From a virus (Duplodnaviria; Caudoviricetes), in IMG/VR virus record IMGVR_UViG_3300037991_004971, positions 1 to 62,672 of that record: 62,672 bases of DNA. One strand, given 5' to 3'. Shown piece by piece: positions 1 to 62,672 of this stretch. The notes under the pieces were generated by a model, which was not told where the DNA came from, did no database searches, and saw only the letters and a program-made list of their open reading frames with translations. The translations under genes were made by a program, and so were the position numbers. Position 1 is the first letter of the stretch. Every line of letters begins with the position of its first letter.

Positions 1-944
1 AACTTCATCTTGTCTTCCAATCGGTCAACAAGTTCTACGTCAACGATGTTGTATTCAATAAACTTCTGCCACCCTTTGGTATAGAAATCCTTAAAAGTAT
101 CAAATTCAGAGTGATCAAGTTTCTTTTGACCCAACTCCACCTCAGCTATGTAGTCTAGACGATAAGATTCTTGTGCCTTGTAAGTAAACTTCTTGTACAA
201 GTCAAGATAATCTAATTGAGTCAATCCACCTACATCAAAAGTGATGTGCTTTCTACCTTTAACAAATATTTCTCCCTCGGTAACAAGACCCCAGTTGGAG
301 AAACGCTTCATCAACTTCTCCCCAAGCACCCTATTGAGGCGCTTACAGATATACGGAATATCGAACAGTTGAATATTCCATCCAGTCACCACATCAGGAA
401 CATCTTGCATCCAGTGATTGATGAAGTGATTCAGTAGTTCATGTTCAGTATGACAATGATGATATGTGACATTCTCTTGCTTGTTTGCAAAAGGTTTTAC
501 ACCCCAAGTAATAATCTTCTTGGTGGTATAGTCCTGAATAGTAATCGCAAGAATCTCTTCCTGGGCAGATTCAACATCAGGAAATCCGTATTCAGCAGTA
601 GTCTCAATATCAAGAGTTACCAGTTTGATTTGACTGATATCAAACTTGATTTCATCCTCAGGATACTTTTCTGAAATATATTGATAGATGTATCGATCAT
701 TGCCATAGATTTCAAATCCATCAACTTCATCATATTTTTTGTAGAAGTCACGACAATCCCGAACTGTTCCAGGATGTACTTTATCTACAGAATCACCGTT
801 CAGTGTTCTAAACTTTGTTTTCTTTTTTGATTTGACAAAAAGTGTCGGGAAAAACTCATCCCGATATTCTTTTCTTACTCCATTTTCAACTTCACGAACA
901 AGAACTTGATTACCAATTAGTTGAACATTAGTGTAAAACTTCAT
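1..944 (-). CDS. gp43: DNA polymerase gp43 (family B), N-terminal part; truncated at window edge
   Basis: Manually translated from ATG at 944: MKFYTNVQLIGNQVLVRE...LDIETTAE (ExoI)...TGWNIQLFDIPY (ExoII)...SYRLDYIAEVELG...IEYNIVDV (ExoIII). The frame is open to position 1. Not in the ORF track. Confidence 0.97.
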   Translation of the reverse strand, partial: MKFYTNVQLIGNQVLVREVENGVRKEYRDEFFPTLFVKSKKKTKFRTLNGDSVDKVHPGTVRDCRDFYKKYDEVDGFEIYGNDRYIYQYISEKYPEDEIKFDISQIKLVTLDIETTAEYGFPDVESAQEEILAITIQDYTTKKIITWGVKPFANKQENVTYHHCHTEHELLNHFINHWMQDVPDVVTGWNIQLFDIPYICKRLNRVLGEKLMKRFSNWGLVTEGEIFVKGRKHITFDVGGLTQLDYLDLYKKFTYKAQESYRLDYIAEVELGQKKLDHSEFDTFKDFYTKGWQKFIEYNIVDVELVDRLEDKMK

Positions 945-1174
945 TCGTCGTCATCGTTAAAAAAGGAACCAAACATACCGCTACTTCCAGGATCGCGATT
1001 ATCAATCATATCCATGATTTCATCAAACTTTTTAGTTTGCTCCATATTCATTAAGATATCCGATAGTTGCTTAACAACCAGTGGTTTTTCATTTACTGCA
1101 GCAGACTTAATTGCTGCTCGGATATGAGACTCCGCTTCAAGTAAATGTTCTAGAGTACTTTTTGATAGTGCCAT
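941..1174 (-). CDS. Conserved cyanophage hypothetical protein (77 aa)
   Basis: Its stop overlaps the gp43 start (ATGA); helical, with an acidic tail. Confidence 0.75.
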   Translation of the reverse strand: MALSKSTLEHLLEAESHIRAAIKSAAVNEKPLVVKQLSDILMNMEQTKKFDEIMDMIDNRDPGSSGMFGSFFNDDDE

Positions 1175-1428
1175 TACTTTGTTAGTTCCTCGTATTTTTC
1201 AATAACCTCTGGTAGTGGATCAGCGATTGTAAGAATGTCATCTGATCTTAGCATATATTCTTCCTGATTGGAAGCAGGAATCCAAGGTTTCATATCATCA
1301 ATAGAATTGAAAAGATATGGTTTAATTAGACGGCAATCTGGTTCACCAGGTTCTGCCATCACTTCTTCAACTTCGCAGATAAGAACTTTATCAATATCTA
1401 CCAAGACACATTTAATCGACATTTTCAT
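1174..1428 (-). CDS. Hypothetical protein, possible Sm-like beta fold
   Basis: Coupled ORF with the pattern VLICEVEE...PW...ILTIADP, shared with 1412-1744, 12108-12425 and 26165-26581. Confidence 0.75.
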   Translation of the reverse strand: MKMSIKCVLVDIDKVLICEVEEVMAEPGEPDCRLIKPYLFNSIDDMKPWIPASNQEEYMLRSDDILTIADPLPEVIEKYEELTK

Positions 1429-1744
1429 CCTCCGTATTTTCTACTTTTGGTTTAACTCTTTCCATATCATCAACATACATCTTAGCGATGTCATCGATGG
1501 GATCCACAATAGTAACAACCCAATCAGTAGGAATCATCATTTTTTGTTCCTTACTAATCATAATCCAAGGTCTAAAGATAATATCAATTTCTTTATTTGA
1601 ACTATCTTTAGAATTGGTAATTACAATATGGGGCAAATCCAAAACATAACCGTATGGTGTTGTTTGATTTTCGTCAGATACCAACTCTTTTGCATCAGAG
1701 ATTAGCATCTCCCCAGACTTGAGAAGTAGTAGTTTTACTGCCAT
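1412..1744 (-). CDS. Conserved cyanophage hypothetical protein, possible Sm-like fold
   Basis: KLLLLKSGEMLIS...FRPWI...WVVTIVDP; typical position upstream of gp43. Confidence 0.8.
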   Translation of the reverse strand: MAVKLLLLKSGEMLISDAKELVSDENQTTPYGYVLDLPHIVITNSKDSSNKEIDIIFRPWIMISKEQKMMIPTDWVVTIVDPIDDIAKMYVDDMERVKPKVENTEDENVD

Positions 1745-1748
1745 TGAA

Positions 1749-1774
1749 TCGCTTTAATCATACTAATTATACCA
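1749..1774. repeat. Direct repeat copy 1 (25/26 identical to 2331-2356); contains an extended -10 (TGGTATAAT) on the minus strand
   Basis: TCGCTTTAATCATACTAATTATACCA versus TCGCTTTCATCATACTAATTATACCA; the two copies flank the oxygenase gene. Confidence 0.9.
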
Positions 1775-2327
1775 CAACTTGATGATATGTAAATGCCACA
1801 GATATTCTAGGTAAGTTGCATAATCTACCTGGTGGCAAACCTTGATGCTCTAACCATGCAGGAATAAGAACACCATTATTTGGAAGATATGAAACATATG
1901 AATAATTACCTTCACCATTCTCAATTACAAATTCTCCTCCCCAATTAATATCCCAAGTTTCATTACAAAATATAATTAAAGTCCATACTGACTCTGTCGA
2001 TGAATCCTTATGGAAGGATGAATTTTGACCGAAGAACTGTATGTTGGTATTAACTCTTTTTAACTCAATTTTTTTTCGTAATATTTTTTCTACATGGAGT
2101 TTTAATCTGGATCCAATGTTCAGAAGAATCAAATTATCTCCAAGAGAATGACCATAATTAGGTTTTTTAAGTCTCCCTCTTAGCGGATAACTAGAATCTT
2201 CTTGTCGTTCTTTTTTATTAAAATCCCATTGATTATAATAAAATTCGTCTTGAATTTGATAAAATTCTTTAACAGACAAAATGTCCTTTAGAATAATTAT
2301 TTCATCTAGTGACTGTTTTATTTTCAC
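1767..2327 (-). CDS. 2OG-Fe(II) oxygenase (prolyl-4-hydroxylase-like)
   Basis: HKD...WDINWGGEF...PNNGVLIP...H...RISVAF: HxD...H triad plus the 2OG-binding RxS. Confidence 0.88.
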   Translation of the reverse strand: MKIKQSLDEIIILKDILSVKEFYQIQDEFYYNQWDFNKKERQEDSSYPLRGRLKKPNYGHSLGDNLILLNIGSRLKLHVEKILRKKIELKRVNTNIQFFGQNSSFHKDSSTESVWTLIIFCNETWDINWGGEFVIENGEGNYSYVSYLPNNGVLIPAWLEHQGLPPGRLCNLPRISVAFTYHQVVV

Positions 2328-2330
2328 AGT

Positions 2331-2356
2331 TCGCTTTCATCATACTAATTATACCA
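2331..2356 (-). promoter_or_regulatory. Extended -10 sigma70-type (early) promoter; direct repeat copy 2
   Basis: The minus strand reads TGGTATAATTAGTATGATGAAAGCGA just upstream of the oxygenase start. Confidence 0.65.
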
Positions 2357-2365
2357 TGAATTCAG

Positions 2366-2530
2366 TTACTCGTCATCATCATAATCATAGGTCAACCTAC
2401 TATCCCAAAATTCATCATCCCACTCTGGTTCATACAATGGACAAGGCTCTTCAAATAAATGTCCAATCCTTAATTGATGGATTCTTTCTCTTAGGGATTT
2501 GTAAAACTCTCTCTTTTCGTCTGAGTTCAT
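2366..2530 (-). CDS. Small acidic hypothetical protein (54 aa)
   Basis: Manual translation MNSDEKREFYKSLRERIHQLRIGHLFEEPCPLYEPEWDDEFWDSRLTYDYDDDE; ATGA overlap with the upstream gene. Confidence 0.7.
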   Translation of the reverse strand: MNSDEKREFYKSLRERIHQLRIGHLFEEPCPLYEPEWDDEFWDSRLTYDYDDDE

Positions 2531-2703
2531 TTACCTTTGATTACCTTTTCTAATTGTTTGCGTGTTTTGGCGGACCTTTCTTTTTCGCGTTCAGTATGTT
2601 TGTAACCATACTTTCCAGAACTAATAAAGTATCCTTGACAAATCATAGTAACTCCAAAAAGTAATGCTAAAACAACACTAATCCACTCCAGAGTATTATC
2701 CAT
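2527..2703 (-). CDS. Small single-TM membrane protein (58 aa)
   Basis: MDNTLEWISVVLALLFGVTMICQGYFI plus a basic tail. The ATG at 2703, just after the zwf stop, is preferred to the track start at 2727. Confidence 0.7.
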   Translation of the reverse strand: MDNTLEWISVVLALLFGVTMICQGYFISSGKYGYKHTEREKERSAKTRKQLEKVIKGK

Positions 2704-2708
2704 GGGTT

Positions 2709-4055
2709 TTATGCAGGAAAATCCCAACTAGTAATCTTTTCAACTTTAGTTATTGGACCCCAAGATCCAGAGTTATACCTATATGGAATAGTATTAATAG
2801 GACATTCCTCACCAGTGCAAAGAAGGTCTTCTACAATTCTCCAGGACTCCATGACTTCGTCTGAGTGTACAAAGTGCGATTGATTACCAAATATAGCATC
2901 ATAAAGGAGTTTCTCATATCCATCGATTGCTCTTTCCTGCGGATAATTGTGGGTGAGAGTGGCGAGTTCCAATTGATCTGATAGCCCTGGGGACTTAATA
3001 TCCATCCTAATGTCAAGATGAGGGTTAGGCTGTAAGCGCATAACAATGCGGTCTTTAGTTTCTCCATCATATAATTGTAGAGGTGGTGATTTAAGTTTGA
3101 TGACTACTTCTACACATTGGTATGGCATTTTCTTGCCAGTCATTACACGAAAAGGAACTCCCTCCCAACGCCAGTTATCGACATAAAGAGAACCAGCAAC
3201 GAAGGTAGGAGTGCGACTGTAAGGATCAACACCCTCCTCATTATTATATTCTTCGTATTGTCCACAGACCAAATCCTCCCCTAGACGAGTAGCAGCAAGA
3301 ACTTTTGTTTTTTCTCTACGAACTTCCTTAGCATTCATTTTGCTAGGAGGTTCCATCGCAATAAGTGCAAGAACCTGTAAGATATGATTCTGCAACATAT
3401 CTCTAACTGCACCAGCAGTTTCATAATATTGAGAACGACCTTCGCAACCAATAGTTTCGGTTGCATAGATTTGAATCTCTTCTATGTAATTGCGGTTCCA
3501 TAGAGGTTCCAGCAAAATATTACTAAACCGAGTAGCAAGTATGCTATTAACAGTATCTTTGCCAAGATAATGGTCAATGCGATATACCTGTTTCTCGCGT
3601 AAATGTCTCCCAACCACTGACTGTAAATGATTAGCAGATTGATAATCGTGCCCAAAGGGTTTTTCAATAACCACACGGGATGTTTCTGCGTCATTTAATC
3701 TACCTGTTTTTTTAAGGTTGACAATTGCATTTTCATATCTTTCTGGAGGTACAGATAAGAAATAAGTTACATCATCATGTTCTGGTAGATTTTGTAATGT
3801 ATCAATATTAGATAAATCTGCACATTGATAATCCAAATGCCAAAGAAATTCTTCGGGATAATCACCCAAAGATTGTTTCCATTGTTCTGCTGTTGGTTCT
3901 CTCCTAGCAGCACCAGTAATAGTGAAGTTTTCTGGGAGAAGTCCTTTCTCCCAGAGTTTATGGAGAGCAGGTATTAGTTTTCTTTTACACAGATCTCCAG
4001 TGGCACCAAAAATAACTATACCCTTGGTATTAGTGGGCACATCCGTTTCCGTCAT
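2709..4055 (-). CDS. zwf: Glucose-6-phosphate 1-dehydrogenase (auxiliary metabolic gene)
   Basis: GATGDL Rossmann motif, EKPFG, RIDHYLGK active-site peptide, RDMLQNH. Start is uncertain (4055, 4079 or 4100). Confidence 0.98.
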   Translation of the reverse strand: MTETDVPTNTKGIVIFGATGDLCKRKLIPALHKLWEKGLLPENFTITGAARREPTAEQWKQSLGDYPEEFLWHLDYQCADLSNIDTLQNLPEHDDVTYFLSVPPERYENAIVNLKKTGRLNDAETSRVVIEKPFGHDYQSANHLQSVVGRHLREKQVYRIDHYLGKDTVNSILATRFSNILLEPLWNRNYIEEIQIYATETIGCEGRSQYYETAGAVRDMLQNHILQVLALIAMEPPSKMNAKEVRREKTKVLAATRLGEDLVCGQYEEYNNEEGVDPYSRTPTFVAGSLYVDNWRWEGVPFRVMTGKKMPYQCVEVVIKLKSPPLQLYDGETKDRIVMRLQPNPHLDIRMDIKSPGLSDQLELATLTHNYPQERAIDGYEKLLYDAIFGNQSHFVHSDEVMESWRIVEDLLCTGEECPINTIPYRYNSGSWGPITKVEKITSWDFPA

Positions 4056-4158
4056 ACTTGTCGCTATCGTAGTATACATTTTCACCTCTCCTAATTCCAA
4101 AGTATATGGTAGTTAGTACAAATGGTATTGCTATCCATTTAAGAACATCAGCGAACAT
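4030..4158 (-). CDS. ndhP: NdhP-like small subunit of cyanobacterial NDH-1L (42 aa); not in the ORF track
   Basis: MFADVLKWIAIPFVLTTIYFGIRRGENVYYDSDKYDGNGCAH: one TM helix, then FG...YYDSDxYxGNGxAH, matching the NdhP/Sml0013 C-terminal signature as I recall it (FGT.NGFYD.D.YHGNGSAH). Overlaps the gnd end and the zwf start. Confidence 0.88.
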   Translation of the reverse strand: MFADVLKWIAIPFVLTTIYFGIRRGENVYYDSDKYDGNGCAH

Positions 4159-5200
4159 CGTGACCCCCAAACATCGCTCTCATACCATTTAAAACCTTGG
4201 CTGCGAAAGCACCCAGACGGCGCGACTCAAAGCGCGACCACAAAGCACTAGAGATGACAGGAGAGGGTACGCCAAGATCCACAGCAGCGTGAACAGTCCA
4301 ACGCCCTTCACCAGAGTCTGATACTCCGCCATCGAATTTGCTAAGCTCTCTATCACCCCGTAGAACATCAGCGGTAAGATCGAGCAACCAACTACCAACC
4401 ACAGAACCACGACGCCATAACTCAGCCACTTCAGCGCAGTCAATATCATACTGATAATCTTCTGGATTCTCCATAGGAGCAACCTCAGCATCGCCCGCTT
4501 TAATGTAAGCTGACCCAGCATTAGCTTCATGCAGGATATTAAAGCCTTCGGCGTAGGCTTGCATGATTCCATACTCTACTCCGTTATGAACCATCTTTAC
4601 AAAGTGACCTGCACCTGGTGGTCCACAATGCAACCAACCATACTCAGCACTTGTTGCCCTTGTTGTTGGATCAGTTCTTGGTGCTGAACCAATCCCTGGT
4701 GCGAGTGCCCTAAAGATTGGAGCGCAGGTGGATACTGCAGTATTTGCACCACCAACCATAAGACAGTATCCACGCTCCAAACCGTAAACACCACCACTAG
4801 TACCGCAGTCAATATACGCGATGCCAAGTTTAGATAGCCGTTCTGCTCTGCGTCGAGAGTCCTTAAAATTGCTATTGCCATGATCAATAATAATATCGCC
4901 TTCCACACAAAGTGGTAATAGCTCATTGATAGTCTCCTCTACTAATTCTGCGGGGATGACAAGTTGGAAAATACCTGGTGCATTTAGATTCTCATCTTTA
5001 GTAAAAACACTTGCTTGTTTTCTTACTACTTGAACAAGGCTTTCCAAAGAATCTGCAGCTGCAGTAATATACCCACTCTTTGCTGCTTCTTGTGCCTTTG
5101 CATAGTTTCTACGATATCCATATACTTCAATACCTTCTTTAAGCATACGGCGAGACATTCCCTCACCCATACGCCCAAGACCAATCATTCCTACTTTCAT
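4148..5200 (-). CDS. gnd: 6-phosphogluconate dehydrogenase, short form (auxiliary metabolic gene)
   Basis: IGLGRMG, DCGTSGG, GHFVKMVHNGVEYG, DSGEGRW, C-terminal FGGH. Confidence 0.98.
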   Translation of the reverse strand: MKVGMIGLGRMGEGMSRRMLKEGIEVYGYRRNYAKAQEAAKSGYITAAADSLESLVQVVRKQASVFTKDENLNAPGIFQLVIPAELVEETINELLPLCVEGDIIIDHGNSNFKDSRRRAERLSKLGIAYIDCGTSGGVYGLERGYCLMVGGANTAVSTCAPIFRALAPGIGSAPRTDPTTRATSAEYGWLHCGPPGAGHFVKMVHNGVEYGIMQAYAEGFNILHEANAGSAYIKAGDAEVAPMENPEDYQYDIDCAEVAELWRRGSVVGSWLLDLTADVLRGDRELSKFDGGVSDSGEGRWTVHAAVDLGVPSPVISSALWSRFESRRLGAFAAKVLNGMRAMFGGHDVR

Positions 5201-5367
5201 AGCACCCTCCCAGGAATATAATCAACTTCTTCTAGTACTTCATTGAGAAGCAATTCATAATCTTTAAACATTCTGTCACCTGCTATAAAGCATCTTTGGC
5301 GTCTCCAGAGTGCTTCAGCAAGCATTCTCCGTTCTCTTTCAGTAAAATCTTGGAATCTTTTATCCAT
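5197..5367 (-). CDS. Small hypothetical protein (56 aa)
   Basis: Manual translation MDKRFQDFTERERRMLAEALWRRQRCFIAGDRMFKDYELLLNEVLEEVDYIPGRVL. It fills the gap exactly, overlaps the gnd start (ATGA) and carries the GGAGG RBS of gnd. Confidence 0.75.
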   Translation of the reverse strand: MDKRFQDFTERERRMLAEALWRRQRCFIAGDRMFKDYELLLNEVLEEVDYIPGRVL

Positions 5368-5603
5368 TAATTACTTACCTCTTTTTGAAAATAATCTGGT
5401 AGTGGACATCCTTTAAATTTGTCAATTTCATTTACTGACAATACAAACATAGTAACAAATCCGAGGCAGAATGCGAAAAGCATTTGAGGAAAATTATAGT
5501 TCCCCATATAAGCAGTAGGATCAGGTTCATCATCGTGAGGATGAATCATTCTTGAAATCTTTTCTACTTCTTTCTTTCGTTCTTCCTCGGATTTCTTTTT
5601 CAT
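5367..5603 (-). CDS. Single-TM hypothetical protein (78 aa)
   Basis: Hydrophobic segment MLFAFCLGFVTMFVLSV; abuts both neighbours. Confidence 0.75.
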   Translation of the reverse strand: MKKKSEEERKKEVEKISRMIHPHDDEPDPTAYMGNYNFPQMLFAFCLGFVTMFVLSVNEIDKFKGCPLPDYFQKEVSN

Positions 5604-5604
5604 G

Positions 5605-5688
5605 TTAACCTCGGTATCTACCAGGCCATGATAATTGCATTGCAGAAATTAACAACAACATGTAGACAAATACGAACAATGTTGTCAT
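5605..5688 (-). CDS. Hydrophobic microprotein (27 aa)
   Basis: MTTLFVFVYMLLLISAMQLSWPGRYRG; its 3' end supplies the GAGG RBS for the next gene. Confidence 0.55.
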   Translation of the reverse strand: MTTLFVFVYMLLLISAMQLSWPGRYRG

Positions 5689-5741
5689 ATCAACACAATC
5701 GTTTTTAATTAACTAAAGTATATATTACTATGCATTTTTTA

Positions 5742-6392
5742 TTATTCTCTTTCTTGTGCTGTTTTCCAGAAATAACTTTCTTGATCTCCTAGACCCATAC
5801 GATCATATCCATTCTCAACCTGATAATACTCAGTAGATACTTTAAAATCAGGAATTTTTGGATTCTCTGGAGTTAAACTATTATCATAAATCCGAGTTCT
5901 ATTATTTGGATAAAGAGCATATTGCCCATTGACCAATTCAATCAGATTGTGTGACTTATGTTCTGCTGGATTCTCTGAAGTTGCATAGTCAACTGTATCA
6001 GGATCTTGATGATAATTATCAATGGTACAAATGTAAGTACCTTTCATAGTTCCATGATCTCTGGTGTAGACCTCATAATCCATACCACCAATAAACTGTT
6101 TAGTTACAGCAACTACACCATAATCCATACAGTTCCAGAACTGAAGATTCTGCAAACTCATATCAGGATCTGGTTTCTTCGGTTCAGATAAAAATGCACT
6201 GATAGGTAGTTTATCGTACATTGCAGCATACTCTGGAAGGTAGGTTTCAAAATAAAATGCCCTTCCAGGAATCGACTTAGCCGAAACCCAGACACCTTTT
6301 ACATATTCACCCCAACCAGACTGATGATCGGTTAGATATTCTTTCCGTACCCAAACTTCAACTGAGGGTAGATTACAAATTAAAGCAGCCAT
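5742..6392 (-). CDS. Conserved phage hypothetical protein (216 aa)
   Basis: Long ORF starting 3 nt after the ndhD stop; MAALICNLP...YDKLPISAF...LQFWNC...HKSHN...YPNNR, a family of unknown function. Confidence 0.85.
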   Translation of the reverse strand: MAALICNLPSVEVWVRKEYLTDHQSGWGEYVKGVWVSAKSIPGRAFYFETYLPEYAAMYDKLPISAFLSEPKKPDPDMSLQNLQFWNCMDYGVVAVTKQFIGGMDYEVYTRDHGTMKGTYICTIDNYHQDPDTVDYATSENPAEHKSHNLIELVNGQYALYPNNRTRIYDNSLTPENPKIPDFKVSTEYYQVENGYDRMGLGDQESYFWKTAQERE

Positions 6393-6395
6393 ATT

Positions 6396-7931
6396 TTATA
6401 CTGTAGGTGGTGTAAATGAATGAACTAAATGTGGACGAACTAGTGCTGCTTTATCGCGAGCAACTAGAGCATCAATTGAACTTTTGTATGTATCAGACAT
6501 AATTCTGGGATATAGTCCAATAGCAATAATGGGAACAAGTAGAGCACTCACAATGTAAACTTCACGAGGCTCTGCATCTACTAAATTGGTATGGGAAACA
6601 AGTTCTTTGTTCGGAGAACCATAAAAAATCTCACGCAACATAGAAAGCAAATAAATTGGAGTAAGAATAACCCCAATTGCTGCAATAGCACACATCGTTA
6701 TACGGAATGAAAGTGCATATACCGTATCAGTTGCAAATCCAGCAAAGACCATCAACTCACTCACAAATCCACTCATTCCAGGAAGTGCTAGTGATGCCAT
6801 AGAACACATTGTCCAAAGTGCAAACATAACTTTCATGTTTTGACCGACACCACCCATCTCATCCAACTGAAGAGTATGAGTTCTATCATAGGTAGCACCC
6901 ACTAGGAAGAATAGTGATGCACCAATCAGACCATGACTAATCATCTGAAGCATTGCACCACTCGTTCCGAGAGCACTATAACTACCGATGCCAATGAGAA
7001 CAAATCCCATATGACTGATTGAACTATAAGCAATCTTTCGTTTAAGATTCCTCTGTGCAAATGATGTCAATGCTGCATAAATGATATTTACAGCACCTAA
7101 TACAATAAGGATAGGTGCAAATATCTTATGTGCTTCTGGAAGAAGTTGACAGTTAAATCGCAGGAGAGCATATCCACCCATCTTGAGTAGAATACCTGCC
7201 AACAGCATGTGAACTGGTGCTGTTGCCTCTCCATGGGCATCAGGCAACCAGGTATGGAATGGAACGATTGGTAGTTTAACACCAAAAGCAATTAAGAATG
7301 CTGCATAGCACCAAATCTGAAAGTTCTCTGGAAACCCTTGTTGCTGCAGATAAGTGTATTCAAAATTAGCAGTACCAGTCCAGAATCCCATTGCTAGGGC
7401 AGCAAGAAGAATGAATAGGGAACTACCTGCAGTATAGAGAATAAATTTTGTTGCTGCATATTGGCGCTTCTTACCACCCCAAATAGCAATCATCATGTAG
7501 ACGGGAATAAGTTCTAATTCCCAGGATAGGAAGAACAAGATAAGATCCTGTACTGCAAAGACCATAATCTGTCCACCATCCATCAGAAGAAGAAAAAAGT
7601 AAAACAGTTTTGGTTTGAATGTAACTGGCCAAGCAGCAAGTGCTGCCAAACTTGTAATAAAACTAGAAAGTAAAATGAGAGGCATTGAAAGTCCATCAGC
7701 ACCTACAGACCAGGTAAGACCTAGTTGTGGAACCCATGAATATCTTTCTGCCATTTGCAGACCACTAATATCAGGATCATATCCATTCAAATATCCTGCT
7801 ACTGTGATTAAAAAAGTAATTAGAGTAACGCCAAGTGAATACCACTTGACTACTTTGTTTCCCTCAGGAAGAAAAAAGATTCCAACTGCACATACAATCG
7901 GAAACAATATAGCAAGACTCAACCAAGGCAT
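6396..7931 (-). CDS. ndhD: NAD(P)H-quinone oxidoreductase subunit 4 (NdhD1/D2-type antiporter-like NDH-1 subunit)
   Basis: 511 aa with about 14 TM helices; FFLSWELELIP, KLPIVPFHTWLPDAHGEA, LLKMGGY, IAYSSISHMG, LALPGMSGFVSE. The N-terminus resembles picocyanobacterial NdhD1. Confidence 0.97.
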   Translation of the reverse strand: MPWLSLAILFPIVCAVGIFFLPEGNKVVKWYSLGVTLITFLITVAGYLNGYDPDISGLQMAERYSWVPQLGLTWSVGADGLSMPLILLSSFITSLAALAAWPVTFKPKLFYFFLLLMDGGQIMVFAVQDLILFFLSWELELIPVYMMIAIWGGKKRQYAATKFILYTAGSSLFILLAALAMGFWTGTANFEYTYLQQQGFPENFQIWCYAAFLIAFGVKLPIVPFHTWLPDAHGEATAPVHMLLAGILLKMGGYALLRFNCQLLPEAHKIFAPILIVLGAVNIIYAALTSFAQRNLKRKIAYSSISHMGFVLIGIGSYSALGTSGAMLQMISHGLIGASLFFLVGATYDRTHTLQLDEMGGVGQNMKVMFALWTMCSMASLALPGMSGFVSELMVFAGFATDTVYALSFRITMCAIAAIGVILTPIYLLSMLREIFYGSPNKELVSHTNLVDAEPREVYIVSALLVPIIAIGLYPRIMSDTYKSSIDALVARDKAALVRPHLVHSFTPPTV

Positions 7932-7953
7932 ATTATAACAATAGAGTCAATAT

Positions 7954-7982
7954 ATTTTAACATAAAAAAAGAGGGGTTGCAA
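7954..7982 (-). promoter_or_regulatory. Sigma70-type early promoter for ndhD; its -35 lies inside the upstream hairpin
   Basis: Minus strand TTGCAA-N17-TAAAAT with a TG extension, about 22 nt upstream of the ndhD ATG. Confidence 0.6.
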
Positions 7983-8006
7983 CTGGATTTTGCCAGTTGC
8001 CCCCTC
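7964..8006 (-). terminator. Rho-independent terminator / long stem-loop
   Basis: GAGGGGGCAACTGG-CAAAAT-CCAGTTGCAACCCCTC followed by T7. Confidence 0.8.
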
Positions 8007-8033
8007 GCGGCGACGATATTCAGTTTTATTTAT

Positions 8034-8153
8034 TTACCAAGGAATTAATTCGTCAGGTTTGTCTTCGATTGGAATTGCTACTGGTTTAGGTGTAAGTGCA
8101 TATGCTCCGAAAGCTGATGCTGCGATTGTTGCAAAAATTGCTAGTATTGCCAT
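8034..8153 (-). CDS. Single-TM microprotein (39 aa)
   Basis: MAILAIFATIAASAFGAYALTPKPVAIPIEDKPDELIPW, translated manually. Confidence 0.6.
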   Translation of the reverse strand: MAILAIFATIAASAFGAYALTPKPVAIPIEDKPDELIPW

Positions 8154-8196
8154 TATAGTTTTGTAAAATTATAGATGTTTATACTTGGGGGGACTA

Positions 8197-8280
8197 TTAG
8201 GGGAATGCGCCCCCAAGGAACCCATTGAAGAAAAGAGTCATTGCGGTCCCGATTGTAAGAGTGGCGGCTGTTAGATTCAT
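8197..8280 (-). CDS. Hydrophobic microprotein (27 aa)
   Basis: MNLTAATLTIGTAMTLFFNGFLGGAFP; GAGGA RBS 7 nt upstream, with its own -10 box. Confidence 0.6.
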   Translation of the reverse strand: MNLTAATLTIGTAMTLFFNGFLGGAFP

Positions 8281-8311
8281 AAGTCGTCCTCTAAAGTACA
8301 TAACTATCTAT

Positions 8312-8356
8312 ATTATACTGTATCACTATGATACACTTCTGTATCAATCGCAGCAT
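8312..8356 (-). promoter_or_regulatory. Promoter (TATAAT) with three alternating TGTATCA/TGATACA heptamers; putative operator, NtcA-like
   Basis: TATAAT at 8312-8317 (minus strand); TGTATCA at 8319-25, TGATACA at 8329-35, TGTATCA at 8340-46. Confidence 0.55.
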
Positions 8357-8370
8357 AAATTGGTCAGGAT

Positions 8371-8805
8371 TTAAAGATAATCTTTCCTTTGATGATGTTC
8401 TGGGACAATTTTACCTAGGTCAACGACTAGTAACCCATCCTCAAAAGAAACTGATCGAACTTCCGTTTCATCACTGAGGGTCCAGCACCGTGTGAAAGAT
8501 CGCTGAGCCATTCCTCTATGAACATAATCTCCGATTTCGTCAGAGTCCTCCTTTTGCCCTTCGATGAAGAGCTTTCCATCTTGTGTGTAGACATTTACTT
8601 CTTTCCTCTTAAATCCTGCCAATGCTAGTTCCAAGCGATACTCTATATTACTCAGCTGGACTAGATTGTATGGAGGATAATTTGTGCTGCTCTCATGAAG
8701 AGTCTGAATTCGGTTGAAATAATCTTCCATACCGATACTGTGCCTATTTATACGGTCCATCAATGCAGGCAGGTCCGTACTATGAAACTTCATTAAGTTT
8801 CCCAT
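8371..8805 (-). CDS. hsp20: Small heat shock protein Hsp20 (IbpA-like)
   Basis: YPPYNL...LELALAGF...HRGMAQRSFTR...FEDGLL alpha-crystallin domain. GGAG RBS precedes the ATG at 8805. Confidence 0.96.
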   Translation of the reverse strand: MGNLMKFHSTDLPALMDRINRHSIGMEDYFNRIQTLHESSTNYPPYNLVQLSNIEYRLELALAGFKRKEVNVYTQDGKLFIEGQKEDSDEIGDYVHRGMAQRSFTRCWTLSDETEVRSVSFEDGLLVVDLGKIVPEHHQRKDYL

Positions 8806-8872
8806 GGTTATTAGCTCCTTATAAAGCGAGTTTGTATTGTGTGATCCCCGAAGGCAATCACATATATTTATA
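8806..8872 (-). promoter_or_regulatory. hsp20 late promoter (TATAAATA) and structured 5' UTR with a ROSE-like SD-sequestering hairpin
   Basis: TATAAATA at 8865-72; cUUCGg-capped hairpin at 8841-61; CUCGCUU-UAU-AAGGAG hairpin at 8815-30. Confidence 0.65.
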
Positions 8873-8883
8873 GCACATGACAT

Positions 8884-8907
8884 AAAAAACGGGGTGTTGA
8901 ACCCCGT
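8884..8907 (-). terminator. Rho-independent terminator after regA
   Basis: ACGGGG-TTCAACA-CCCCGT followed by a T-tract. Confidence 0.75.
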
Positions 8908-8914
8908 ACCTTTA

Positions 8915-9355
8915 TTATTCTGTTACTTCTGTTTTCTTTTTCTTGGCACCAATATTATACTTGGTTTCAAGAATCCAATCACCTTTATCTTTATAAGATA
9001 AAACTTTAATCTGATTCAAAGGAGCAATGTCTTGAATCTTATCCGCATTCACAATACCAACTAACCCCCAGTCCGCGAGAAGTTGAGCAATACGATTACG
9101 ACGCTGAACATCGTTAGTAGTAAGATTAGCATGTTTGCCATCTAAAGCAAATAGTTCTTTAAAATGAACTAAGAAATATCTACCCTGTTTGTGTAGAATA
9201 TGACAGGACTGATAAATCTTTTTCTCTTTGCGAGAAGCAACACCAATTCTTGTTAGAGTTTCTCTGACCTTAAGAAAATCATCTGGTTCGTTAAGAGTAA
9301 CTTCAACCATCTTGTCAGGTGCCCATTTAACTTCGGGCTCTTTGACCACACTCAT
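8915..9355 (-). CDS. regA: Translational repressor RegA
   Basis: PDDFLKVRETLTRIGVAS...QSCHILHKQGRY..VHFKEL. Confidence 0.97.
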   Translation of the reverse strand: MSVVKEPEVKWAPDKMVEVTLNEPDDFLKVRETLTRIGVASRKEKKIYQSCHILHKQGRYFLVHFKELFALDGKHANLTTNDVQRRNRIAQLLADWGLVGIVNADKIQDIAPLNQIKVLSYKDKGDWILETKYNIGAKKKKTEVTE

Positions 9356-9732
9356 TGCTTTCCTCCAATATCAAATTTAGATCGTATAAAATTAAGTTGT
9401 TCTTTAGTTAGGATTTTCAAAGCTTGCTGTGCTTTTTCGTTACTATATCCATAGTACCGTTTTACATAATCAAGATCTTTGATTTTATCTTTACGGAGCC
9501 AGGGAGAGAATCTCTTCTTTTTCCTCAAAGTATTTAGATAAAAATCATATTGCATTTTTTTGGGTAGGAAATGATATTGGTTCATTTCGTTTGCAAACAT
9601 AATTGCATCCAAGTGTCCAGAGAAACACCTATTAACAATATACGGAGGATAGTCTTTTTCAACTAAAGGATCTTCATCAATCAAATTATTCTTTGTTTGA
9701 TTAATGCTGTTCAACCAATCTTTCAATTCCAT
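9352..9732 (-). CDS. gp62: Clamp loader small subunit gp62
   Basis: MELKDWLNSIN...YPPYIVNRC...RKKKRFSPW...YYGYS; sits immediately upstream of regA. Confidence 0.95.
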   Translation of the reverse strand: MELKDWLNSINQTKNNLIDEDPLVEKDYPPYIVNRCFSGHLDAIMFANEMNQYHFLPKKMQYDFYLNTLRKKKRFSPWLRKDKIKDLDYVKRYYGYSNEKAQQALKILTKEQLNFIRSKFDIGGKQ

Positions 9733-10214
9733 AATTTATACGCTAGAGAAATCCTTAAACCATTAAAAAATCTAGATGGAGCATCTGCATAATGCAAAAT
9801 GTTACCAGGGAATAATACTGCCCTATTTGGTTTATATGAAACCATTTGACTAGTTTCCATCTCATTTTCCATAAAGATCAAATGACCCTGCCAAGAAGGT
9901 GCCCATTCTTTGTTGGCATAATATAGAAATGTCATATCACCATCATCGAAATGTGGAGTTCCACATTGCATTGCTGTCTGACCATTAGCATATACTCTTT
10001 CAATAGTATATTCTTGACCCAATTTCTTTTGAATTATATCGAACAAATATTCAGCAAAATATGGATCTTCATCTAATCTATCATTGTGCCAAAATATTTC
10101 TGGTTTTTCTGGGATATTACCACTGATCCCCCAACTACCAGTATAGATTCTATCATGTATTTCATGATGAAGATCTTTATCAAAAAAATCATCAAATATT
10201 TTTATTTCGTTCAT
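9723..10214 (-). CDS. 2OG-Fe(II) oxygenase
   Basis: RVYANGQ...PHFD...W...WQG...PNRAVLFPG..LH...RISLAYK. Confidence 0.88.
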   Translation of the reverse strand: MNEIKIFDDFFDKDLHHEIHDRIYTGSWGISGNIPEKPEIFWHNDRLDEDPYFAEYLFDIIQKKLGQEYTIERVYANGQTAMQCGTPHFDDGDMTFLYYANKEWAPSWQGHLIFMENEMETSQMVSYKPNRAVLFPGNILHYADAPSRFFNGLRISLAYKLWN

Positions 10215-10362
10215 CTTCCATTGTTTTATTAGAAATAATAATTCTATTATTAGCGAAATCTGGTTTCATTTCTAAAACATCAGTATGATGCCACATCAAT
10301 TCCTCATATAAAGAATTAAGTCTTGCAATGTCTTGCCAGAGATCATTTACTTCTTCGTTCAT
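10192..10362 (-). CDS. Small hypothetical protein (56 aa)
   Basis: MNEEVNDLWQDIARLNSLYEELMWHHTDVLEMKPDFANNRIIISNKTMEDERNKNI; ATGA overlap with the dam stop. Confidence 0.7.
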   Translation of the reverse strand: MNEEVNDLWQDIARLNSLYEELMWHHTDVLEMKPDFANNRIIISNKTMEDERNKNI

Positions 10363-11210
10363 ACCACAGACTCCGCCAACTTATAGTTGAACAGTAGTAG
10401 TTCTTTTCGATCTTGCTGTTCACGCATATAATCACCAACAGATCTCATAGTATATGTTAGATCAAATTCACCAACACTCCAATTAGTAAATCGATCTTTA
10501 ACTAATTGATCTGAGTTGTAACTAATCAACATATCTATATTGCGATGAGATTCACAATCTTCAGCAAATTTATCATGGTCAAAACGCTTGTGCATAGATC
10601 CTTTATGTCCATATAAATTATCTTTAATATCATATGGTGGATCTAGGTAGAGAAAAACTCCATCATGAATATCATTCTCCATCAAATATTCATAAGAATA
10701 CTGATTAATATTCCAGTTCTGGATTATTTGTCCATACCAGGGGAGTTTGTCAATGCCTCGCATTGAGAAGTTGGATTCACTTGCTTGTTTGGAGAAGGAA
10801 GAAGATTCGGTAAGACCAGAAAAACTGCACTTATTAACGATATAAAAAGCCACAGCTCTATCCAGGTCAGTTTTTTCTCGGTCATTGATAATCTCCTTTG
10901 CTTCTAAGAATAACCCTCTTGCAGACGCTGGTTCGGGATGCCTGTACTTTAGTTGTACAAGTTCATCTCGCATTTCTCTACCAAACTGTTGAAGATTAAT
11001 CCAAAAGTTGGTAAGTGGTTCATAAAGATCATTTACCCAAATTTTTAGATGTGGATACATTTTAGTTACATGAATTGCAACACTTCCACCACCTAAGAAT
11101 GGTTCACGAAATTCAGAATATTCCCTTAAGTCAGGGAAATACTGTCCCATTTTAGTGCAAGCACGGGATTTACCGCCTGGGTAGCGTAATGGTGTTTTCA
11201 GGGATTTCAT
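10359..11210 (-). CDS. dam: DNA adenine methyltransferase (D12 class, Dam-like)
   Basis: LRYPGGKS, EPFLGGGSV (motif I), YLDPPY (motif IV). Confidence 0.95.
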   Translation of the reverse strand: MKSLKTPLRYPGGKSRACTKMGQYFPDLREYSEFREPFLGGGSVAIHVTKMYPHLKIWVNDLYEPLTNFWINLQQFGREMRDELVQLKYRHPEPASARGLFLEAKEIINDREKTDLDRAVAFYIVNKCSFSGLTESSSFSKQASESNFSMRGIDKLPWYGQIIQNWNINQYSYEYLMENDIHDGVFLYLDPPYDIKDNLYGHKGSMHKRFDHDKFAEDCESHRNIDMLISYNSDQLVKDRFTNWSVGEFDLTYTMRSVGDYMREQQDRKELLLFNYKLAESVV

Positions 11211-11370
11211 AATCAGGTTCGTTATATTTCAAATATTCCCAAAAGGTCAATTTCATTTCCTTATTGGTCATGCCACAGTGAGCAGCAGCGGCAGGTAAAT
11301 TCATTGTAGCACGGAATAGTGCGTCATTTGCCTCTTTAACATTCTGTGGAGTGGTCTTTACTTTTTTCAT
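11170..11370 (-). CDS. Conserved cyanophage hypothetical protein (possible HTH)
   Basis: MNLPAAAAHCGMTNKEMK is a helix-turn-helix-like segment; coupled to its neighbours. Confidence 0.7.
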   Translation of the reverse strand: MKKVKTTPQNVKEANDALFRATMNLPAAAAHCGMTNKEMKLTFWEYLKYNEPDYEIPENTITLPRR

Positions 11371-11936
11371 TATGAATATGTAAATACTAAAACAATTCTT
11401 CTCTGCTGAGGTGCTGGTTGCCCTACAGAATGATATAAACCTGGAAATGTGACTATATCATCTTCCACTGGTTTATATGACTGTTGGAAACCATCGTCAT
11501 CAATAACAGTAATCTCACCTTCATCAAAACTATTAAGGTATATAATCACATTATTGTGATTTATATCATGATGATCTTTATGAGGAGGACCAGGTTTTCC
11601 ATCCCAATGGTGAGTTTGATTTATGACACACCTATGAATCTGAGTAAATTTTTTAGCATTATGCTTTAGAACATCATAAACATAGTGTAGAACCAATTGA
11701 GCATGTTCTGATGGAACAATAGGAACTATTTGCTTATCAAAAGTATCTACACCATATACAACAACATGTTGGTATATTGGAAAAGGTGTATATTTCTCAG
11801 AATCAGGATTATATTTTGGATTTGTAGATCCTTTATAATTCCAGGTGAATGTTCGACCATGAACTAATTCTTTTAATTCATAATACTCTGGAGTTTTAGG
11901 ATTCTCCCAGAGTTCAATAATATTTTCCACGATCAA
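11370..11936 (-). CDS. 2OG-Fe(II) oxygenase
   Basis: PHKD...IIYLN...P.ED..V.FPGLYH...RRIVLVFT. Confidence 0.82.
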   Translation of the reverse strand: MIVENIIELWENPKTPEYYELKELVHGRTFTWNYKGSTNPKYNPDSEKYTPFPIYQHVVVYGVDTFDKQIVPIVPSEHAQLVLHYVYDVLKHNAKKFTQIHRCVINQTHHWDGKPGPPHKDHHDINHNNVIIYLNSFDEGEITVIDDDGFQQSYKPVEDDIVTFPGLYHSVGQPAPQQRRIVLVFTYS

Positions 11937-12111
11937 GTAAACATTCCCTTTCTACATCTACACTATCTAGGACTCTATGCACAGCCCCTGCCATTGATCT
12001 GAATCCATTGCCAACATAAATTTGTCCAGCAACTACAGCAATGGTAGCAGCTCCCCAAAAGACATAGTACCAGCGAGACTTAACTTGAGCTCTTACTTTG
12101 AGTTCTTTCAT
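11914..12111 (-). CDS. Single-TM hypothetical protein
   Basis: WYYVFWGAATIAVVAGQIYVG hydrophobic segment. Confidence 0.7.
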   Translation of the reverse strand: MKELKVRAQVKSRWYYVFWGAATIAVVAGQIYVGNGFRSMAGAVHRVLDSVDVERECLLDRGKYY

Positions 12112-12425
12112 AGGATCAACTTCTTCTCTTCAGGTTTGATAATTTTCTTTACACCAAACATTTCTTCATATCTGTCTACAACACCAGGATCTGCAGGAAT
12201 ATTATAAACAATAAATTGTTTTCGTACAGGAATCTCTGGGTGATCCTTATCAATCACAGTTGCCCATGGTGCAAACCCAACCTGCTGTGCTGTAGGCAGA
12301 ACAACAAGTGCATTCTGGACTGTAATTGTATCTTCTGTTTCAGAGACTACATCTGCAAGAACTTCCTCACCAGTGGTGATTCGTAGTAGTCGTACATTCA
12401 TTTCACTCATGTTATCGTTTGTCAT
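12108..12425 (-). CDS. Conserved hypothetical protein, possible Sm-like fold
   Basis: LLRITTGEEVLADV...GFAPW; usual position after gp44. Confidence 0.8.
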   Translation of the reverse strand: MTNDNMSEMNVRLLRITTGEEVLADVVSETEDTITVQNALVVLPTAQQVGFAPWATVIDKDHPEIPVRKQFIVYNIPADPGVVDRYEEMFGVKKIIKPEEKKLIL

Positions 12426-12889
12426 TTGAATTCATACTCCTTGTGATGATTTGAATTTTGTTTAGGTGTTACATATCGAAGATTTTCTAGTCTATTATCT
12501 AACTTATCACCATTGATATGATCAATAAAATTAGTAGCACGAATCCATTCTTTTGCAGATTCTGGACACTTATCCCAATCTTCTTTAGGAATTGGTGGAC
12601 ACTCATCTATCGGTTTCCAGGATTCTATTACTGCTCTATGGACAATAATTGGAATCCTACAAGTATTTTTTTGATTAACAGTTTGATTATAACGATATTT
12701 AAACTGAGATGCAGGGACATTTGCATGAGTTGCTAGATATTTTTTTTGACTAGCAGACTTGTGTAGTTTCAAGAATCTACTAGATTTGTTGCTATAAATT
12801 TTTCCAGTATCTGTGACATAATAATTTTCAATTATTTTACCAAATCTGACTAAAGGTTTAAATTTATATTCTCCAAAAACATCAATCAT
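12422..12889 (-). mobile_element. Free-standing HNH homing endonuclease gene flanked by a 19-nt direct repeat
   Basis: NUMOD4-like NYYVTDTGKIYS; VHRAV...IDHINGDKLDNRLENLRYVTPKQN (HNH_3). Flanks are GGAGT(A/G)TGAATTCAAATGA at 12422-40 and 12886-904. Confidence 0.9.
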
Positions 12890-13827
12890 TTGAATTCACA
12901 CTCCACCATAATTTCAGTTAGGCAGGCAAGCATATTAATCTCCTGATCTGCTACGAATGCAGCTTGATACTGATACTTAGCAATAATAAGCACAGCAGCA
13001 GGAATGCTAGCGTTGGTAAGGGATGCATATAGAGCATCGTAAATACCACGGAGAAGTACAGTAGTATCGTTGTCCAAATTAGAAACGATCCACTTACGAA
13101 CCTCCGCAAAGTTTTTCTGTTTAAGGTTCTTGACAAGTTCATTAGTTTTTACATCAGAAAAGTGAGCAAGAATGCCACTATCAATATTACCACTAACAGA
13201 ATACCGTTGACATTCATTCAGAACACGACGCCAATCTGGAAAGTGTTTATTGATAAGTTCCGCTAGAACTTTAGGTTCATAGGTAATTCTTTCTTCATCA
13301 AGAATATCACTAAGTCGTTTAAAGAACTGAGCTGCAATTGCTTGTTTCTGTTTACCGTTTACTGAAAATTCAATGACGGCACAACGACTGTGCAGTGGTT
13401 CGATAATTTTGTTCCTGTAATTACAGGTAAAAATAAATCGACAGTTTCGACTAAACTCCTCAATAGAGGCTCTAAGTAAGAGTTGTACATCGGGAGTTGT
13501 GTTATCTGCCTCATCGATAATGATGACTTTGTGCTTTGCTTCTGAGGTAAGAGATACTGTTGAAGCAAAGTTTTTGGCAGAGTTTCGGACTGTATCCAGG
13601 AATCTACCCTCATCTGATCCGTTGATGACATAAAAATCTGCTCCTAGTTCATTACACAGCGCCTTTGCTACTGTGGTTTTACCGATTCCTGGAGGACCAG
13701 ATAGTAGCATGTTAGGGATCTCTCCCCTTTTCAGAAAGTCTGAAAATGTTTTTTTAATACCCTCAGGAAGGATACATTCATCAATACTTTTAGGTCGATA
13801 CTTTTCAACCCAAATAAAATCACTCAT
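12886..13827 (-). CDS. gp44: Clamp loader large subunit gp44 (AAA+)
   Basis: WVEKYRP, GPPGIGKT, IIDEAD, PLHSRC. Start MSDFIW at 13827. Confidence 0.97.
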   Translation of the reverse strand: MSDFIWVEKYRPKSIDECILPEGIKKTFSDFLKRGEIPNMLLSGPPGIGKTTVAKALCNELGADFYVINGSDEGRFLDTVRNSAKNFASTVSLTSEAKHKVIIIDEADNTTPDVQLLLRASIEEFSRNCRFIFTCNYRNKIIEPLHSRCAVIEFSVNGKQKQAIAAQFFKRLSDILDEERITYEPKVLAELINKHFPDWRRVLNECQRYSVSGNIDSGILAHFSDVKTNELVKNLKQKNFAEVRKWIVSNLDNDTTVLLRGIYDALYASLTNASIPAAVLIIAKYQYQAAFVADQEINMLACLTEIMVECEFK

Positions 13828-14383
13828 AATTATAGATTGGATCAATTGGTTTTGTAAGATTTAAATTTACATCACCAAGATTAACATTGATTGCAACAGA
13901 AGTTTTTCTTCTATCACTTTTTAAAAGAGGTGATCGATGTATGATGTAAGAAGGAAATACTAATATATCACCTTCATCAACATCGAGTTGAAATACCTCA
14001 TTCCTTTCGGTATCAATAAATTCAGTAGAATACCTAGGATCATCTAATTCTAGCATATAAGATAATGAAATGCTAGATTGACCATGAAAATGCCAACCAT
14101 GAAAGTCATTAGTAGTATATTGTTGAAACCAAACTTTGGATACATCCATAGTTGATGCCCAATACTTATTGCAAATTAGTTTCCACAGATCATCTAAAGA
14201 ATTTGCTAGATATGGAAAATAGTCTGGAAATCCAGACTCAAAAGTATAATCGTAAAAATCAGTTTTAGTAACTGGATCTGGGCATTCACCAACTTGATCA
14301 TATTGATCGATTGAAGAGAGAATATACTCTTTCAACTGTAAATGGTTAGGTACTGAATATACCCAAACTAGATCTTTACTCAT
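13820..14383 (-). CDS. 2OG-Fe(II) oxygenase (TIGR02466-like)
   Basis: WFQQY...HGWHFH...EGDILVFPSY..H...KTSVAIN. Confidence 0.82.
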   Translation of the reverse strand: MSKDLVWVYSVPNHLQLKEYILSSIDQYDQVGECPDPVTKTDFYDYTFESGFPDYFPYLANSLDDLWKLICNKYWASTMDVSKVWFQQYTTNDFHGWHFHGQSSISLSYMLELDDPRYSTEFIDTERNEVFQLDVDEGDILVFPSYIIHRSPLLKSDRRKTSVAINVNLGDVNLNLTKPIDPIYNYE

Positions 14384-14532
14384 TTTCTCCTAGCGTTTCC
14401 GCATCGTTTAGCACTTGGATATTGTGCTTCAAATACCTTATTGGCATAAGGTTGCGAATCTGCCTCAACAAGTGCTTTATGGTATTTTGCACCCGTAGTA
14501 GGCAGTCTATATGTCACTTCCCAGGTTGCCAT
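14380..14532 (-). CDS. Small hypothetical protein (50 aa)
   Basis: MATWEVTYRLPTTGAKYHKALVEA...; ATG lies just after the gp45 stop. Confidence 0.65.
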   Translation of the reverse strand: MATWEVTYRLPTTGAKYHKALVEADSQPYANKVFEAQYPSAKRCGNARRK

Positions 14533-14533
14533 A

Positions 14534-15199
14534 TCAACCGAAAGTGCTATCTGGTTCCAGTGCAATATAATACTTCAGATTATATGTGCTATTAGTAAAC
14601 TCAGATAGTAGTTTAGATGAAACTACGACATCATAGGATCCAGGAATGATCTTAATATTTTCTACTTTGAAGTTGAAAGTAAACTCCTTATCAGTTTCAC
14701 CAACAATAATAGAGAAGTCGTTAGATGTATCGTTTTTCTTATCACGAACAACTAGTTTGACAACTCCTGCTTCACCAACAACACACAAATCAGGTAGTTG
14801 ATATACTGCCGCTGCTTTGAGTAGTTTATCAAGAGAACTACTTTCTAGTTGAAAGTGAACATCTTCTGAAGGAAGATTGATCTGCTTATCGGGAGGAGAA
14901 ATAATCACCTGAGGATCTGCATAAAAGTATTTGACCTTACGCTTACCTTCACGGATAGTTAGATAAGAATCTTCTGTAAAATCCATATCAGGATCTTGGT
15001 GAAGACTTAGACCATTAAGAAATTGATTTAGATCATAGATTCCAAATTCGCGAGGAAACTCTTCATCAATATTTGCTTCTGCAAGAATATTCTTAGCAAC
15101 AGAAATAGTACGGAGTTGAGTACCTTCTTTTACTAGAATAGAATTATTAATACCAGCAAAGTTCTTTAGAACAGTGAGGGTCTTATCGGACAGCTTCAT
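14534..15199 (-). CDS. gp45: Sliding clamp gp45
   Basis: MKLSDKTLTVLKNFAGINNSI...FGIYDLNQFL...YYIALE. Confidence 0.96.
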   Translation of the reverse strand: MKLSDKTLTVLKNFAGINNSILVKEGTQLRTISVAKNILAEANIDEEFPREFGIYDLNQFLNGLSLHQDPDMDFTEDSYLTIREGKRKVKYFYADPQVIISPPDKQINLPSEDVHFQLESSSLDKLLKAAAVYQLPDLCVVGEAGVVKLVVRDKKNDTSNDFSIIVGETDKEFTFNFKVENIKIIPGSYDVVVSSKLLSEFTNSTYNLKYYIALEPDSTFG

Positions 15200-15220
15200 T
15201 TTATTTGAATTCAATTTTGA

Positions 15221-15733
15221 TCACTGAGGGTAGGTTTCGCGTTTTGCGTTTTTATCATTGAAGTGCATCAGGAGAACTGCGTAATGCAGGATCTTCATGA
15301 TATCACGACGAGCAGTGCCTTTCTTATCATAACGAGAGGCATACTTGAGGATGTTACTGCGGCAGAAGGATTCACCATCACCACATGCTTCAATCAGATC
15401 AAGTGTTTGAATTTTATCATCACCAGCAGAGTAATGCTGGTTGTATGTGCCAGTAATATAATCCTTTAGCTCTTTAAGAATTACATCCTCACTATACTTG
15501 TACTTATTCAGTTTGCTTTTTTCTTCTGTATTCAAGTCAAAAGAGAGATAGTTTGAGGGAATTTCTGCACATGTAAAACTATCATAGGTTGCAGAATAAT
15601 CAACACCATCAAGAGTAATCGTATCACTACTCACAGGAGCAGGGACAGGATAAGTATCTGAAAGATTGATATTAGAAAGATCAAGTTCGTCCATTTTCAA
15701 TTCATCGTAAAGGAAACTCCAAGCATTAGTCAT
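15221..15733 (-). CDS. DUF3310/SaV-like protein (start may be 15694)
   Basis: QHYS...IQTLDLIEA...FCRSNILKYASRYDKKG...DIMKILHY. Confidence 0.75.
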   Translation of the reverse strand: MTNAWSFLYDELKMDELDLSNINLSDTYPVPAPVSSDTITLDGVDYSATYDSFTCAEIPSNYLSFDLNTEEKSKLNKYKYSEDVILKELKDYITGTYNQHYSAGDDKIQTLDLIEACGDGESFCRSNILKYASRYDKKGTARRDIMKILHYAVLLMHFNDKNAKRETYPQ

Positions 15734-15760
15734 TATATCAAGTTAGAAATGTTTAGTCAA
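15732..15760 (-). promoter_or_regulatory. Sigma70-type early promoter
   Basis: TTGACT-N17-TATAAT on the minus strand. Confidence 0.75.
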
Positions 15761-15761
15761 G

Positions 15762-16439
15762 TTAGTAATTAACGAAATGATCACTCTGAGGTAGATCACT
15801 ACCATTAACTTTAGCATACATTACATTGAAAGACATGCTGATTCTTTCAATGCCCTCAGTTGAAAAGGGATAAACCATGTGCCATAAATGTGCGGGGAAC
15901 ATATAAAGATATTGTGATTTAGGGCGAATAAGAAAATGCTGATCCCCATGAATAAACTCCAAACACCCAGCGGCACCAGAGTGAAATTCTTTCCTCTCAG
16001 TAGAAATCTCATCTGGAATGTCAATGAAGATAATTCCACTAACAATTCCAGAGTGATTATGCATAGGATTGAACTCACCAGGTTTTTGAAAATTAACCCA
16101 AGGTCCTGGACCTAGATTATATTCAACTTCCATTTTAGATACATCTGGAGGTTCATCATAATATTCACCAGGACTAACAAATTTAACTCTTTCATTGTGA
16201 GAATATGCCCTACCTTGCAGATACCTGAGAAAAATAGGATCTAAGAACTTATGAAATTCTTTGGGAGGATAAGCTTCCCCCCTGCGCTGAACATCAATGT
16301 TTCCAATAAGAGTGTCTCCTGCATCAGAAGCATCTCTTGATTTATCCAATCCATCAATCAAATATTGATGAAACTCATCGGAAATCTTTGTTTTATAAAC
16401 AAGAGGTCCATATGGATGGATAAATTGCTCATCACTCAT
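15762..16439 (-). CDS. 2OG-Fe(II) oxygenase (TIGR02466-like)
   Basis: WVNFQKPGEFNPMHNH...G.LEF...FPAHLWH.VYPF...RISMSFN. Confidence 0.88.
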   Translation of the reverse strand: MSDEQFIHPYGPLVYKTKISDEFHQYLIDGLDKSRDASDAGDTLIGNIDVQRRGEAYPPKEFHKFLDPIFLRYLQGRAYSHNERVKFVSPGEYYDEPPDVSKMEVEYNLGPGPWVNFQKPGEFNPMHNHSGIVSGIIFIDIPDEISTERKEFHSGAAGCLEFIHGDQHFLIRPKSQYLYMFPAHLWHMVYPFSTEGIERISMSFNVMYAKVNGSDLPQSDHFVNY

Positions 16440-17532
16440 TAATCTCTTCTCCTGGCATTTGGAAATCGGCATCTACTTTATCATACAGTTCTAGGAATGC
16501 TTGCTTGGTTTCATCATCAAAACGATTTACACAAACACTAATTGCCTTTGCTTTATCTTGGAAGATACTGTAAGCGCGAATAATGTGAACCAAACGACGG
16601 GTGCTGATGATTTCATCAATACCACCATCATAGAAGGTCTTACGGATAATATCACCCCAATCAACTAGACGAGAGATGAAGTTATCATCATCAACACCGT
16701 GAGCATTAGCAACCTTCATAAGGATTTTTGCTTCTGCTGCTGGAGCAGGATATTCTTGCTCAAAAGTTACTGGGAATCGCTCAAGGAATGCTTCGTTGAG
16801 CACATTAGTTCCAATGAATCGTCCATCGTCGCTACCTTTACCCTTAGTGTTTGCTGTGGCGATGATGTTGAATCCACTTGCAGGCTCAATCCGTTTTCCG
16901 ATCTTTTTAAGGAATACTCCTTTCCCTTCAAGGATAGATTGGAGACAGAGAATTTTATTAGAGGCAAGGTCGATCTCGTCAAGGAGCAAGATAGCTCCTC
17001 GTTCGAGTGCTTCAATGACTGGGCCATTGTGCCAGACGGTGTCGCCATTAACAAGGCGGAAACCGCCAATAAGATCATCTTCATCTGTTTCTACCGTAAT
17101 GTTGACTCGGATGAGTTCCCGACCAAGTTGAGCACACGCTTGCTCAACCGAGAATGTTTTACCGTTTCCAGAGAGACCAGTAATGAACGATGGATAGAAT
17201 AGACGGGAACTAATAATTTTTTTAACATCGTTAAAGTTACCAAACTTGACGAAGGTATCATCTTTTTCAGGGATAAGGTTTTGCTCAATCGCTGGCATTG
17301 CAGCAGGAGAACTATAAGATACTTCTAGTTCTTTTACTGTTTCTTTTGTAACTTCCAGATTCCACTTTCCTTTGGAAACATTATACTGCTTCAAACGCTT
17401 GGTGACAGTTTGATATGAAATGTCGTTGGATGCACAGAATCCACGGATATCAGCAGCAGTAAACTCAGAACCATAAAGATCACGGAGTCCATCAACAATT
17501 TGATTGTCAGTCATCTTCATCTCAAAAGGCAT
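16432..17532 (-). CDS. cobS: CobS-like MoxR-family AAA+ ATPase
   Basis: GLSGNGKT, DEDDLIGG, LLLDEID, IATANTKGKG, LNEAFLERF, STRRL; characteristic cyanophage cobS. Confidence 0.93.
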   Translation of the reverse strand: MPFEMKMTDNQIVDGLRDLYGSEFTAADIRGFCASNDISYQTVTKRLKQYNVSKGKWNLEVTKETVKELEVSYSSPAAMPAIEQNLIPEKDDTFVKFGNFNDVKKIISSRLFYPSFITGLSGNGKTFSVEQACAQLGRELIRVNITVETDEDDLIGGFRLVNGDTVWHNGPVIEALERGAILLLDEIDLASNKILCLQSILEGKGVFLKKIGKRIEPASGFNIIATANTKGKGSDDGRFIGTNVLNEAFLERFPVTFEQEYPAPAAEAKILMKVANAHGVDDDNFISRLVDWGDIIRKTFYDGGIDEIISTRRLVHIIRAYSIFQDKAKAISVCVNRFDDETKQAFLELYDKVDADFQMPGEEINE

Positions 17533-17560
17533 GGTCTAGTTGTTTTGTTTAACTGAAGTT

Positions 17561-17615
17561 ATTATAGACGAAAAAAGGGGGTTCTCGACCCCCCTGTGTC
17601 CAGTTTTAAAAGTGG
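17561..17615 (-). promoter_or_regulatory. Promoter with upstream motif, stem-loop and TATAAT (copy A)
   Basis: CCACTTTTAAAACTGGACACA-GGGGGG..CCCCC-TTTTTT-CGTC-TATAAT; same layout as 21078-21133. Confidence 0.65.
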
Positions 17616-17619
17616 TCTA

Positions 17620-17868
17620 TCAATCTTCAGATTGTAGTTCTTCAATTTGCTTAACCAGTTTAGTCTGGGAGAGTCTTCTATCTAACTCTACACCCATGGT
17701 CCTACCCAACTCTTCCAGTTCTTTTTTACTCATATCTTTGAGTTCTGGTTCTGGAGCAGGTGCTTCAACAACCACTGGTTCTGGAGCAGGTGCAGGAGGA
17801 GCAACTGCTGGGGCAGGGGGTTCTGCAGGGGCACTCTTGCCTCTTATTAGATCGCCAAACTTGCTCAT
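17620..17868 (-). CDS. Pro/Ala-rich protein with a C-terminal Rho-N/HeH-like helical domain
   Basis: PAPAVAPPAPAP linker; MSKKELEELGRTMGVELDRRLSQTKL. A late promoter ATAAATA lies at 17892-98. Confidence 0.7.
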   Translation of the reverse strand: MSKFGDLIRGKSAPAEPPAPAVAPPAPAPEPVVVEAPAPEPELKDMSKKELEELGRTMGVELDRRLSQTKLVKQIEELQSED

Positions 17869-17894
17869 GGTTCTATAAAATACTTTTGGACTAT

Positions 17895-18047
17895 TTATGA
17901 TTCACTAGGTTTATCTGTTCCACCACCTTCTCCACCTTCAGCAGGAAGATTATCAGTTTTTGGTTCTTCTGGAGTTGGTGGTGGAGTATGCACCTTTCGG
18001 TATGCATCCATCAATCCCGCAGCATCTTTAGGTGTTAATCTAGCCAT
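17895..18047 (-). CDS. Small hypothetical late protein (50 aa)
   Basis: MARLTPKDAAGLMDAYRKVHTPPPTPEEPKTDNLPAEGGEGGGTDKPSES; CTAAATA upstream. Confidence 0.6.
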   Translation of the reverse strand: MARLTPKDAAGLMDAYRKVHTPPPTPEEPKTDNLPAEGGEGGGTDKPSES

Positions 18048-18071
18048 TACAATATGAAGTGAATATCATTT

Positions 18072-18233
18072 TTATTTAGCATCTTTTTCATCGAAATATT
18101 CATCAATAAGATGATGTAGTTGCCAATATCGTTTAAACCAATCAGCAATAAGTCCATAATGAGGAAGTTCATAATAGGCATCTATATTTTCTTCCATGAC
18201 TTTCAGAATTTCTTCTTTAGTAGGTTTGCTCAT
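18072..18233 (-). CDS. Small hypothetical protein (53 aa)
   Basis: MSKPTKEEILKVMEENIDAYYELPHYGLIADWFKRYWQLHHLIDEYFDEKDAK; ATGA overlap. Confidence 0.65.
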   Translation of the reverse strand: MSKPTKEEILKVMEENIDAYYELPHYGLIADWFKRYWQLHHLIDEYFDEKDAK

Positions 18234-18757
18234 ACCCAACTTGGTTTGCGTTCTGGTTTGCGGAGATAATTATCTTTTACCCAAGGTTTTGATGCAATGT
18301 ATTTTTTGTATGCAGTAAAAGTATCGATTGAATCATCATACTTAAACTCATCTGGCATTGCTCGGGAAAAGTCAGTAGCTGCATTATAGCATACTATTGC
18401 TTTTCCAGATTTCTTATGGAAGATTTTTTTTGCCTCAAATAATGTTTTGGCGCAGGTATGCTCTTTTCCGTATCTGTTTTGATATTCGGACGCTAAAGCA
18501 CAACCATGCTGAATTAACCAAGCAGTATTCTCATGATTTTTAGCCGCCCATTTAGTAGATGGATGATTGCGAAATGCTCCTTTTTTTGTTGCGTAAGGAG
18601 TCCCATCAGCTTTGGGTAAAGTGCCCCAATTATAGTACCACTCTGAAAAGATGATAGAAAGCATCTGACAGCACTCCAGAGGCATCTTAACAACATGCTT
18701 ATCAGGAAGAACCTCAGCAGATTTACGGGGGCAATAATCGGTTGCAAAGATATTCAT
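18230..18757 (-). CDS. Pyrimidine-dimer DNA glycosylase/endonuclease V-like family protein
   Basis: MNIF...DKHVVKMPLECCQMLS...NHPSTKW...EYQNRYGKEH...AMPDEFK...AY..Y. Confidence 0.75.
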   Translation of the reverse strand: MNIFATDYCPRKSAEVLPDKHVVKMPLECCQMLSIIFSEWYYNWGTLPKADGTPYATKKGAFRNHPSTKWAAKNHENTAWLIQHGCALASEYQNRYGKEHTCAKTLFEAKKIFHKKSGKAIVCYNAATDFSRAMPDEFKYDDSIDTFTAYKKYIASKPWVKDNYLRKPERKPSWV

Positions 18758-18966
18758 GTGAGAAGTTTACTAAAACTGATTGCTAGAAGAAAGGATAGCA
18801 TAAGGACAACATCCCAAGCCTTTGTCTTTACAAAGTATGGAATTGAAATCAGGTCAGCAATAAAATTAATTATCACACCTGCTAGAACATTAATATGGAG
18901 AATTGCAAAGTAGGCAACAATGACTCCAATGCTGCCTACGATTCGCATACAAGTGATCAATTTCAT
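18754..18966 (-). CDS. Small three-TM membrane protein
   Basis: Almost entirely hydrophobic; coupled to both neighbours. Confidence 0.7.
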   Translation of the reverse strand: MKLITCMRIVGSIGVIVAYFAILHINVLAGVIINFIADLISIPYFVKTKAWDVVLMLSFLLAISFSKLLT

Positions 18967-21056
18967 GCAACTAGATCTACAAACTCACTCAGAATTTTTT
19001 TGTTCATTTTTTTAGTTTTAAGACTCTTCATAAAGGCAGATTTGATTTTTGCCTTTGAAGCACCTTCATCAACAGAGAACTCAGATTCATCACTAAGAAT
19101 ACTACTGTTTAGACCAAAGTACCTAGAATATGCAGATTTCTTAATGGAAAGAGTTTTGTTTTTCCTCCACTCTTTCATCACAGTATCATATTCATCAGTG
19201 TAACCAAGATATTGGCGAACAAAATGACCAGCATCTCTTGATTCAAGAATACGAATACCAATCAAATTCACATCAGGGAAAGTATCACCGAGATCTTTTA
19301 GAAAAATTTCAGTCATATGTGTCCAGTTTTCCATTTGATCAAAGTCGTAGGTACGACCCGTTTTACGATTACGGAGATAGCATTTTCCTTGGATGTATTT
19401 TGTACCAAGGAATGGTTCATTCTCCCAATGGCGCTGAACTTCTTTATGATACTTCAATGGATATGCTTCACCATCAGTAAGGATAACACATTGAACCTTC
19501 TGAAGTTTATTGCGCTTCTTAAATTCAGGAATAATTTTATGAAGCGCAAGGATGGTTTCATTCAAAGGAGTACCAGAGAGACCCATACCGATGGGGGGTT
19601 TCCCCCAGCAAGTGATCGAATGAACAGTCCTCCAGATATTGATCATCTGCTTTTCAAGTTGACTACCACTCATGTTACTACTAAAGAAATGCATGAGAGA
19701 GAACCACTCAGCAACATATACTAATCCATCTTTCTCAGTATATGCTTTTTGATGCATATTTTCTTTAGGGTAATCATTAGTAAATGCATAAACATCAAAC
19801 GGAATATTGCACTTTTTACAGAACCAAAGAAGACTATAAAGTTGCTTTACAGTATCTTTGAGTACTGTACCCATAGATCCAGACCAATCCAAAATGAATA
19901 CTAGACCATGATTCTTACCATCAGGAATTACAGAAACTTTCTTAAACAGATCCTCGTTATACTTGTAGGTGTGCAGTTTGGAAGTATCAAGAACTCCAGT
20001 GCGAGATGTAGTGGAACGAGCATATGAATCTGCCGCTTTTTTCATCTCAAACTCCTTAACAAGATAGTTGACCTCTTTTTGGGATTCTTTCTTGAAGGAT
20101 TTAAATTCTTTATCCGTTGCTTCATAGATAGAACCAAGTTCTTCGTGTCTTTCTACATTCTCGATCCAAGTTTTATCACAACTATCATGAATATCTTTGT
20201 TGGGGATAATAATTTTATTGAGATTAAGATCAGGAGATTCTAGATAGACACTTTCAAGACCATCAGGATTAATGAGATCTTTTAGAGCATCTGCCAACGC
20301 GGATTCTGTTTCGATTTCAATTTCTTGTTCTCCAGCACCATCACCTTCATCATAATCTTGAAGGTCCTCAAGAACATTTTCAGCAGTTTGAGGTTGATCA
20401 CCTCCCATTTCAGTAGCACCGTTCCCTCCAGGAATCTGAGGTTCGGATTCATGCTCCGATTCTGATTCAGTGTTACCAACAGGAACTTCCTGTTCTTTCT
20501 GTTTCTCTAGTTGTTGCTTACAAAACTCATAGAGAGCAAGTGCAGCATTTAGTGCATCATCAAAAGACTCTGCAGCATATACCTGATCTACAACTACCTG
20601 CTCTTCTTCAGTAAAACAGACATCAATGAAGCTTCCAATCTTGAAATAAAGATTCACCCGATCTGCTAGGTTCATCTCATTCACATCAGTATCAGCAATT
20701 TCAAAGAAATCCTCATCAGAAAGCTCATTGTATCCACGATAGAAAGTCTTTGAGATACCAGCATAACGACGCTTCATCAGTTTCTCAATGCGTACATCTT
20801 CAGTTACATTGACAAACTGCTGAGGAACCTTGACTTTCTCTCTCCAATCTTCATCAGGCGTATACAGAGCGTGTCCCACTTCATGGGCAACCAGGGCATC
20901 ATACACATTCTCACTTGCCCTATCCCAGAGAGGAAGCGTTAGAACGCGAGTGTGTACATTAAACTGTGCTGTTTGTACTTGCTTATTCTCTACAATCAGA
21001 TCTTCAGTAGCAAGAAGTTTTGCCAGTTGTGATTTGATTTCGTGGGAAACTGCCAT
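18963..21056 (-). CDS. CobT-like protein: N-terminal HExxH metallopeptidase-like domain, acidic linker and VWA domain
   Basis: HEVGHALYT...NVTEDVRIE; MIDAS motif DWSGSM; GTPLNE; ILTDGE. Confidence 0.88.
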   Translation of the reverse strand: MAVSHEIKSQLAKLLATEDLIVENKQVQTAQFNVHTRVLTLPLWDRASENVYDALVAHEVGHALYTPDEDWREKVKVPQQFVNVTEDVRIEKLMKRRYAGISKTFYRGYNELSDEDFFEIADTDVNEMNLADRVNLYFKIGSFIDVCFTEEEQVVVDQVYAAESFDDALNAALALYEFCKQQLEKQKEQEVPVGNTESESEHESEPQIPGGNGATEMGGDQPQTAENVLEDLQDYDEGDGAGEQEIEIETESALADALKDLINPDGLESVYLESPDLNLNKIIIPNKDIHDSCDKTWIENVERHEELGSIYEATDKEFKSFKKESQKEVNYLVKEFEMKKAADSYARSTTSRTGVLDTSKLHTYKYNEDLFKKVSVIPDGKNHGLVFILDWSGSMGTVLKDTVKQLYSLLWFCKKCNIPFDVYAFTNDYPKENMHQKAYTEKDGLVYVAEWFSLMHFFSSNMSGSQLEKQMINIWRTVHSITCWGKPPIGMGLSGTPLNETILALHKIIPEFKKRNKLQKVQCVILTDGEAYPLKYHKEVQRHWENEPFLGTKYIQGKCYLRNRKTGRTYDFDQMENWTHMTEIFLKDLGDTFPDVNLIGIRILESRDAGHFVRQYLGYTDEYDTVMKEWRKNKTLSIKKSAYSRYFGLNSSILSDESEFSVDEGASKAKIKSAFMKSLKTKKMNKKILSEFVDLVA

Positions 21057-21077
21057 TGCTTTGTTTCGGATGTACCT

Positions 21078-21133
21078 ATCATACAAAAGAACCCCGCTTT
21101 TGAGGCGGGGTGCTGTGACGGTTCTTAAAGTGG
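21078..21133 (-). promoter_or_regulatory. Promoter with upstream motif, stem-loop and TATGAT (copy B)
   Basis: CCACTTTAAGAACCGTCACAG-C-ACCCCGC..GCGGGGT-TCTTTTG-TATGAT. Confidence 0.6.
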
Positions 21134-21225
21134 CGCAACGCTTCTCGTCGTGCCCTCATTGCTTGTGGCTTAAGCTTTCTCTTCTGTTCTTTTTTGCTGT
21201 GATGCTGCCAATTTGGCGTATTCAT
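21079..21225 (-). CDS. Small basic hypothetical protein (48 aa)
   Basis: MNTPNWQHHSKKEQKRKLKPQAMRARREALRHFKNRHSTPPQKRGSFV. Confidence 0.55.
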   Translation of the reverse strand: MNTPNWQHHSKKEQKRKLKPQAMRARREALRHFKNRHSTPPQKRGSFV

Positions 21226-21322
21226 TGAGATACCTGTCAGATGCAGGGTCGGTGATGAGCGTCATTCCAGACTGCTTGAAATCCTTTGAAATGTCAACTG
21301 GTCTACGGATTTGATCTTTCAT
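21170..21322 (-). CDS. Small hypothetical late protein (50 aa)
   Basis: MKDQIRRPVDISKDFKQSGMTLITDPASDRYLNEYAKLAASQQKRTEEKA; ATAAATA at 21347-53. Confidence 0.55.
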   Translation of the reverse strand: MKDQIRRPVDISKDFKQSGMTLITDPASDRYLNEYAKLAASQQKRTEEKA

Positions 21323-21349
21323 TCGCTAGTAGCAAGTGAATAATTTTAT

Positions 21350-21949
21350 TTATTGGTAATTATAACCCGAATCACCGATTTGGCAAATACCATGAGGCAT
21401 CCAATTCATTGCTAAAGAATATCTATGTTTTCCAGTCATATTCACCATAACAGAATGATCTAGGTAACTAGGAAACAATAGCATCTTTCCACTAATAGCA
21501 GGAAAAGTTACATCACCATGCATCATTAGATCTGGATCATCACCATCCATAGGAACATTAATTAATGGAAAATCTTTATGGAAAGTTAATGGATTACAAT
21601 CATCATGAAAATAATAAACAGAACTCCAAATAGAATTCGTATGACTATGCTTTTGAATATTAGCTTCTGGTTTAGTTCTAGTAAACCAACTAGTAATTAT
21701 CTGAAATGGATTTACATATTTAAATTGACTGACTAAAGTTTGATTAACTTTATTGGTAAATTTTTCTTTTATCTCTGGATGCGATTCTAAAATCTGCAAA
21801 TCTGCAGACTGATTTTCCCCTCCTAATTTTGACCATTCAACACCATTACAAATTTTCTCTACATCACCTACAAGATCAGAAAAATCTAAAACATGTATGA
21901 TAGTTGGAAATATACTAAATTGCAGTGTACCATCTTCTAATTTTTTCAT
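21350..21949 (-). CDS. 2OG-Fe(II) oxygenase (TIGR02466-like)
   Basis: FPT...SWF...HSHTNSIWSSVYY...LLFPSYLDH...RYSLAMN. Confidence 0.9.
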   Translation of the reverse strand: MKKLEDGTLQFSIFPTIIHVLDFSDLVGDVEKICNGVEWSKLGGENQSADLQILESHPEIKEKFTNKVNQTLVSQFKYVNPFQIITSWFTRTKPEANIQKHSHTNSIWSSVYYFHDDCNPLTFHKDFPLINVPMDGDDPDLMMHGDVTFPAISGKMLLFPSYLDHSVMVNMTGKHRYSLAMNWMPHGICQIGDSGYNYQ

Positions 21950-22536
21950 TGATAGTTATAACTTGAATCACCGAAAACTATATTACCCTTTGGCATAAAA
22001 TTCATCGCTAGGGAATACCTATCTTTATCAGTATTATTGGGTTCAGTCCAATGCAACAAATGACTTGGAAATATCAACATACTTCCAGTTTTTATACCAA
22101 TAGTAGCCTGCCCATAGGGAACATATTGGGGATCGTTGCATTTAAATTTAACATCAATCATAGGTTCAGTTGCGCTGCTTTGAAATACAATTGATGAAGT
22201 TTCTTCATATGGATAAAAAACAGCACTCCATAGACAGTTGGTATGTTTGTGCCTATGTATGATATTACCAGGAGATGTGCAAGTCCACCAACTAGTTGTC
22301 ATTTTCATCTCAGTTTCATAACCGAGAGTTTCCAAACACAAATTTACTTTAGCATCAAACTTGGCAGCAAGTTTTTTATGAGCTCTCAGTACCCATTTAT
22401 TTTCACTGGCATCATTTGCTTTTTTAGTCCAGGTAACATTCTTTCTAGTTTTTTCTGCTGCCTCTATTAGTTCTGAAGCATCTATTTGATAAACTAATGT
22501 AGGAAATAACCTGAGAACACCCATCTCAACGGTCAT
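21946..22536 (-). CDS. 2OG-Fe(II) oxygenase (TIGR02466-like), tandem paralogue
   Basis: FPT...SWW...HKHTNCLWSAVFY...LIFPSHLLH...RYSLAMN...GDSSYNYQ. Confidence 0.9.
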   Translation of the reverse strand: MTVEMGVLRLFPTLVYQIDASELIEAAEKTRKNVTWTKKANDASENKWVLRAHKKLAAKFDAKVNLCLETLGYETEMKMTTSWWTCTSPGNIIHRHKHTNCLWSAVFYPYEETSSIVFQSSATEPMIDVKFKCNDPQYVPYGQATIGIKTGSMLIFPSHLLHWTEPNNTDKDRYSLAMNFMPKGNIVFGDSSYNYQ

Positions 22537-24245
22537 GATGCTCTCCGTGAGAATCCTTTTACTTTCTCAAACTTAATTACACTTTCAAATTTATCTTGAA
22601 GATCTACTTTGTGAGAAATTACAAAAACATTAGCATCTTTGATTATAAAACGAATAATCTTGAGAAACTCATCTGTTCCAAATCCATCAAGTGAAGAATC
22701 AAATACCTCATCCATAATCAACAGATTGGTATTCACAGAATTCTTGACACGCGCCACTTCACGCCAAGTGAATAGTAGAGCAAGGTCAATCCTCATTTTC
22801 TCACCTTCAGAAAATGAAGCATAGGAAAACTTTTCATGAATTGGAGACTCTACAGTCTCACTAAACTCCTCATCAAGTTTAAAATTAATATAGAAGTCCA
22901 TCATCTGCAGATAACGATTTACCTGCTGGTTAATAAGAGGAAGATACTTCTTAATAATTTTTGTCTTGACACCATCGTCCCTCAAAAGAGAATACGCAAA
23001 ATCATGGTTAATGATTTCGGTTTTCTTTTCTGAAAGCGTTGTAAATACCTTCTGGAGATTTTCTTTAAATTCTTCTAGTTTTTCATTCTCAGCAGTTCTG
23101 TTTGCAAGTTGCTCGGTAATTCTTTGAATTTCCGATTCCAGATCTCGGATTTGTCGCTGACAACCAGAGATTCTAGTATTGTTCTTAGAAATGCCATGTG
23201 TGAGTGAAGTAATCTCCTTGGAATGAGTTGTAAATTGACGCTCTCGTTCCTCTTCCTCTTTAATTGCCTCTTCTAGTTCTTTATAACCAGATTGCAACTC
23301 CTTTGCTTTATTTTGAGCGTCTGTAATTCTATTTACACGAAACTCTTCTTCAATATCTTGTCCACAAGTGGGGCATACCGTATTATCGGTAAAAAATTTA
23401 TGTTCCTTAGTAATAGTTGATACTTTGTTAGAAATCTTACCCTTAAGATTGCCTAGTTTACGAAGTTTGTCGCTGGCACCAGTAAATTGTTCCAGTTCAA
23501 TCTGAACAGTTTGAAGATTTTCTGTTAGGGATTCATTACTATTCATCAAGGTATTTTCTTCCTCAAGAAGAGATTGAATCTTCACTTCTTTGGTTCTAAT
23601 ATTTGCTTTACCTCTATTTTCCAACTCATCGATGAAGTCTTGCTGCATCTTCATCTTCTCTTTCAAGGTTTGTTTCTTTAAATCAAGAGACTTGACTTGA
23701 TCTTTACGAGTTTTAATCTCATCCTTCAGGAGATTACTCATTTGGGAGAAAATTCTAATATCAAGAAGATCCTCAATTACTTCTCTACGATTAGAAGAAG
23801 TCAACTGCATAAAGGGTACAAAGGTGCTACTACCCAAAATTACAATCTGAGTGAAAGACTTGTAATTAACTTTGAGAATATTATCTTCCAGAACCCGCTG
23901 CATGGCACGATCATCTGCCTCACGATGCATCTCTACACCGTTTACTACAATATCAAATACATTGGGTTTAATACCCCTACGGACCACATACTGACGACTG
24001 TTAATTGCAAATTCAATTTCAACTAAACAATCACGCTCATTAGCGGAGTTTACTAGTTGGGGTTTATTAATCTTACGAAAAGGTTTATTGAATAGAACAA
24101 AGGTAAGTGCATCAAGCACGGTTGACTTTCCAGTACCGTTTGTCCCGATGATTAGATTAGTTGTATTTTCTTGAAAATCAAGTTCAGTAAATTGATTTCC
24201 TGTACTTAGAAAATTCTTCCATCTAATCTTCTGAAATGTTATCAT
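22533..24245 (-). CDS. gp46: Recombination endonuclease subunit gp46 (SbcC/Rad50-like ATPase)
   Basis: GTNGTGKS, CPTC zinc hook, FSEGEKMR signature, MDEVFD. Confidence 0.97.
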   Translation of the reverse strand: MITFQKIRWKNFLSTGNQFTELDFQENTTNLIIGTNGTGKSTVLDALTFVLFNKPFRKINKPQLVNSANERDCLVEIEFAINSRQYVVRRGIKPNVFDIVVNGVEMHREADDRAMQRVLEDNILKVNYKSFTQIVILGSSTFVPFMQLTSSNRREVIEDLLDIRIFSQMSNLLKDEIKTRKDQVKSLDLKKQTLKEKMKMQQDFIDELENRGKANIRTKEVKIQSLLEEENTLMNSNESLTENLQTVQIELEQFTGASDKLRKLGNLKGKISNKVSTITKEHKFFTDNTVCPTCGQDIEEEFRVNRITDAQNKAKELQSGYKELEEAIKEEEERERQFTTHSKEITSLTHGISKNNTRISGCQRQIRDLESEIQRITEQLANRTAENEKLEEFKENLQKVFTTLSEKKTEIINHDFAYSLLRDDGVKTKIIKKYLPLINQQVNRYLQMMDFYINFKLDEEFSETVESPIHEKFSYASFSEGEKMRIDLALLFTWREVARVKNSVNTNLLIMDEVFDSSLDGFGTDEFLKIIRFIIKDANVFVISHKVDLQDKFESVIKFEKVKGFSRRAS

Positions 24246-24501
24246 TCACTTTCGGGGGAATAACGATATCGTTCGGTGTGATCACCGTATATTTGTAATT
24301 ATACCTTTTACAGGTTAAAATTGCAAGGTTGTCATCAACTTCGACAACCTTCATTTCTTGATCTTCTTCTTCCTCAAACTGCATTGCATAACGCTCTGCA
24401 TCATCTTCCTCTTGGAACATGAACAATACTTTTTCACCATACCTATTTGCAACAGCATAGGCACCGTCATCAAGTTTGTCTTTGATTGTAAGAAGATACA
24501 T
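24223..24501 (-). CDS. DUF3110-like protein
   Basis: GAYAV...VLFMFQEEDDAERYA resembles the cyanobacterial DUF3110 core. Confidence 0.65.
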   Translation of the reverse strand: MYLLTIKDKLDDGAYAVANRYGEKVLFMFQEEDDAERYAMQFEEEEDQEMKVVEVDDNLAILTCKRYNYKYTVITPNDIVIPPKVNDNISED

Positions 24502-25541
24502 TACTCGACCTCACATGCTTGAGAGTATATCTTTTGTAGAATGCCTTTAATAATTGCACGATCACCTTCAAATTCAGATTCATCAATATAACGATTCAGA
24601 ATATTGATCGTGTTTTCAGTTTCTTCAACTTCAAAGGTTTCACTTTCAGTAAAAGTAAAATTTTCTACAATCTTTAAATCTTGAATTCCAGAAGAATATA
24701 ATTTATCTATAAATTTTTCAAACTTCTTTGGTTCAGATTTTTTCCTTACAATTACTTTTACAATCTTACCCTCATATTCGCGAGTATCAAAAGTTTGGAA
24801 AGGAGTATCTTCGTAGTAGATATTATAGAAAAGTCTATGTGGATTATCTATCGATTTATGTTCTAGAGTTTCAGTATCAAAGATTGTAAATCCACGGGGA
24901 TCATTTACATCATTCCAGAACATCTCATATGGATTACCTAGGTAGAAGATTCGTCCGTTGTCTGATCGTGTATGGTAATGACCCGAAAATGTCCGCTCGA
25001 ACTTCTCAAATAATGCGCTCGCCATACCTTCTTCCATGACGTGTCCGCGATGCGCTCTAAATCCGTTGAGTTCAAGGTGCCCCATCGCGCACGAGCTAGT
25101 TGAATCTTTAATCGATTTGATACTGCTCTGAGTATTTTCTGCATTGATCCAAGGGATAAACAAAACTTGTAGTCTATCTAGCATAACCTCAGTACATTCT
25201 GAGTAGATCTTCACATTTTTGTACTGTTTGAGCAACAAATCTACAGAATTAATTGCATTCGTATCTTTGTAGTATGCAGTGTGGTTGCCAACGATAGTAT
25301 GAACTGTAATACCCAGTTTTTCTAGACGATCATAGTAGTTTTCTTTTGCCCACTCAAGAGACCAAAGATCAATAGATCTACGATTGTCAAAGGTATCTCC
25401 CATATCAACGATGGTGTCGATACCATGCTCTTCTATGTAAGGAAAGAATACATCATCATAAAACTGTTTGAAGTAATCATGAAGGTGTTTAGAACCCTTG
25501 CGAGCACCAAAGTGCTGATCCGTGATAATCGCTACTTTCAT
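24501..25541 (-). CDS. gp47: Recombination endonuclease subunit gp47 (Mre11/SbcD-like)
   Basis: DQHFG, GDTFD, GNH, GHLE, SGHYH. Confidence 0.97.
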   Translation of the reverse strand: MKVAIITDQHFGARKGSKHLHDYFKQFYDDVFFPYIEEHGIDTIVDMGDTFDNRRSIDLWSLEWAKENYYDRLEKLGITVHTIVGNHTAYYKDTNAINSVDLLLKQYKNVKIYSECTEVMLDRLQVLFIPWINAENTQSSIKSIKDSTSSCAMGHLELNGFRAHRGHVMEEGMASALFEKFERTFSGHYHTRSDNGRIFYLGNPYEMFWNDVNDPRGFTIFDTETLEHKSIDNPHRLFYNIYYEDTPFQTFDTREYEGKIVKVIVRKKSEPKKFEKFIDKLYSSGIQDLKIVENFTFTESETFEVEETENTINILNRYIDESEFEGDRAIIKGILQKIYSQACEVE

Positions 25542-26017
25542 CTATTAGAAGACTTATACTGAATATTATCCTTGATTGTATTATAGTCTGAACTGCTATT
25601 AGAAAGCAAGCTATCATCCACCATCATAACCTCATCGTAACCAGTCTTCTCAATAATCTTAGTTTTAATTTCTAATTGCTTCTTCTCTTTCTGAATTCTG
25701 CGTAGAAAGGCATAGTGAATAATTTGCGTGAAGTAAGCAAATGGATTTTTAGATTTATTAGGATCGAAGTTGTGAATATACTGTACACAGTTTTCGATAC
25801 CATCAGAGATCATATCGTCTCTGAACATATAGTTAACGAAGTTAGGCTTATATGAGAGGTGGGTAGCAATCTTAAGGAAACACTCACCAAGGTAGTTACT
25901 AATCCTTGGTTTAGGAAGGTCTTTTGCTTTTGCTACTGCAACTTCTGCACGGTAGTTAATAAGCGCCTCTAATAGTTCCTTGTTATTTACATAATGCTCC
26001 GACTTCTTCTTTGCCAT
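25538..26017 (-). CDS. gp55: Late-transcription sigma factor gp55
   Basis: HYVNNKEL...KIATHLSYKPNF.NY...DMISDGIEN...NPFAYFTQI..AF.RRI.KEK. Confidence 0.96.
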   Translation of the reverse strand: MAKKKSEHYVNNKELLEALINYRAEVAVAKAKDLPKPRISNYLGECFLKIATHLSYKPNFVNYMFRDDMISDGIENCVQYIHNFDPNKSKNPFAYFTQIIHYAFLRRIQKEKKQLEIKTKIIEKTGYDEVMMVDDSLLSNSSSDYNTIKDNIQYKSSNR

Positions 26018-26055
26018 AACATTTTCTCTTCTCTATTGTAAAACTTAGTAATAAC

Positions 26056-26105
26056 ATTATACCATACTTTTAGGGCTTGACAATATTGGATTTCATCAGT
26101 AGAAT
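26056..26105. promoter_or_regulatory. Overlapping divergent sigma70 promoters: minus strand towards gp55, plus strand with no downstream ORF
   Basis: Minus strand TTGTCA-N16-TATAAT with a TG extension; plus strand TTGACA (26077-82)-N17-TAGAAT (26100-05). Confidence 0.7.
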
Positions 26106-26164
26106 CTCTTTGTTGGTTTTGAAGAGAAGGCTATAGCTTAGCTATCTATATTACTTAAAGAGAC

Positions 26165-26581
26165 TTAGGTAGGATCTTCAGTAGCATCCTTTCTAGTATT
26201 ATAGAGTTTCTCTAGCATCTTTCTTGCTTCAGAGACCGTAGAGAGATATCCCATCTTTTCATTAATGGATACCTTACCATCAATCTCTACATCAACATCA
26301 TCTTCTTCAAGATATCTATCGTAGAACTCAATCATTTTTTTATCTTTAACTTCAGACATCGTAATAATACGCTCATAGTTAATGAGGTAGATATCTTCTG
26401 TTGCTAGTTCTAACCAAGGTTTAACTTTTACATATTGTCCTGTACCATTAGACAGTACTTTCATAGTAACAGGACTTTGTACTAAGACCATTGGAGTCCC
26501 ATTATTATCATCAACGGAGCATAGAGCAAAGATCTCTTCCCCAGTTACTAGTTTTATGACTCCATAGAATTCATCACTCAT
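26165..26581 (-). CDS. Conserved T4-like cyanophage protein, possible Sm-like fold
   Basis: IKLVTGEEIFA...VKPW...IITMSE; usual position between uvsW and gp55. Confidence 0.85.
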   Translation of the reverse strand: MSDEFYGVIKLVTGEEIFALCSVDDNNGTPMVLVQSPVTMKVLSNGTGQYVKVKPWLELATEDIYLINYERIITMSEVKDKKMIEFYDRYLEEDDVDVEIDGKVSINEKMGYLSTVSEARKMLEKLYNTRKDATEDPT

Positions 26582-28048
26582 TTAGTTTTTTAGTGGTATG
26601 TTTACAATGTCATAATTAAACTTCTCTTCATTGTAAATTTTGATTCGTTCAATTAAATGATTTAAAGTGTAATTTTTTCTTGAGTTGCTACTAATATCAT
26701 CAGCAATATCATATAAAGTAGCTCTTGTCTTCTGATTACCTTTCCTCAGAACTCTACCAATAGATTGAAGATTTCTGATTCTTGATTTAGAAGGTGATGC
26801 AAATATTATGTTGTGTAGATTTTTGATGTTAATACCAGTGGAAAAGGTTCCATACGAGGCCACGATAATCGCATTATTCTCTTTCTCAGTGATTTCTCGT
26901 ACCTTCTCTCGGTCTTGGGTATCCACTCCACCATGAACAAAAAAGACATGCCTTTCAACATCTACTATATTGCTATTTATCATTTCGTATAAAGGTTCCC
27001 CATGACCTTCAACTCTTGCAAAGAGAATCAAAGTATTACCTTTAAGATCTAAAGCAAGATTACGAATGAATTTATTCCTTCTTTCATGATTTATAATATA
27101 TTGAACCTCATCCTCAAAGGTTTCAAATTTATTCGGTGGGTGTTTCAATAGAAGTACATTAATATCTAAAGTGGCAACATGCCCCTTCTTCATTAACTCT
27201 TCAGTACGGATGATTTTATATGATGGACCGAATAAACCTTCCAATACCCATTTATGAGTTTGTGATCCATCTAGGGTTCCAGTAAATCCAAATCGATACT
27301 TCGCATCACAAAGTTTTGACATTATAGATATTAGTGACTTACTTTTAAACTGGTGCGCCTCATCCCCAATAACAACTGAGAATTTCTCAAAATACTTTCG
27401 GGGGAGTTTATAGATGGACTGCCAGGTAGTGATAATAACTTGGGAATTTGTTTCCCTTTCTCTACCAGCGTATATCTTGTGGCAATATGAATCTACGTCC
27501 CAGCCATAGTCTGCAAAATCTTTATACATCTGCTCTACTAGGGAAGTCGTCGGAACAACTATCAGAATATTTTGTCCGCGCTCAGCATAATATCGAACAA
27601 TCGAGTATATCATCAGAGATTTTCCCGAAGCAGTTGGGGATATCAACAGTCTTCTATTATGCTTTAGAGCGCCGTGTACTCCGTCAATCTGGTAGTCTCT
27701 AGGTTTATACTTAGAGATAGCAGTCATATAATCTTTAACACCTTCCTCTGATATTGTAGGATTCGTTTCAAACGGAAGTCCATAATATTTGTTTTCCATA
27801 AATTCATAGGTATATTCATGATCCTTACAGAACTGAACTACCTTATCAAGTAAACCTACATATATTTCTTTTGTCTGAATATTGAAAAGACGAATCTTAC
27901 CGTCCCAATGCTTGCTGCGATATTGCGGCATAAATTTAGCGCCAGGAACCTCAAAGGTAAACTGGTCAGCAAGTTCGTAATAGACATGAGGTTCTGCATC
28001 TATCGTGATGAAGACCTCATTTTTCTTTGCAATAATCAAATGTGACAT
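26582..28048 (-). CDS. uvsW: UvsW SF2 RNA-DNA/DNA-DNA helicase
   Basis: SPTASGKS, DEAH, FTGT, STGINI, QSIGRVLR. Confidence 0.97.
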   Translation of the reverse strand: MSHLIIAKKNEVFITIDAEPHVYYELADQFTFEVPGAKFMPQYRSKHWDGKIRLFNIQTKEIYVGLLDKVVQFCKDHEYTYEFMENKYYGLPFETNPTISEEGVKDYMTAISKYKPRDYQIDGVHGALKHNRRLLISPTASGKSLMIYSIVRYYAERGQNILIVVPTTSLVEQMYKDFADYGWDVDSYCHKIYAGRERETNSQVIITTWQSIYKLPRKYFEKFSVVIGDEAHQFKSKSLISIMSKLCDAKYRFGFTGTLDGSQTHKWVLEGLFGPSYKIIRTEELMKKGHVATLDINVLLLKHPPNKFETFEDEVQYIINHERRNKFIRNLALDLKGNTLILFARVEGHGEPLYEMINSNIVDVERHVFFVHGGVDTQDREKVREITEKENNAIIVASYGTFSTGINIKNLHNIIFASPSKSRIRNLQSIGRVLRKGNQKTRATLYDIADDISSNSRKNYTLNHLIERIKIYNEEKFNYDIVNIPLKN

Positions 28049-28071
28049 TACATATGATGCACTCATATGTT

Positions 28072-28095
28072 TATTTATTAGGGGTTGTCAACCCC
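28072..28095 (-). promoter_or_regulatory. Late promoter AATAAATA preceded by the palindrome GGGGTTG-A-CAACCCC
   Basis: ATAAATA at 28072-78; palindrome at 28081-95, upstream of uvsW. Confidence 0.55.
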
Positions 28096-28122
28096 CCCTA
28101 TATGCCCCTACAAGGGGTTTTA

Positions 28123-28521
28123 TCAGACCTTTTTCATCAAGATATCTTTCTTGATTTGAAGTGGTTTCTTGGGTGGATTTGGATTCTGGAGCATCTTATA
28201 TTGACCATAGAGTTTAGAATCTCTATGTGCATTTGCTTCAGGTAAATTCTTCTCTCTACTTGCTATTCCTTCTTTTTTTCTTCCGTAGTCAAGAATATCT
28301 TTTTCAGTTTGTTGTGCTTCTTTATTCTTTCTAAGTCTTCTTGCCTTATCGACAAGTGCATCTACTCTTTTTCTTTCACTATCGGAAAGTCCAGTCTCTC
28401 TATTTGTAATTGCCTTAACTGCTTTAACTGCACCACCGACTACTGGAACTGCCATCTTAATGATTCCAGCTGCTGCTGGAATCGCAATGGCTGCTTCAAT
28501 AAACTGATTGTAGGTCTTCAT
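28123..28521 (-). CDS. Putative head internal protein with a capsid-targeting N-terminus
   Basis: MKTYNQFIEA resembles the T4 IPII/IPIII CTS MKTYQEFIAE; basic C-terminal half. Confidence 0.65.
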   Translation of the reverse strand: MKTYNQFIEAAIAIPAAAGIIKMAVPVVGGAVKAVKAITNRETGLSDSERKRVDALVDKARRLRKNKEAQQTEKDILDYGRKKEGIASREKNLPEANAHRDSKLYGQYKMLQNPNPPKKPLQIKKDILMKKV

Positions 28522-28676
28522 CAGTCAACGATTAGGCTATACCACTCATCGCTCATGCCACTGATAATTTTATCAGCACCTTCTCTGTCAGCAGCATAAT
28601 TCTCTTCAATCAGATGTGCTACTACTTTTTCGTAGTGCTCATGAATCTGCTTTGCTTCTTTGGGTGTGGGTTTCAT
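28521..28676 (-). CDS. Small late hypothetical protein (51 aa)
   Basis: MKPTPKEAKQIHEHYEKVVAHLIEENYAADREGADKIISGMSDEWYSLIVD; CTAAATA upstream; TGATG overlap with the next gene. Confidence 0.7.
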   Translation of the reverse strand: MKPTPKEAKQIHEHYEKVVAHLIEENYAADREGADKIISGMSDEWYSLIVD

Positions 28677-28706
28677 TGCTATCAATATTTTTTACTATTT
28701 AGACAG

Positions 28707-28925
28707 TTATTCCACTTTATACTTATATTCTAAGATCATGCGATAAAAGAAATCTTTACATGCATTAGTTCTTTCTTTATCATATTCATCAGTGAATGTA
28801 CCCTTCTCAGAATGGTACACTAGTGCTTTATATATTTGATGACAATCCCTAATATCTAATTCTATTTCAACATATGGAACATCATTGTTCTCATCATAAT
28901 CACTTTCGTAATTGTATTCAGTCAT
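28707..28925 (-). CDS. Acidic hypothetical protein (paralogue of the next ORF)
   Basis: LDIRDCHQIY...FYRMILEY. Confidence 0.7.
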   Translation of the reverse strand: MTEYNYESDYDENNDVPYVEIELDIRDCHQIYKALVYHSEKGTFTDEYDKERTNACKDFFYRMILEYKYKVE

Positions 28926-29143
28926 TTTTCATGGAAACTATAGTCTAGCATCATTCTATACAAGGATTGTCTAAGATATCGAAGATGTTCTTGTTCATCA
29001 ACAGGTCTTGCTGGAGCACCAGGCCAATTTTTGAATGTTTCTTCGACACAATGGTGCAGTAGACGAATATCTTCGATCTTCAAATTAATTTGGTAATCGT
29101 ATTCTTCTTCTTCCATTAGAATCCTGCTTGGAACTTTTGCCAC
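28922..29143 (-). CDS. Hypothetical protein (start probably MEEEEY, a few codons downstream)
   Basis: LKIEDIRLLH...WPG...EQE.L...LYRMMLDY. Confidence 0.7.
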   Translation of the reverse strand: MAKVPSRILMEEEEYDYQINLKIEDIRLLHHCVEETFKNWPGAPARPVDEQEHLRYLRQSLYRMMLDYSFHEK

Positions 29144-29544
29144 TCAATTGCATTCTTTATCTGGAATGTTCTATTAGAGACATTTTTGATAACCTCTTCT
29201 AGAAACTTCAATGTTACATTGTAATATTTTATTTTCATATCAACTGCAGATAATTTTTGATCCGCATCTAGATACCTTTGAATGGCATCTTTTTCTCTCA
29301 CCTTATACGGAAATGGCTCTTCCGCGTAGACTTCAGCTGTTGCTTTGCCTGTATAGTAGTTATACCGTTCTAACTTTACACGATTGTAAGATTCCTGTGC
29401 TCTTTCGCGAAGGAGCATAATTGTATTATATACTGTATAGTATTTTGAATGCAATTGTGGAATCTTCAAAGATTCATCATGTAGGTTATCAGGATCAATG
29501 ACAGAGTCTTTCTGCCACATCTCTTGAACTTTATCAAGATCCAT
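29116..29544 (-). CDS. uvsY: Recombination mediator UvsY
   Basis: W.KDSVID...ESLKIPQLHSKY...YYTGK...R.FQIKNAIEW.KFQAG. Confidence 0.95.
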   Translation of the reverse strand: MDLDKVQEMWQKDSVIDPDNLHDESLKIPQLHSKYYTVYNTIMLLRERAQESYNRVKLERYNYYTGKATAEVYAEEPFPYKVREKDAIQRYLDADQKLSAVDMKIKYYNVTLKFLEEVIKNVSNRTFQIKNAIEWQKFQAGF

Positions 29545-30083
29545 CAGATAGAAGAAGTTAGTTCGTATATAGTATACTTGAAGGTTGCCTCTGCTGTAAA
29601 GTATTCAACATCGCTTGTTGTAGCATCAAAATCTAAAGATGTCAAGGAGATTGGAAATAAATCTTTAAACTTCACAGCAGCAATCTCTCTAAGATTACTA
29701 TTCAATATTCTAAGTGTACCATCAGAAAACGCTTGCTTAGAATCTCTTATGCCACCTTTATCAGTGGTCAGATCTTCATATTGCTTTGCTGAATCTGGAA
29801 ATCCCAAACCATTTAACCAGTTATATACGCTAATATAATTTTCCATATTTTCATCAACCAAAAATCTCAAGGTAAAATCACCATAAGTTAATTTCTCACC
29901 TGGGATGTCAATATCCTTTAGATAAGATGGTTGAGTTGCAAGTGCTAATGATAATTCTGGAATCCTAGCACTATTAGAAAAGAAATCTACTTTTGGATAT
30001 TTTCCAAGACTAAACTTGAAACCAATACCCGTTAGGTAGTTTCTATTTGCTATTTGATTTACTAGAGGTCCTGCAGCAGCCAT
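29544..30083 (-). CDS. gp3: Tail completion / tube terminator gp3
   Basis: NYL...FKF...P.VDFF...IPG.KL.YGD..LRFLVDE.MENY...FPISL...F; located between gp23 and uvsY. Confidence 0.92.
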   Translation of the reverse strand: MAAAGPLVNQIANRNYLTGIGFKFSLGKYPKVDFFSNSARIPELSLALATQPSYLKDIDIPGEKLTYGDFTLRFLVDENMENYISVYNWLNGLGFPDSAKQYEDLTTDKGGIRDSKQAFSDGTLRILNSNLREIAAVKFKDLFPISLTSLDFDATTSDVEYFTAEATFKYTIYELTSSI

Positions 30084-30100
30084 TGCTATTTTTTAGTTAT

Positions 30101-30739
30101 TTAGAACGATAAGTTAAAAGATATTGATATCCGATCTTCCTCGGTATTATTTGTACCTACAGAATGTTTAAGTGCTGCGGGAAATAACCACATTTGTCCT
30201 TCTATCGGATATCTAATCGTACTTTCTCCTCCAGTATATGTTTGAGTTATAAATTGATTTCCAAAGACTAATGCTTCTCTTGGATCAAATATATTTAAGA
30301 GACCGCAATCACCTTCGGGAATTTTTACATAGTAAACACCTGCAAGATCACAACATGGATGATTGTGCTGCTGATTTAGTCCTCCTTTTGGACTTACATT
30401 TGCCCAAATATTAACTGTTTTTATTTCAGTTATCTGGGGTGTAAATGGTAATTTTGATATAACTGTTTCTAATTCTTTAATGAATGGATGAAAAATATCT
30501 CCATTAGTACCATGTATTTTTGAAAAATCTCTTACAATCTCATAAGATTCGCTATGGTATCCATTTTTATTAGATCTATTAACACCACTATCAATTGATT
30601 TTAATTCGTAAATATCCTTTTCCAGTTTGCGATTATCAAACTCTTGTAAGGTTGCAGTGAATAATGGCGTTTGAAACAGCATCTGGTGTTCAAGACCATA
30701 TTCCTCATCAATGTAATGAGTAGGAACTTTGAAAGACAT
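30101..30739 (-). CDS. 2OG-Fe(II) oxygenase (TIGR02466-like)
   Basis: LF.TP...SNKNGYHS...WANV...HNHP..DLAGVYY...DPR...LFPA.L.H.V..N...RISISFN. Confidence 0.92.
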   Translation of the reverse strand: MSFKVPTHYIDEEYGLEHQMLFQTPLFTATLQEFDNRKLEKDIYELKSIDSGVNRSNKNGYHSESYEIVRDFSKIHGTNGDIFHPFIKELETVISKLPFTPQITEIKTVNIWANVSPKGGLNQQHNHPCCDLAGVYYVKIPEGDCGLLNIFDPREALVFGNQFITQTYTGGESTIRYPIEGQMWLFPAALKHSVGTNNTEEDRISISFNLSF

Positions 30740-30767
30740 AACAAATCATCATATACACTATGTAGAC

Positions 30768-30794
30768 AAAAAAAAGGGATCCCGAAGGATCCCC
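30768..30794 (-). terminator. Rho-independent terminator after gp23
   Basis: GGGATCC-TTCG-GGATCCC followed by T8. Confidence 0.9.
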
Positions 30795-30822
30795 TTGAAG
30801 TGAACGCCCTGTAGGGCAAGAA

Positions 30823-32220
30823 TCACATGAGGTTGGCAACCTTGACGCGACGATAGTAGCGGTTGGAGTTGCGGGTGAGGGTTCCCATGCCCTGGGTAGC
30901 ACCCTGAGAGAAGGGGTTCTCGACGATGCCGTAGCGAGTCTTGAAGCCAATCTTGGGTTGGAAGGTGTCCTGACCAACGGCGCGAACCATTTGGAGGGGA
31001 ACATAAGGGCAGTAGAATAGACCTGCGTCGTAAGGGGAAGAACCCTTATAACCAACAACATAGTACTGGTTAGCAGAGACATTAGCAGAATAAGGATCGA
31101 TGTATACACGATACTTACCTTGTAGCACACCAGCGAAGGTGTTGCCAGTGTCATCAACATTGAGACCAGCGTTGAGGGCAGGGGTGTAATCTAGTACACC
31201 AGCCATGGTTAGAGCGGAGGCAACATCTGCGGAGCAGAGGATCATGTTACCCTTGCCTCTACGAGTGCGCTGGGCAATCGCGTTAGCATCTCTTTCCATC
31301 TGGAAGATGAGACCCTTGAACTTCTCAACACTCCAGCGTCCGTTGGAGTCGGTGTCGAGGTCGAAAGTACCACCGTTAGCAACATTAGCCTGAGCACCAG
31401 GTTCTGCTACATTGTAGATAGTACGGATAACTTCACGGTTGATCTCAGCAAGAATCTCAGTAGAGAGAATGTTTGCGAGTTCTGCTTCAGCGTTTAGACC
31501 GTGAATTGCCTTGAGGTCTTGAGCAAGCTCTAGGCTGTACTCTGCCTTGAGGGCGCGGCTCTTAGCGGTTACAGTGACCTTCTCGATTGAGAATGCCATC
31601 TGGTTGAAGTGATCGCCAGCCTCGGAACCGAGTGCTTCAGCGTCATCGGTACGCATACCCTGACCAACATTGTAGTCAGTAGCGTTAGCTTGAGCAGCAG
31701 CAGGATTGAGTAGACCAGGGTTGGATCCACGCTGAGTAGTAGTACCAAGACCAACGGTGGTATTGGTATCTGCAGAGGATAGATCGAATCCGTCGTCCTG
31801 TCCAGAGAATGCAGTATCTGCTTCGTTGAATAGGGCTTCGGTGCCAGACTGAGTCTTGTAGCGGGAGCGCATTGCAAAGATTAGTCCAGTAGGACCGTTC
31901 ATTGGCTGCACACCAGCGAGGTCATAAGCGACCAAGTTAGGCATAGAGCGTCTGATCAAGGAGATCAGTACGGGATCGAAACCAGCAACAGGACCAGCTG
32001 CAGTAGCGTCGGCGGAGAAACCAGCAGCGGAACCGCTACCAGTGTTCATGTTGGGGGTTTCGGAGAGGAAGGAACGCTCTTCGCGTAGTTCCTTCTCTTG
32101 GTTTTCTAACAGGACAGCGGTAACCGCTCTACGATGTGAATCTTTGATGGGATCAAGTCCATCATAATCGAGAATTGGTGCCCACTTCTCCTGTAGATGT
32201 TCAGAATTGTACATCTGCAT
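30823..32220 (-). CDS. gp23: Major capsid protein gp23
   Basis: EKWAPIL, LLENQE, FDPVLISLIRR, GVQPMNGPTG, SRALKAEYS.ELAQDL, YCPYVPL, GFKTRYG. Confidence 0.99.
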   Translation of the reverse strand: MQMYNSEHLQEKWAPILDYDGLDPIKDSHRRAVTAVLLENQEKELREERSFLSETPNMNTGSGSAAGFSADATAAGPVAGFDPVLISLIRRSMPNLVAYDLAGVQPMNGPTGLIFAMRSRYKTQSGTEALFNEADTAFSGQDDGFDLSSADTNTTVGLGTTTQRGSNPGLLNPAAAQANATDYNVGQGMRTDDAEALGSEAGDHFNQMAFSIEKVTVTAKSRALKAEYSLELAQDLKAIHGLNAEAELANILSTEILAEINREVIRTIYNVAEPGAQANVANGGTFDLDTDSNGRWSVEKFKGLIFQMERDANAIAQRTRRGKGNMILCSADVASALTMAGVLDYTPALNAGLNVDDTGNTFAGVLQGKYRVYIDPYSANVSANQYYVVGYKGSSPYDAGLFYCPYVPLQMVRAVGQDTFQPKIGFKTRYGIVENPFSQGATQGMGTLTRNSNRYYRRVKVANLM

Positions 32221-32272
32221 TTGAAATTTACCTCTTTAAAAAGTTATAAGTTTGAATTTAATTATTTAAAAA

Positions 32273-33373
32273 TCACTTTTTAGCAGCTCTGGAAAGAGTA
32301 TCCAGATAGGCTTGCATCGTTGGATTTAGATCGCTAGATGCAACTTCGTCAGTTGAAACCTCTTCTGAAAGATTCTCAGAGGTGCTCTTTGGAGTGCTAG
32401 TTTTCCCACTGAAGTATGACTCCTTGAGGGTTCCTAGTTTCTCACGATAGTCTGACTCACTTTCAAACTCAACATTTTCTGCAAGAGTAGCAAGCTTCTC
32501 TTTCTGAGTGTCTGCAAGACCTTCAGCCACATCTGCAAAAATTACATCTGCGGTGGATTCTGCTAATCTACGATTTAGAGCAACATTGGCTTCAATTTGC
32601 TCGTTGAGTTTATCCTCCATTTCATCAAGTTTATCTACCATGCTATTAAGTACATCGTATTTCTCTTCAGGGATAGTTACATAATGTTCTTCAAATAGTG
32701 ACTTCATACCTTCTAGGAAGGATTCAGTCATTTCTGTCTTGAGACCAGCTTCAACTTGGAGAGCATTCTCTTGAATCCAAGCATCAGCAACATACTCAAG
32801 ATAAGAATCAACACGCTCAGTTAAACCAGTTTTGATGGTTTCTAGTTCTTCAACTAGTGCTTGAGCATAAGACTCGTTGAGTTCTTCCTTGATTTCAGCA
32901 ACCTTAGTTTTGATTGCGGTCTCAAAAATTGTTCTAGCTTTGTTCTGGAAGTCTTCAGATAGTTCTTCGCCAGCAATCAATGCTTCGAGGTCTTCCTCAA
33001 CATTGATTTCAGCAACGATCTCTTCTTCAGCAACCACTTCCTCTTCAGTAGTTTCTTCTTCAGCAACTACTTCTTCTTCAGTGGTTTCTTCCTCGGCAAC
33101 AACTTCTTCTGCAGGAGTTTCATCTTCAGAAACAACCTCTTGTCCCTCTTCGACTTCGTCAGATACTGCTTCAGCTTTAGCAGCCTTAGCATTGACTACA
33201 TCTTTTACCTGTGCAAGTGTTGCGGCAGGATCCTTGAGCTTTGCAGAATCGTCGTCGGGACGATAGTTTTCGGGGGTAGGTCCACCAAGGTCTTCCACAC
33301 TAGCACCTGATGAGGGCATAGCCTCAGCAGCGGCGGCACCTTTGGTTACTACGTTTTCTTCGATGTTTTCCAT
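32273..33373 (-). CDS. gp22: Prohead core scaffold protein gp22
   Basis: Very acidic; LSEDF..KA.TIFE.A, VDSYL.YV...W..EN, TLKESYF. Contains about 3 tandem EEVVAEEETTE repeats. Confidence 0.95.
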   Translation of the reverse strand: MENIEENVVTKGAAAAEAMPSSGASVEDLGGPTPENYRPDDDSAKLKDPAATLAQVKDVVNAKAAKAEAVSDEVEEGQEVVSEDETPAEEVVAEEETTEEEVVAEEETTEEEVVAEEEIVAEINVEEDLEALIAGEELSEDFQNKARTIFETAIKTKVAEIKEELNESYAQALVEELETIKTGLTERVDSYLEYVADAWIQENALQVEAGLKTEMTESFLEGMKSLFEEHYVTIPEEKYDVLNSMVDKLDEMEDKLNEQIEANVALNRRLAESTADVIFADVAEGLADTQKEKLATLAENVEFESESDYREKLGTLKESYFSGKTSTPKSTSENLSEEVSTDEVASSDLNPTMQAYLDTLSRAAKK

Positions 33374-33428
33374 GTCTTGTAAATTGTTACCAACGGACAG
33401 TTTTACTAGAGAATCTTGTTAGAATCTG

Positions 33429-33440
33429 TATTTATTTATA
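33429..33440 (-). promoter_or_regulatory. T4-type late promoter TATAAATA upstream of gp22
   Basis: Exact gp55 consensus. Similar sites occur at 34133-39, 34361-68, 38917-23, 48453-60 and 57791-98, each upstream of structural genes. Confidence 0.8.
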
Positions 33441-33452
33441 GTATTATTAAAC

Positions 33453-34103
33453 TTAGAGGTTATTTAGAAAATTTTGGAATAAACCAAGCTTATGTTCCTC
33501 TAAAGCATTTGAAGAAACTAAGGTATTAATTGATCTCTTAGTTTTTTCTGCGAGTTGTTCACGAAGGATACCTCCTTCCCAAACCCACTCTCTTCCTTCC
33601 ATAATTCCATTCACAAAAGCGTCAGGGGCGGAAGGGTCAGCAACAATATCAGCAGCAGTCGCTAGTTGAAAATCTTCACCAACAACTTTGCATCCATTGC
33701 GGTCTTCTTTTAGTGATCCAACACCACGGGAGGAAACACCCAACATTACACCTTCACCGAGTAAAGATTTTGCAATCTTACCCATAGGTGTTTCAAGAAG
33801 TTTTGCCTTTCCTACAAAGTTATTTCCTTCTTGCTTGAGGGAAACAATTTTATGGGAAACACGATCAAGGTTTACAGTAGGTCCATCAGGATGACCAAGT
33901 TCGCCAAGAGCACGACCCTTGTTTACGAAAGTTTCGCAATAGCGATTTACTTCCCTAGAAAGAGTCTCAACGGGATACATTCTTCCATTGCGATTTTTGA
34001 TTCCGCCTTGGAGAAATACACCTTCGATATGTAGGGTCTTGTTAGATCCCTTGCCCTCAGTAATGATTTTTACCTGAGAGATTTCTTCCGTAATGAGTTT
34101 CAT
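33453..34103 (-). CDS. gp21: Prohead protease gp21
   Basis: MKLITE, IEGVFLQ, NRNGR.Y, GELGHP, GVSSRG.GS, DIVADPSAP. Confidence 0.98.
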   Translation of the reverse strand: MKLITEEISQVKIITEGKGSNKTLHIEGVFLQGGIKNRNGRMYPVETLSREVNRYCETFVNKGRALGELGHPDGPTVNLDRVSHKIVSLKQEGNNFVGKAKLLETPMGKIAKSLLGEGVMLGVSSRGVGSLKEDRNGCKVVGEDFQLATAADIVADPSAPDAFVNGIMEGREWVWEGGILREQLAEKTKRSINTLVSSNALEEHKLGLFQNFLNNL

Positions 34104-34161
34104 TGTATAACTCGTTGTATTCCTATACTTTATATTTATTATTTTTATAAAGTGTTAGAAA

Positions 34162-34338
34162 TCACTCCTCAGATTCTGCCTCTATTTCCTGCTCTGGTTC
34201 GTTAAAAACAGTATCAGCAACAGAAGGTCTTAGTGCTTCGATTCTTTCTGATGCTTTTGCATAAAGTGCATCTTTGATACGGTCTTGAATATCAGACGCG
34301 GATGCATCAGTTGCAATCAAATCAACAATATCTTCCAT
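34162..34338 (-). CDS. Small prohead core protein (gp67-like position, 58 aa)
   Basis: MEDIVDLIATDASASDIQDRIKDALYAKASERIEALRPSVA... with an acidic tail; between gp20 and gp21, with TATAAATA upstream. Confidence 0.75.
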   Translation of the reverse strand: MEDIVDLIATDASASDIQDRIKDALYAKASERIEALRPSVADTVFNEPEQEIEAESEE

Positions 34339-34363
34339 GAATTTAAGTGAATGCTTGGATTAT

Positions 34364-36034
34364 TTATAGCTCTGCTTTTTTGGTATCTTTCTGATACTGA
34401 GCATCAACTGCTTGTGCTTCTACTTCAAGATCTGGTTCTTCTGGAACCGCACCTAGATCTCCAACCTCACCTTCTTGGGGTAAAGGTTCTCCAGTGACTG
34501 GATCAATTGTAGATGGATCAGGAATAATACCTTTTTGAATTTCATCTTCAATCTGCTCGTCAATCTCAATGATTTCGCGATCAGTTTGACGAAGAACTCT
34601 TCTACGAACATATTCGGTAGAGTAGTACTTACCAATATATGGTTCGATAGTTGCGAGCATATTGAGTCTTCCTTCCATGAGTTCAGACTCTTTTAGTTCT
34701 GCAAATTGATTATCATAAATGAAGTCATATTGAATATGATCTTCCATTGATGACCAATCTTCAGGAGTAATGATATTCTTCAGAATTAACTGAGTTCTGA
34801 GCATATCATTAAACATATTTGCAAAACGCTTTCTCAAGCGTCCTACAAACTTGGCAAATTTGAGTTCATCACGAAGAATTTCTGAAGAACGACCAAGATT
34901 GAATCCACCATCAGCAGCGATTCTGGATTCAGGAACACCTAGTGCTCTATAGAGTTTTTTCTGGAAATATTCGATATCTGAGAGTTCTCCCAGATTCTGA
35001 CCGCCAGGTAGGGTAGTGATCTCAGTACCACGACCGCCTTCTCTTCTGGGCAACCAGAAATCTTCCATCATAGACATAAATTTACGATCATCGCGAACTT
35101 CGCCAGTGCTCGCATCGTAAACTAGTTTATTTCTGTAGCGAGACATTACCTCTTTGAGGTATTGTTCTGCTTTTACTTTAGGTAGATTACCAACATCAAT
35201 ATAGAAAATACGACGCTCTGGTGCTCTTGATAGGCGATAGATGACCAAAGAATCTTCAATCATACGAAGTTGATTGAGAGCCTTGATTGCTTTGTGTAGA
35301 TAAGAAAGAACTCTATTCTTATTTCTATCAACCAAACCAGAAGTACACATGGTGATAGAATCTTTGGCGATTCTAATGGAATTCTTACCGCCCATTTGAC
35401 CACCCATGTTAGTTGGATGACTTACTTTGGGAGTATAGATGTAATATTCATCAAACTCAGGATTAGGCACGGGATCTTGCTGACTTCTGAGTCTAATCGC
35501 TGGATCACCATTACCTGGTCTTTTCTTTTCTTGACGGATATATTTAATTTTTAATGGGTCAATATATCTTAAATCTTGAATCCCATCTTGGGGATTCTTT
35601 ACATCGATTACTTTTAAGTAGAAAACTCTACCATCAATATACCAATTCCTAAAGATTTCGTGGGATTTCTTATCGAAATCCATAAGTTCTTTGAGGTATT
35701 TGAACTCCTCTCTGATCTTTTTCTTTAAACCAGCACTTACATCAAGGTTTGATAATTCAATTTCAACTGGAGAATCGTATAGATCACTAACGATTGCTTC
35801 ATTCACAACATCTTCAATAGCACCATCACACTCAGGGTGAAGTGCCATTTCGCGATATCTTTTAATTAGATCATATTCTGAACGATATGCCCCTTCAATA
35901 TCTACATATTGACCATAAAAACCACTACTAATAAAATTGTCAACCCCGTCCTCATTATTCTTGGGAACGGGGGAGACAATAGTAGTGGATTTCTTTTGGG
36001 TATCTTCAATAGAAAAACCAAAAAGTTTTGCCAT
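34364..36034 (-). CDS. gp20: Portal vertex protein gp20
   Basis: MAKLFGF, YREMA.HPE, RAPERRIFYIDVGNLP, EDFWLPRREGGRGTEITTLPG. Confidence 0.99.
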   Translation of the reverse strand: MAKLFGFSIEDTQKKSTTIVSPVPKNNEDGVDNFISSGFYGQYVDIEGAYRSEYDLIKRYREMALHPECDGAIEDVVNEAIVSDLYDSPVEIELSNLDVSAGLKKKIREEFKYLKELMDFDKKSHEIFRNWYIDGRVFYLKVIDVKNPQDGIQDLRYIDPLKIKYIRQEKKRPGNGDPAIRLRSQQDPVPNPEFDEYYIYTPKVSHPTNMGGQMGGKNSIRIAKDSITMCTSGLVDRNKNRVLSYLHKAIKALNQLRMIEDSLVIYRLSRAPERRIFYIDVGNLPKVKAEQYLKEVMSRYRNKLVYDASTGEVRDDRKFMSMMEDFWLPRREGGRGTEITTLPGGQNLGELSDIEYFQKKLYRALGVPESRIAADGGFNLGRSSEILRDELKFAKFVGRLRKRFANMFNDMLRTQLILKNIITPEDWSSMEDHIQYDFIYDNQFAELKESELMEGRLNMLATIEPYIGKYYSTEYVRRRVLRQTDREIIEIDEQIEDEIQKGIIPDPSTIDPVTGEPLPQEGEVGDLGAVPEEPDLEVEAQAVDAQYQKDTKKAEL

Positions 36035-36066
36035 AGTATAATTTAAGCGTTCTGGTTATTCTTTAT

Positions 36067-36654
36067 TTAGTTAATGTCTTCACCGCCTGCATTGGCACCA
36101 GTACCCTTAATCGCTTCCCAATATTGAACTTGGAGTTCAACTGTGAATTCTTGAATACCTTGAGCATCATAAGAAAGTTCAATAGGTCCAACCTGAGTTG
36201 GGAAAGTATCATAGAAACGATAGGATCTTAGAGTAGAACCATCGCGATCAAGTTGATAAACATAAGCATCTGCTTGATAATCAGCTGGGTTAGTAAGACC
36301 AGTGTTATCGGATAGTCTATTGATAGTGTTAGACCATCTTTCAAACGCGGAGCGGATTGCAAAGTCTGTATCGTTGATAACGGTAACAGTCCAGGAATCG
36401 AATGTTCTGTCTCCAGCAATCTTTAGTACCCTTCCACGGAAAGGAACTTCAATCTGTGCAACATTAGATGCAGGTAGATTGGCACCCTTAACTAAGAATC
36501 TTGCTTTATCTAATACAGCAGAATCTGGTTGGGCGAGATCTGGGAAGTTTAGAACGACTTCAAAGAGGTTGGCGCGAGCGCCACCACCCGTTAACTTACT
36601 CTTGAAGTCGGATATCGTTCTTAGTGGGGGTGGATTGACTTGATTTCTAGCCAT
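36067..36654 (-). CDS. gp19: Tail tube protein gp19
   Basis: GGGARANLFEV, PFRGR.LKIAGDRTF..W, V.QLDR. Confidence 0.97.
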   Translation of the reverse strand: MARNQVNPPPLRTISDFKSKLTGGGARANLFEVVLNFPDLAQPDSAVLDKARFLVKGANLPASNVAQIEVPFRGRVLKIAGDRTFDSWTVTVINDTDFAIRSAFERWSNTINRLSDNTGLTNPADYQADAYVYQLDRDGSTLRSYRFYDTFPTQVGPIELSYDAQGIQEFTVELQVQYWEAIKGTGANAGGEDIN

Positions 36655-36691
36655 GGTAGGAAATTAAACCTCTGTACTTTATTTAAAATGA

Positions 36692-38881
36692 TCAAACTGA
36701 ACCGATAACTTCTTCAAAGGCAACGCCAGTTCTAGTAGCAACAAAGGTAAGACCGATGAAGTTGATAGATCTTGCGGGTTTGATGAAGATGTCAGCAACG
36801 AACTCATTAGCATCAATAACAGCTGCAGTGTTGTTTGTTTCATCACAAACAACTACGAAGTCAAAGATGCCTCGCTTGGATTGAACATCACGGAGGAATG
36901 GTTCAATGATGTTTACGAAATTAGTTCTCGTAAGTTCATCGTTGAACTCGAAGAGTTGATCTTTAGCAGCGGCGGAGATTGCATCTTCAAGGAAGATGAA
37001 CAATCTACGAACATTGATACGATCAAAGGCAGATGCCTTAGCGAAAGAGGTCTTATCACCGAATAGAATGATACCAGCACCAGGAGATTGGATAACTGGG
37101 TTGATTCTGTTAGAATACAGAATATCTCTTTGCTTCTTACCTGGGTTGTAAACCAGTTTAACTGCATTTAGAATCGCACCTCTTGAAGTTCCAGCAGGAG
37201 AGAACCAGGGGAACTGCTCAAGGTCGGTTCTAGCACAGGTTCCAGCAATGTCACCATTTAGTGGAACATAGCGGAAAGTGTTGTTAAAGCGGTCGAACAT
37301 GTACTTATAACCGCTATCAAATACACCATAAGTTGAAGATGTGAGAGGACTGTAGAATCCAACCACATTATCAGTCATGGTATCGATGTTGTTAACAGTT
37401 ACGCTACCAACAGCAGAATCATTCAAGAATGCTTGTCTGTAAGGTGAGATGAATGCTACTGCATCCTTTCTTGCCTCAGCAACTGCAATAACTTTAGCAC
37501 CGAGTTGTTGTGCTTGCTCTTTTGGATAATTTGCAGAACCCATTAAGATGAAATCAACTTCAGTCTCTTCAGTGTTCTCGAAGAGAGTGTATCCAGTTAG
37601 AATGTCATCTAAACCAGGATTAAATGCACCACTCTTAGTAGATGCTAATCCAGAAGCATCATCAACTCTGCCGCCATATAGTGTACCACCAGCGAGAGAG
37701 GCAACAAAATTACCCGAACCAGCGAATGAAACACCAGAAACTGGTTGATCCCATCCAGCATCAGTGGTAAGTGAATAAACACTTGTATTATCATAATCAA
37801 TTGCTTGAGCACCTGTAGGGGCACTACCACCGAAGATATATCTTGAATTAACTTCTAGATACTTTCTCCAGTATTGTGGGGAACCAACAGAAAATTCTGC
37901 ATCAGTACCTTTAGATAGGGATAAATGCTTTTCTAGGATAGTTCCTGCATTTCCAGTAACTTTTCCGTCATCGTCGATTAGTACAACATGCACTTCGTCG
38001 AATCTTCCGCCTCTTGCAGCAGCAAAAGTAGAAGTTCCAGGTGCATTTGCTAACTGATCCCACTCTAACTTTCCTTCGGTTAACTGAATGTCTTGGGAAG
38101 AGAACCAATCAGTAGCATTGGTGTAACTGGCAGTGGTTGTCCATGCTGCACTTTGTCCTGCAGTATGAATAGCAACATTAGATCCAGAGTTGGGGAATCT
38201 AAGTTGACCAGATGCCTGATAGTCTTCGTTGTTTACAACACCAGCAGCGGAGATGTGATGTACAAACTTAACTGAAACAGATCCTTCTCCAACTTCGGAG
38301 ATAACGCCGCAGAAGGTTCCGTCTAGATCAGTTTTGCTACCATCAGCACCGATTTTGTAAGTTCCTGCAGGAACAGCAACCTTTAAGGTATCACCAAGTG
38401 AAACACCAGTGGTGGTAATACCAGAAAGAATTTGGTCTGCTCTGCCGTCAATGATTGCAACTTTGATGCCATTTGCCCAAGTTCCAGGGTTCTTAGCAGC
38501 AACAGTTACATTAGGAATGACATTTTCAACATAACCTAGTTGGTTATAGTGCTCACCACCATTGATTCTAATGCTAGTGGCAGTTCCTACGAATGCATTG
38601 ACTAAAGATTGATCTCCAGCACGGACAACCTCTAGTGTTCCGCCGTAAGCAAGGAAGGAGGATGCTACCATCCAATGCTCATAGTGCTTATCAGCAGAGT
38701 AGGGTTGACCAAATGTTTGTAGTAGGTCATCTTCACTCTCAATGAGTTGTGGCTCATTAACAGGACCTTTCGCAAACGGTGCTACTAGAGCGCCAATAGA
38801 TCCACTCGTCGGATCTACTCTCCCAACCGTTAAGTCAACTTCTCTAATTACAATTCCAGGAGATGCTAAATTAAGTGGCAT
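36692..38881 (-). CDS. gp18: Tail sheath protein gp18
   Basis: SPG...REVDLT, PWFSPAG..RG, FDRINVRRLF, KPARSINFI. Confidence 0.98.
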   Translation of the reverse strand: MPLNLASPGIVIREVDLTVGRVDPTSGSIGALVAPFAKGPVNEPQLIESEDDLLQTFGQPYSADKHYEHWMVASSFLAYGGTLEVVRAGDQSLVNAFVGTATSIRINGGEHYNQLGYVENVIPNVTVAAKNPGTWANGIKVAIIDGRADQILSGITTTGVSLGDTLKVAVPAGTYKIGADGSKTDLDGTFCGVISEVGEGSVSVKFVHHISAAGVVNNEDYQASGQLRFPNSGSNVAIHTAGQSAAWTTTASYTNATDWFSSQDIQLTEGKLEWDQLANAPGTSTFAAARGGRFDEVHVVLIDDDGKVTGNAGTILEKHLSLSKGTDAEFSVGSPQYWRKYLEVNSRYIFGGSAPTGAQAIDYDNTSVYSLTTDAGWDQPVSGVSFAGSGNFVASLAGGTLYGGRVDDASGLASTKSGAFNPGLDDILTGYTLFENTEETEVDFILMGSANYPKEQAQQLGAKVIAVAEARKDAVAFISPYRQAFLNDSAVGSVTVNNIDTMTDNVVGFYSPLTSSTYGVFDSGYKYMFDRFNNTFRYVPLNGDIAGTCARTDLEQFPWFSPAGTSRGAILNAVKLVYNPGKKQRDILYSNRINPVIQSPGAGIILFGDKTSFAKASAFDRINVRRLFIFLEDAISAAAKDQLFEFNDELTRTNFVNIIEPFLRDVQSKRGIFDFVVVCDETNNTAAVIDANEFVADIFIKPARSINFIGLTFVATRTGVAFEEVIGSV

Positions 38882-38935
38882 CTTTTTGTTCTCCGAATCT
38901 CAGATTATTCTGAAATTATTTATTAAAACCACCCT

Positions 38936-40579
38936 TTACATGTAGTCCCACATGTATGATTTGTCCCCATATTCATCCAAATGCCATACATCACCATCTT
39001 TATCAGTAAATGATCCATTATCTAGACCATCGTTTATAAAACCAAATGGTGCCATATCTTGTTCTATTTGATCTCTCTGTTCTTCATATATTCTCTTTCT
39101 GACATCTTGGTCAGACATTTCTTTAAAATAATCCTGGCATACTAACCAAGCAAAAATAACAAGGCACATTGCCAAGTCATCATTACAACCATCTTCCGCT
39201 TCAAATGAGTTTGCTTTCTGTGCAAAAGTAGTTAATTCTGAAATTATTTCATAATCACATGTAAGTAACTTATCATCTTCCAGTAAAGTTTTTAGATTGG
39301 AACAACCCAACTTTTTGACTGCAGCAGTCATTCTTACACCAAGTTGTGTTTTCTTTCCTGAGAAACCTTGACCAACAATTTGACCATTACGACCTCTCAT
39401 CGACGCCATCAACAAGTTCTCATATTCCAAATCATATTGAAGAATACTAGCAACTTGATCACCAATATCATTTACCTCAATAAGAAGGTATGCATTATTG
39501 TATGCCTTTGCCATATCCAAAATAATATTTGGAAATAGCATGGGTTTGATTTCATTATTCCTATACTTTGCGACTATATTATATGGGAACTCTGTTGTGT
39601 CAAAAACAACAAATGCAGAGTAATCGTTCCCAAGACCACGCGCCACATCAACTGTTATGATATAGTTGTGATCTTTTATTGGTTCAAGATAAATGTCTAA
39701 TCCAGCATTCCTAGTTCTAGGTGAATCATAAACAAGATTTCTAAGTTTTGCTGGATTAATTAGAGTATTGACTGATCCTAAGAATTCACACTCAAACTCA
39801 ATTTTAAACTGTTGTTCTGAAGTGTTAGCAATAGTTTGCTCTTTCCACTCTTCATCTCTTCCTGGTACTTCGGACCAGTGGACATCTGTTGGTACATATT
39901 CACTTTTACCTTTCTCCGCATCATGCCACATGCGGTAGAAATGATTCATACCCCTAGGGGTAGAAACAATAATTACTTTTGTGCTTTGTCCAGACGTAAT
40001 AGTAGGATAAACAGAGGCAAAGAAGTCATCAGCAATGTGATTCGGGATGAACGCGAACTCGTCAAGAAAGATGACATTATAGGAGCCACCTCGGACAGCA
40101 GATGAAGATGTAGAGTTTGCTGAAATTTTACTCCCATTTTCTAATTCAAGAGATCCTTTGTTCCAAGATATAATACCTTGTTGCATCCACTTTGGCAAGT
40201 TTTCGTATGCAAGCTGTAACCTACCTAAAAGATCACGGGCAGTAGATGCTTTGTTTGCTAGGACTGCGATGTTAACATTATCGTTAAAAACAGCGTAGTG
40301 AAGAAGATATGATATACAAGTAGTTGACTTACCAGTCTGGCGAGGCATCTTGCATATATTAAATCTATTATCATGGAAATTCCTGATTAAGCGTTCTTGG
40401 AACTCATACATGTTGAAGGGTACTAGACCCTCATCAAGTGAAACGATTTTAATATACTTACGGGCAAAGTAAACAGGATCATCCTTACACTTCAAGAATT
40501 CAAGGACATTCTCCTTTGTAAATTCAATCTGTGTGTTTGCTTTTTTTAGATTAGGATTACCGAGATATACTTCACCCAT
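38936..40579 (-). CDS. gp17: Terminase large subunit gp17
   Basis: YLGNPNLK, PRQTGKS, FLDEFAF, VSTP.G, DVARG, DDLAM. Confidence 0.98.
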   Translation of the reverse strand: MGEVYLGNPNLKKANTQIEFTKENVLEFLKCKDDPVYFARKYIKIVSLDEGLVPFNMYEFQERLIRNFHDNRFNICKMPRQTGKSTTCISYLLHYAVFNDNVNIAVLANKASTARDLLGRLQLAYENLPKWMQQGIISWNKGSLELENGSKISANSTSSSAVRGGSYNVIFLDEFAFIPNHIADDFFASVYPTITSGQSTKVIIVSTPRGMNHFYRMWHDAEKGKSEYVPTDVHWSEVPGRDEEWKEQTIANTSEQQFKIEFECEFLGSVNTLINPAKLRNLVYDSPRTRNAGLDIYLEPIKDHNYIITVDVARGLGNDYSAFVVFDTTEFPYNIVAKYRNNEIKPMLFPNIILDMAKAYNNAYLLIEVNDIGDQVASILQYDLEYENLLMASMRGRNGQIVGQGFSGKKTQLGVRMTAAVKKLGCSNLKTLLEDDKLLTCDYEIISELTTFAQKANSFEAEDGCNDDLAMCLVIFAWLVCQDYFKEMSDQDVRKRIYEEQRDQIEQDMAPFGFINDGLDNGSFTDKDGDVWHLDEYGDKSYMWDYM

Positions 40580-40586
40580 AATATTT

Positions 40587-40766
40587 TCAAATAGATTTTA
40601 ATACTGTTTTACCGATAGCAGATAAGATATACGAATCTTTCATTGCGAGTTTTGTTGCAATCGCCCACTTGACATTTTTGTCTCCGTAGCGATCTTTCAT
40701 GTCTTTATCACTGATTGCATCAGCGATTTCATCGCGTTTCTTTTTCTGCTTTTTTGTCATACTCAT
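40587..40766 (-). CDS. Small basic hypothetical protein (59 aa)
   Basis: MSMTKKQKKKRDEIADAISDKDMKDRYGDKNVKWAIATKLAMKDSYILSAIGKTVLKSI. Confidence 0.65.
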   Translation of the reverse strand: MSMTKKQKKKRDEIADAISDKDMKDRYGDKNVKWAIATKLAMKDSYILSAIGKTVLKSI

Positions 40767-40840
40767 TTTTTGCAGTCACCTTCAAGGCACTTGCAGGGGT
40801 CGCAACCACAAACGGGACAAGAAGTTCTTTTCTTTTTCAT
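40763..40840 (-). CDS. Cys-rich microprotein (25 aa, 6 Cys)
   Basis: MKKKRTSCPVCGCDPCKCLEGDCKK; starts 6 nt after the gp16 stop and overlaps the next ORF (ATGA). Confidence 0.55.
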   Translation of the reverse strand: MKKKRTSCPVCGCDPCKCLEGDCKK

Positions 40841-40846
40841 TGGATT

Positions 40847-41296
40847 CTACTCAGGGTTGTTGTTATTATTTAGAATCCCCTCTTTAAGCATCTTTGATAA
40901 TTCTGATGTTGATCCTACAAACAATGCATTGTTAGTAACAGTGTTTGGACCCTTCTTAGTATTGTCCTCATCTAAATCTTTCAGTTTTTTCTGAAGATCT
41001 GCTAGTTTATCAGTTGTATCTGCAACTGATTTAATTAATTGACCAGCAACTTCATATGCTCTTGGACTTGCACTTTCTCCAGCAAGTTCCATGATTCCAT
41101 TGATTGCTTCTTGCCCTTTTTCAATTAATGAATATAATTGACCTCTAGTATAACGATAATCTTTTTCAATATCTTCCGAAATATTTACTGGAGGTAACTC
41201 CTTCTTTTTAATAGGTGCAGGTTTTACTGGCTGCACCTCTATTTCAGCAGGTACTGTATTAAAAGTATCATTCAACTCATCATAATTATCTTTCAT
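40847..41296 (-). CDS. gp16: Terminase small subunit gp16
   Basis: DY.YTR.QLY.LIEKG.EA...SPRAYEVAGQLIK...NNALFVGST.EL. Confidence 0.95.
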   Translation of the reverse strand: MKDNYDELNDTFNTVPAEIEVQPVKPAPIKKKELPPVNISEDIEKDYRYTRGQLYSLIEKGQEAINGIMELAGESASPRAYEVAGQLIKSVADTTDKLADLQKKLKDLDEDNTKKGPNTVTNNALFVGSTSELSKMLKEGILNNNNNPE

Positions 41297-41298
41297 AA

Positions 41299-43257
41299 TC
41301 AGCAGTTCCAGGCTCTAAGTGACTTGTTAATTCTGCTATCTGGATCGTTAGCAGTTTTCTTAGAAGTCAACTTTTTCTTCATACCTTTCATTCTCGCGCA
41401 AAAAGACGCTCTACGCTTGTTCCCAACTTTCTTTGAAGGTCTCTTAAGATCGCTTCCTGGATTCTCACGCTCGTAGCTCTTTCTTCCTTTTTCGTTGAGT
41501 CCACCATCTGGATCCTTTCCAGATTTCTTTGTCCAAGCAGATCCTTCCTGTACATATTCTAATTCATCCCTCCAAGAGTAGCTATTTTTCATTAACTTTT
41601 TATTTATCCCACTACCTGGCATCATTTTAACGTTCTTAATATATTCTGCAGGATTTAAATCCTTAGAACTCACTTTCTTTTGAAGTTTTTTATCAACTTC
41701 TTTTTCGGTAGCCATTTCGCCAAGTTCATAACCCTCTTTCTTGGTCTTGTTACCCCAGTTCTTAGCACCAACTTTACGGCACTTAACTAGAGCACCAGAT
41801 GCATATGCACTTGGCCAAACAGAATAACGGGATTTGACTTTATGATAACATGCATCTTTTTCACCAGCAGCCTCATCAAACTGCTCCTCAGTCATTAATT
41901 CACCTTCTGGTTCATAACCAGCCATTTGAGTAGTTGATTTTGATTTTACTCTTGGCAATTCTGGACCAATCCAAGGAGGCAAGAAAATACCTTCTTTCTT
42001 ACTTTTCTGTCTTGAGTCTCTCATACGCTCATTATAACTCTTAGGGATCATAGGATCTGTATTGGGTGATGTTTCATATTTTTCATCAACCAGTTCACCT
42101 TGTGGTTCAAAAGAGTTTTTTTGAGTTGATACAAGCGGTTTGCGTGGTTCAACAGTGGTTGACTTCAGTGCTTTAGGATTTAATTTTTTCAGAAAATCTC
42201 CTACACGGTCTTTAATTCCTCTCAAAATTTTATCGCCAACTGGTTCTTTACCAGTAGCAGTCATTTTTACAGTTGTGCCTTTTGGAGCAGCATCTGCCCT
42301 CATTTCTGCATTATATTCTAAGATATCTACTTTGATTTCTTCATCAAGAATGGTCATAAGATGCAGTGCAACATCTTCGGACAAATTGTGCTCATTCATC
42401 AAATGACCTTTGACGATATCAAAGAGGTCTGAAGATTCGCCAGTCATCATTCTTCTGTCAACATTCTGTTGACTGAAATCCCAGTCCTTTGGAGGACCCT
42501 TGATAATTCTATTCAAGGTGCCCATTCTTCTTTTCTGCTGTTTCTTTACAGCAGCTGAGTTATCAATATAGTCACCTATTTGATACTGTCCAGGTGGGTT
42601 AGGATCATCCGCATGTCGAACTCCTTTTGGAGGTGCTTCTTGAAGATCTCCACCTTCCATCTCATAATCTTGATTCATCAATTCTTTAATTCTTTCATTC
42701 CTCTTTCTAATTCCAGAGGTTACACCTTGAATTGTTGGTTTACCAATCGCTTTATCGTTTTGAGTTTCTGCTGCCTTCTTTGCTTTATTGATAAGATATG
42801 CAGCTCCACCAATAGCAGCACCTGCAGCAAGGGCACCAGTAACTAGACCTTCCTGGGCAACTTCTTCTGCTTTTACGCATCTATTATAAGTTTTGCCAAA
42901 TAACTTTTGGGTTCCTACTTTCTTATAACCCTTCCAACACTTTTTCTTCTCATCTAAGAGTCTTCTAAAGAGAGATGTTGTAGTTTCTTCAGTCGCCACG
43001 TTGATTGCTTTCCCTTTACGATTTGGATTTGGATCCTTAGCATTTTTGCGTCTAAACGCTTTCTGCTCTTCTTTTTTATTTAGATTCCTCTTCATCTTGC
43101 TGGAACCACACTTAGGTTTAGTCTTCTGACCAGGTTGCCTAGCACATGGTTTTCCTGCATACTTTCCACCTAATTGAACCCATCCTGGAGTTCCATCAGA
43201 TGATTTACTCTTACCAAACCAGTCTCTTAGTGAGTTGTCGCCAGATTTATTTGCCAT
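41299..43257 (-). CDS. Modular basic virion (probably head) protein
   Basis: Several Lys/Cys-rich modules separated by (Y/F)E(P/M)xG(E/G)Lx(x)E-like linkers; located between gp15 and gp16. Confidence 0.8.
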   Translation of the reverse strand: MANKSGDNSLRDWFGKSKSSDGTPGWVQLGGKYAGKPCARQPGQKTKPKCGSSKMKRNLNKKEEQKAFRRKNAKDPNPNRKGKAINVATEETTTSLFRRLLDEKKKCWKGYKKVGTQKLFGKTYNRCVKAEEVAQEGLVTGALAAGAAIGGAAYLINKAKKAAETQNDKAIGKPTIQGVTSGIRKRNERIKELMNQDYEMEGGDLQEAPPKGVRHADDPNPPGQYQIGDYIDNSAAVKKQQKRRMGTLNRIIKGPPKDWDFSQQNVDRRMMTGESSDLFDIVKGHLMNEHNLSEDVALHLMTILDEEIKVDILEYNAEMRADAAPKGTTVKMTATGKEPVGDKILRGIKDRVGDFLKKLNPKALKSTTVEPRKPLVSTQKNSFEPQGELVDEKYETSPNTDPMIPKSYNERMRDSRQKSKKEGIFLPPWIGPELPRVKSKSTTQMAGYEPEGELMTEEQFDEAAGEKDACYHKVKSRYSVWPSAYASGALVKCRKVGAKNWGNKTKKEGYELGEMATEKEVDKKLQKKVSSKDLNPAEYIKNVKMMPGSGINKKLMKNSYSWRDELEYVQEGSAWTKKSGKDPDGGLNEKGRKSYERENPGSDLKRPSKKVGNKRRASFCARMKGMKKKLTSKKTANDPDSRINKSLRAWNC

Positions 43258-44099
43258 CAAATATCCTCTTTTCTAGTTGGGCTGTAATCTTTAGAATCGC
43301 CAAAGAATGTTCTTTCCTCAGTAAATCCAAAATCATCACCTGCTGGGATCAATGGATTATCATACTGATCGATTACATCATCTTCATTGTAATCTTTTTT
43401 CGCCGTTGCTTCTACAGTGTAACGCTGCATACGCTTAGCGGTCTTAACATTAGTATCGCTATAGTAATCAACTTGAACCTTACGGATGAGACCGTCAGTG
43501 CTATCTGCGATAGGACCGAACATGTAAGTCTTTGCTGTAAAGTTTAGAGTGTAGATTAACGCTCTTCTTGTTTCAAAATTTCCTTCATAATCATCTTGGA
43601 AAGTAATACTATCCAAAACCATAGGAACATCTCTTTTTTCACCAATCTCATCAACTAAATCAATAGTCAATGTAAATCCAGGTTGGAAAAATGGTAAAAC
43701 TTGCTCCAGAATTTGTAAGGAGTCATCCTGTAGTTTAGTTAGGATATTTAACTCAAAACCTAAATTATATGGTACTGGCATGAAAACTTTTTTAAGTTTT
43801 TTATCATCAAGAGCCTTAAAGGTTTGAGAAATGCCAGATTTTCTTGCAGAATCATATTGAATGTTATTCATTTCAAATGACATTCTTGGTAGAGTAATAG
43901 CAATTGCTTTATTTAATTCTGCTTGTTGCTCAAGTCTTGCAAGAAATTTTTGTTTAGGTCCATATGAAATGGGGACTTTGATATCACTAATATCTTTTCC
44001 AGTCGCATCTTGATGGCGGACATGAATATCATTAAAGAGAGTACCGAAAGCAATAACGGTCTTTCTTATGATTTGGTGATAATAGTATTGTCCTAACAT
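43257..44099 (-). CDS. gp15: Tail sheath stabiliser / terminator gp15
   Basis: YHQIIRKT..AFGTLFN, VP..YGP.QK, LPRMSFE, PVPY, EQ.LP.FQP. Confidence 0.96.
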   Translation of the reverse strand: MLGQYYYHQIIRKTVIAFGTLFNDIHVRHQDATGKDISDIKVPISYGPKQKFLARLEQQAELNKAIAITLPRMSFEMNNIQYDSARKSGISQTFKALDDKKLKKVFMPVPYNLGFELNILTKLQDDSLQILEQVLPFFQPGFTLTIDLVDEIGEKRDVPMVLDSITFQDDYEGNFETRRALIYTLNFTAKTYMFGPIADSTDGLIRKVQVDYYSDTNVKTAKRMQRYTVEATAKKDYNEDDVIDQYDNPLIPAGDDFGFTEERTFFGDSKDYSPTRKEDI

Positions 44100-45508
44100 C
44101 AGTAATTGCCAAAAGGATTTGATTCAGTGAAATCTAGAATTAGGTCCGCTTGGGACTCAAATATGTCACTATCATTATATTTATCTTCTCTATCTTCAGA
44201 ATCATATTCTTGAATAGAGTATCTAGCGCCAGAAGTCTTACCTACAATATGTTCACCTGGGAAGAATCCAGCAACAGTAGAGCCAATACCTACATTTGAA
44301 ATCTGAAGAATGTTAGTATCTTCATCCCAATTCTTAACTCTTGCTTGTGCAAAAGATCTCTCACCTTCAATAACCTCATTGAACAAGAATGTTCCAATTC
44401 CTGATAATCCTGGTGGATCTGCAATTGTTACTACTGGAGTGGAACTATATCCTCTTCCTGGATTCTTAACATATACTGCCTTGACAACATCATCAGAACC
44501 CGCTCTTCCAACAGAAGCAATACCAACTGCAGTCGTTCCTGCGCCTGGTTGACCAACTTGAATTGTAGGAACAGTAGAATATCCAACACCACCATCAGTA
44601 ACATTGATCCTCACTACACCAGTGAAAACAGTTTCAATAGAACAAGTTGCAGCAGCACCGATACCACCTCCACCAGAGATTGTCATAGTTGGAGCAACTG
44701 TGTATCCAGAACCAGCGTTTATTAGTAATATTTCTTTGAGAGATGTTATATTTCCTACTGTCGTTATAATACCAACTGCTCTAGCAGGATCATTTGCGGG
44801 AGAGTCTGTAAAAGTAATATCGGGTGCTGAAGTATAATTATATCCATCATTATTCAAGAATATTTCGTTAACATAACCAACACCAAGAGCTGCTGTTGCT
44901 GTTGCAGTTCTTCCAACTCCAACTAGTTGCAATGTACTAATATATCCTTCATCTTGTACTTGAGTATCAATTTCATGGATAGTAGTATCAATGACTTCAT
45001 CTTCATATTCAAAGAGTTCACACTTTAATTGATAAACATAATTTTTACCTAATTGATAAAATGGGTCTTCATGCTCTACAAATTTAATTTCAAATAATCT
45101 TTGTCCTAGTGGGAAATATACCAAATCACCCTCTCTAGGGCGGGTTGCAGTTGGCATAATACTATTTTCAGTTCCATCATCTAAACCTGCCATAAATGGC
45201 GCAATAAAATCTTCAAATCTTTCTTTTGAAACAGTAAGAGTTACTTCATCTCTTAAACTAATACCAAACTTAGACATGATGTCACCTTGACCACTATATC
45301 CCTCATATGTGTTGAGATATGCTTCAATAGCAAAGTTATCATCAAATTTAGAAGATTGAACTTCCTCTATGATAGTTTTCTTATTTACAAATTTTCTAGG
45401 AATATATGTTACTTCGACACCATGAATGCTTAGGTGTTCATTTATCAAATCCTGAACCAATCTCTGTTCAGATCTAGTACCCTGTAAGAAAAATGGATTG
45501 AGTGCCAT
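44099..45508 (-). CDS. gp14: Neck protein gp14
   Basis: LNPFF, G.EV.Y.PR, RPREGDL.YFP, VEHE.PFYQLG, C-terminal DFTESNPFG; central Gly-rich insertion. Confidence 0.95.
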   Translation of the reverse strand: MALNPFFLQGTRSEQRLVQDLINEHLSIHGVEVTYIPRKFVNKKTIIEEVQSSKFDDNFAIEAYLNTYEGYSGQGDIMSKFGISLRDEVTLTVSKERFEDFIAPFMAGLDDGTENSIMPTATRPREGDLVYFPLGQRLFEIKFVEHEDPFYQLGKNYVYQLKCELFEYEDEVIDTTIHEIDTQVQDEGYISTLQLVGVGRTATATAALGVGYVNEIFLNNDGYNYTSAPDITFTDSPANDPARAVGIITTVGNITSLKEILLINAGSGYTVAPTMTISGGGGIGAAATCSIETVFTGVVRINVTDGGVGYSTVPTIQVGQPGAGTTAVGIASVGRAGSDDVVKAVYVKNPGRGYSSTPVVTIADPPGLSGIGTFLFNEVIEGERSFAQARVKNWDEDTNILQISNVGIGSTVAGFFPGEHIVGKTSGARYSIQEYDSEDREDKYNDSDIFESQADLILDFTESNPFGNY

Positions 45509-45514
45509 AATTTA

Positions 45515-46363
45515 TCAACCAATAAAATCGTAGGGTGGTAATTCGTATTCGGATGCCATCTTCTGCTCTAAAGCATCCAACTCTCTTACAGCATCATCAT
45601 AAATTTCTCTACCATTTAATTCAAGACCTCCAGGTAACTTAACACCACGGAACTTGATCAAGTTGGAACCCCACTGTTTTTTAATCAATGATGTCAAATA
45701 TTTCTTGATAAATGGATCATTATATACTTGGGTAAATGCCGTTGGATCTAATGCCCTATAACAATCCAAGACAATAAAATCACCTACTTGCTGGGATCCC
45801 CAGTCAATATCCATGTACAATCTATCTTGCTTTTTGTTGAATCTAACTTGCTTATCAGTAGTCAATAAGTGATCAATATCCTCAAGATATGTCTTGACCA
45901 TTGAATACTGAAGTAATTCAACTGAATTGAAGTAATATAAGTCGTTTAAGAACAACTGATATTTGATACTAAACATTCCACCAGAGATAGAACTCGTATC
46001 AAACTTAAAAATTTTCTCAATACCAATTACAGAATCTGGTACTTGTAAAAAGTTTGAACTTTCATACCAATTATTTGTTATTGTTGTTCCAATACCTGGA
46101 ACAGAAGTCGCAGTTGCAGTAGTAGTTACAATACCTACACCATCAGTTCCTTTCGCTGCTCCTCTATCAATATCCTCTTGAGTAATCTTATACTTGAGGT
46201 ACATTCTCTCAACACCATCAAAGTGGCGTTCATTAAATAATTGGATAGCATCATCCACTAGATCATCAATTTGATCTTCATCAACATTGATTTCTAAAAC
46301 AGGAGCACCCAGCTTCCTTAAGCAATAATCAATAAGTTGTTGTCTACTCGCTGGTTTTGCCAT
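45515..46363 (-). CDS. gp13: Neck protein gp13
   Basis: YCLRKLGAPVLEINV, HFDG, QWGSNLIKF..VKLPGG..LNG. Confidence 0.97.
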   Translation of the reverse strand: MAKPASRQQLIDYCLRKLGAPVLEINVDEDQIDDLVDDAIQLFNERHFDGVERMYLKYKITQEDIDRGAAKGTDGVGIVTTTATATSVPGIGTTITNNWYESSNFLQVPDSVIGIEKIFKFDTSSISGGMFSIKYQLFLNDLYYFNSVELLQYSMVKTYLEDIDHLLTTDKQVRFNKKQDRLYMDIDWGSQQVGDFIVLDCYRALDPTAFTQVYNDPFIKKYLTSLIKKQWGSNLIKFRGVKLPGGLELNGREIYDDAVRELDALEQKMASEYELPPYDFIG

Positions 46364-46365
46364 CT

Positions 46366-46584
46366 TTATTGGGTGCTAGTTTTCTTTGTCTTTCTTAAAG
46401 ATTCAACTTCCTCTTGCAAATTGGCAATTTCTTGTTGAAGATTCATTTTTTCTTCTTCAAAATCTTGCCTTAATGTAGTCAGTTTCGCTTCATAAAGAAC
46501 ATTTTGATTTAATGCCGCCGCTAGTTTATTATTGTATAAACTAATCAGGACATTTACATCAACATCACCATTATTTTGTTGCAT
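46366..46584 (-). CDS. Coiled-coil hypothetical protein
   Basis: Heptad-rich; located between a fibre gene and gp13. Confidence 0.75.
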   Translation of the reverse strand: MQQNNGDVDVNVLISLYNNKLAAALNQNVLYEAKLTTLRQDFEEEKMNLQQEIANLQEEVESLRKTKKTSTQ

Positions 46585-46594
46585 TGTTTTAAGA

Positions 46595-48193
46595 TCAGAA
46601 AGTTCCGCCGTCTAGAGTTGAAGTCCAATGAGGCTTATTAGTATATATCACAGAAATTGTAGAGGGGATCACGCCAAGATCTGCAATGGCACCATTATCA
46701 CCTTCTTTTCTGATGTTGTAGGTATTAGTAAATGTACCTTCAACACCGATTAGAGGAATAACGGTTCCAGAAACAGGAGATTCGACAACACCATAAGCAC
46801 CGCTAGTATCCTGTCTTACAATATCACCAGTGGTTAGAGTGACAGAACTAGGTAGTGAGAGAGTATTTTTAGTAATAGCAGTTAGAACCTGCTTGGAAGA
46901 GATTACTGGAGCTGCTGGATTATTGGTAGAAGTCTGTAAACCTTGCTCATCAAAATAAACAGCACCATGAGGTTCGTAATCAGCAGTCTGATAGTAGATA
47001 CCTTTGATATCTAAGAAACCTCTGGTTCCAGTTATAGTACTACTTGCTACACTTCCATCGGGAACATAGGTCCAAGAACCTGCAGGAGCGTTGCTAGCGT
47101 TATTAGAGTCAGTATCTACATAACCAAAGAAACCAGTCTTCTGATTGTCAGTACCAATGCCAACATTATAGTTGAATGCAATACCACGATCAGTATTGGT
47201 GTCGTAGGCGTGAGTAATAGTTAAGGTTGATGTGGTGACAATACCTGCGGTGGTTTGTCCCTCAACAGTAATAATCTTACTACCAACATCCATGCTGGTA
47301 ACAGTGGTTAATCCTGAATTTGGTAGAGCAGAATTACCACTAACAATATCACCAGTATTAATACCAACTACAGAATCAACAGTAATTGTGCTAACACCAG
47401 AAGCAACCGCTGCCATGACGGTTCTTTCACTGGTAACATCACCAATCGTGAAGATGGGATCATTTACCGTAACATTCGTTGAGTTGACTGAGGTCGTAGT
47501 ACCGTCAACTTGAAGGTTACCTTTAATAATTACATCACCCTGATTGCTTAGACCATCGGGGAATGGGTCAATGAATAACTTATTTCCACTACCACTAACA
47601 GATGAAATGATATTATCTTCAATCTTAATTTTGCCAAAGATTGATTCAGTAGATACGTTCAACGGAGTGTTGAACATTACCTGAGCGCCAGAGAAGATTA
47701 ACCTATTGGTATCATTCTCATCATACTCAATTTTAGCATCTTTATCATCACCAAAGGTTAGAAAAGTATCGTCGGGAATGAGAACTTCCCCAGATCCAGC
47801 TGGATCTAAGATGATATCACCATCGGTATCAGTTGATGAAATGGTATTAGAATCTAATCTTAGATTATCTACATTCCACTGATCAATCTTGAGCGATTGC
47901 TGTCCCAGAGCAGTATTGTCAGCTGGTGCTAGAACTGCAACAACACCATTATCGGAATTTCTGTTGTTTTGTACACCAGCAATTACACCTGGTGTGTGCT
48001 CCATCATGGAGGTATAGTAGTGTCCGCCTACAGGGAACACATTACTACCATCGTCTCCGATGAAAACTCTATCTTTATACTGGTTTAGACCACCGTAACT
48101 GCCAATGCCAGTTACATAACCCATTTCACCCCAGTTTAGACTGGCGGGTTTGTTAGTACCAGAGGATCTTTTAATCCTGATAATACTTGCCAT
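46595..48193 (-). CDS. Virion fibre / structural protein
   Basis: N-terminal IRIKRS...L..GE, G.L.V.GTTT.VNST, DRGI.FNY; C-terminal LDGGTF. Confidence 0.8.
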   Translation of the reverse strand: MASIIRIKRSSGTNKPASLNWGEMGYVTGIGSYGGLNQYKDRVFIGDDGSNVFPVGGHYYTSMMEHTPGVIAGVQNNRNSDNGVVAVLAPADNTALGQQSLKIDQWNVDNLRLDSNTISSTDTDGDIILDPAGSGEVLIPDDTFLTFGDDKDAKIEYDENDTNRLIFSGAQVMFNTPLNVSTESIFGKIKIEDNIISSVSGSGNKLFIDPFPDGLSNQGDVIIKGNLQVDGTTTSVNSTNVTVNDPIFTIGDVTSERTVMAAVASGVSTITVDSVVGINTGDIVSGNSALPNSGLTTVTSMDVGSKIITVEGQTTAGIVTTSTLTITHAYDTNTDRGIAFNYNVGIGTDNQKTGFFGYVDTDSNNASNAPAGSWTYVPDGSVASSTITGTRGFLDIKGIYYQTADYEPHGAVYFDEQGLQTSTNNPAAPVISSKQVLTAITKNTLSLPSSVTLTTGDIVRQDTSGAYGVVESPVSGTVIPLIGVEGTFTNTYNIRKEGDNGAIADLGVIPSTISVIYTNKPHWTSTLDGGTF

Positions 48194-48194
48194 T

Positions 48195-48422
48195 TCAGAA
48201 ATTTCCTCCGTTAATGTCTAAATTCTGTGTCGCGCCAGGCGTGAGGGTAAGTGTCGCATCCCATTTTTGGGTTGCCGCATTGTAAACTAAAACCATCCCA
48301 TTGAGCAAATTCGATGCATTAACATCGCTTAATTCGGCTAAGGACAAACCTTGAGCACCAGCAAGCGATGAAATAACTTTTACTGCGTTTTGTTGCCCAA
48401 CTCTGACCTTAATATCTGCCAT
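48195..48422 (-). CDS. Small virion structural protein
   Basis: L.ELSDV...NGMVLVYN....KW fibre-type motif; C-terminal INGGNF. Confidence 0.75.
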   Translation of the reverse strand: MADIKVRVGQQNAVKVISSLAGAQGLSLAELSDVNASNLLNGMVLVYNAATQKWDATLTLTPGATQNLDINGGNF

Positions 48423-48455
48423 TTATAAAAAGCAATTCAAGAATCTATCTATTAT

Positions 48456-48656
48456 TTATAGTTTGTGATTAACCAACTGTTGAAGTAAAGATTTAATCTC
48501 ATCGATATCTTTCCTCATTTCATCTAGTTCGGCTCTTTCGTCCAATTTTTTGTTCCTTCTGGATACATATGCTGAGTATCCAGAAGTATTGGTATCTAAA
48601 ATAGCACCTGTTTTTGGATCTCGAAACAGGTCTTTGTGTCCATTAACTGGTATCAT
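48456..48656 (-). CDS. Conserved hypothetical protein following the VrlC-like gene
   Basis: V.GH.DL.RD..TGAI...EIKSLL. Confidence 0.8.
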   Translation of the reverse strand: MIPVNGHKDLFRDPKTGAILDTNTSGYSAYVSRRNKKLDERAELDEMRKDIDEIKSLLQQLVNHKL

Positions 48657-51600
48657 GCTAGTGAAATCGCTCTAAAGTCCTTAAGTCTAACGGGAACACA
48701 TTCATTAGTAGATGACATTACAACTTTGATAGTAAATCCATCAAATGGTTCTAAATTATCTACAGTGAATTGATATTCTGAGAAATCATCTGCACCATTC
48801 TTACTAACAAGAGCATCTGCAGATCCATCGTTCATTGCGGGATCAATGATCTGATCACCAAATCCGTCACCATCAGTATCTAGTAGATTCTTATGACCTG
48901 GGAATAATCTATAAGTTGAAGAAACTTCACTAGAACTTGAGGAGAACAATCTGTAATAAACTCTAAAGTCAGCTTCAGATTGTACATTTGCACCAAGTAA
49001 AACTTTGAGTGAAGTTGCTGGTTGACTTAGATTTACCTGATTTGTGACAAAGATAGATCCGTGGGGATCATTATCAATTCTGGTAGATCTAGTATCAGTA
49101 ACATAATTATCAACAGGTGCATTAATTTTACTTCTACCCATAACAAAAGTTGCATTCTTAACATCAAGAACAGGTGAGAGATTCTTATCAGTAGAAGTCA
49201 TGTCAACTTTCAATGCAAGTGACTTGTTCTTAGGCATACCATCAAGGCGCTGTGCCTCATTATCAACAGATGCAACCATTCTTGGAGTTGGGAAGAAGGT
49301 CGTTTCATTTAGAATAGTTGGTTCAAATCCTTGATCTTGGAAAGAAATTTCATTTCCACCAGCACTTGTTCCACTAATAGTTCTGATTGAAGCAGATGCA
49401 AATGTACCAGAACCTGGTGTGATGACATTAAATTGTGGAGATAAAGATCTAAACTGATGATTTTGTGAAATGTGTGCCTCATTTCCACCTACTGCTTTTT
49501 CGCTTTGGAAGCAAAGTAAGGCAGGATTATCAGCAACATTATCAGATCTTGGACCAGTTCCTCTATCAATCTCAATAAAGTAATTATCAATATTTGATTC
49601 ATTTCTTAGAGTAGTATTAACTGGCAACTCAGTTACAGTGTTAATACCTGCCAAGGGGAAACCATTTAATTGATAAGATTGAATATTTGCTCCAGTGGAG
49701 TGAGAAGAAGCGGATGTTCCTTCTAGTCCTCTGCCAGAGATGGAAAGTGTACCAGAACCAACAATATAAGAAACAACTTCACTTCCAATTAGTGCTTCTC
49801 CGCGATCAGTACTAACACCTGCAAAATTTACAAATGGTGAAGTACTCGCCACAGATACAGTAGTTCCACTAACGGCGAGATCACCAGTAATTTGAGTTGC
49901 TACAGAATCTGGTTTAATGTTATTGATTCTAACCAAGTTATTTGGTGCATGGTGTGCATGATTTGGTTGAATAATTTCAATTACATTACCAGTGTAGAGA
50001 TCACCTAGAACTTCAGAATCAGTAATGTCAACAGTTGCAGCACCACTTGCTGTCTGTCTTATATCATTATTTACTCCATAATGAATAATTGGTTGTCCTG
50101 CCTTAAATGTAGCACCTTGAACATCTGTCAAGTAGATAGTATCCAAAGTACTTGAAATACTATTCACAGCAAATTTGGCACCAGCACCTCTTTTTAAGAT
50201 ATTAGTTGAATTGTCAATAATGATTTCATCACCAACTACATATCTACTACCAGTAGTAATAGATCCGATATTAATAATTTTACCTGAAGCATCTCTTGTG
50301 AGAGTTGCGGTTGCTCCAGATCCATCACCATTACTTGATTTTAGAGGAACAGCAGTAGCAACAAAGTTTCCACCAGAAGCAGTTTCATTTGCAAATTGAT
50401 ATCCAGTACCACCAGATACAATCTTAGGTTGTTCATTAGTATCAATAGATCCTGCAACCTGTTCTACAATACCAGTTACACTTCCATCTTCAGGATCATC
50501 TGGGTGTCCAGTACTGACTTTTCTTCCAACAGGTGCATCACTAATAGAAAGGTTAGAAACCTTAACTTTTAGTTTTCTGGGAAGAGTTCTAATTGGATTA
50601 TCAGCAAGTCTTTGGACATTCTCACTGCCACCTTCAACTGGGCTGTTATAGAATGTTACAGTACCACTCCTCTCAAACTCTGCTTGATATAGTTGGAATG
50701 TTAAATCTTGGTACTGGCTAGCAGTCCAGATCGTACCATTTTGTGATTTAAATAGTGAACCACCAGTATACTGCTTAGTATGGAGGACAGCCTCAGCATC
50801 AGGTAGATTTTTAGTTAGAACAGTTTTCTCACCCATTGTGGAACACCACATCTCATATAAATCGGATGCTGGGCATAAGAATACAACTGCATATTCCTTT
50901 CCACCTTCTAAGAAGATTGGTGATGGGAATTTAACATTTGTTGCAACAGAAGCATCTTCAGAGGTTACAATATCATCGGGATTTAAGAAAGTTTGTGCAT
51001 AATCCTGTACTAGGAAGTTAGTTGGAGTTCCTAGTTCAACATCTCTAATTTCAACAAAGACCTTTTGACTAGGATCTTTAGTTCCAAAGTAGACATCAAT
51101 TGATGTCAGGAACATACCAGTTTCACCAACTCTAAAAGATTGTGCTAAAGGATCTCTATAAGGTGCTTCAATTCTTTCAGTCTTAGATTCAACATTTACT
51201 GAAACACTAGTAGTAACTTCATTTGGTCTTGCAGCTGGTGGGGGTGGATTTCTAACTCCAACAGTGCTGGTTTCTTGTTCTAGAATAGTACCTGTTGCAG
51301 TGTAAGTAGCAGTTGCATCGGAAGCAAGTGCAGTACTACCAGGAAGAACTTTAGTTCCTGCAGGTGCTGCAGTTACTTTGAAAGTCTTAGTACCAGCATA
51401 GAATAGAACTGGTGGTTGTGGATTTTGATTAGCATCTCTCAAGAAGAAAGTACCTAAGATATCTCCCCAGTTATCTGATATTAGATCAACATTAGAAACC
51501 GTTGCACAAGCACCACTTTGCTCACCAACAATCTTTGCACCCTTGACTACATAACCAGAGTAAGATTCATCATTTGCTAGAGCAATAATATCAATATTCA

Positions 51601-54600
51601 ACAACTTAGAAGTAGATGAATAGTTAAATGAAGGTGCTGGTCTATCTCTATCAAAGGGATCTACTTGATACTTTTCAGCACTACCATTTGCTTGTCCAAT
51701 AGGAACTGCTTCTGGACTAGTATCATGATACTTATGAGCAGGTGCTTGTAGTTTTGCTCTAGCGATTCTTCTACCTGTGGTTGCATCAAGAACTTGAATT
51801 GGTTCTCTATTACTAAAAGTACCAGAAACCATATTGATTTCAATCAATTTGGGGAAGAGATCGGGGATACCACTATCAAGATAAGCATAGTGCTTAGTTG
51901 CTGCTTTTAGACCATTTGCACTAAAGGCAACATTTCTAGAACGCATGAATGGATCAGTCTGACCACTTATCTTAACACTTTCTACATAATCAAATTCTCT
52001 GGTAGGTCCTTTAAGATTACTAGTGAATTCAGTTTCTACTCTTCTGGTAGTTGTAGTCGTTTTGGTTCTGGTTATGTCAGTATGATTTCCTCTAAAGACA
52101 TCTTGATCAGCGATAACTTCTCTTTCAGATCTGTCTCTATCAACATCAACATTAGTCGTATCAGAAATAACATTAGAGCGTTCAACCCATTTTGCACCAC
52201 TAGATTCTATTCTATAATCATTATGATAAATGGTTCTTACCCAGTTATCAGTTGGTGGATCTAGAACAACACTACCAGCAAAAACAAGAACATTGAATGG
52301 GTTAATATTTTCTACCCTAGTTGCTTGTAAGTTCTTGAGCTCACTCTTAACTTCTTTATACTTAAGAGTAATCAAGTCACCAGTTTTTTGGCAATTTGCA
52401 TCAAGTAGTTTTAGGTTTGCATTAGTATCTGCAGTTTCAGTATCAATTGAAGGATCAAATGCTAAATCTGCCTTGATTGACCAAAAATCAACAGCACTAA
52501 TTAACTCTTTGTTGACTACATCGACATCACATCTAGATCCTTCTGCTTGGTTGAAATCAATGAACTTCCTATCTTTGAAATCATTGGCAACAAATCCAGT
52601 TTTGAATCTATCTAATCCATCTGCATCAGTAATTTGCAGTGATTTAGTATCTAATTCGAGAGAAGATAGTGAAGTAAATGTTTCTAGATTGTCAATTCTT
52701 TTTTCAAGTTTTCCAATATCGCGCATTGTATAGCGGCGATTGTCATATAATCTAATATTTGGATCAAATACTGGATCATAAAGATATGGTGGAAGAGTGA
52801 TTTCAGCAACCTCCATGCTATCACCAATCTCAGTTGGAGGAGCAGGATTTTCTGCAGAAACACCTTTGATTAGTTTTGCTTGTTCAAACTTATTGATAAC
52901 AAGTTTATCGATTCTAGGTAGATAGAAACTTAGACCTAAGACTGAAGATTCTCCTGGGGCAACAACATATCTACTATCGGATTCAAATGTTCTTGAATCG
53001 AAGTGGAATGGTGATTTATCTACACCAGGAGCACCAGGAACATATTCCTTCACTCTTGGGCGGAAATCAATAATATCAGACGCTCTTGAACCACCTACTC
53101 TTGGAATATCTTTCGTGTATCTTTCCTTAGTATATGAATTGACAGTGAATACATCTCCAGTGGTTGTACTCTGAGTTACATAGTGGTCAAAAATAACTAG
53201 AAGTCTATTTGATGGGACCGCAGAACCTTCTTTTCTAATGATTCTGGAATAATCACAATATTGTTTTCTGTGACCCTTATCCAAATCATAGTTATTTGTT
53301 CTATCAGTAAAATTACCTGTGGTAATATTCTGCAGATTTGCTTTAATATTGGATTCTTTAAATTCAACAGATTCTCCCTTTTCAAATCTGTTTGCATTTA
53401 AATAAACAAATTCAATTTCAGTGCCACCAGATAGTCTATTGACAATCTGTCCAATTGCTCTACTATTTTTACCTACAATTTTCTCACCAACAACTGAATT
53501 TACATCTAGTGATAATCCAGAAACAAAAGTTAAACGATCTAGTGTGACTGCACCATTGTCTTTAGATTCATAAATTGCACGAACTTTAACAACATCTGGT
53601 ACATTGAGTGAAATCTCTTTATCTTCAATTCTCAAACCATAATACTTACTAGTAGATAGACCAGAGTTTGTAGAGACACCAACAGTTCTAGTTACATCTA
53701 CTTTTACACTTCTAGCATAATCTTTTGATCTGGATTTGAGACCAACTTTCTTTAGAGTGCAGTTAACAGTACAAGATTTGTTTATACCATCAAGTCCAGT
53801 GAATGCAATATCGTTACCACCATTGGTGATAATAACTTTATCTGCAGTTAGTGGTTCAATTGTACCATCAGTATAGTGAATTGAATATCTTTCAGCGTCA
53901 AATGGTTCAAAGAAAGCACTAGTAACTCCAACTTGAGCATCTAGTAATTCTTCAGTCCTAAAAGATAAAGTACCAGTAGCAGAAACAGTTTTATCTGTTA
54001 GTTGTTTGTTGATAACTAAATTGGAATTGGATAGATCAACAGATGCTACATTAGTTTTTGGTAGTAAGCTGTATAGACCAGAATTATTATAATTAATAAT
54101 CTTGGGTACTTTTACTCTAAAGATACCAGATAGTTCAGCACCTGTAGATGGGAGATCACCAAGGTTGACATCCTGAACTCCAGGTACATCAACTACAGAT
54201 AGAGTAACACCATCTTCAGAAATACCAGAAACTCTATGGAAAGTTTCTAATGAAGTGCCACCAGCTTTATCAGTATATCCAATAATTGAATCAGTAGTTA
54301 AACCAACACTAGCGCCAGAAAATCTTCTACGAGGTGAAGTAGCAGTAGTATTTCCTCCATTATTGGTGACATTAATGATGTCAGTTAGTGAGAAGTTTGG
54401 TAGAACTCTGTCATGCAGAACAGAGTCTGCACTAAATGCATTCAAACTTGAATTAAGTGAATTAGAATTCTGATAAACAGATTTGATTGAAGATACATCA
54501 TATACACGAACTGATATTACAGATGCTTTTTCGGATTTTTCCTCTTCGTTAAAGATTAGTCGTTCACCTTGAATGAAAGTTCCAGTAGTCTGGGTAATAT

Positions 54601-56155
54601 CAAGTTCATCTGGGTTTGGATTTGATGCAATATAACCAATTGCACCACTACTTAGACCTCTAACACGACTTCCTATGGGTGCAGAAATATTATTATACTT
54701 ACTAACTGTTATATTTTGATATAGTTGAACATCATATAAATGTAAATCCCAAATAGTAGATTCGTTAGTATAAGAAGCGTCAGTTACACTAAATGAATAT
54801 ACACGCGCCTCACCAATCTTAGATCCTGAAGGACCATTGGTTGGATTACCAGTAGCTCCACCTTTTCTTTGACTGTACAGATCAATTGTATTTGCATTTA
54901 CTCCGCCAATGTTGATCCAAGGAGTTCCTTGTACATTGTTTACTTGGAGCAAACTTCCCATTCTAAATGGGACTGACTTATTATCAACAGTTTTAGTATC
55001 TCTTGGTTTTTCAACATCTAAAACTTTATTTCCAGTAATATCAACACCAAATCCTCTCACATATGCTCTACCTGGAGAGAGTTTGATACACATAAGATCT
55101 TCACTGGGATCATTTCCCTGATCCGTCTTCTCATCTTCAGTGTATAAACCGTTAGATCCAATTAAATCGTTTAATGAGTTTTGAACTCTAACATTGAATG
55201 GGTTGATAGCATAGTTGCCAGATTCTTCATATGTTCTCTTAGCAAGATACTTGTCAATTTCACTATAGACAGAAGTATTCTGTAATTTCTTAATCTCACC
55301 ATCTCTAACACGAACTAGCTCAATAAAGTTCGTATCTTCAAAATCCGAAAGAGGTCTCTTTGCGAGTTTTACTGAAATCTTAAATCTATCAGCACCAGGT
55401 GCTGCATAGTTAGTAAAACCTCTAGCGTTATCATTCAAATCTGGATCATCATTTGATGATACAATAGTTTCTGAAATTTCAAATCCAACCCTGTATGATG
55501 GTTTATTGGAATATGGTTCTAAGACAACCAAATCCTTAGTGACATCTACAAAGGTTCCTCTCATAAAATATACACCATTATCAACACCAACTGCAGAACC
55601 AATAGCAGTTGCTTCTTGTGCAAGAAGTGTTAATATAGTTTCTCCCTCATTAATTGTAGTGTTACCATAGGTAACATTTTCTTTGAGAACTATGATTTCA
55701 TCATTAGGGAATTGTACGCTTTCACCGTCTTTTCCTGATGAAGTATACTTAAGGAAAATAGTGATATCATCAACACCCTCATCTGGTGGGAGGATATAAT
55801 TTTTAATAGTTGCTTCAATTTGGGACCTTTGACCAACAATCTTGGTTCCCTTACCATTGTTATTATTAATTAATGCATCAAGATAAATCGTGACATCAAT
55901 GCCGAGATGATCTGGATTTACCTTTGCGGAAAAATATGTACTATCATAAGTAACAGATCCTGGAATAACCATGGATCCTTCTTTAAAAATATGACTACCG
56001 AACGATTCTATTTGATTTTGAAGAATCGATTGTAAACCAGTTAGTTCTCTAGCTTGAACAGGGAACCCAGGTTTAAAAAGAACCTTATAAAAATTATCCG
56101 CCTTATCAAAATCATCGTAATAAGGACTTATATTTAAATTAGTCTTTTGTGGCAT
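48653..56155 (-). CDS. Large virion structural protein (VrlC/DUF4815-like, 2500 aa)
   Basis: N.SPYYDDFD, LFKPG.PVQARELT.LQS.LQ.Q, APGADR, RTY.ESG.Y, RYTMRDIG.LE.RI, DPLAQSF, GSLFKSQN; follows gp8. Confidence 0.9.
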   Translation of the reverse strand: MPQKTNLNISPYYDDFDKADNFYKVLFKPGFPVQARELTGLQSILQNQIESFGSHIFKEGSMVIPGSVTYDSTYFSAKVNPDHLGIDVTIYLDALINNNNGKGTKIVGQRSQIEATIKNYILPPDEGVDDITIFLKYTSSGKDGESVQFPNDEIIVLKENVTYGNTTINEGETILTLLAQEATAIGSAVGVDNGVYFMRGTFVDVTKDLVVLEPYSNKPSYRVGFEISETIVSSNDDPDLNDNARGFTNYAAPGADRFKISVKLAKRPLSDFEDTNFIELVRVRDGEIKKLQNTSVYSEIDKYLAKRTYEESGNYAINPFNVRVQNSLNDLIGSNGLYTEDEKTDQGNDPSEDLMCIKLSPGRAYVRGFGVDITGNKVLDVEKPRDTKTVDNKSVPFRMGSLLQVNNVQGTPWINIGGVNANTIDLYSQRKGGATGNPTNGPSGSKIGEARVYSFSVTDASYTNESTIWDLHLYDVQLYQNITVSKYNNISAPIGSRVRGLSSGAIGYIASNPNPDELDITQTTGTFIQGERLIFNEEEKSEKASVISVRVYDVSSIKSVYQNSNSLNSSLNAFSADSVLHDRVLPNFSLTDIINVTNNGGNTTATSPRRRFSGASVGLTTDSIIGYTDKAGGTSLETFHRVSGISEDGVTLSVVDVPGVQDVNLGDLPSTGAELSGIFRVKVPKIINYNNSGLYSLLPKTNVASVDLSNSNLVINKQLTDKTVSATGTLSFRTEELLDAQVGVTSAFFEPFDAERYSIHYTDGTIEPLTADKVIITNGGNDIAFTGLDGINKSCTVNCTLKKVGLKSRSKDYARSVKVDVTRTVGVSTNSGLSTSKYYGLRIEDKEISLNVPDVVKVRAIYESKDNGAVTLDRLTFVSGLSLDVNSVVGEKIVGKNSRAIGQIVNRLSGGTEIEFVYLNANRFEKGESVEFKESNIKANLQNITTGNFTDRTNNYDLDKGHRKQYCDYSRIIRKEGSAVPSNRLLVIFDHYVTQSTTTGDVFTVNSYTKERYTKDIPRVGGSRASDIIDFRPRVKEYVPGAPGVDKSPFHFDSRTFESDSRYVVAPGESSVLGLSFYLPRIDKLVINKFEQAKLIKGVSAENPAPPTEIGDSMEVAEITLPPYLYDPVFDPNIRLYDNRRYTMRDIGKLEKRIDNLETFTSLSSLELDTKSLQITDADGLDRFKTGFVANDFKDRKFIDFNQAEGSRCDVDVVNKELISAVDFWSIKADLAFDPSIDTETADTNANLKLLDANCQKTGDLITLKYKEVKSELKNLQATRVENINPFNVLVFAGSVVLDPPTDNWVRTIYHNDYRIESSGAKWVERSNVISDTTNVDVDRDRSEREVIADQDVFRGNHTDITRTKTTTTTRRVETEFTSNLKGPTREFDYVESVKISGQTDPFMRSRNVAFSANGLKAATKHYAYLDSGIPDLFPKLIEINMVSGTFSNREPIQVLDATTGRRIARAKLQAPAHKYHDTSPEAVPIGQANGSAEKYQVDPFDRDRPAPSFNYSSTSKLLNIDIIALANDESYSGYVVKGAKIVGEQSGACATVSNVDLISDNWGDILGTFFLRDANQNPQPPVLFYAGTKTFKVTAAPAGTKVLPGSTALASDATATYTATGTILEQETSTVGVRNPPPPAARPNEVTTSVSVNVESKTERIEAPYRDPLAQSFRVGETGMFLTSIDVYFGTKDPSQKVFVEIRDVELGTPTNFLVQDYAQTFLNPDDIVTSEDASVATNVKFPSPIFLEGGKEYAVVFLCPASDLYEMWCSTMGEKTVLTKNLPDAEAVLHTKQYTGGSLFKSQNGTIWTASQYQDLTFQLYQAEFERSGTVTFYNSPVEGGSENVQRLADNPIRTLPRKLKVKVSNLSISDAPVGRKVSTGHPDDPEDGSVTGIVEQVAGSIDTNEQPKIVSGGTGYQFANETASGGNFVATAVPLKSSNGDGSGATATLTRDASGKIINIGSITTGSRYVVGDEIIIDNSTNILKRGAGAKFAVNSISSTLDTIYLTDVQGATFKAGQPIIHYGVNNDIRQTASGAATVDITDSEVLGDLYTGNVIEIIQPNHAHHAPNNLVRINNIKPDSVATQITGDLAVSGTTVSVASTSPFVNFAGVSTDRGEALIGSEVVSYIVGSGTLSISGRGLEGTSASSHSTGANIQSYQLNGFPLAGINTVTELPVNTTLRNESNIDNYFIEIDRGTGPRSDNVADNPALLCFQSEKAVGGNEAHISQNHQFRSLSPQFNVITPGSGTFASASIRTISGTSAGGNEISFQDQGFEPTILNETTFFPTPRMVASVDNEAQRLDGMPKNKSLALKVDMTSTDKNLSPVLDVKNATFVMGRSKINAPVDNYVTDTRSTRIDNDPHGSIFVTNQVNLSQPATSLKVLLGANVQSEADFRVYYRLFSSSSSEVSSTYRLFPGHKNLLDTDGDGFGDQIIDPAMNDGSADALVSKNGADDFSEYQFTVDNLEPFDGFTIKVVMSSTNECVPVRLKDFRAISLA

Positions 56156-56158
56156 TTT

Positions 56159-57757
56159 TTAGAATTCCAGGATGATTTTAACGTCTTCTTTTTGGCGCTC
56201 ATTACGAGCAATAATGGGTCTATTGTCAATGTAAACAATTTCCCCTGATCCTTTATTTATCTCATTATTTGATAACCCACCAGAGAATGATATTCCCAAA
56301 TTAATCAATTTAGTTCCAGTTGGATTTGTAGTAATACCTGAGAAATTGGTATTAATAGTCGCAGTAAAACTGGATTGATCACCTTTGATACTACTTCCAC
56401 TAGATTCAAACGCATAGATTCTACCAGCAGTTGAAATGCCAGCATAATCAGTTTGATCATTATTAGGTGTTGAGTAGTTTAGAGAACGATCTCTAAAATA
56501 CTTCATCACCTTAGTTTCTTTATCATATGAAGCAACATAACCTTGAGCAATTCTGCCACTGGTTAATGTCTGAGTAATACGCTCACCAATTTTGGGGATG
56601 TTGGATCCCACAGAATCTTCTGTGAACATAAATGCTTCCAAGGAAGAGAAAGTAGGATCTACATAAGTGATTGCAGTACCAACTTTAGTTGGATTCTTCA
56701 CAATACCAACTTGGGAAAATTTGGTATCAGAGGGGAAGTCTTTAGTAGAATCGTCAAATCTTGCATAAATTAGAACTCTATCAGTTCCCAATTCTTTGTA
56801 GATATCATGACCATGACCCAAACTAGGTGGGATAATTGGAACTAGTTTTGCTCTCAAGTGTGCAGGGTGCTGAGCATTTTGTAATGCACCAAGATCAACC
56901 ATTGCATAACTATATCCTTGTCCACCAGAACTAACGATGACATTGATGATCTTTCCACCAACAATATCAACTCTAGCTTTACCCCCAGTTCCATCACCTA
57001 TGATGTCAACTTCTTGACCTAATCCATCAGCATATAAACCACCTGGTTTATCAATATAAACATGCTTGATTTGATTGTTGTTTACAGTTGAATCTGCATT
57101 CTCTCTGATTGCCTTTATTTGAGCATCATTTGTAGTTGCCCAATCATTTGGAACTGTAATATACTCAGTAGAATCAAACTTGATAATATCAGATGGAGAT
57201 ACACTATACAAATACTTCCAAAGATATCCATCACCACTAGTACCAGCTCTAGATGGTTCTAAATCTGAGAAAGTTGGTTCATCTTGAGAAATATTACCAG
57301 TTGGATTATCTCCAGTTGAACCATTAGAAATGCAAACATATACTTTGAAGTCAGAATTCATTACATAGTAATTTGCACCATATAATCTACTAGAATCTTT
57401 GATAGGACTAGTATTCTTGGTTGAATAATCATCACGATACATTTCATACTTTGTACCTGCGGTCCAATCAACTCTTTTAATGATTCTTCTAATGTTGGCA
57501 GAGGCAATCCTCTTACCATACATCATGGTATCACCAACATGGGCAATATCAGAGAAACTATCAATAGGTGAAGGAGTAGTTCCAGTATCGTTCCACCCCT
57601 CAGATCTACCATACCCTACTAAACTACTAGGTTCTGGTAAACCAGTTGGGTTTGGTAATCCAATAAAGACATAGTAAGAATTTTGATCAGACTCTACTGA
57701 TTCTACAAAATTATTTGCGTTTAGGATCCTAAACTGATCAGTAACAATTGCTGGCAT
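56159..57757 (-). CDS. gp8: Baseplate wedge subunit gp8
   Basis: AIVTDQFR, Y.MYR.DY, VY.CI.N, DGY.WKYLY, GE..YIDNR...R...QKED.KI.LEF. Confidence 0.93.
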   Translation of the reverse strand: MPAIVTDQFRILNANNFVESVESDQNSYYVFIGLPNPTGLPEPSSLVGYGRSEGWNDTGTTPSPIDSFSDIAHVGDTMMYGKRIASANIRRIIKRVDWTAGTKYEMYRDDYSTKNTSPIKDSSRLYGANYYVMNSDFKVYVCISNGSTGDNPTGNISQDEPTFSDLEPSRAGTSGDGYLWKYLYSVSPSDIIKFDSTEYITVPNDWATTNDAQIKAIRENADSTVNNNQIKHVYIDKPGGLYADGLGQEVDIIGDGTGGKARVDIVGGKIINVIVSSGGQGYSYAMVDLGALQNAQHPAHLRAKLVPIIPPSLGHGHDIYKELGTDRVLIYARFDDSTKDFPSDTKFSQVGIVKNPTKVGTAITYVDPTFSSLEAFMFTEDSVGSNIPKIGERITQTLTSGRIAQGYVASYDKETKVMKYFRDRSLNYSTPNNDQTDYAGISTAGRIYAFESSGSSIKGDQSSFTATINTNFSGITTNPTGTKLINLGISFSGGLSNNEINKGSGEIVYIDNRPIIARNERQKEDVKIILEF

Positions 57758-57807
57758 GATTATTAACTTAGTCTTTTGACAATTTTTCTTTATTTATAGA
57801 CGAAATA

Positions 57808-60800
57808 CTATAGTCCAGTAACCACTCTAATTGATCCACTGTTTCTCAATCCAAACTCAGAGTTGAGACCTTGGAAGTATCTTCTCTGAATTGTTGGGAA
57901 AGTTGATAAACCAGCGTCAACAGTTAGTCCAGTTACTCCAATAGAGATTGGATTAGAATCTCTTTCACCGTTATATATTCTTCCCCAAGATATAGTACCT
58001 AGAGAAGTTGTTAATCCAATATTGGTTGGATTATAGAAACCAGTAGATGCGAGACCAACTGCTTCTTCTGTATTGCTAAGAATATCGCAAGTAATTTCTG
58101 CGCGGAAGTCAGTTGCCTGAACAAAGGAAGATACTTTGTAGATATTATCTAAGAAAGTAGATCCAATGGCAACAATATTGCTATCAGCACCATCAACACT
58201 GGTCAATCCAGCACCAACAGAGATAGTAGTATCTTTAATTAGTATTGGATAACCAACTTGTAGTTTATTGGCATTGGATTTTAGTGAAGTATAGAAGAAC
58301 TTCAATGCAAGTGATCCAGCACCTGCAGATCCAACTGCAGTACCAATACCAGTGATGATTCCAGTATATCCTTCAACATTGTTGTAAGATAGTAGTTTTT
58401 CATACTTAACTGGTGTTCTGGTTAATGTTACACCTGGTAGACTTGTATTGGTATATCCAAATCCAACATTATCAATAGTAACACTATCAACTTTTCCATT
58501 AACAATATTTGCTGTTGCGGCAGCAAAGGTAGAAACACCAGCAACTGCAAACTGATCTCTAACGGTGGTTCCAATACCAACACCAATTGGTGCTCCAATG
58601 TGTAAGGTAACTGCTGCACCGACATAACCATTTCCAGCATTATCAATCACATAATTATCAACTTGACCTGTGAAGTTAACTTCAGGTCTAATTACTGCTG
58701 GTTCAAATTCAGAATGGGCGAATAGAATAGCATCAACAGCAGTGATATTTACACCATAACGATCTTCAGATTCTAATGCTGGGTTTGCAAGATCTTCATA
58801 GAAGAATGCTTCAGCATCATCAACGAAAATACCACCATTTAGACCAATACCAGTATCAACTTTAATATCACCAATAACTTTAGCAGTTGGATAGATTTGG
58901 GGTTCGATAACTTCTCTTGCTTTAGAGATTAGATCGCCCTTAATAATTCTATCTTCTTTCTGTTTAGTCCAGTCAACAGGTCTTGAAATGGTTTCAGTGA
59001 TACCAGGACCTCTATACATGGTAGTTTCTACCAGGTCAGATCCTCTAATATCTTTAATTATTCTGTCAGTAATCTGTTCTTGAGTGTTAGTTTCAGTATC
59101 ACTTCTTCTAATTCTAATATCATCACCAACTTTAATAGTTTCATTGATGTTAACAATTTCAACATCAACACCGTCAGTACCTTTATAGAAGAATACATCA
59201 ACCTTATCTTTTGTTGAAGGAGCTTCAGTAAACTGGAATGTGGTGCCACCTTCAAATTGATATGCATAGTTTGGAGTCTGTAGAACACCATTTACAAAGA
59301 TTACTAGAACAGCATTCAAATCAATGCTTTCTCCTAGTGGAGATTCTTCATCAACTTCAAAACTTAGAAGTTGTCCATTGCGGAATAGTGGGAATCTCTT
59401 TCTAGATCCAGTTTGTAATTGTGCAATATCATCAATAAAATCAAGTTCACCAAACTGCCAAGCGGAGAAGAAGTCGTTGAAAGTATTGACAACTTCTAAT
59501 TCAAATCTATCAAGTGGTTTTTGTAGTCTCTTATCAACTACTAAACCAACAGGAGTAAACTTATCTCCGATTGCAAAAGAATGACCTTCTCTTGCGATTT
59601 GGAACTTAGATATTTCAAAGAAACTTCTACCAGTACCAACATTAGTTGATCCTTGAGTTACATCCAGATTCATGAGTAAGTTGCTTCCAGTATCAGTGGT
59701 TTTACCAACACCAAGTCTAGAAATACCTACAATAGGCATATTTTCATAATTTGGTTCAGGAGTTGTGATATCTGGGTTCACAAATCTAGCACCATATCCC
59801 TTGAGAGTAAATTCAAGTGCTCCACCAGTTCCTGCGGGTGACTTACCAACCATTAAACGAATAGTATTCGTTGTAGTCTTACCTACAGGTAATAGAGTGT
59901 TATATGCTGGATCAGTGGTTCTTGGATATGGATGTAGGGTTTGATATGCATCCTGAGCACAGGTGAATACCATAGAACCACCAGCAATAGTAACAGCACC
60001 ATTAGATTTAAGAACAGAACCATTATATTGTGCCTTTACAAATGTATGAGTATACTGTTCAGCAGATGGTGATGGATTTACATTAACTCTGAAAGTATTT
60101 GTAGTTGCATTAGCAATTGTCAACCACTTACCACTTGCATAATCAGTGGATCTTGGATAAGAATGTTCAGTTTGATTAAAGTCCTTAGTGCAGGTAAATA
60201 CCAAACTGTTATCTTCAATTAGAATCTTATCTCCAACTTGGAAACCATGATTTGCTACAGTAAGGGTTAAATTACCAGTGTTTCTTACATAAGTTGCTGC
60301 AGTTGGAGTTACAGTTGTTGCACTACCAACACCATGAGATGCTGCAGTGACAACTAGTTCTCCAGTTGCTGGATCATAAGTTGCATCAGTTGGGCTGAGA
60401 TTGCCACCACCATCGATAGAAACAGAATTAGGATCAGCACTTACAAATCTATGCTTATTAGTACCGACTTCGGCATCTAAGATTGCTCCAGTACCACCGC
60501 CACCACCAGTACCAACATTTAAGGTAATGGTGTTGAATGAAGTATCTTCAATACCTAATGTTACACCTGCAGCTGGATCAGTGGAACGAGGATATGGATG
60601 CTCAGATTCGTGATCATCTCTATCACAGGTGAATACCAGTGAATTGGTTGCAATAGTAGCGGTATCTACTGCTCTTAGTAAACCATTAGTATCTGCGGTG
60701 AAGAATGAGTGAGCATAGTCACCACCAGTAGAAACTGAATCTGCAGAGGCACTTGCAAAAGTGTATCTGATTTTGTTAATACCAACTGGTACTGGATTTG

Positions 60801-62672
60801 TTAGTTTAACTACAATTGTAGTTGGAGTTACGGATTCAATTAGAATTGAAGTGTCTCTTGAAGGGTCACCAACTCTAGGATATGCTTCTGTGGTAGTATT
60901 GTCATCCTTATCAGAAGTAAACAATATGGAACCATTTGCAAGTTTAATATTAGTTCCTGGTTTTAAGTTGTGCTGACCAATTTGCAACTCAACCATTCCA
61001 GTGTTTTCGTCATAGAATGCGTTAGTTGGAGTGAATGACACCAATGGAGATGTTCCAACGGTTACTGTAAATTCATTTGCAGTAACATTAGAAATAGGAA
61101 CCCATCTACCACTGATAGGATCAGTAACTCTAGGATAAGCATGAACAGAAACACCACCTGGGTTAAGGATGTCTGCATCCATAGTACACTTATATCTGAT
61201 GCTGTTATCCTTGATTTTTACAAAATCTCCGTTGGAGAAACCATGATTTCCTACAGTGAATGTTGCAGTACCAGCAACTGGATCATAAGTTGAGAAAGTA
61301 ACAGTATGCTCAGTTGCCTTAGCAATAGTATGATTATCATTGACAGTTACGATTAGTTCACCAGTAGATGATCTGTAATCAACTTTTGTTGGAGAATAAT
61401 TTATAGATCCATTGATTGTAATGGCATTTCCTACGGACTTAATGAACTTATGTTCAAATTCAATATCAGTTAGTCCAATACCAACTGGATCTCTATAACC
61501 AGAACCGAAAGTTAGATCGTTGAAGAATGGAATTACATCTCCACCACCTTCATAGACATGATTAATTGTACAAACTCCCGCATTAACTTCAAAGGTGGTT
61601 GCGGAAATAATTCCAACAATTGGAAGTGCTCTATCATGATCCTGGAAGAATGTAGTAGTAACACCAGCATGTTCTGAAGAGCAGGAGAACTCTAATCTAT
61701 CCAATTGAACAGTGGATGGTTGCTGAAGAGCAAATCCATGTACAGCATTTGTTGTAACTGTGATAATACCAGTTCTAAAATCATATGCCGCAGTTTGAAT
61801 GCCTAACTTAACATTTGAAGTAGTTGGAATACCTGTAATGCTAGTAATTGAATTAGCAGCAAACTTATTGGAAGGATTTTCCTCAAGATTTGCTTTGACA
61901 TTTGCACCAACTAGAGGCGCATAACCCAATCCAGGAGTTGATCCTAGAGAAACAATCAGACCACCTCTTGGTAGTTGATTCTGGTTAATATCAAACTGAG
62001 ACTGCATTGGTTGTCCATTTTCAGAACTAATACCAGTGAATACAACACTTGAAATTCCACTTCCACCTGCGGGTGTGGTTATTAGTTCGTAATTGTTACC
62101 TGCATTATTCAGAGTTAGTGGAGTTTGGAATACACCATTGATGAATACAATACCGTTACCAATTGCAACACCGCTTTCGGTATTAGCGCCACCAACAGTC
62201 ATTGTATAAGTCTTTCCAACACCAGTGAAGGTATCAGAAATATCATCAAATATCATATTGGTAGTATAATCCTGTCTTAAGAAAGTTCTTCCAGAGAACT
62301 CTGCCTTGACATAAGGGAGATTACTATCATCTCTTCTGGCTCTTGAATTACCCTTTGGTGGATCTAGGAACCATACGGTACTATCAACGATGTTAAAGGA
62401 TCCTCTATGCACCCTAGCATCGGCACCAGCAAGGTGTGTTGTTGCTGCGATACCCAAAGATCCTCTTCTCACTCTAACCACTGGTAGAGTGCATATACCA
62501 GCAGCTACATCATCAGAATCATTAATAGTTCCTTGGGGTAGACTGGAGAATCCAACCTGTTCAATCTTCATGTACTCAGGACCAACCTTAAGTACATCTC
62601 TTGGTTGAACAGAACTAATACCACTTAGAACAAACTGAGAAACTCCAATTCCAATAGAATCTCTTATACTGT
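57808..62672 (-). CDS. gp7: Baseplate wedge initiator gp7-like giant structural protein, C-terminal part; truncated at window edge
   Basis: The frame stays open from 62571 to the window end. F.GR.F.R, FINGVFQ.P, LPRGG.IVS.GST.G.GY.PL, internal H.YPR.TDP repeats; directly upstream of gp8. Confidence 0.85.
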   Translation of the reverse strand, partial: SIRDSIGIGVSQFVLSGISSVQPRDVLKVGPEYMKIEQVGFSSLPQGTINDSDDVAAGICTLPVVRVRRGSLGIAATTHLAGADARVHRGSFNIVDSTVWFLDPPKGNSRARRDDSNLPYVKAEFSGRTFLRQDYTTNMIFDDISDTFTGVGKTYTMTVGGANTESGVAIGNGIVFINGVFQTPLTLNNAGNNYELITTPAGGSGISSVVFTGISSENGQPMQSQFDINQNQLPRGGLIVSLGSTPGLGYAPLVGANVKANLEENPSNKFAANSITSITGIPTTSNVKLGIQTAAYDFRTGIITVTTNAVHGFALQQPSTVQLDRLEFSCSSEHAGVTTTFFQDHDRALPIVGIISATTFEVNAGVCTINHVYEGGGDVIPFFNDLTFGSGYRDPVGIGLTDIEFEHKFIKSVGNAITINGSINYSPTKVDYRSSTGELIVTVNDNHTIAKATEHTVTFSTYDPVAGTATFTVGNHGFSNGDFVKIKDNSIRYKCTMDADILNPGGVSVHAYPRVTDPISGRWVPISNVTANEFTVTVGTSPLVSFTPTNAFYDENTGMVELQIGQHNLKPGTNIKLANGSILFTSDKDDNTTTEAYPRVGDPSRDTSILIESVTPTTIVVKLTNPVPVGINKIRYTFASASADSVSTGGDYAHSFFTADTNGLLRAVDTATIATNSLVFTCDRDDHESEHPYPRSTDPAAGVTLGIEDTSFNTITLNVGTGGGGGTGAILDAEVGTNKHRFVSADPNSVSIDGGGNLSPTDATYDPATGELVVTAASHGVGSATTVTPTAATYVRNTGNLTLTVANHGFQVGDKILIEDNSLVFTCTKDFNQTEHSYPRSTDYASGKWLTIANATTNTFRVNVNPSPSAEQYTHTFVKAQYNGSVLKSNGAVTIAGGSMVFTCAQDAYQTLHPYPRTTDPAYNTLLPVGKTTTNTIRLMVGKSPAGTGGALEFTLKGYGARFVNPDITTPEPNYENMPIVGISRLGVGKTTDTGSNLLMNLDVTQGSTNVGTGRSFFEISKFQIAREGHSFAIGDKFTPVGLVVDKRLQKPLDRFELEVVNTFNDFFSAWQFGELDFIDDIAQLQTGSRKRFPLFRNGQLLSFEVDEESPLGESIDLNAVLVIFVNGVLQTPNYAYQFEGGTTFQFTEAPSTKDKVDVFFYKGTDGVDVEIVNINETIKVGDDIRIRRSDTETNTQEQITDRIIKDIRGSDLVETTMYRGPGITETISRPVDWTKQKEDRIIKGDLISKAREVIEPQIYPTAKVIGDIKVDTGIGLNGGIFVDDAEAFFYEDLANPALESEDRYGVNITAVDAILFAHSEFEPAVIRPEVNFTGQVDNYVIDNAGNGYVGAAVTLHIGAPIGVGIGTTVRDQFAVAGVSTFAAATANIVNGKVDSVTIDNVGFGYTNTSLPGVTLTRTPVKYEKLLSYNNVEGYTGIITGIGTAVGSAGAGSLALKFFYTSLKSNANKLQVGYPILIKDTTISVGAGLTSVDGADSNIVAIGSTFLDNIYKVSSFVQATDFRAEITCDILSNTEEAVGLASTGFYNPTNIGLTTSLGTISWGRIYNGERDSNPISIGVTGLTVDAGLSTFPTIQRRYFQGLNSEFGLRNSGSIRVVTGL

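What the first reader, a model, noticed from the sequence alone, without database searches (positions are those of the whole stretch)
2709..7982. Phage NDH-1L plus oxidative pentose phosphate module: NdhD and a hidden NdhP interlocked with gnd and zwf
Seen in the sequence: one co-oriented, tightly coupled run behind a sigma70-like promoter, ndhD -> 216-aa ORF -> microproteins -> gnd -> 42-aa ORF (4030-4158) -> zwf. The 42-aa ORF is missing from the ORF track. It overlaps the gnd stop by 11 nt and the zwf start by at least 26 nt, and ends YYDSDKYDGNGCAH. Established knowledge: that C-terminus is the NdhP signature. NdhP is a single-helix subunit specific to the respiratory/cyclic NDH-1L complex, where it packs against NdhD1 and stabilises it. 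Gnd and Zwf generate NADPH. Inference: the phage encodes an interacting NdhD-NdhP pair to remodel the distal proton-pumping arm of host NDH-1, co-expressed with the NADPH supply, which would drive respiratory or cyclic electron flow for ATP during infection (for example in the dark). As far as I recall, ndhD and ndhP homologues have each been noted in cyanophage sequences; the co-located four-gene module is the notable part.
Basis: partly seen in the sequence, partly recalled or inferred. Interest (0 to 1): 0.88.

Follow-up and report, generated by a model that had tools for sequence, protein, structure and literature searches.

The report
Cyanophage ndhD beside gnd–ndhP–zwf cassette
A marine cyanophage carries copies of two subunits of its host's NDH-1 electron-transport complex next to two sugar-oxidising enzymes; the genes are real, but the tiny one (ndhP) proves to be a common, mostly unannotated phage gene, and the four-gene neighbourhood is peculiar to this one phage lineage.

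Summary
On the minus strand of this T4-like cyanomyovirus contig lies a tight run: ndhD, a 216-aa ORF, three small ORFs, gnd, a 42-aa ORF and zwf. The 42-aa ORF is NdhP. It matches the solved Thermosynechococcus NdhP (E 1e-4 alone, 1e-10 as a profile) and host Synechococcus NdhP, and its codons show purifying selection. NdhD is the NdhD1 type, not D3/D4.

The interpretation needs correcting. NdhP wedged at the gnd/zwf junction is a general feature of cyanomyoviruses. It occurs in 78 of 78 testable IMG/VR gnd loci and in 395 phage records, more than carry gnd (181) or zwf (78). It is almost never annotated. ndhD is rare: 3 isolates and 29 IMG/VR loci. It travels as its own terminator-promoter-gene cassette, normally between sHsp and DUF6561 genes.

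Only 1 of 27 testable IMG/VR ndhD loci has gnd-ndhP-zwf downstream, and that contig carries this same gene run at 98-100% protein identity. A sibling contig has the same layout minus ndhD.

Most likely function: the phage resupplies NDH-1L distal-arm subunits to sustain cyclic or respiratory electron flow. Phage ndhD and ndhP are both already in print.

The parts
7971..8006 (-). GC-rich hairpin followed by a T-run (7970-7964). It looks like an intrinsic terminator closing the upstream sHsp/small-ORF unit.
   Evidence: -27.2 kcal/mol, z -3.13, 0 of 200 shuffles fold as well. An equivalent hairpin plus T-run lies upstream of ndhD in all 26 sequences printed.
7954..7982 (-). Sigma70-like promoter with an extended -10 (TG-n-TAAAAT). 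The -35-like TTGCAA lies in the 3' arm of the hairpin.
   Evidence: 9 of 12 matches, TG present. An extended -10 at the same place is conserved in 26 of 26 ndhD upstream regions. The region is identical in the ndhD-less sibling L057, where it precedes the 216-aa ORF. Function is inferred, not shown.
6396..7931 (-). ndhD, NDH-1 subunit 4 of the NdhD1 type (511 aa).
   Evidence: NCBIfam NF002713: 929.5 bits against a cut-off of 827. PDB: T. elongatus NdhD1 6hum_D 743.5 bits against NdhD3 6tjv_D 286.6 bits. In the tree it sits in a phage clade (27 rows, support 100*) beside the marine Synechococcus/Prochlorococcus paralog that is 75-80% identical.
5742..6392 (-). 216-aa conserved cyanophage protein of unknown function.
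   Evidence: phrog_3704, E 2.8e-113, labelled 'ferredoxin'. No Pfam or NCBIfam hit. 2050 relatives, the few named ones called 'hypothetical protein'. Only 3 Cys in the sequence, of which one is in the invariant list, so the ferredoxin label is unsupported. The AF2 model is poor, mean pLDDT 50.1.
5605..5688 (-). 27-aa hydrophobic micro-ORF.
   Evidence: Relatives lie near gnd cassettes in other loci. No PDB or family hit.
5367..5603 (-). 78-aa small ORF (phrog_16669, unknown function).
   Evidence: It changes place around gnd-ndhP-zwf in other loci.
5197..5367 (-). 56-aa small ORF (phrog_2064, unknown function). It overlaps the gnd start by 4 nt.
4148..5200 (-). gnd, short-type 6-phosphogluconate dehydrogenase (350 aa).
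   Evidence: NF007161 380 bits against a cut-off of 271; TIGR00872 334.9 against 297.2. Pfam NAD_binding_2 and 6PGD.
4030..4158 (-). ndhP, 42-aa single-helix subunit P of NDH-1L. It overlaps gnd by 11 nt and zwf by 26 nt (or 50 nt).
   Evidence: PDB NdhP 6khi_P: E 1e-4, and 1e-10 as a profile. Host Synechococcus NdhP: E 4e-7 to 1.5e-5. phrog_2173 'unknown function', E 1.1e-25. Codon-position entropies 0.28/0.15/1.04 in the zwf overlap and 0.74/0.43/1.06 outside it.
2709..4055 (-). zwf, glucose-6-phosphate dehydrogenase. Likely start is ATG 4055; alternatives are ATG 4079 and TTG 4100.
   Evidence: TIGR00871 443.7 bits against a cut-off of 400.6. Pfam G6PD_N and G6PD_C. Start-codon comparison.
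2366..2727 (-). Two further small ORFs (66 aa, phrog_1953; 54 aa, phrog_2505) that continue the overlapping run after zwf.
   Evidence: The same pair follows zwf in the sibling L057.

Best explanation
The window is part of a T4-like cyanomyovirus genome. Two separate host-derived units happen to lie side by side in the variable island between regA/sHsp and the DUF6561/DNA-polymerase genes.

Unit 1 is a self-contained ndhD cassette: terminator hairpin, extended -10 promoter, gene. It encodes a conservative copy of the picocyanobacterial NdhD1-type antiporter-like subunit.

Unit 2 is the widespread cyanophage gnd-ndhP-zwf cassette. In it the 42-aa NdhP gene is wedged, by overlapping frames, between the two pentose-phosphate dehydrogenase genes.

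Inferred mechanism: during infection the phage resupplies two parts of the NDH-1L-specific distal membrane arm. These are NdhD and the small subunit NdhP, which in the solved complex touches NdhD and NdhF and without which NDH-1L does not form. The ferredoxin:plastoquinone oxidoreductase therefore keeps working after host gene expression fails. This sustains cyclic flow around PSI and respiratory flow, and hence ATP supply. Gnd and Zwf meanwhile raise NADPH, which can reach NDH-1 only through FNR and ferredoxin.

Shown here: gene identities, purifying selection, distribution, cassette structure.

Inferred: expression, incorporation into the host complex, physiological effect.

The ndhD/gnd-ndhP-zwf adjacency is a lineage-specific juxtaposition, not a conserved operon. 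In this phage, however, the genes are probably read from the ndhD promoter as one transcript.
For: Identity:
- Curated cut-offs are passed by ndhD, gnd and zwf.
- NdhP matches PDB NdhP and host NdhP.
- NdhD scores 743.5 bits on NdhD1 and 286.6 on NdhD3.
- The host paralog that is 75-80% identical to it is best matched by the same model, NF002713. The 50-53% and 36-41% paralogs are best matched by NF009212 and NF005060.

Conservative copy:
- There are only 9 near-fixed phage-versus-host differences in 511 positions. All are conservative and none falls in the predicted NdhP interface.
- E138, K219, K250, H307, H333 and E392 are invariant in a 25-row alignment.

Selection on NdhP:
- Codon-position entropies are 0.28/0.15/1.04 inside the zwf overlap.
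- An intact ORF is retained in S-RIM2 and ACG-2014d, where zwf is gone.

Distribution:
- NdhP ORF in 395 phage records, all cyanophage or marine virus.
- 78 of 78 gnd loci with at least 130 nt downstream have it. In 60 it abuts gnd, and in 73 zwf starts at its end.
- ndhD in 3 isolates and 29 IMG/VR loci.
- Phage NdhDs form one clade, support 100*.

Cassette:
- Hairpin, T-run and extended -10 lie upstream of ndhD in 26 of 26 sequences, across at least three gene contexts.

Juxtaposition:
- 1 of 27 IMG/VR ndhD loci with at least 700 nt downstream has the gnd cassette.
- L057 has the same layout without ndhD and keeps about 20 nt matching the ndhD 3' end.
- DNA contigs of other runs bridge both ndhD junctions with 0 differences (X1 records 5 and 8).

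Binding:
- Complex prediction score 0.67, best control 0.00. That mark was reached by 58 of 80 solved complexes and 2 of 110 mismatched pairs. Runs agree in at least 63% of contacts, and the partner's pLDDT is at least 62. My own alignments were used, so the counts hold only roughly. A like complex is solved (6KHI and others), so the pass may be from memory.

Established knowledge:
- NdhP and NdhQ sandwich NdhD and contact NdhD and NdhF (PMC6992706 passages).
- NdhP is found only in NDH-1L and is needed for it (PMC4131877 abstract).
Against: - There is no expression or protein evidence for this phage.
- The only RNA-library contig of any length over the region is a 92%-identical relative that lacks ndhD, and an RNA library can hold DNA.
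- Phage NdhP differs from host NdhP. It has a shorter N-terminus and a 3-residue insertion before the YY motif. The window's copy has Cys where 63 of 64 unique relatives have Thr. Altered or even antagonistic function is therefore not excluded.
- No ndhF is seen in the 62.7-kb record (searches cover its larger ORFs), so the phage NdhD must pair with host NdhF1.
- NDH-1L takes electrons from ferredoxin, not NADPH, so the link to Gnd/Zwf is indirect.
- The complex pass may only reflect resemblance to solved NDH-1L.
Confidence: 0.6

Rival explanations
1. ndhD, ndhP, gnd and zwf form one selected four-gene module. A co-adapted phage NdhD-NdhP pair remodels the distal arm, and the NADPH made next door fuels it.
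For: The genes are co-oriented and overlapping, with no hairpin in the 53-nt gap. A single conserved promoter lies upstream. The phage NdhD/NdhP model passes: score 0.67, best control 0.00, with the caveats given. All 3 isolates with ndhD also have ndhP.
Against: Adjacency is found in 1 of 27 testable IMG/VR ndhD loci, a contig carrying this same gene run. The genes are about 80 kb apart in S-8S56 and S-8S53 and are ORF157 versus ORF226 in S-SCSM2R. At least 392 of 395 NdhP-bearing records have no ndhD, so NdhP must work with host NdhD. No fixed phage-specific change lies in the predicted NdhD/NdhP interface. A sibling has lost ndhD from the same layout. NDH-1 uses ferredoxin, not NADPH.
Confidence: 0.12
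2. Phage NdhP is an antagonist or modifier. Its 3-residue insertion and trimmed N-terminus would let it occupy the NdhP site but destabilise or re-tune NDH-1L. Reductant from Gnd/Zwf would then be kept for nucleotide synthesis rather than burnt in respiration.
For: The insertion after the RKG motif is present in all 31 phage rows and in none of the 3 host rows of alignment A4. ndhP is linked to NADPH-producing genes in 73 of 78 loci. It is far more common than ndhD.
Against: The C-terminal motif shared with functional NdhP is under strong purifying selection. Some phages also add an intact, conservative NdhD1, which makes little sense if the aim were to disable NDH-1L. In Syn9 and S-8S56 the cassette sits beside a plastoquinol terminal oxidase gene, in Syn9 also plastocyanin, and in S-RIM2 it sits near plastocyanin. 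That neighbourhood points to more electron flow, not less.
Confidence: 0.12
3. The 42-aa frame is not translated. It would be a by-product of the gnd/zwf junction or a decaying remnant.
For: It is unannotated in most GenBank records. It has no Pfam or NCBIfam model hit.
Against: The third-position variation pattern fits its own frame, even where it overlaps zwf. It is found in 78 of 78 loci. It is retained intact where zwf is lost and where it lies far from gnd. It matches NdhP of a solved complex.
Confidence: 0.03

Closest known systems
Synechococcus phage S-SCSM2R (PQ898602; BMC Biol 2025, PMC12801897)
   Same: A T4-like cyanomyovirus with both ndhD (86% aa identity to the window's) and ndhP, plus gnd and zwf. 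ndhD lies behind regA-sHsp with the same hairpin/extended -10 cassette.
   Different: There ndhD is followed by DUF6561 genes and the DNA polymerase. ndhP, gnd and zwf lie elsewhere: ORF226 against ORF157. In the window the gnd-ndhP-zwf block sits directly after ndhD.
gnd-zwf cassette of Syn9 and other cyanomyoviruses
   Same: The order is gnd, hidden 42-43-aa NdhP ORF, zwf, with overlapping frames.
   Different: In Syn9 the cassette lies between g16 and g17, beside plastocyanin and PTOX genes. In the window g16 and g17 are adjacent, and the cassette lies in the regA-DUF6561 island next to ndhD.
NdhP of Prochlorococcus phage P-TIM68 (annotated 'putative NADH dehydrogenase subunit P')
   Same: A small single-helix NdhP homologue carried by a cyanomyovirus.
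   Different: The P-TIM68 copy lacks the 3-residue insertion, carries a short C-terminal extension and sits after nrdB. It is 50% identical to the window's.
Cyanobacterial NDH-1L subunits NdhD1 and NdhP (Thermosynechococcus, PDB 6HUM/6KHI/6NBY)
   Same: NdhD aligns over residues 2-497 at 743.5 bits with the conserved transmembrane motifs. NdhP aligns over the helix and the C-terminal motif.
   Different: These are phage-encoded copies. NdhP has a shorter N-terminus and a 3-residue insertion relative to the T. elongatus and host copies. Incorporation into a complex has not been tested.
Metagenomic cyanophage NDH-1 genes (ndhD, ndhI, ndhP; Sharon 2009/2011, Philosof 2011)
   Same: The idea that cyanophages carry NDH-1 subunits to boost cyclic flow is already in print. 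I saw it only as cited in PMC3877843, PMC3903132 and PMC10452541.
   Different: I could not read the primary papers (not held). I therefore cannot say whether they noted the gnd/zwf position of ndhP.

Membership tests
NdhP (subunit P of cyanobacterial NDH-1L) | Sequence similarity to NdhP chains of solved NDH-1L complexes | tested here: met
   phmmer against 6khi_P gives E 1e-4, and against 6hum_P 5e-4. These were the only 2 hits at E up to 10. A profile of 31 phage and 3 host rows gives 1e-10.
NdhP (subunit P of cyanobacterial NDH-1L) | About 40-50 aa, with one hydrophobic helix followed by the conserved C-terminal ..FG..G..Y..D.Y.GNG.AH end | tested here: met
   G21, G25, Y29, Y30, G37, N38, G39, A41 and H42 are invariant across 34 phage and host rows.
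NdhP (subunit P of cyanobacterial NDH-1L) | Homology to the NdhP gene of the likely hosts | tested here: met
   One hit in each of 3 of 3 marine Synechococcus genomes, E 4e-7 to 1.5e-5. Host ORFs of 40-47 aa have the same C-terminus.
NdhP (subunit P of cyanobacterial NDH-1L) | A curated family model (Pfam/NCBIfam) is matched | tested here: inconclusive
   No hit in Pfam or NCBIfam at E up to 0.1. I do not know whether either library holds an NdhP model. PHROGs places the ORF in phrog_2173, 'unknown function'.
NdhP (subunit P of cyanobacterial NDH-1L) | Sits against NdhD1/NdhF1 in NDH-1L and is needed for its stability | not testable with these tools
   Only a model: score 0.67, best control 0.00; the mark was reached by 58 of 80 solved and 2 of 110 mismatched pairs; contacts agree at 63% or more; partner pLDDT is 62 or more; my own alignments were used; a like complex is solved, so the pass may be memory.
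NdhD1/D2-type NDH-1 subunit 4 (NCBIfam NF002713) | Score above the curated cut-off of the subfamily model, and above the D3/D4-type models | tested here: met
   NF002713 scores 929.5 against a cut-off of 827. NF005060 and NF005611 score 387 and 375, below their cut-offs of 747 and 764.
NdhD1/D2-type NDH-1 subunit 4 (NCBIfam NF002713) | Groups with NdhD1 rather than the CO2-uptake paralogs | tested here: met
   PDB NdhD1 743.5 bits against NdhD3 286.6 bits. In the tree the phage clade lies inside the clade of the host paralog that is 75-80% identical, support 98*, away from the 50-53% and 36-41% paralogs. It is a FastTree run, and only one D3/D4-like row served as outgroup.
NdhD1/D2-type NDH-1 subunit 4 (NCBIfam NF002713) | Conserved charged residues of the antiporter-like proton path (TM5 Glu, TM7/TM8 Lys, TM12 Glu) | tested here: met
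   E138, K219, K250 and E392 (with H307 and H333) are invariant in 25 phage and host rows and identical in the T. elongatus alignment. Which residue plays which role is recalled from complex I literature, not from a call.
Co-transcribed operon ndhD..zwf | One promoter, no internal terminator, and a transcript spanning the genes | tested here: inconclusive
   There is a promoter-like site and an upstream terminator. The genes overlap or are close, and the 53-nt gap has no hairpin (z 0.04). No raw RNA reads were available, and contigs cannot show a transcript.
Gnd / Zwf (oxidative pentose phosphate dehydrogenases) | Scores above curated equivalog or subfamily cut-offs | tested here: met
   zwf: TIGR00871 443.7 against 400.6. 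gnd: NF007161 380 against 271, and TIGR00872 334.9 against 297.2.

The most novel reading that the evidence does not exclude
gnd-ndhP-zwf is an old, translationally coupled three-gene unit of cyanomyoviruses. Within it NdhP, not ndhD or ndhI, is the main way phages act on NDH-1. NdhP is present in about 395 sequenced phage genomes, which is more than carry gnd or zwf. It is retained when zwf is lost, and it is almost entirely missing from annotation.

The phage form, with its fixed 3-residue insertion, would be a virus-specific NDH-1L subunit. It would couple sugar oxidation to NDH-1L-dependent respiration or cyclic flow during infection.

The window's lineage would then be the fullest version, adding a phage NdhD1 on the same transcript.
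Probability: 0.3. Interest if true: 0.65.

Novelty: new member of a known kind. Interest (0 to 1): 0.42.

Why it matters
Cyanophage metabolic genes shape a large part of ocean photosynthesis during infection. Two practical points follow.

First, NdhP is far commoner in cyanophages than current annotation suggests. It is also commoner than a 2025 paper states: that paper calls it 'uncommon', previously found only in P-TIM68 (passage seen). Surveys of viral photosynthesis genes therefore undercount NDH-1.

Second, NdhP is constantly wedged between the two NADPH-forming dehydrogenase genes. That gives a concrete, testable link between phage-driven sugar oxidation and NDH-1L-dependent electron flow.

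The ndhD-plus-cassette layout of this contig and its ndhD-less sibling form a natural pair. Comparing them could show what a phage NdhD adds.

Tried and rejected
Function of the 216-aa ORF:
- Pfam and NCBIfam gave nothing.
- The AF2 model on a 35-row alignment reached only mean pLDDT 50.1, so no fold search was run.
- The protein atlas gave no usable hit.

Small ORFs s39, s34 and the 27-aa ORF, tested against the PDB as possible NdhQ or photosystem subunits: 0 hits each at E up to 10.

RNA evidence:
- One search for runs and one laying of contigs.
- The metatranscriptome run X17 holds only small or divergent pieces. Parts of ndhD and zwf have no cover there, which proves nothing.
- Contigs cannot show a transcript, its ends or its level.
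- The joint 6409->7940 in X17 is a relative without ndhD, not splicing.

Promoter scan: the count of promoter-like sites does not exceed shuffles, 22 against 20.1. I rely on conservation instead. Most terminator-like sites inside genes have 3-4 GC pairs, and I set them aside as chance.

ATG 4079 as the zwf start, which the PHROG profile suggested: rejected as the general start because it is ATA in 39 of 67 relatives.

Other steps that led nowhere:
I used gnd as the query instead.
- Papers not held: Schwarz 2013, Philosof 2011, Nowaczyk 2011, Sharon 2011, Zhang 2014.

Full report
**What is there**

The window is a whole 62,672-base virus record. It carries T4-like cyanomyovirus genes on the minus strand:
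- baseplate, neck and terminase genes (g16 at 40847-41296, g17 at 38936-40579);
- sheath, tube, portal, scaffold and major head protein;
- UvsY, a helicase, the late sigma factor, sliding clamp and clamp loader;
- regA at 8915-9355 and an Hsp20-type sHsp at 8371-8883.

The finding's run follows on the same strand. The order is: ndhD 7931..6396; a 216-aa ORF 6392..5742; ORFs of 27, 78 and 56 aa; gnd 5200..4148; a 42-aa ORF 4158..4030; zwf ending at 2709; then two more overlapping small ORFs down to 2366.

This covers the 11-nt overlap with the gnd stop, the overlap of at least 26 nt with zwf, and the C-terminal ...YYDSDKYDGNGCAH.

**Gene identities**

ndhD, gnd and zwf pass curated NCBIfam cut-offs:

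| Gene | Model | Score | Cut-off |
|---|---|---|---|
| ndhD | NF002713 | 929.5 | 827 |
| gnd | NF007161 | 380 | 271 |
| zwf | TIGR00871 | 443.7 | 400.6 |

Evidence that NdhD is the NdhD1 type:
- It scores 743.5 bits on Thermosynechococcus NdhD1 of solved NDH-1L, against 286.6 bits on NdhD3 of NDH-1MS.
- Three marine Synechococcus genomes each hold three paralogs, at 75-80%, 50-53% and 36-41% identity to it.
- In one of those genomes I scanned the three paralogs. Their best models are NF002713, NF009212 and NF005060 respectively.
- In a FastTree of 110 rows, the 27 phage NdhDs form one clade (support 100*). That clade sits inside the picocyanobacterial clade of the most similar paralog (98*).

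The residues I recall as the proton-path Glu/Lys set are E138, K219, K250 and E392. All are invariant in a 25-row alignment. Phage and host copies differ at only 9 near-fixed, conservative positions out of 511.

**The 42-aa ORF is NdhP and is a real gene**

- Alone it hits only the two NdhP sequences of the PDB, at E 1e-4 and 5e-4.
- A profile of 31 phage and 3 host rows hits them at 1e-10.
- It finds one ORF in each of three host genomes, at E 4e-7 to 1.5e-5. Those ORFs are 40-47 aa long and share the same ...FG..GG-YY.TD.YDGNGTAH end.
- Phage copies have a shorter N-terminus and a 3-residue insertion before the YY motif.

I compared 64 unique DNA versions. At the invariant residues, codon positions 1 and 2 never vary while position 3 varies freely. 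In a second set of 67 unique versions, mean entropies per codon position are 0.74/0.43/1.06 outside the zwf overlap and 0.28/0.15/1.04 inside it. That is the signature of a translated frame, and within the overlap it is the dominant frame.

The same comparison bears on the zwf start. ATG 4079 is ATA in 39 of 67 relatives, so zwf most likely starts at ATG 4055, giving a 26-nt overlap.

**Distribution changes the picture**

| Gene | Phage records with a tblastn match | Of these, cyanophage |
|---|---|---|
| NdhP | 395 (391 cover at least 80% of the query) | all named Synechococcus, Cyanophage, Prochlorococcus or Marine virus |
| gnd | 193 | 181 |
| zwf | 93 | 78 |

Annotation of the NdhP ORF in the rows listed:
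- Where it lies between gnd and zwf, it is usually not annotated.
- Elsewhere it lies under 'hypothetical protein'.
- Only P-TIM68 names it NdhP.

IMG/VR gave the same result. I took the best 80 of 592 gnd relatives, a set biased towards gnd genes 80-100% identical to the window's. All 78 loci with at least 130 nt after gnd have the ORF. In 60 it abuts or overlaps gnd, and in 73 zwf starts at its end.

In S-RIM2 and ACG-2014d an intact 43-aa NdhP ORF persists without zwf. It is hidden under an annotated 98-aa ORF in another frame.

So gnd-ndhP-zwf, or ndhP alone, is a common cyanophage feature that does not depend on ndhD.

**ndhD is rare and has its own home**

- tblastn finds it in three isolates, S-SCSM2R, S-8S56 and S-8S53, at 84-86% identity.
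- IMG/VR holds 29 loci at 84-100% identity.
- Of the 27 IMG/VR loci with at least 700 nt downstream, 23 have DUF6561-like genes right after ndhD and 3 have another context. Only L002 has the 216-aa ORF and the gnd cassette, and its gene run is 98-100% identical in protein to the window's.
- In the isolates, ndhD and ndhP lie far apart.
- Upstream of ndhD, all 26 sequences printed show a GC-rich hairpin, a T-run and an extended -10, whatever the neighbouring gene. In the window the hairpin folds at -27.2 kcal/mol, z -3.1.

ndhD therefore behaves as a self-contained terminator-promoter-gene cassette.

Contig L057 has the window's exact layout from sHsp to the small ORFs after zwf, but no ndhD. 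Its 216-aa protein shows no mismatch over the 215 residues aligned. The junction keeps about 20 nt matching the ndhD 3' end, which suggests that lineage deleted ndhD.

Metagenome contigs from other runs bridge both ndhD junctions without a difference. An RNA-library contig shows an ndhD-less relative. Fifteen runs from four studies hold at least half of the stretch's sampled words, and one of them may be the source sample.

In this phage g16 and g17 are adjacent, whereas Syn9 keeps petE-PTOX-gnd-zwf between them. The cassette therefore sits in a different island here. That placement is what brings it next to ndhD.

**Transcription**

The run has overlaps or gaps of at most 3 nt, apart from one 53-nt gap that has no stable hairpin (z 0.04). 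Read-through from the ndhD promoter is thus likely in this phage. It is not shown, because only contigs, not raw RNA reads, were available.

**Mechanism**

According to the solved structures, NdhP and NdhQ sandwich NdhD and contact both NdhD and NdhF (passages of PMC6992706). NdhP occurs only in NDH-1L, and NDH-1L is not detectable without it (abstract of PMC4131877).

A model of phage NdhD with phage NdhP passes its controls:
- score 0.67, best control 0.00;
- the mark was reached by 58 of 80 solved complexes and 2 of 110 mismatched pairs;
- runs agree in at least 63% of contacts, and the partner's pLDDT is at least 62;
- my own alignments were used, so the counts hold only roughly.

NDH-1L is solved, so this shows likeness, not binding.

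I infer that the phage resupplies distal-arm parts to keep NDH-1L working, much as phage psbA is thought to replace D1. This would sustain cyclic and respiratory electron flow for ATP. Because NDH-1 takes electrons from ferredoxin, NADPH from Gnd/Zwf can feed it only through FNR and ferredoxin. The PTOX and plastocyanin genes beside the cassette in Syn9, S-8S56 and S-RIM2 fit an electron-flow role. An antagonist role for the insertion-bearing phage NdhP is not excluded.

**Comparison with what is in print**

- Passages I read say that metagenomics suggested ndhI, ndhD and ndhP in cyanophages (PMC3877843; PMC10452541).
- They also say that viral NDH-1 subunits may enhance cyclic flow (PMC3903132).
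- One says NdhP has homologues in 'some cyanophages' (PMC6596454).
- PMC12801897 reports ndhD and ndhP in S-SCSM2R. It calls ndhD a first for a cyanophage genome and ndhP uncommon.

My searches were 'ndhP + cyanophage' (5 papers), 'ndhP + phage' (5) and 'ndhP + zwf' (3). I looked at passages in four of the papers found. None mentions the gnd/zwf position or the prevalence of ndhP.

The primary papers (Philosof 2011, Sharon 2011, Nowaczyk 2011, Schwarz 2013) are not held, and I saw no supplements. I therefore cannot claim the point is unpublished.

**Verdict**

The 'four-gene module' is a lineage-specific juxtaposition of two known kinds of cyanophage auxiliary genes. The most useful by-product is that ndhP is a widespread, largely unannotated cyanophage gene tied to gnd and zwf.

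Noticed in passing
L206:3492-3623 (S-RIM2 KX349230) and L208:3495-3626 (ACG-2014d KJ019032): An intact 43-aa NdhP ORF is unannotated. It is overlapped by an annotated 98-aa 'hypothetical protein' in another frame. The start of that protein resembles the zwf 5' region read in the zwf frame, and zwf itself is absent. The annotated ORF may be an artefact or a zwf remnant fused to other sequence.
   Followed up: partly
window 7932-8033, and upstream of ndhD in L001, L003-L027, L032: ndhD is always preceded by a GC-rich hairpin, a T-run, an extended -10 and a TTGAC-like element. This holds in 26 of 26 sequences and across at least three gene contexts. ndhD looks like a mobile terminator-promoter-gene cassette.
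   Followed up: partly
L057:1690-1815 compared with window 6380-6440 and 7930-8040: A sibling contig lacks ndhD but keeps about 20 nt matching its 3' end just before the 216-aa ORF. This suggests a clean deletion of about 1.5 kb. An RNA-library contig (X17 record 13) shows a similar ndhD-less form at about 92% identity.
   Followed up: yes
window 5742-6392 (-): The 216-aa protein is very abundant in marine metagenomes: 2050 relatives, and the best 120 listed are 73-97% identical. PHROGs labels its family 'ferredoxin', yet it has only 3 Cys and one invariant Cys, with no Pfam domain. Its function is unknown and the label is probably wrong.
   Followed up: partly
window 4039-4041 (-), NdhP residue 40: The window's NdhP has Cys in the GNG-x-AH end, where 63 of 64 unique relatives have Thr and the three host copies also have Thr.
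   Followed up: no
window 38936-41296 (-): g16 and g17 are adjacent here, about 270 nt apart. In Syn9, S-RIM2 and S-8S56 the gnd cassette with petE and/or PTOX lies just upstream of g17, and in Syn9 it lies between g16 and g17. The cassette has therefore moved between genomic islands.
   Followed up: partly
L034-L113 (IMG/VR gnd loci): The small ORFs flanking the cassette (27, 78, 56, 66 and 54 aa) recur in many different orders around gnd-ndhP-zwf: 43 different arrangements in 80 loci. They shuffle like small mobile gene units.
   Followed up: no
L039:4019-4171, L080:3998-4159, L207:3486-3629: A second phage NdhP form lacks the 3-residue insertion and carries a short C-terminal extension after ...GTAH. 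It is seen in two IMG/VR loci without an adjacent zwf and in P-TIM68.
   Followed up: no
A4 profile against PDB 9grx_4: The profile gives a weak match (E 0.27) to chloroplast PnsB4. This is in line with the 'weak similarity to plant proteins' mentioned in PMC6596454.
   Followed up: no
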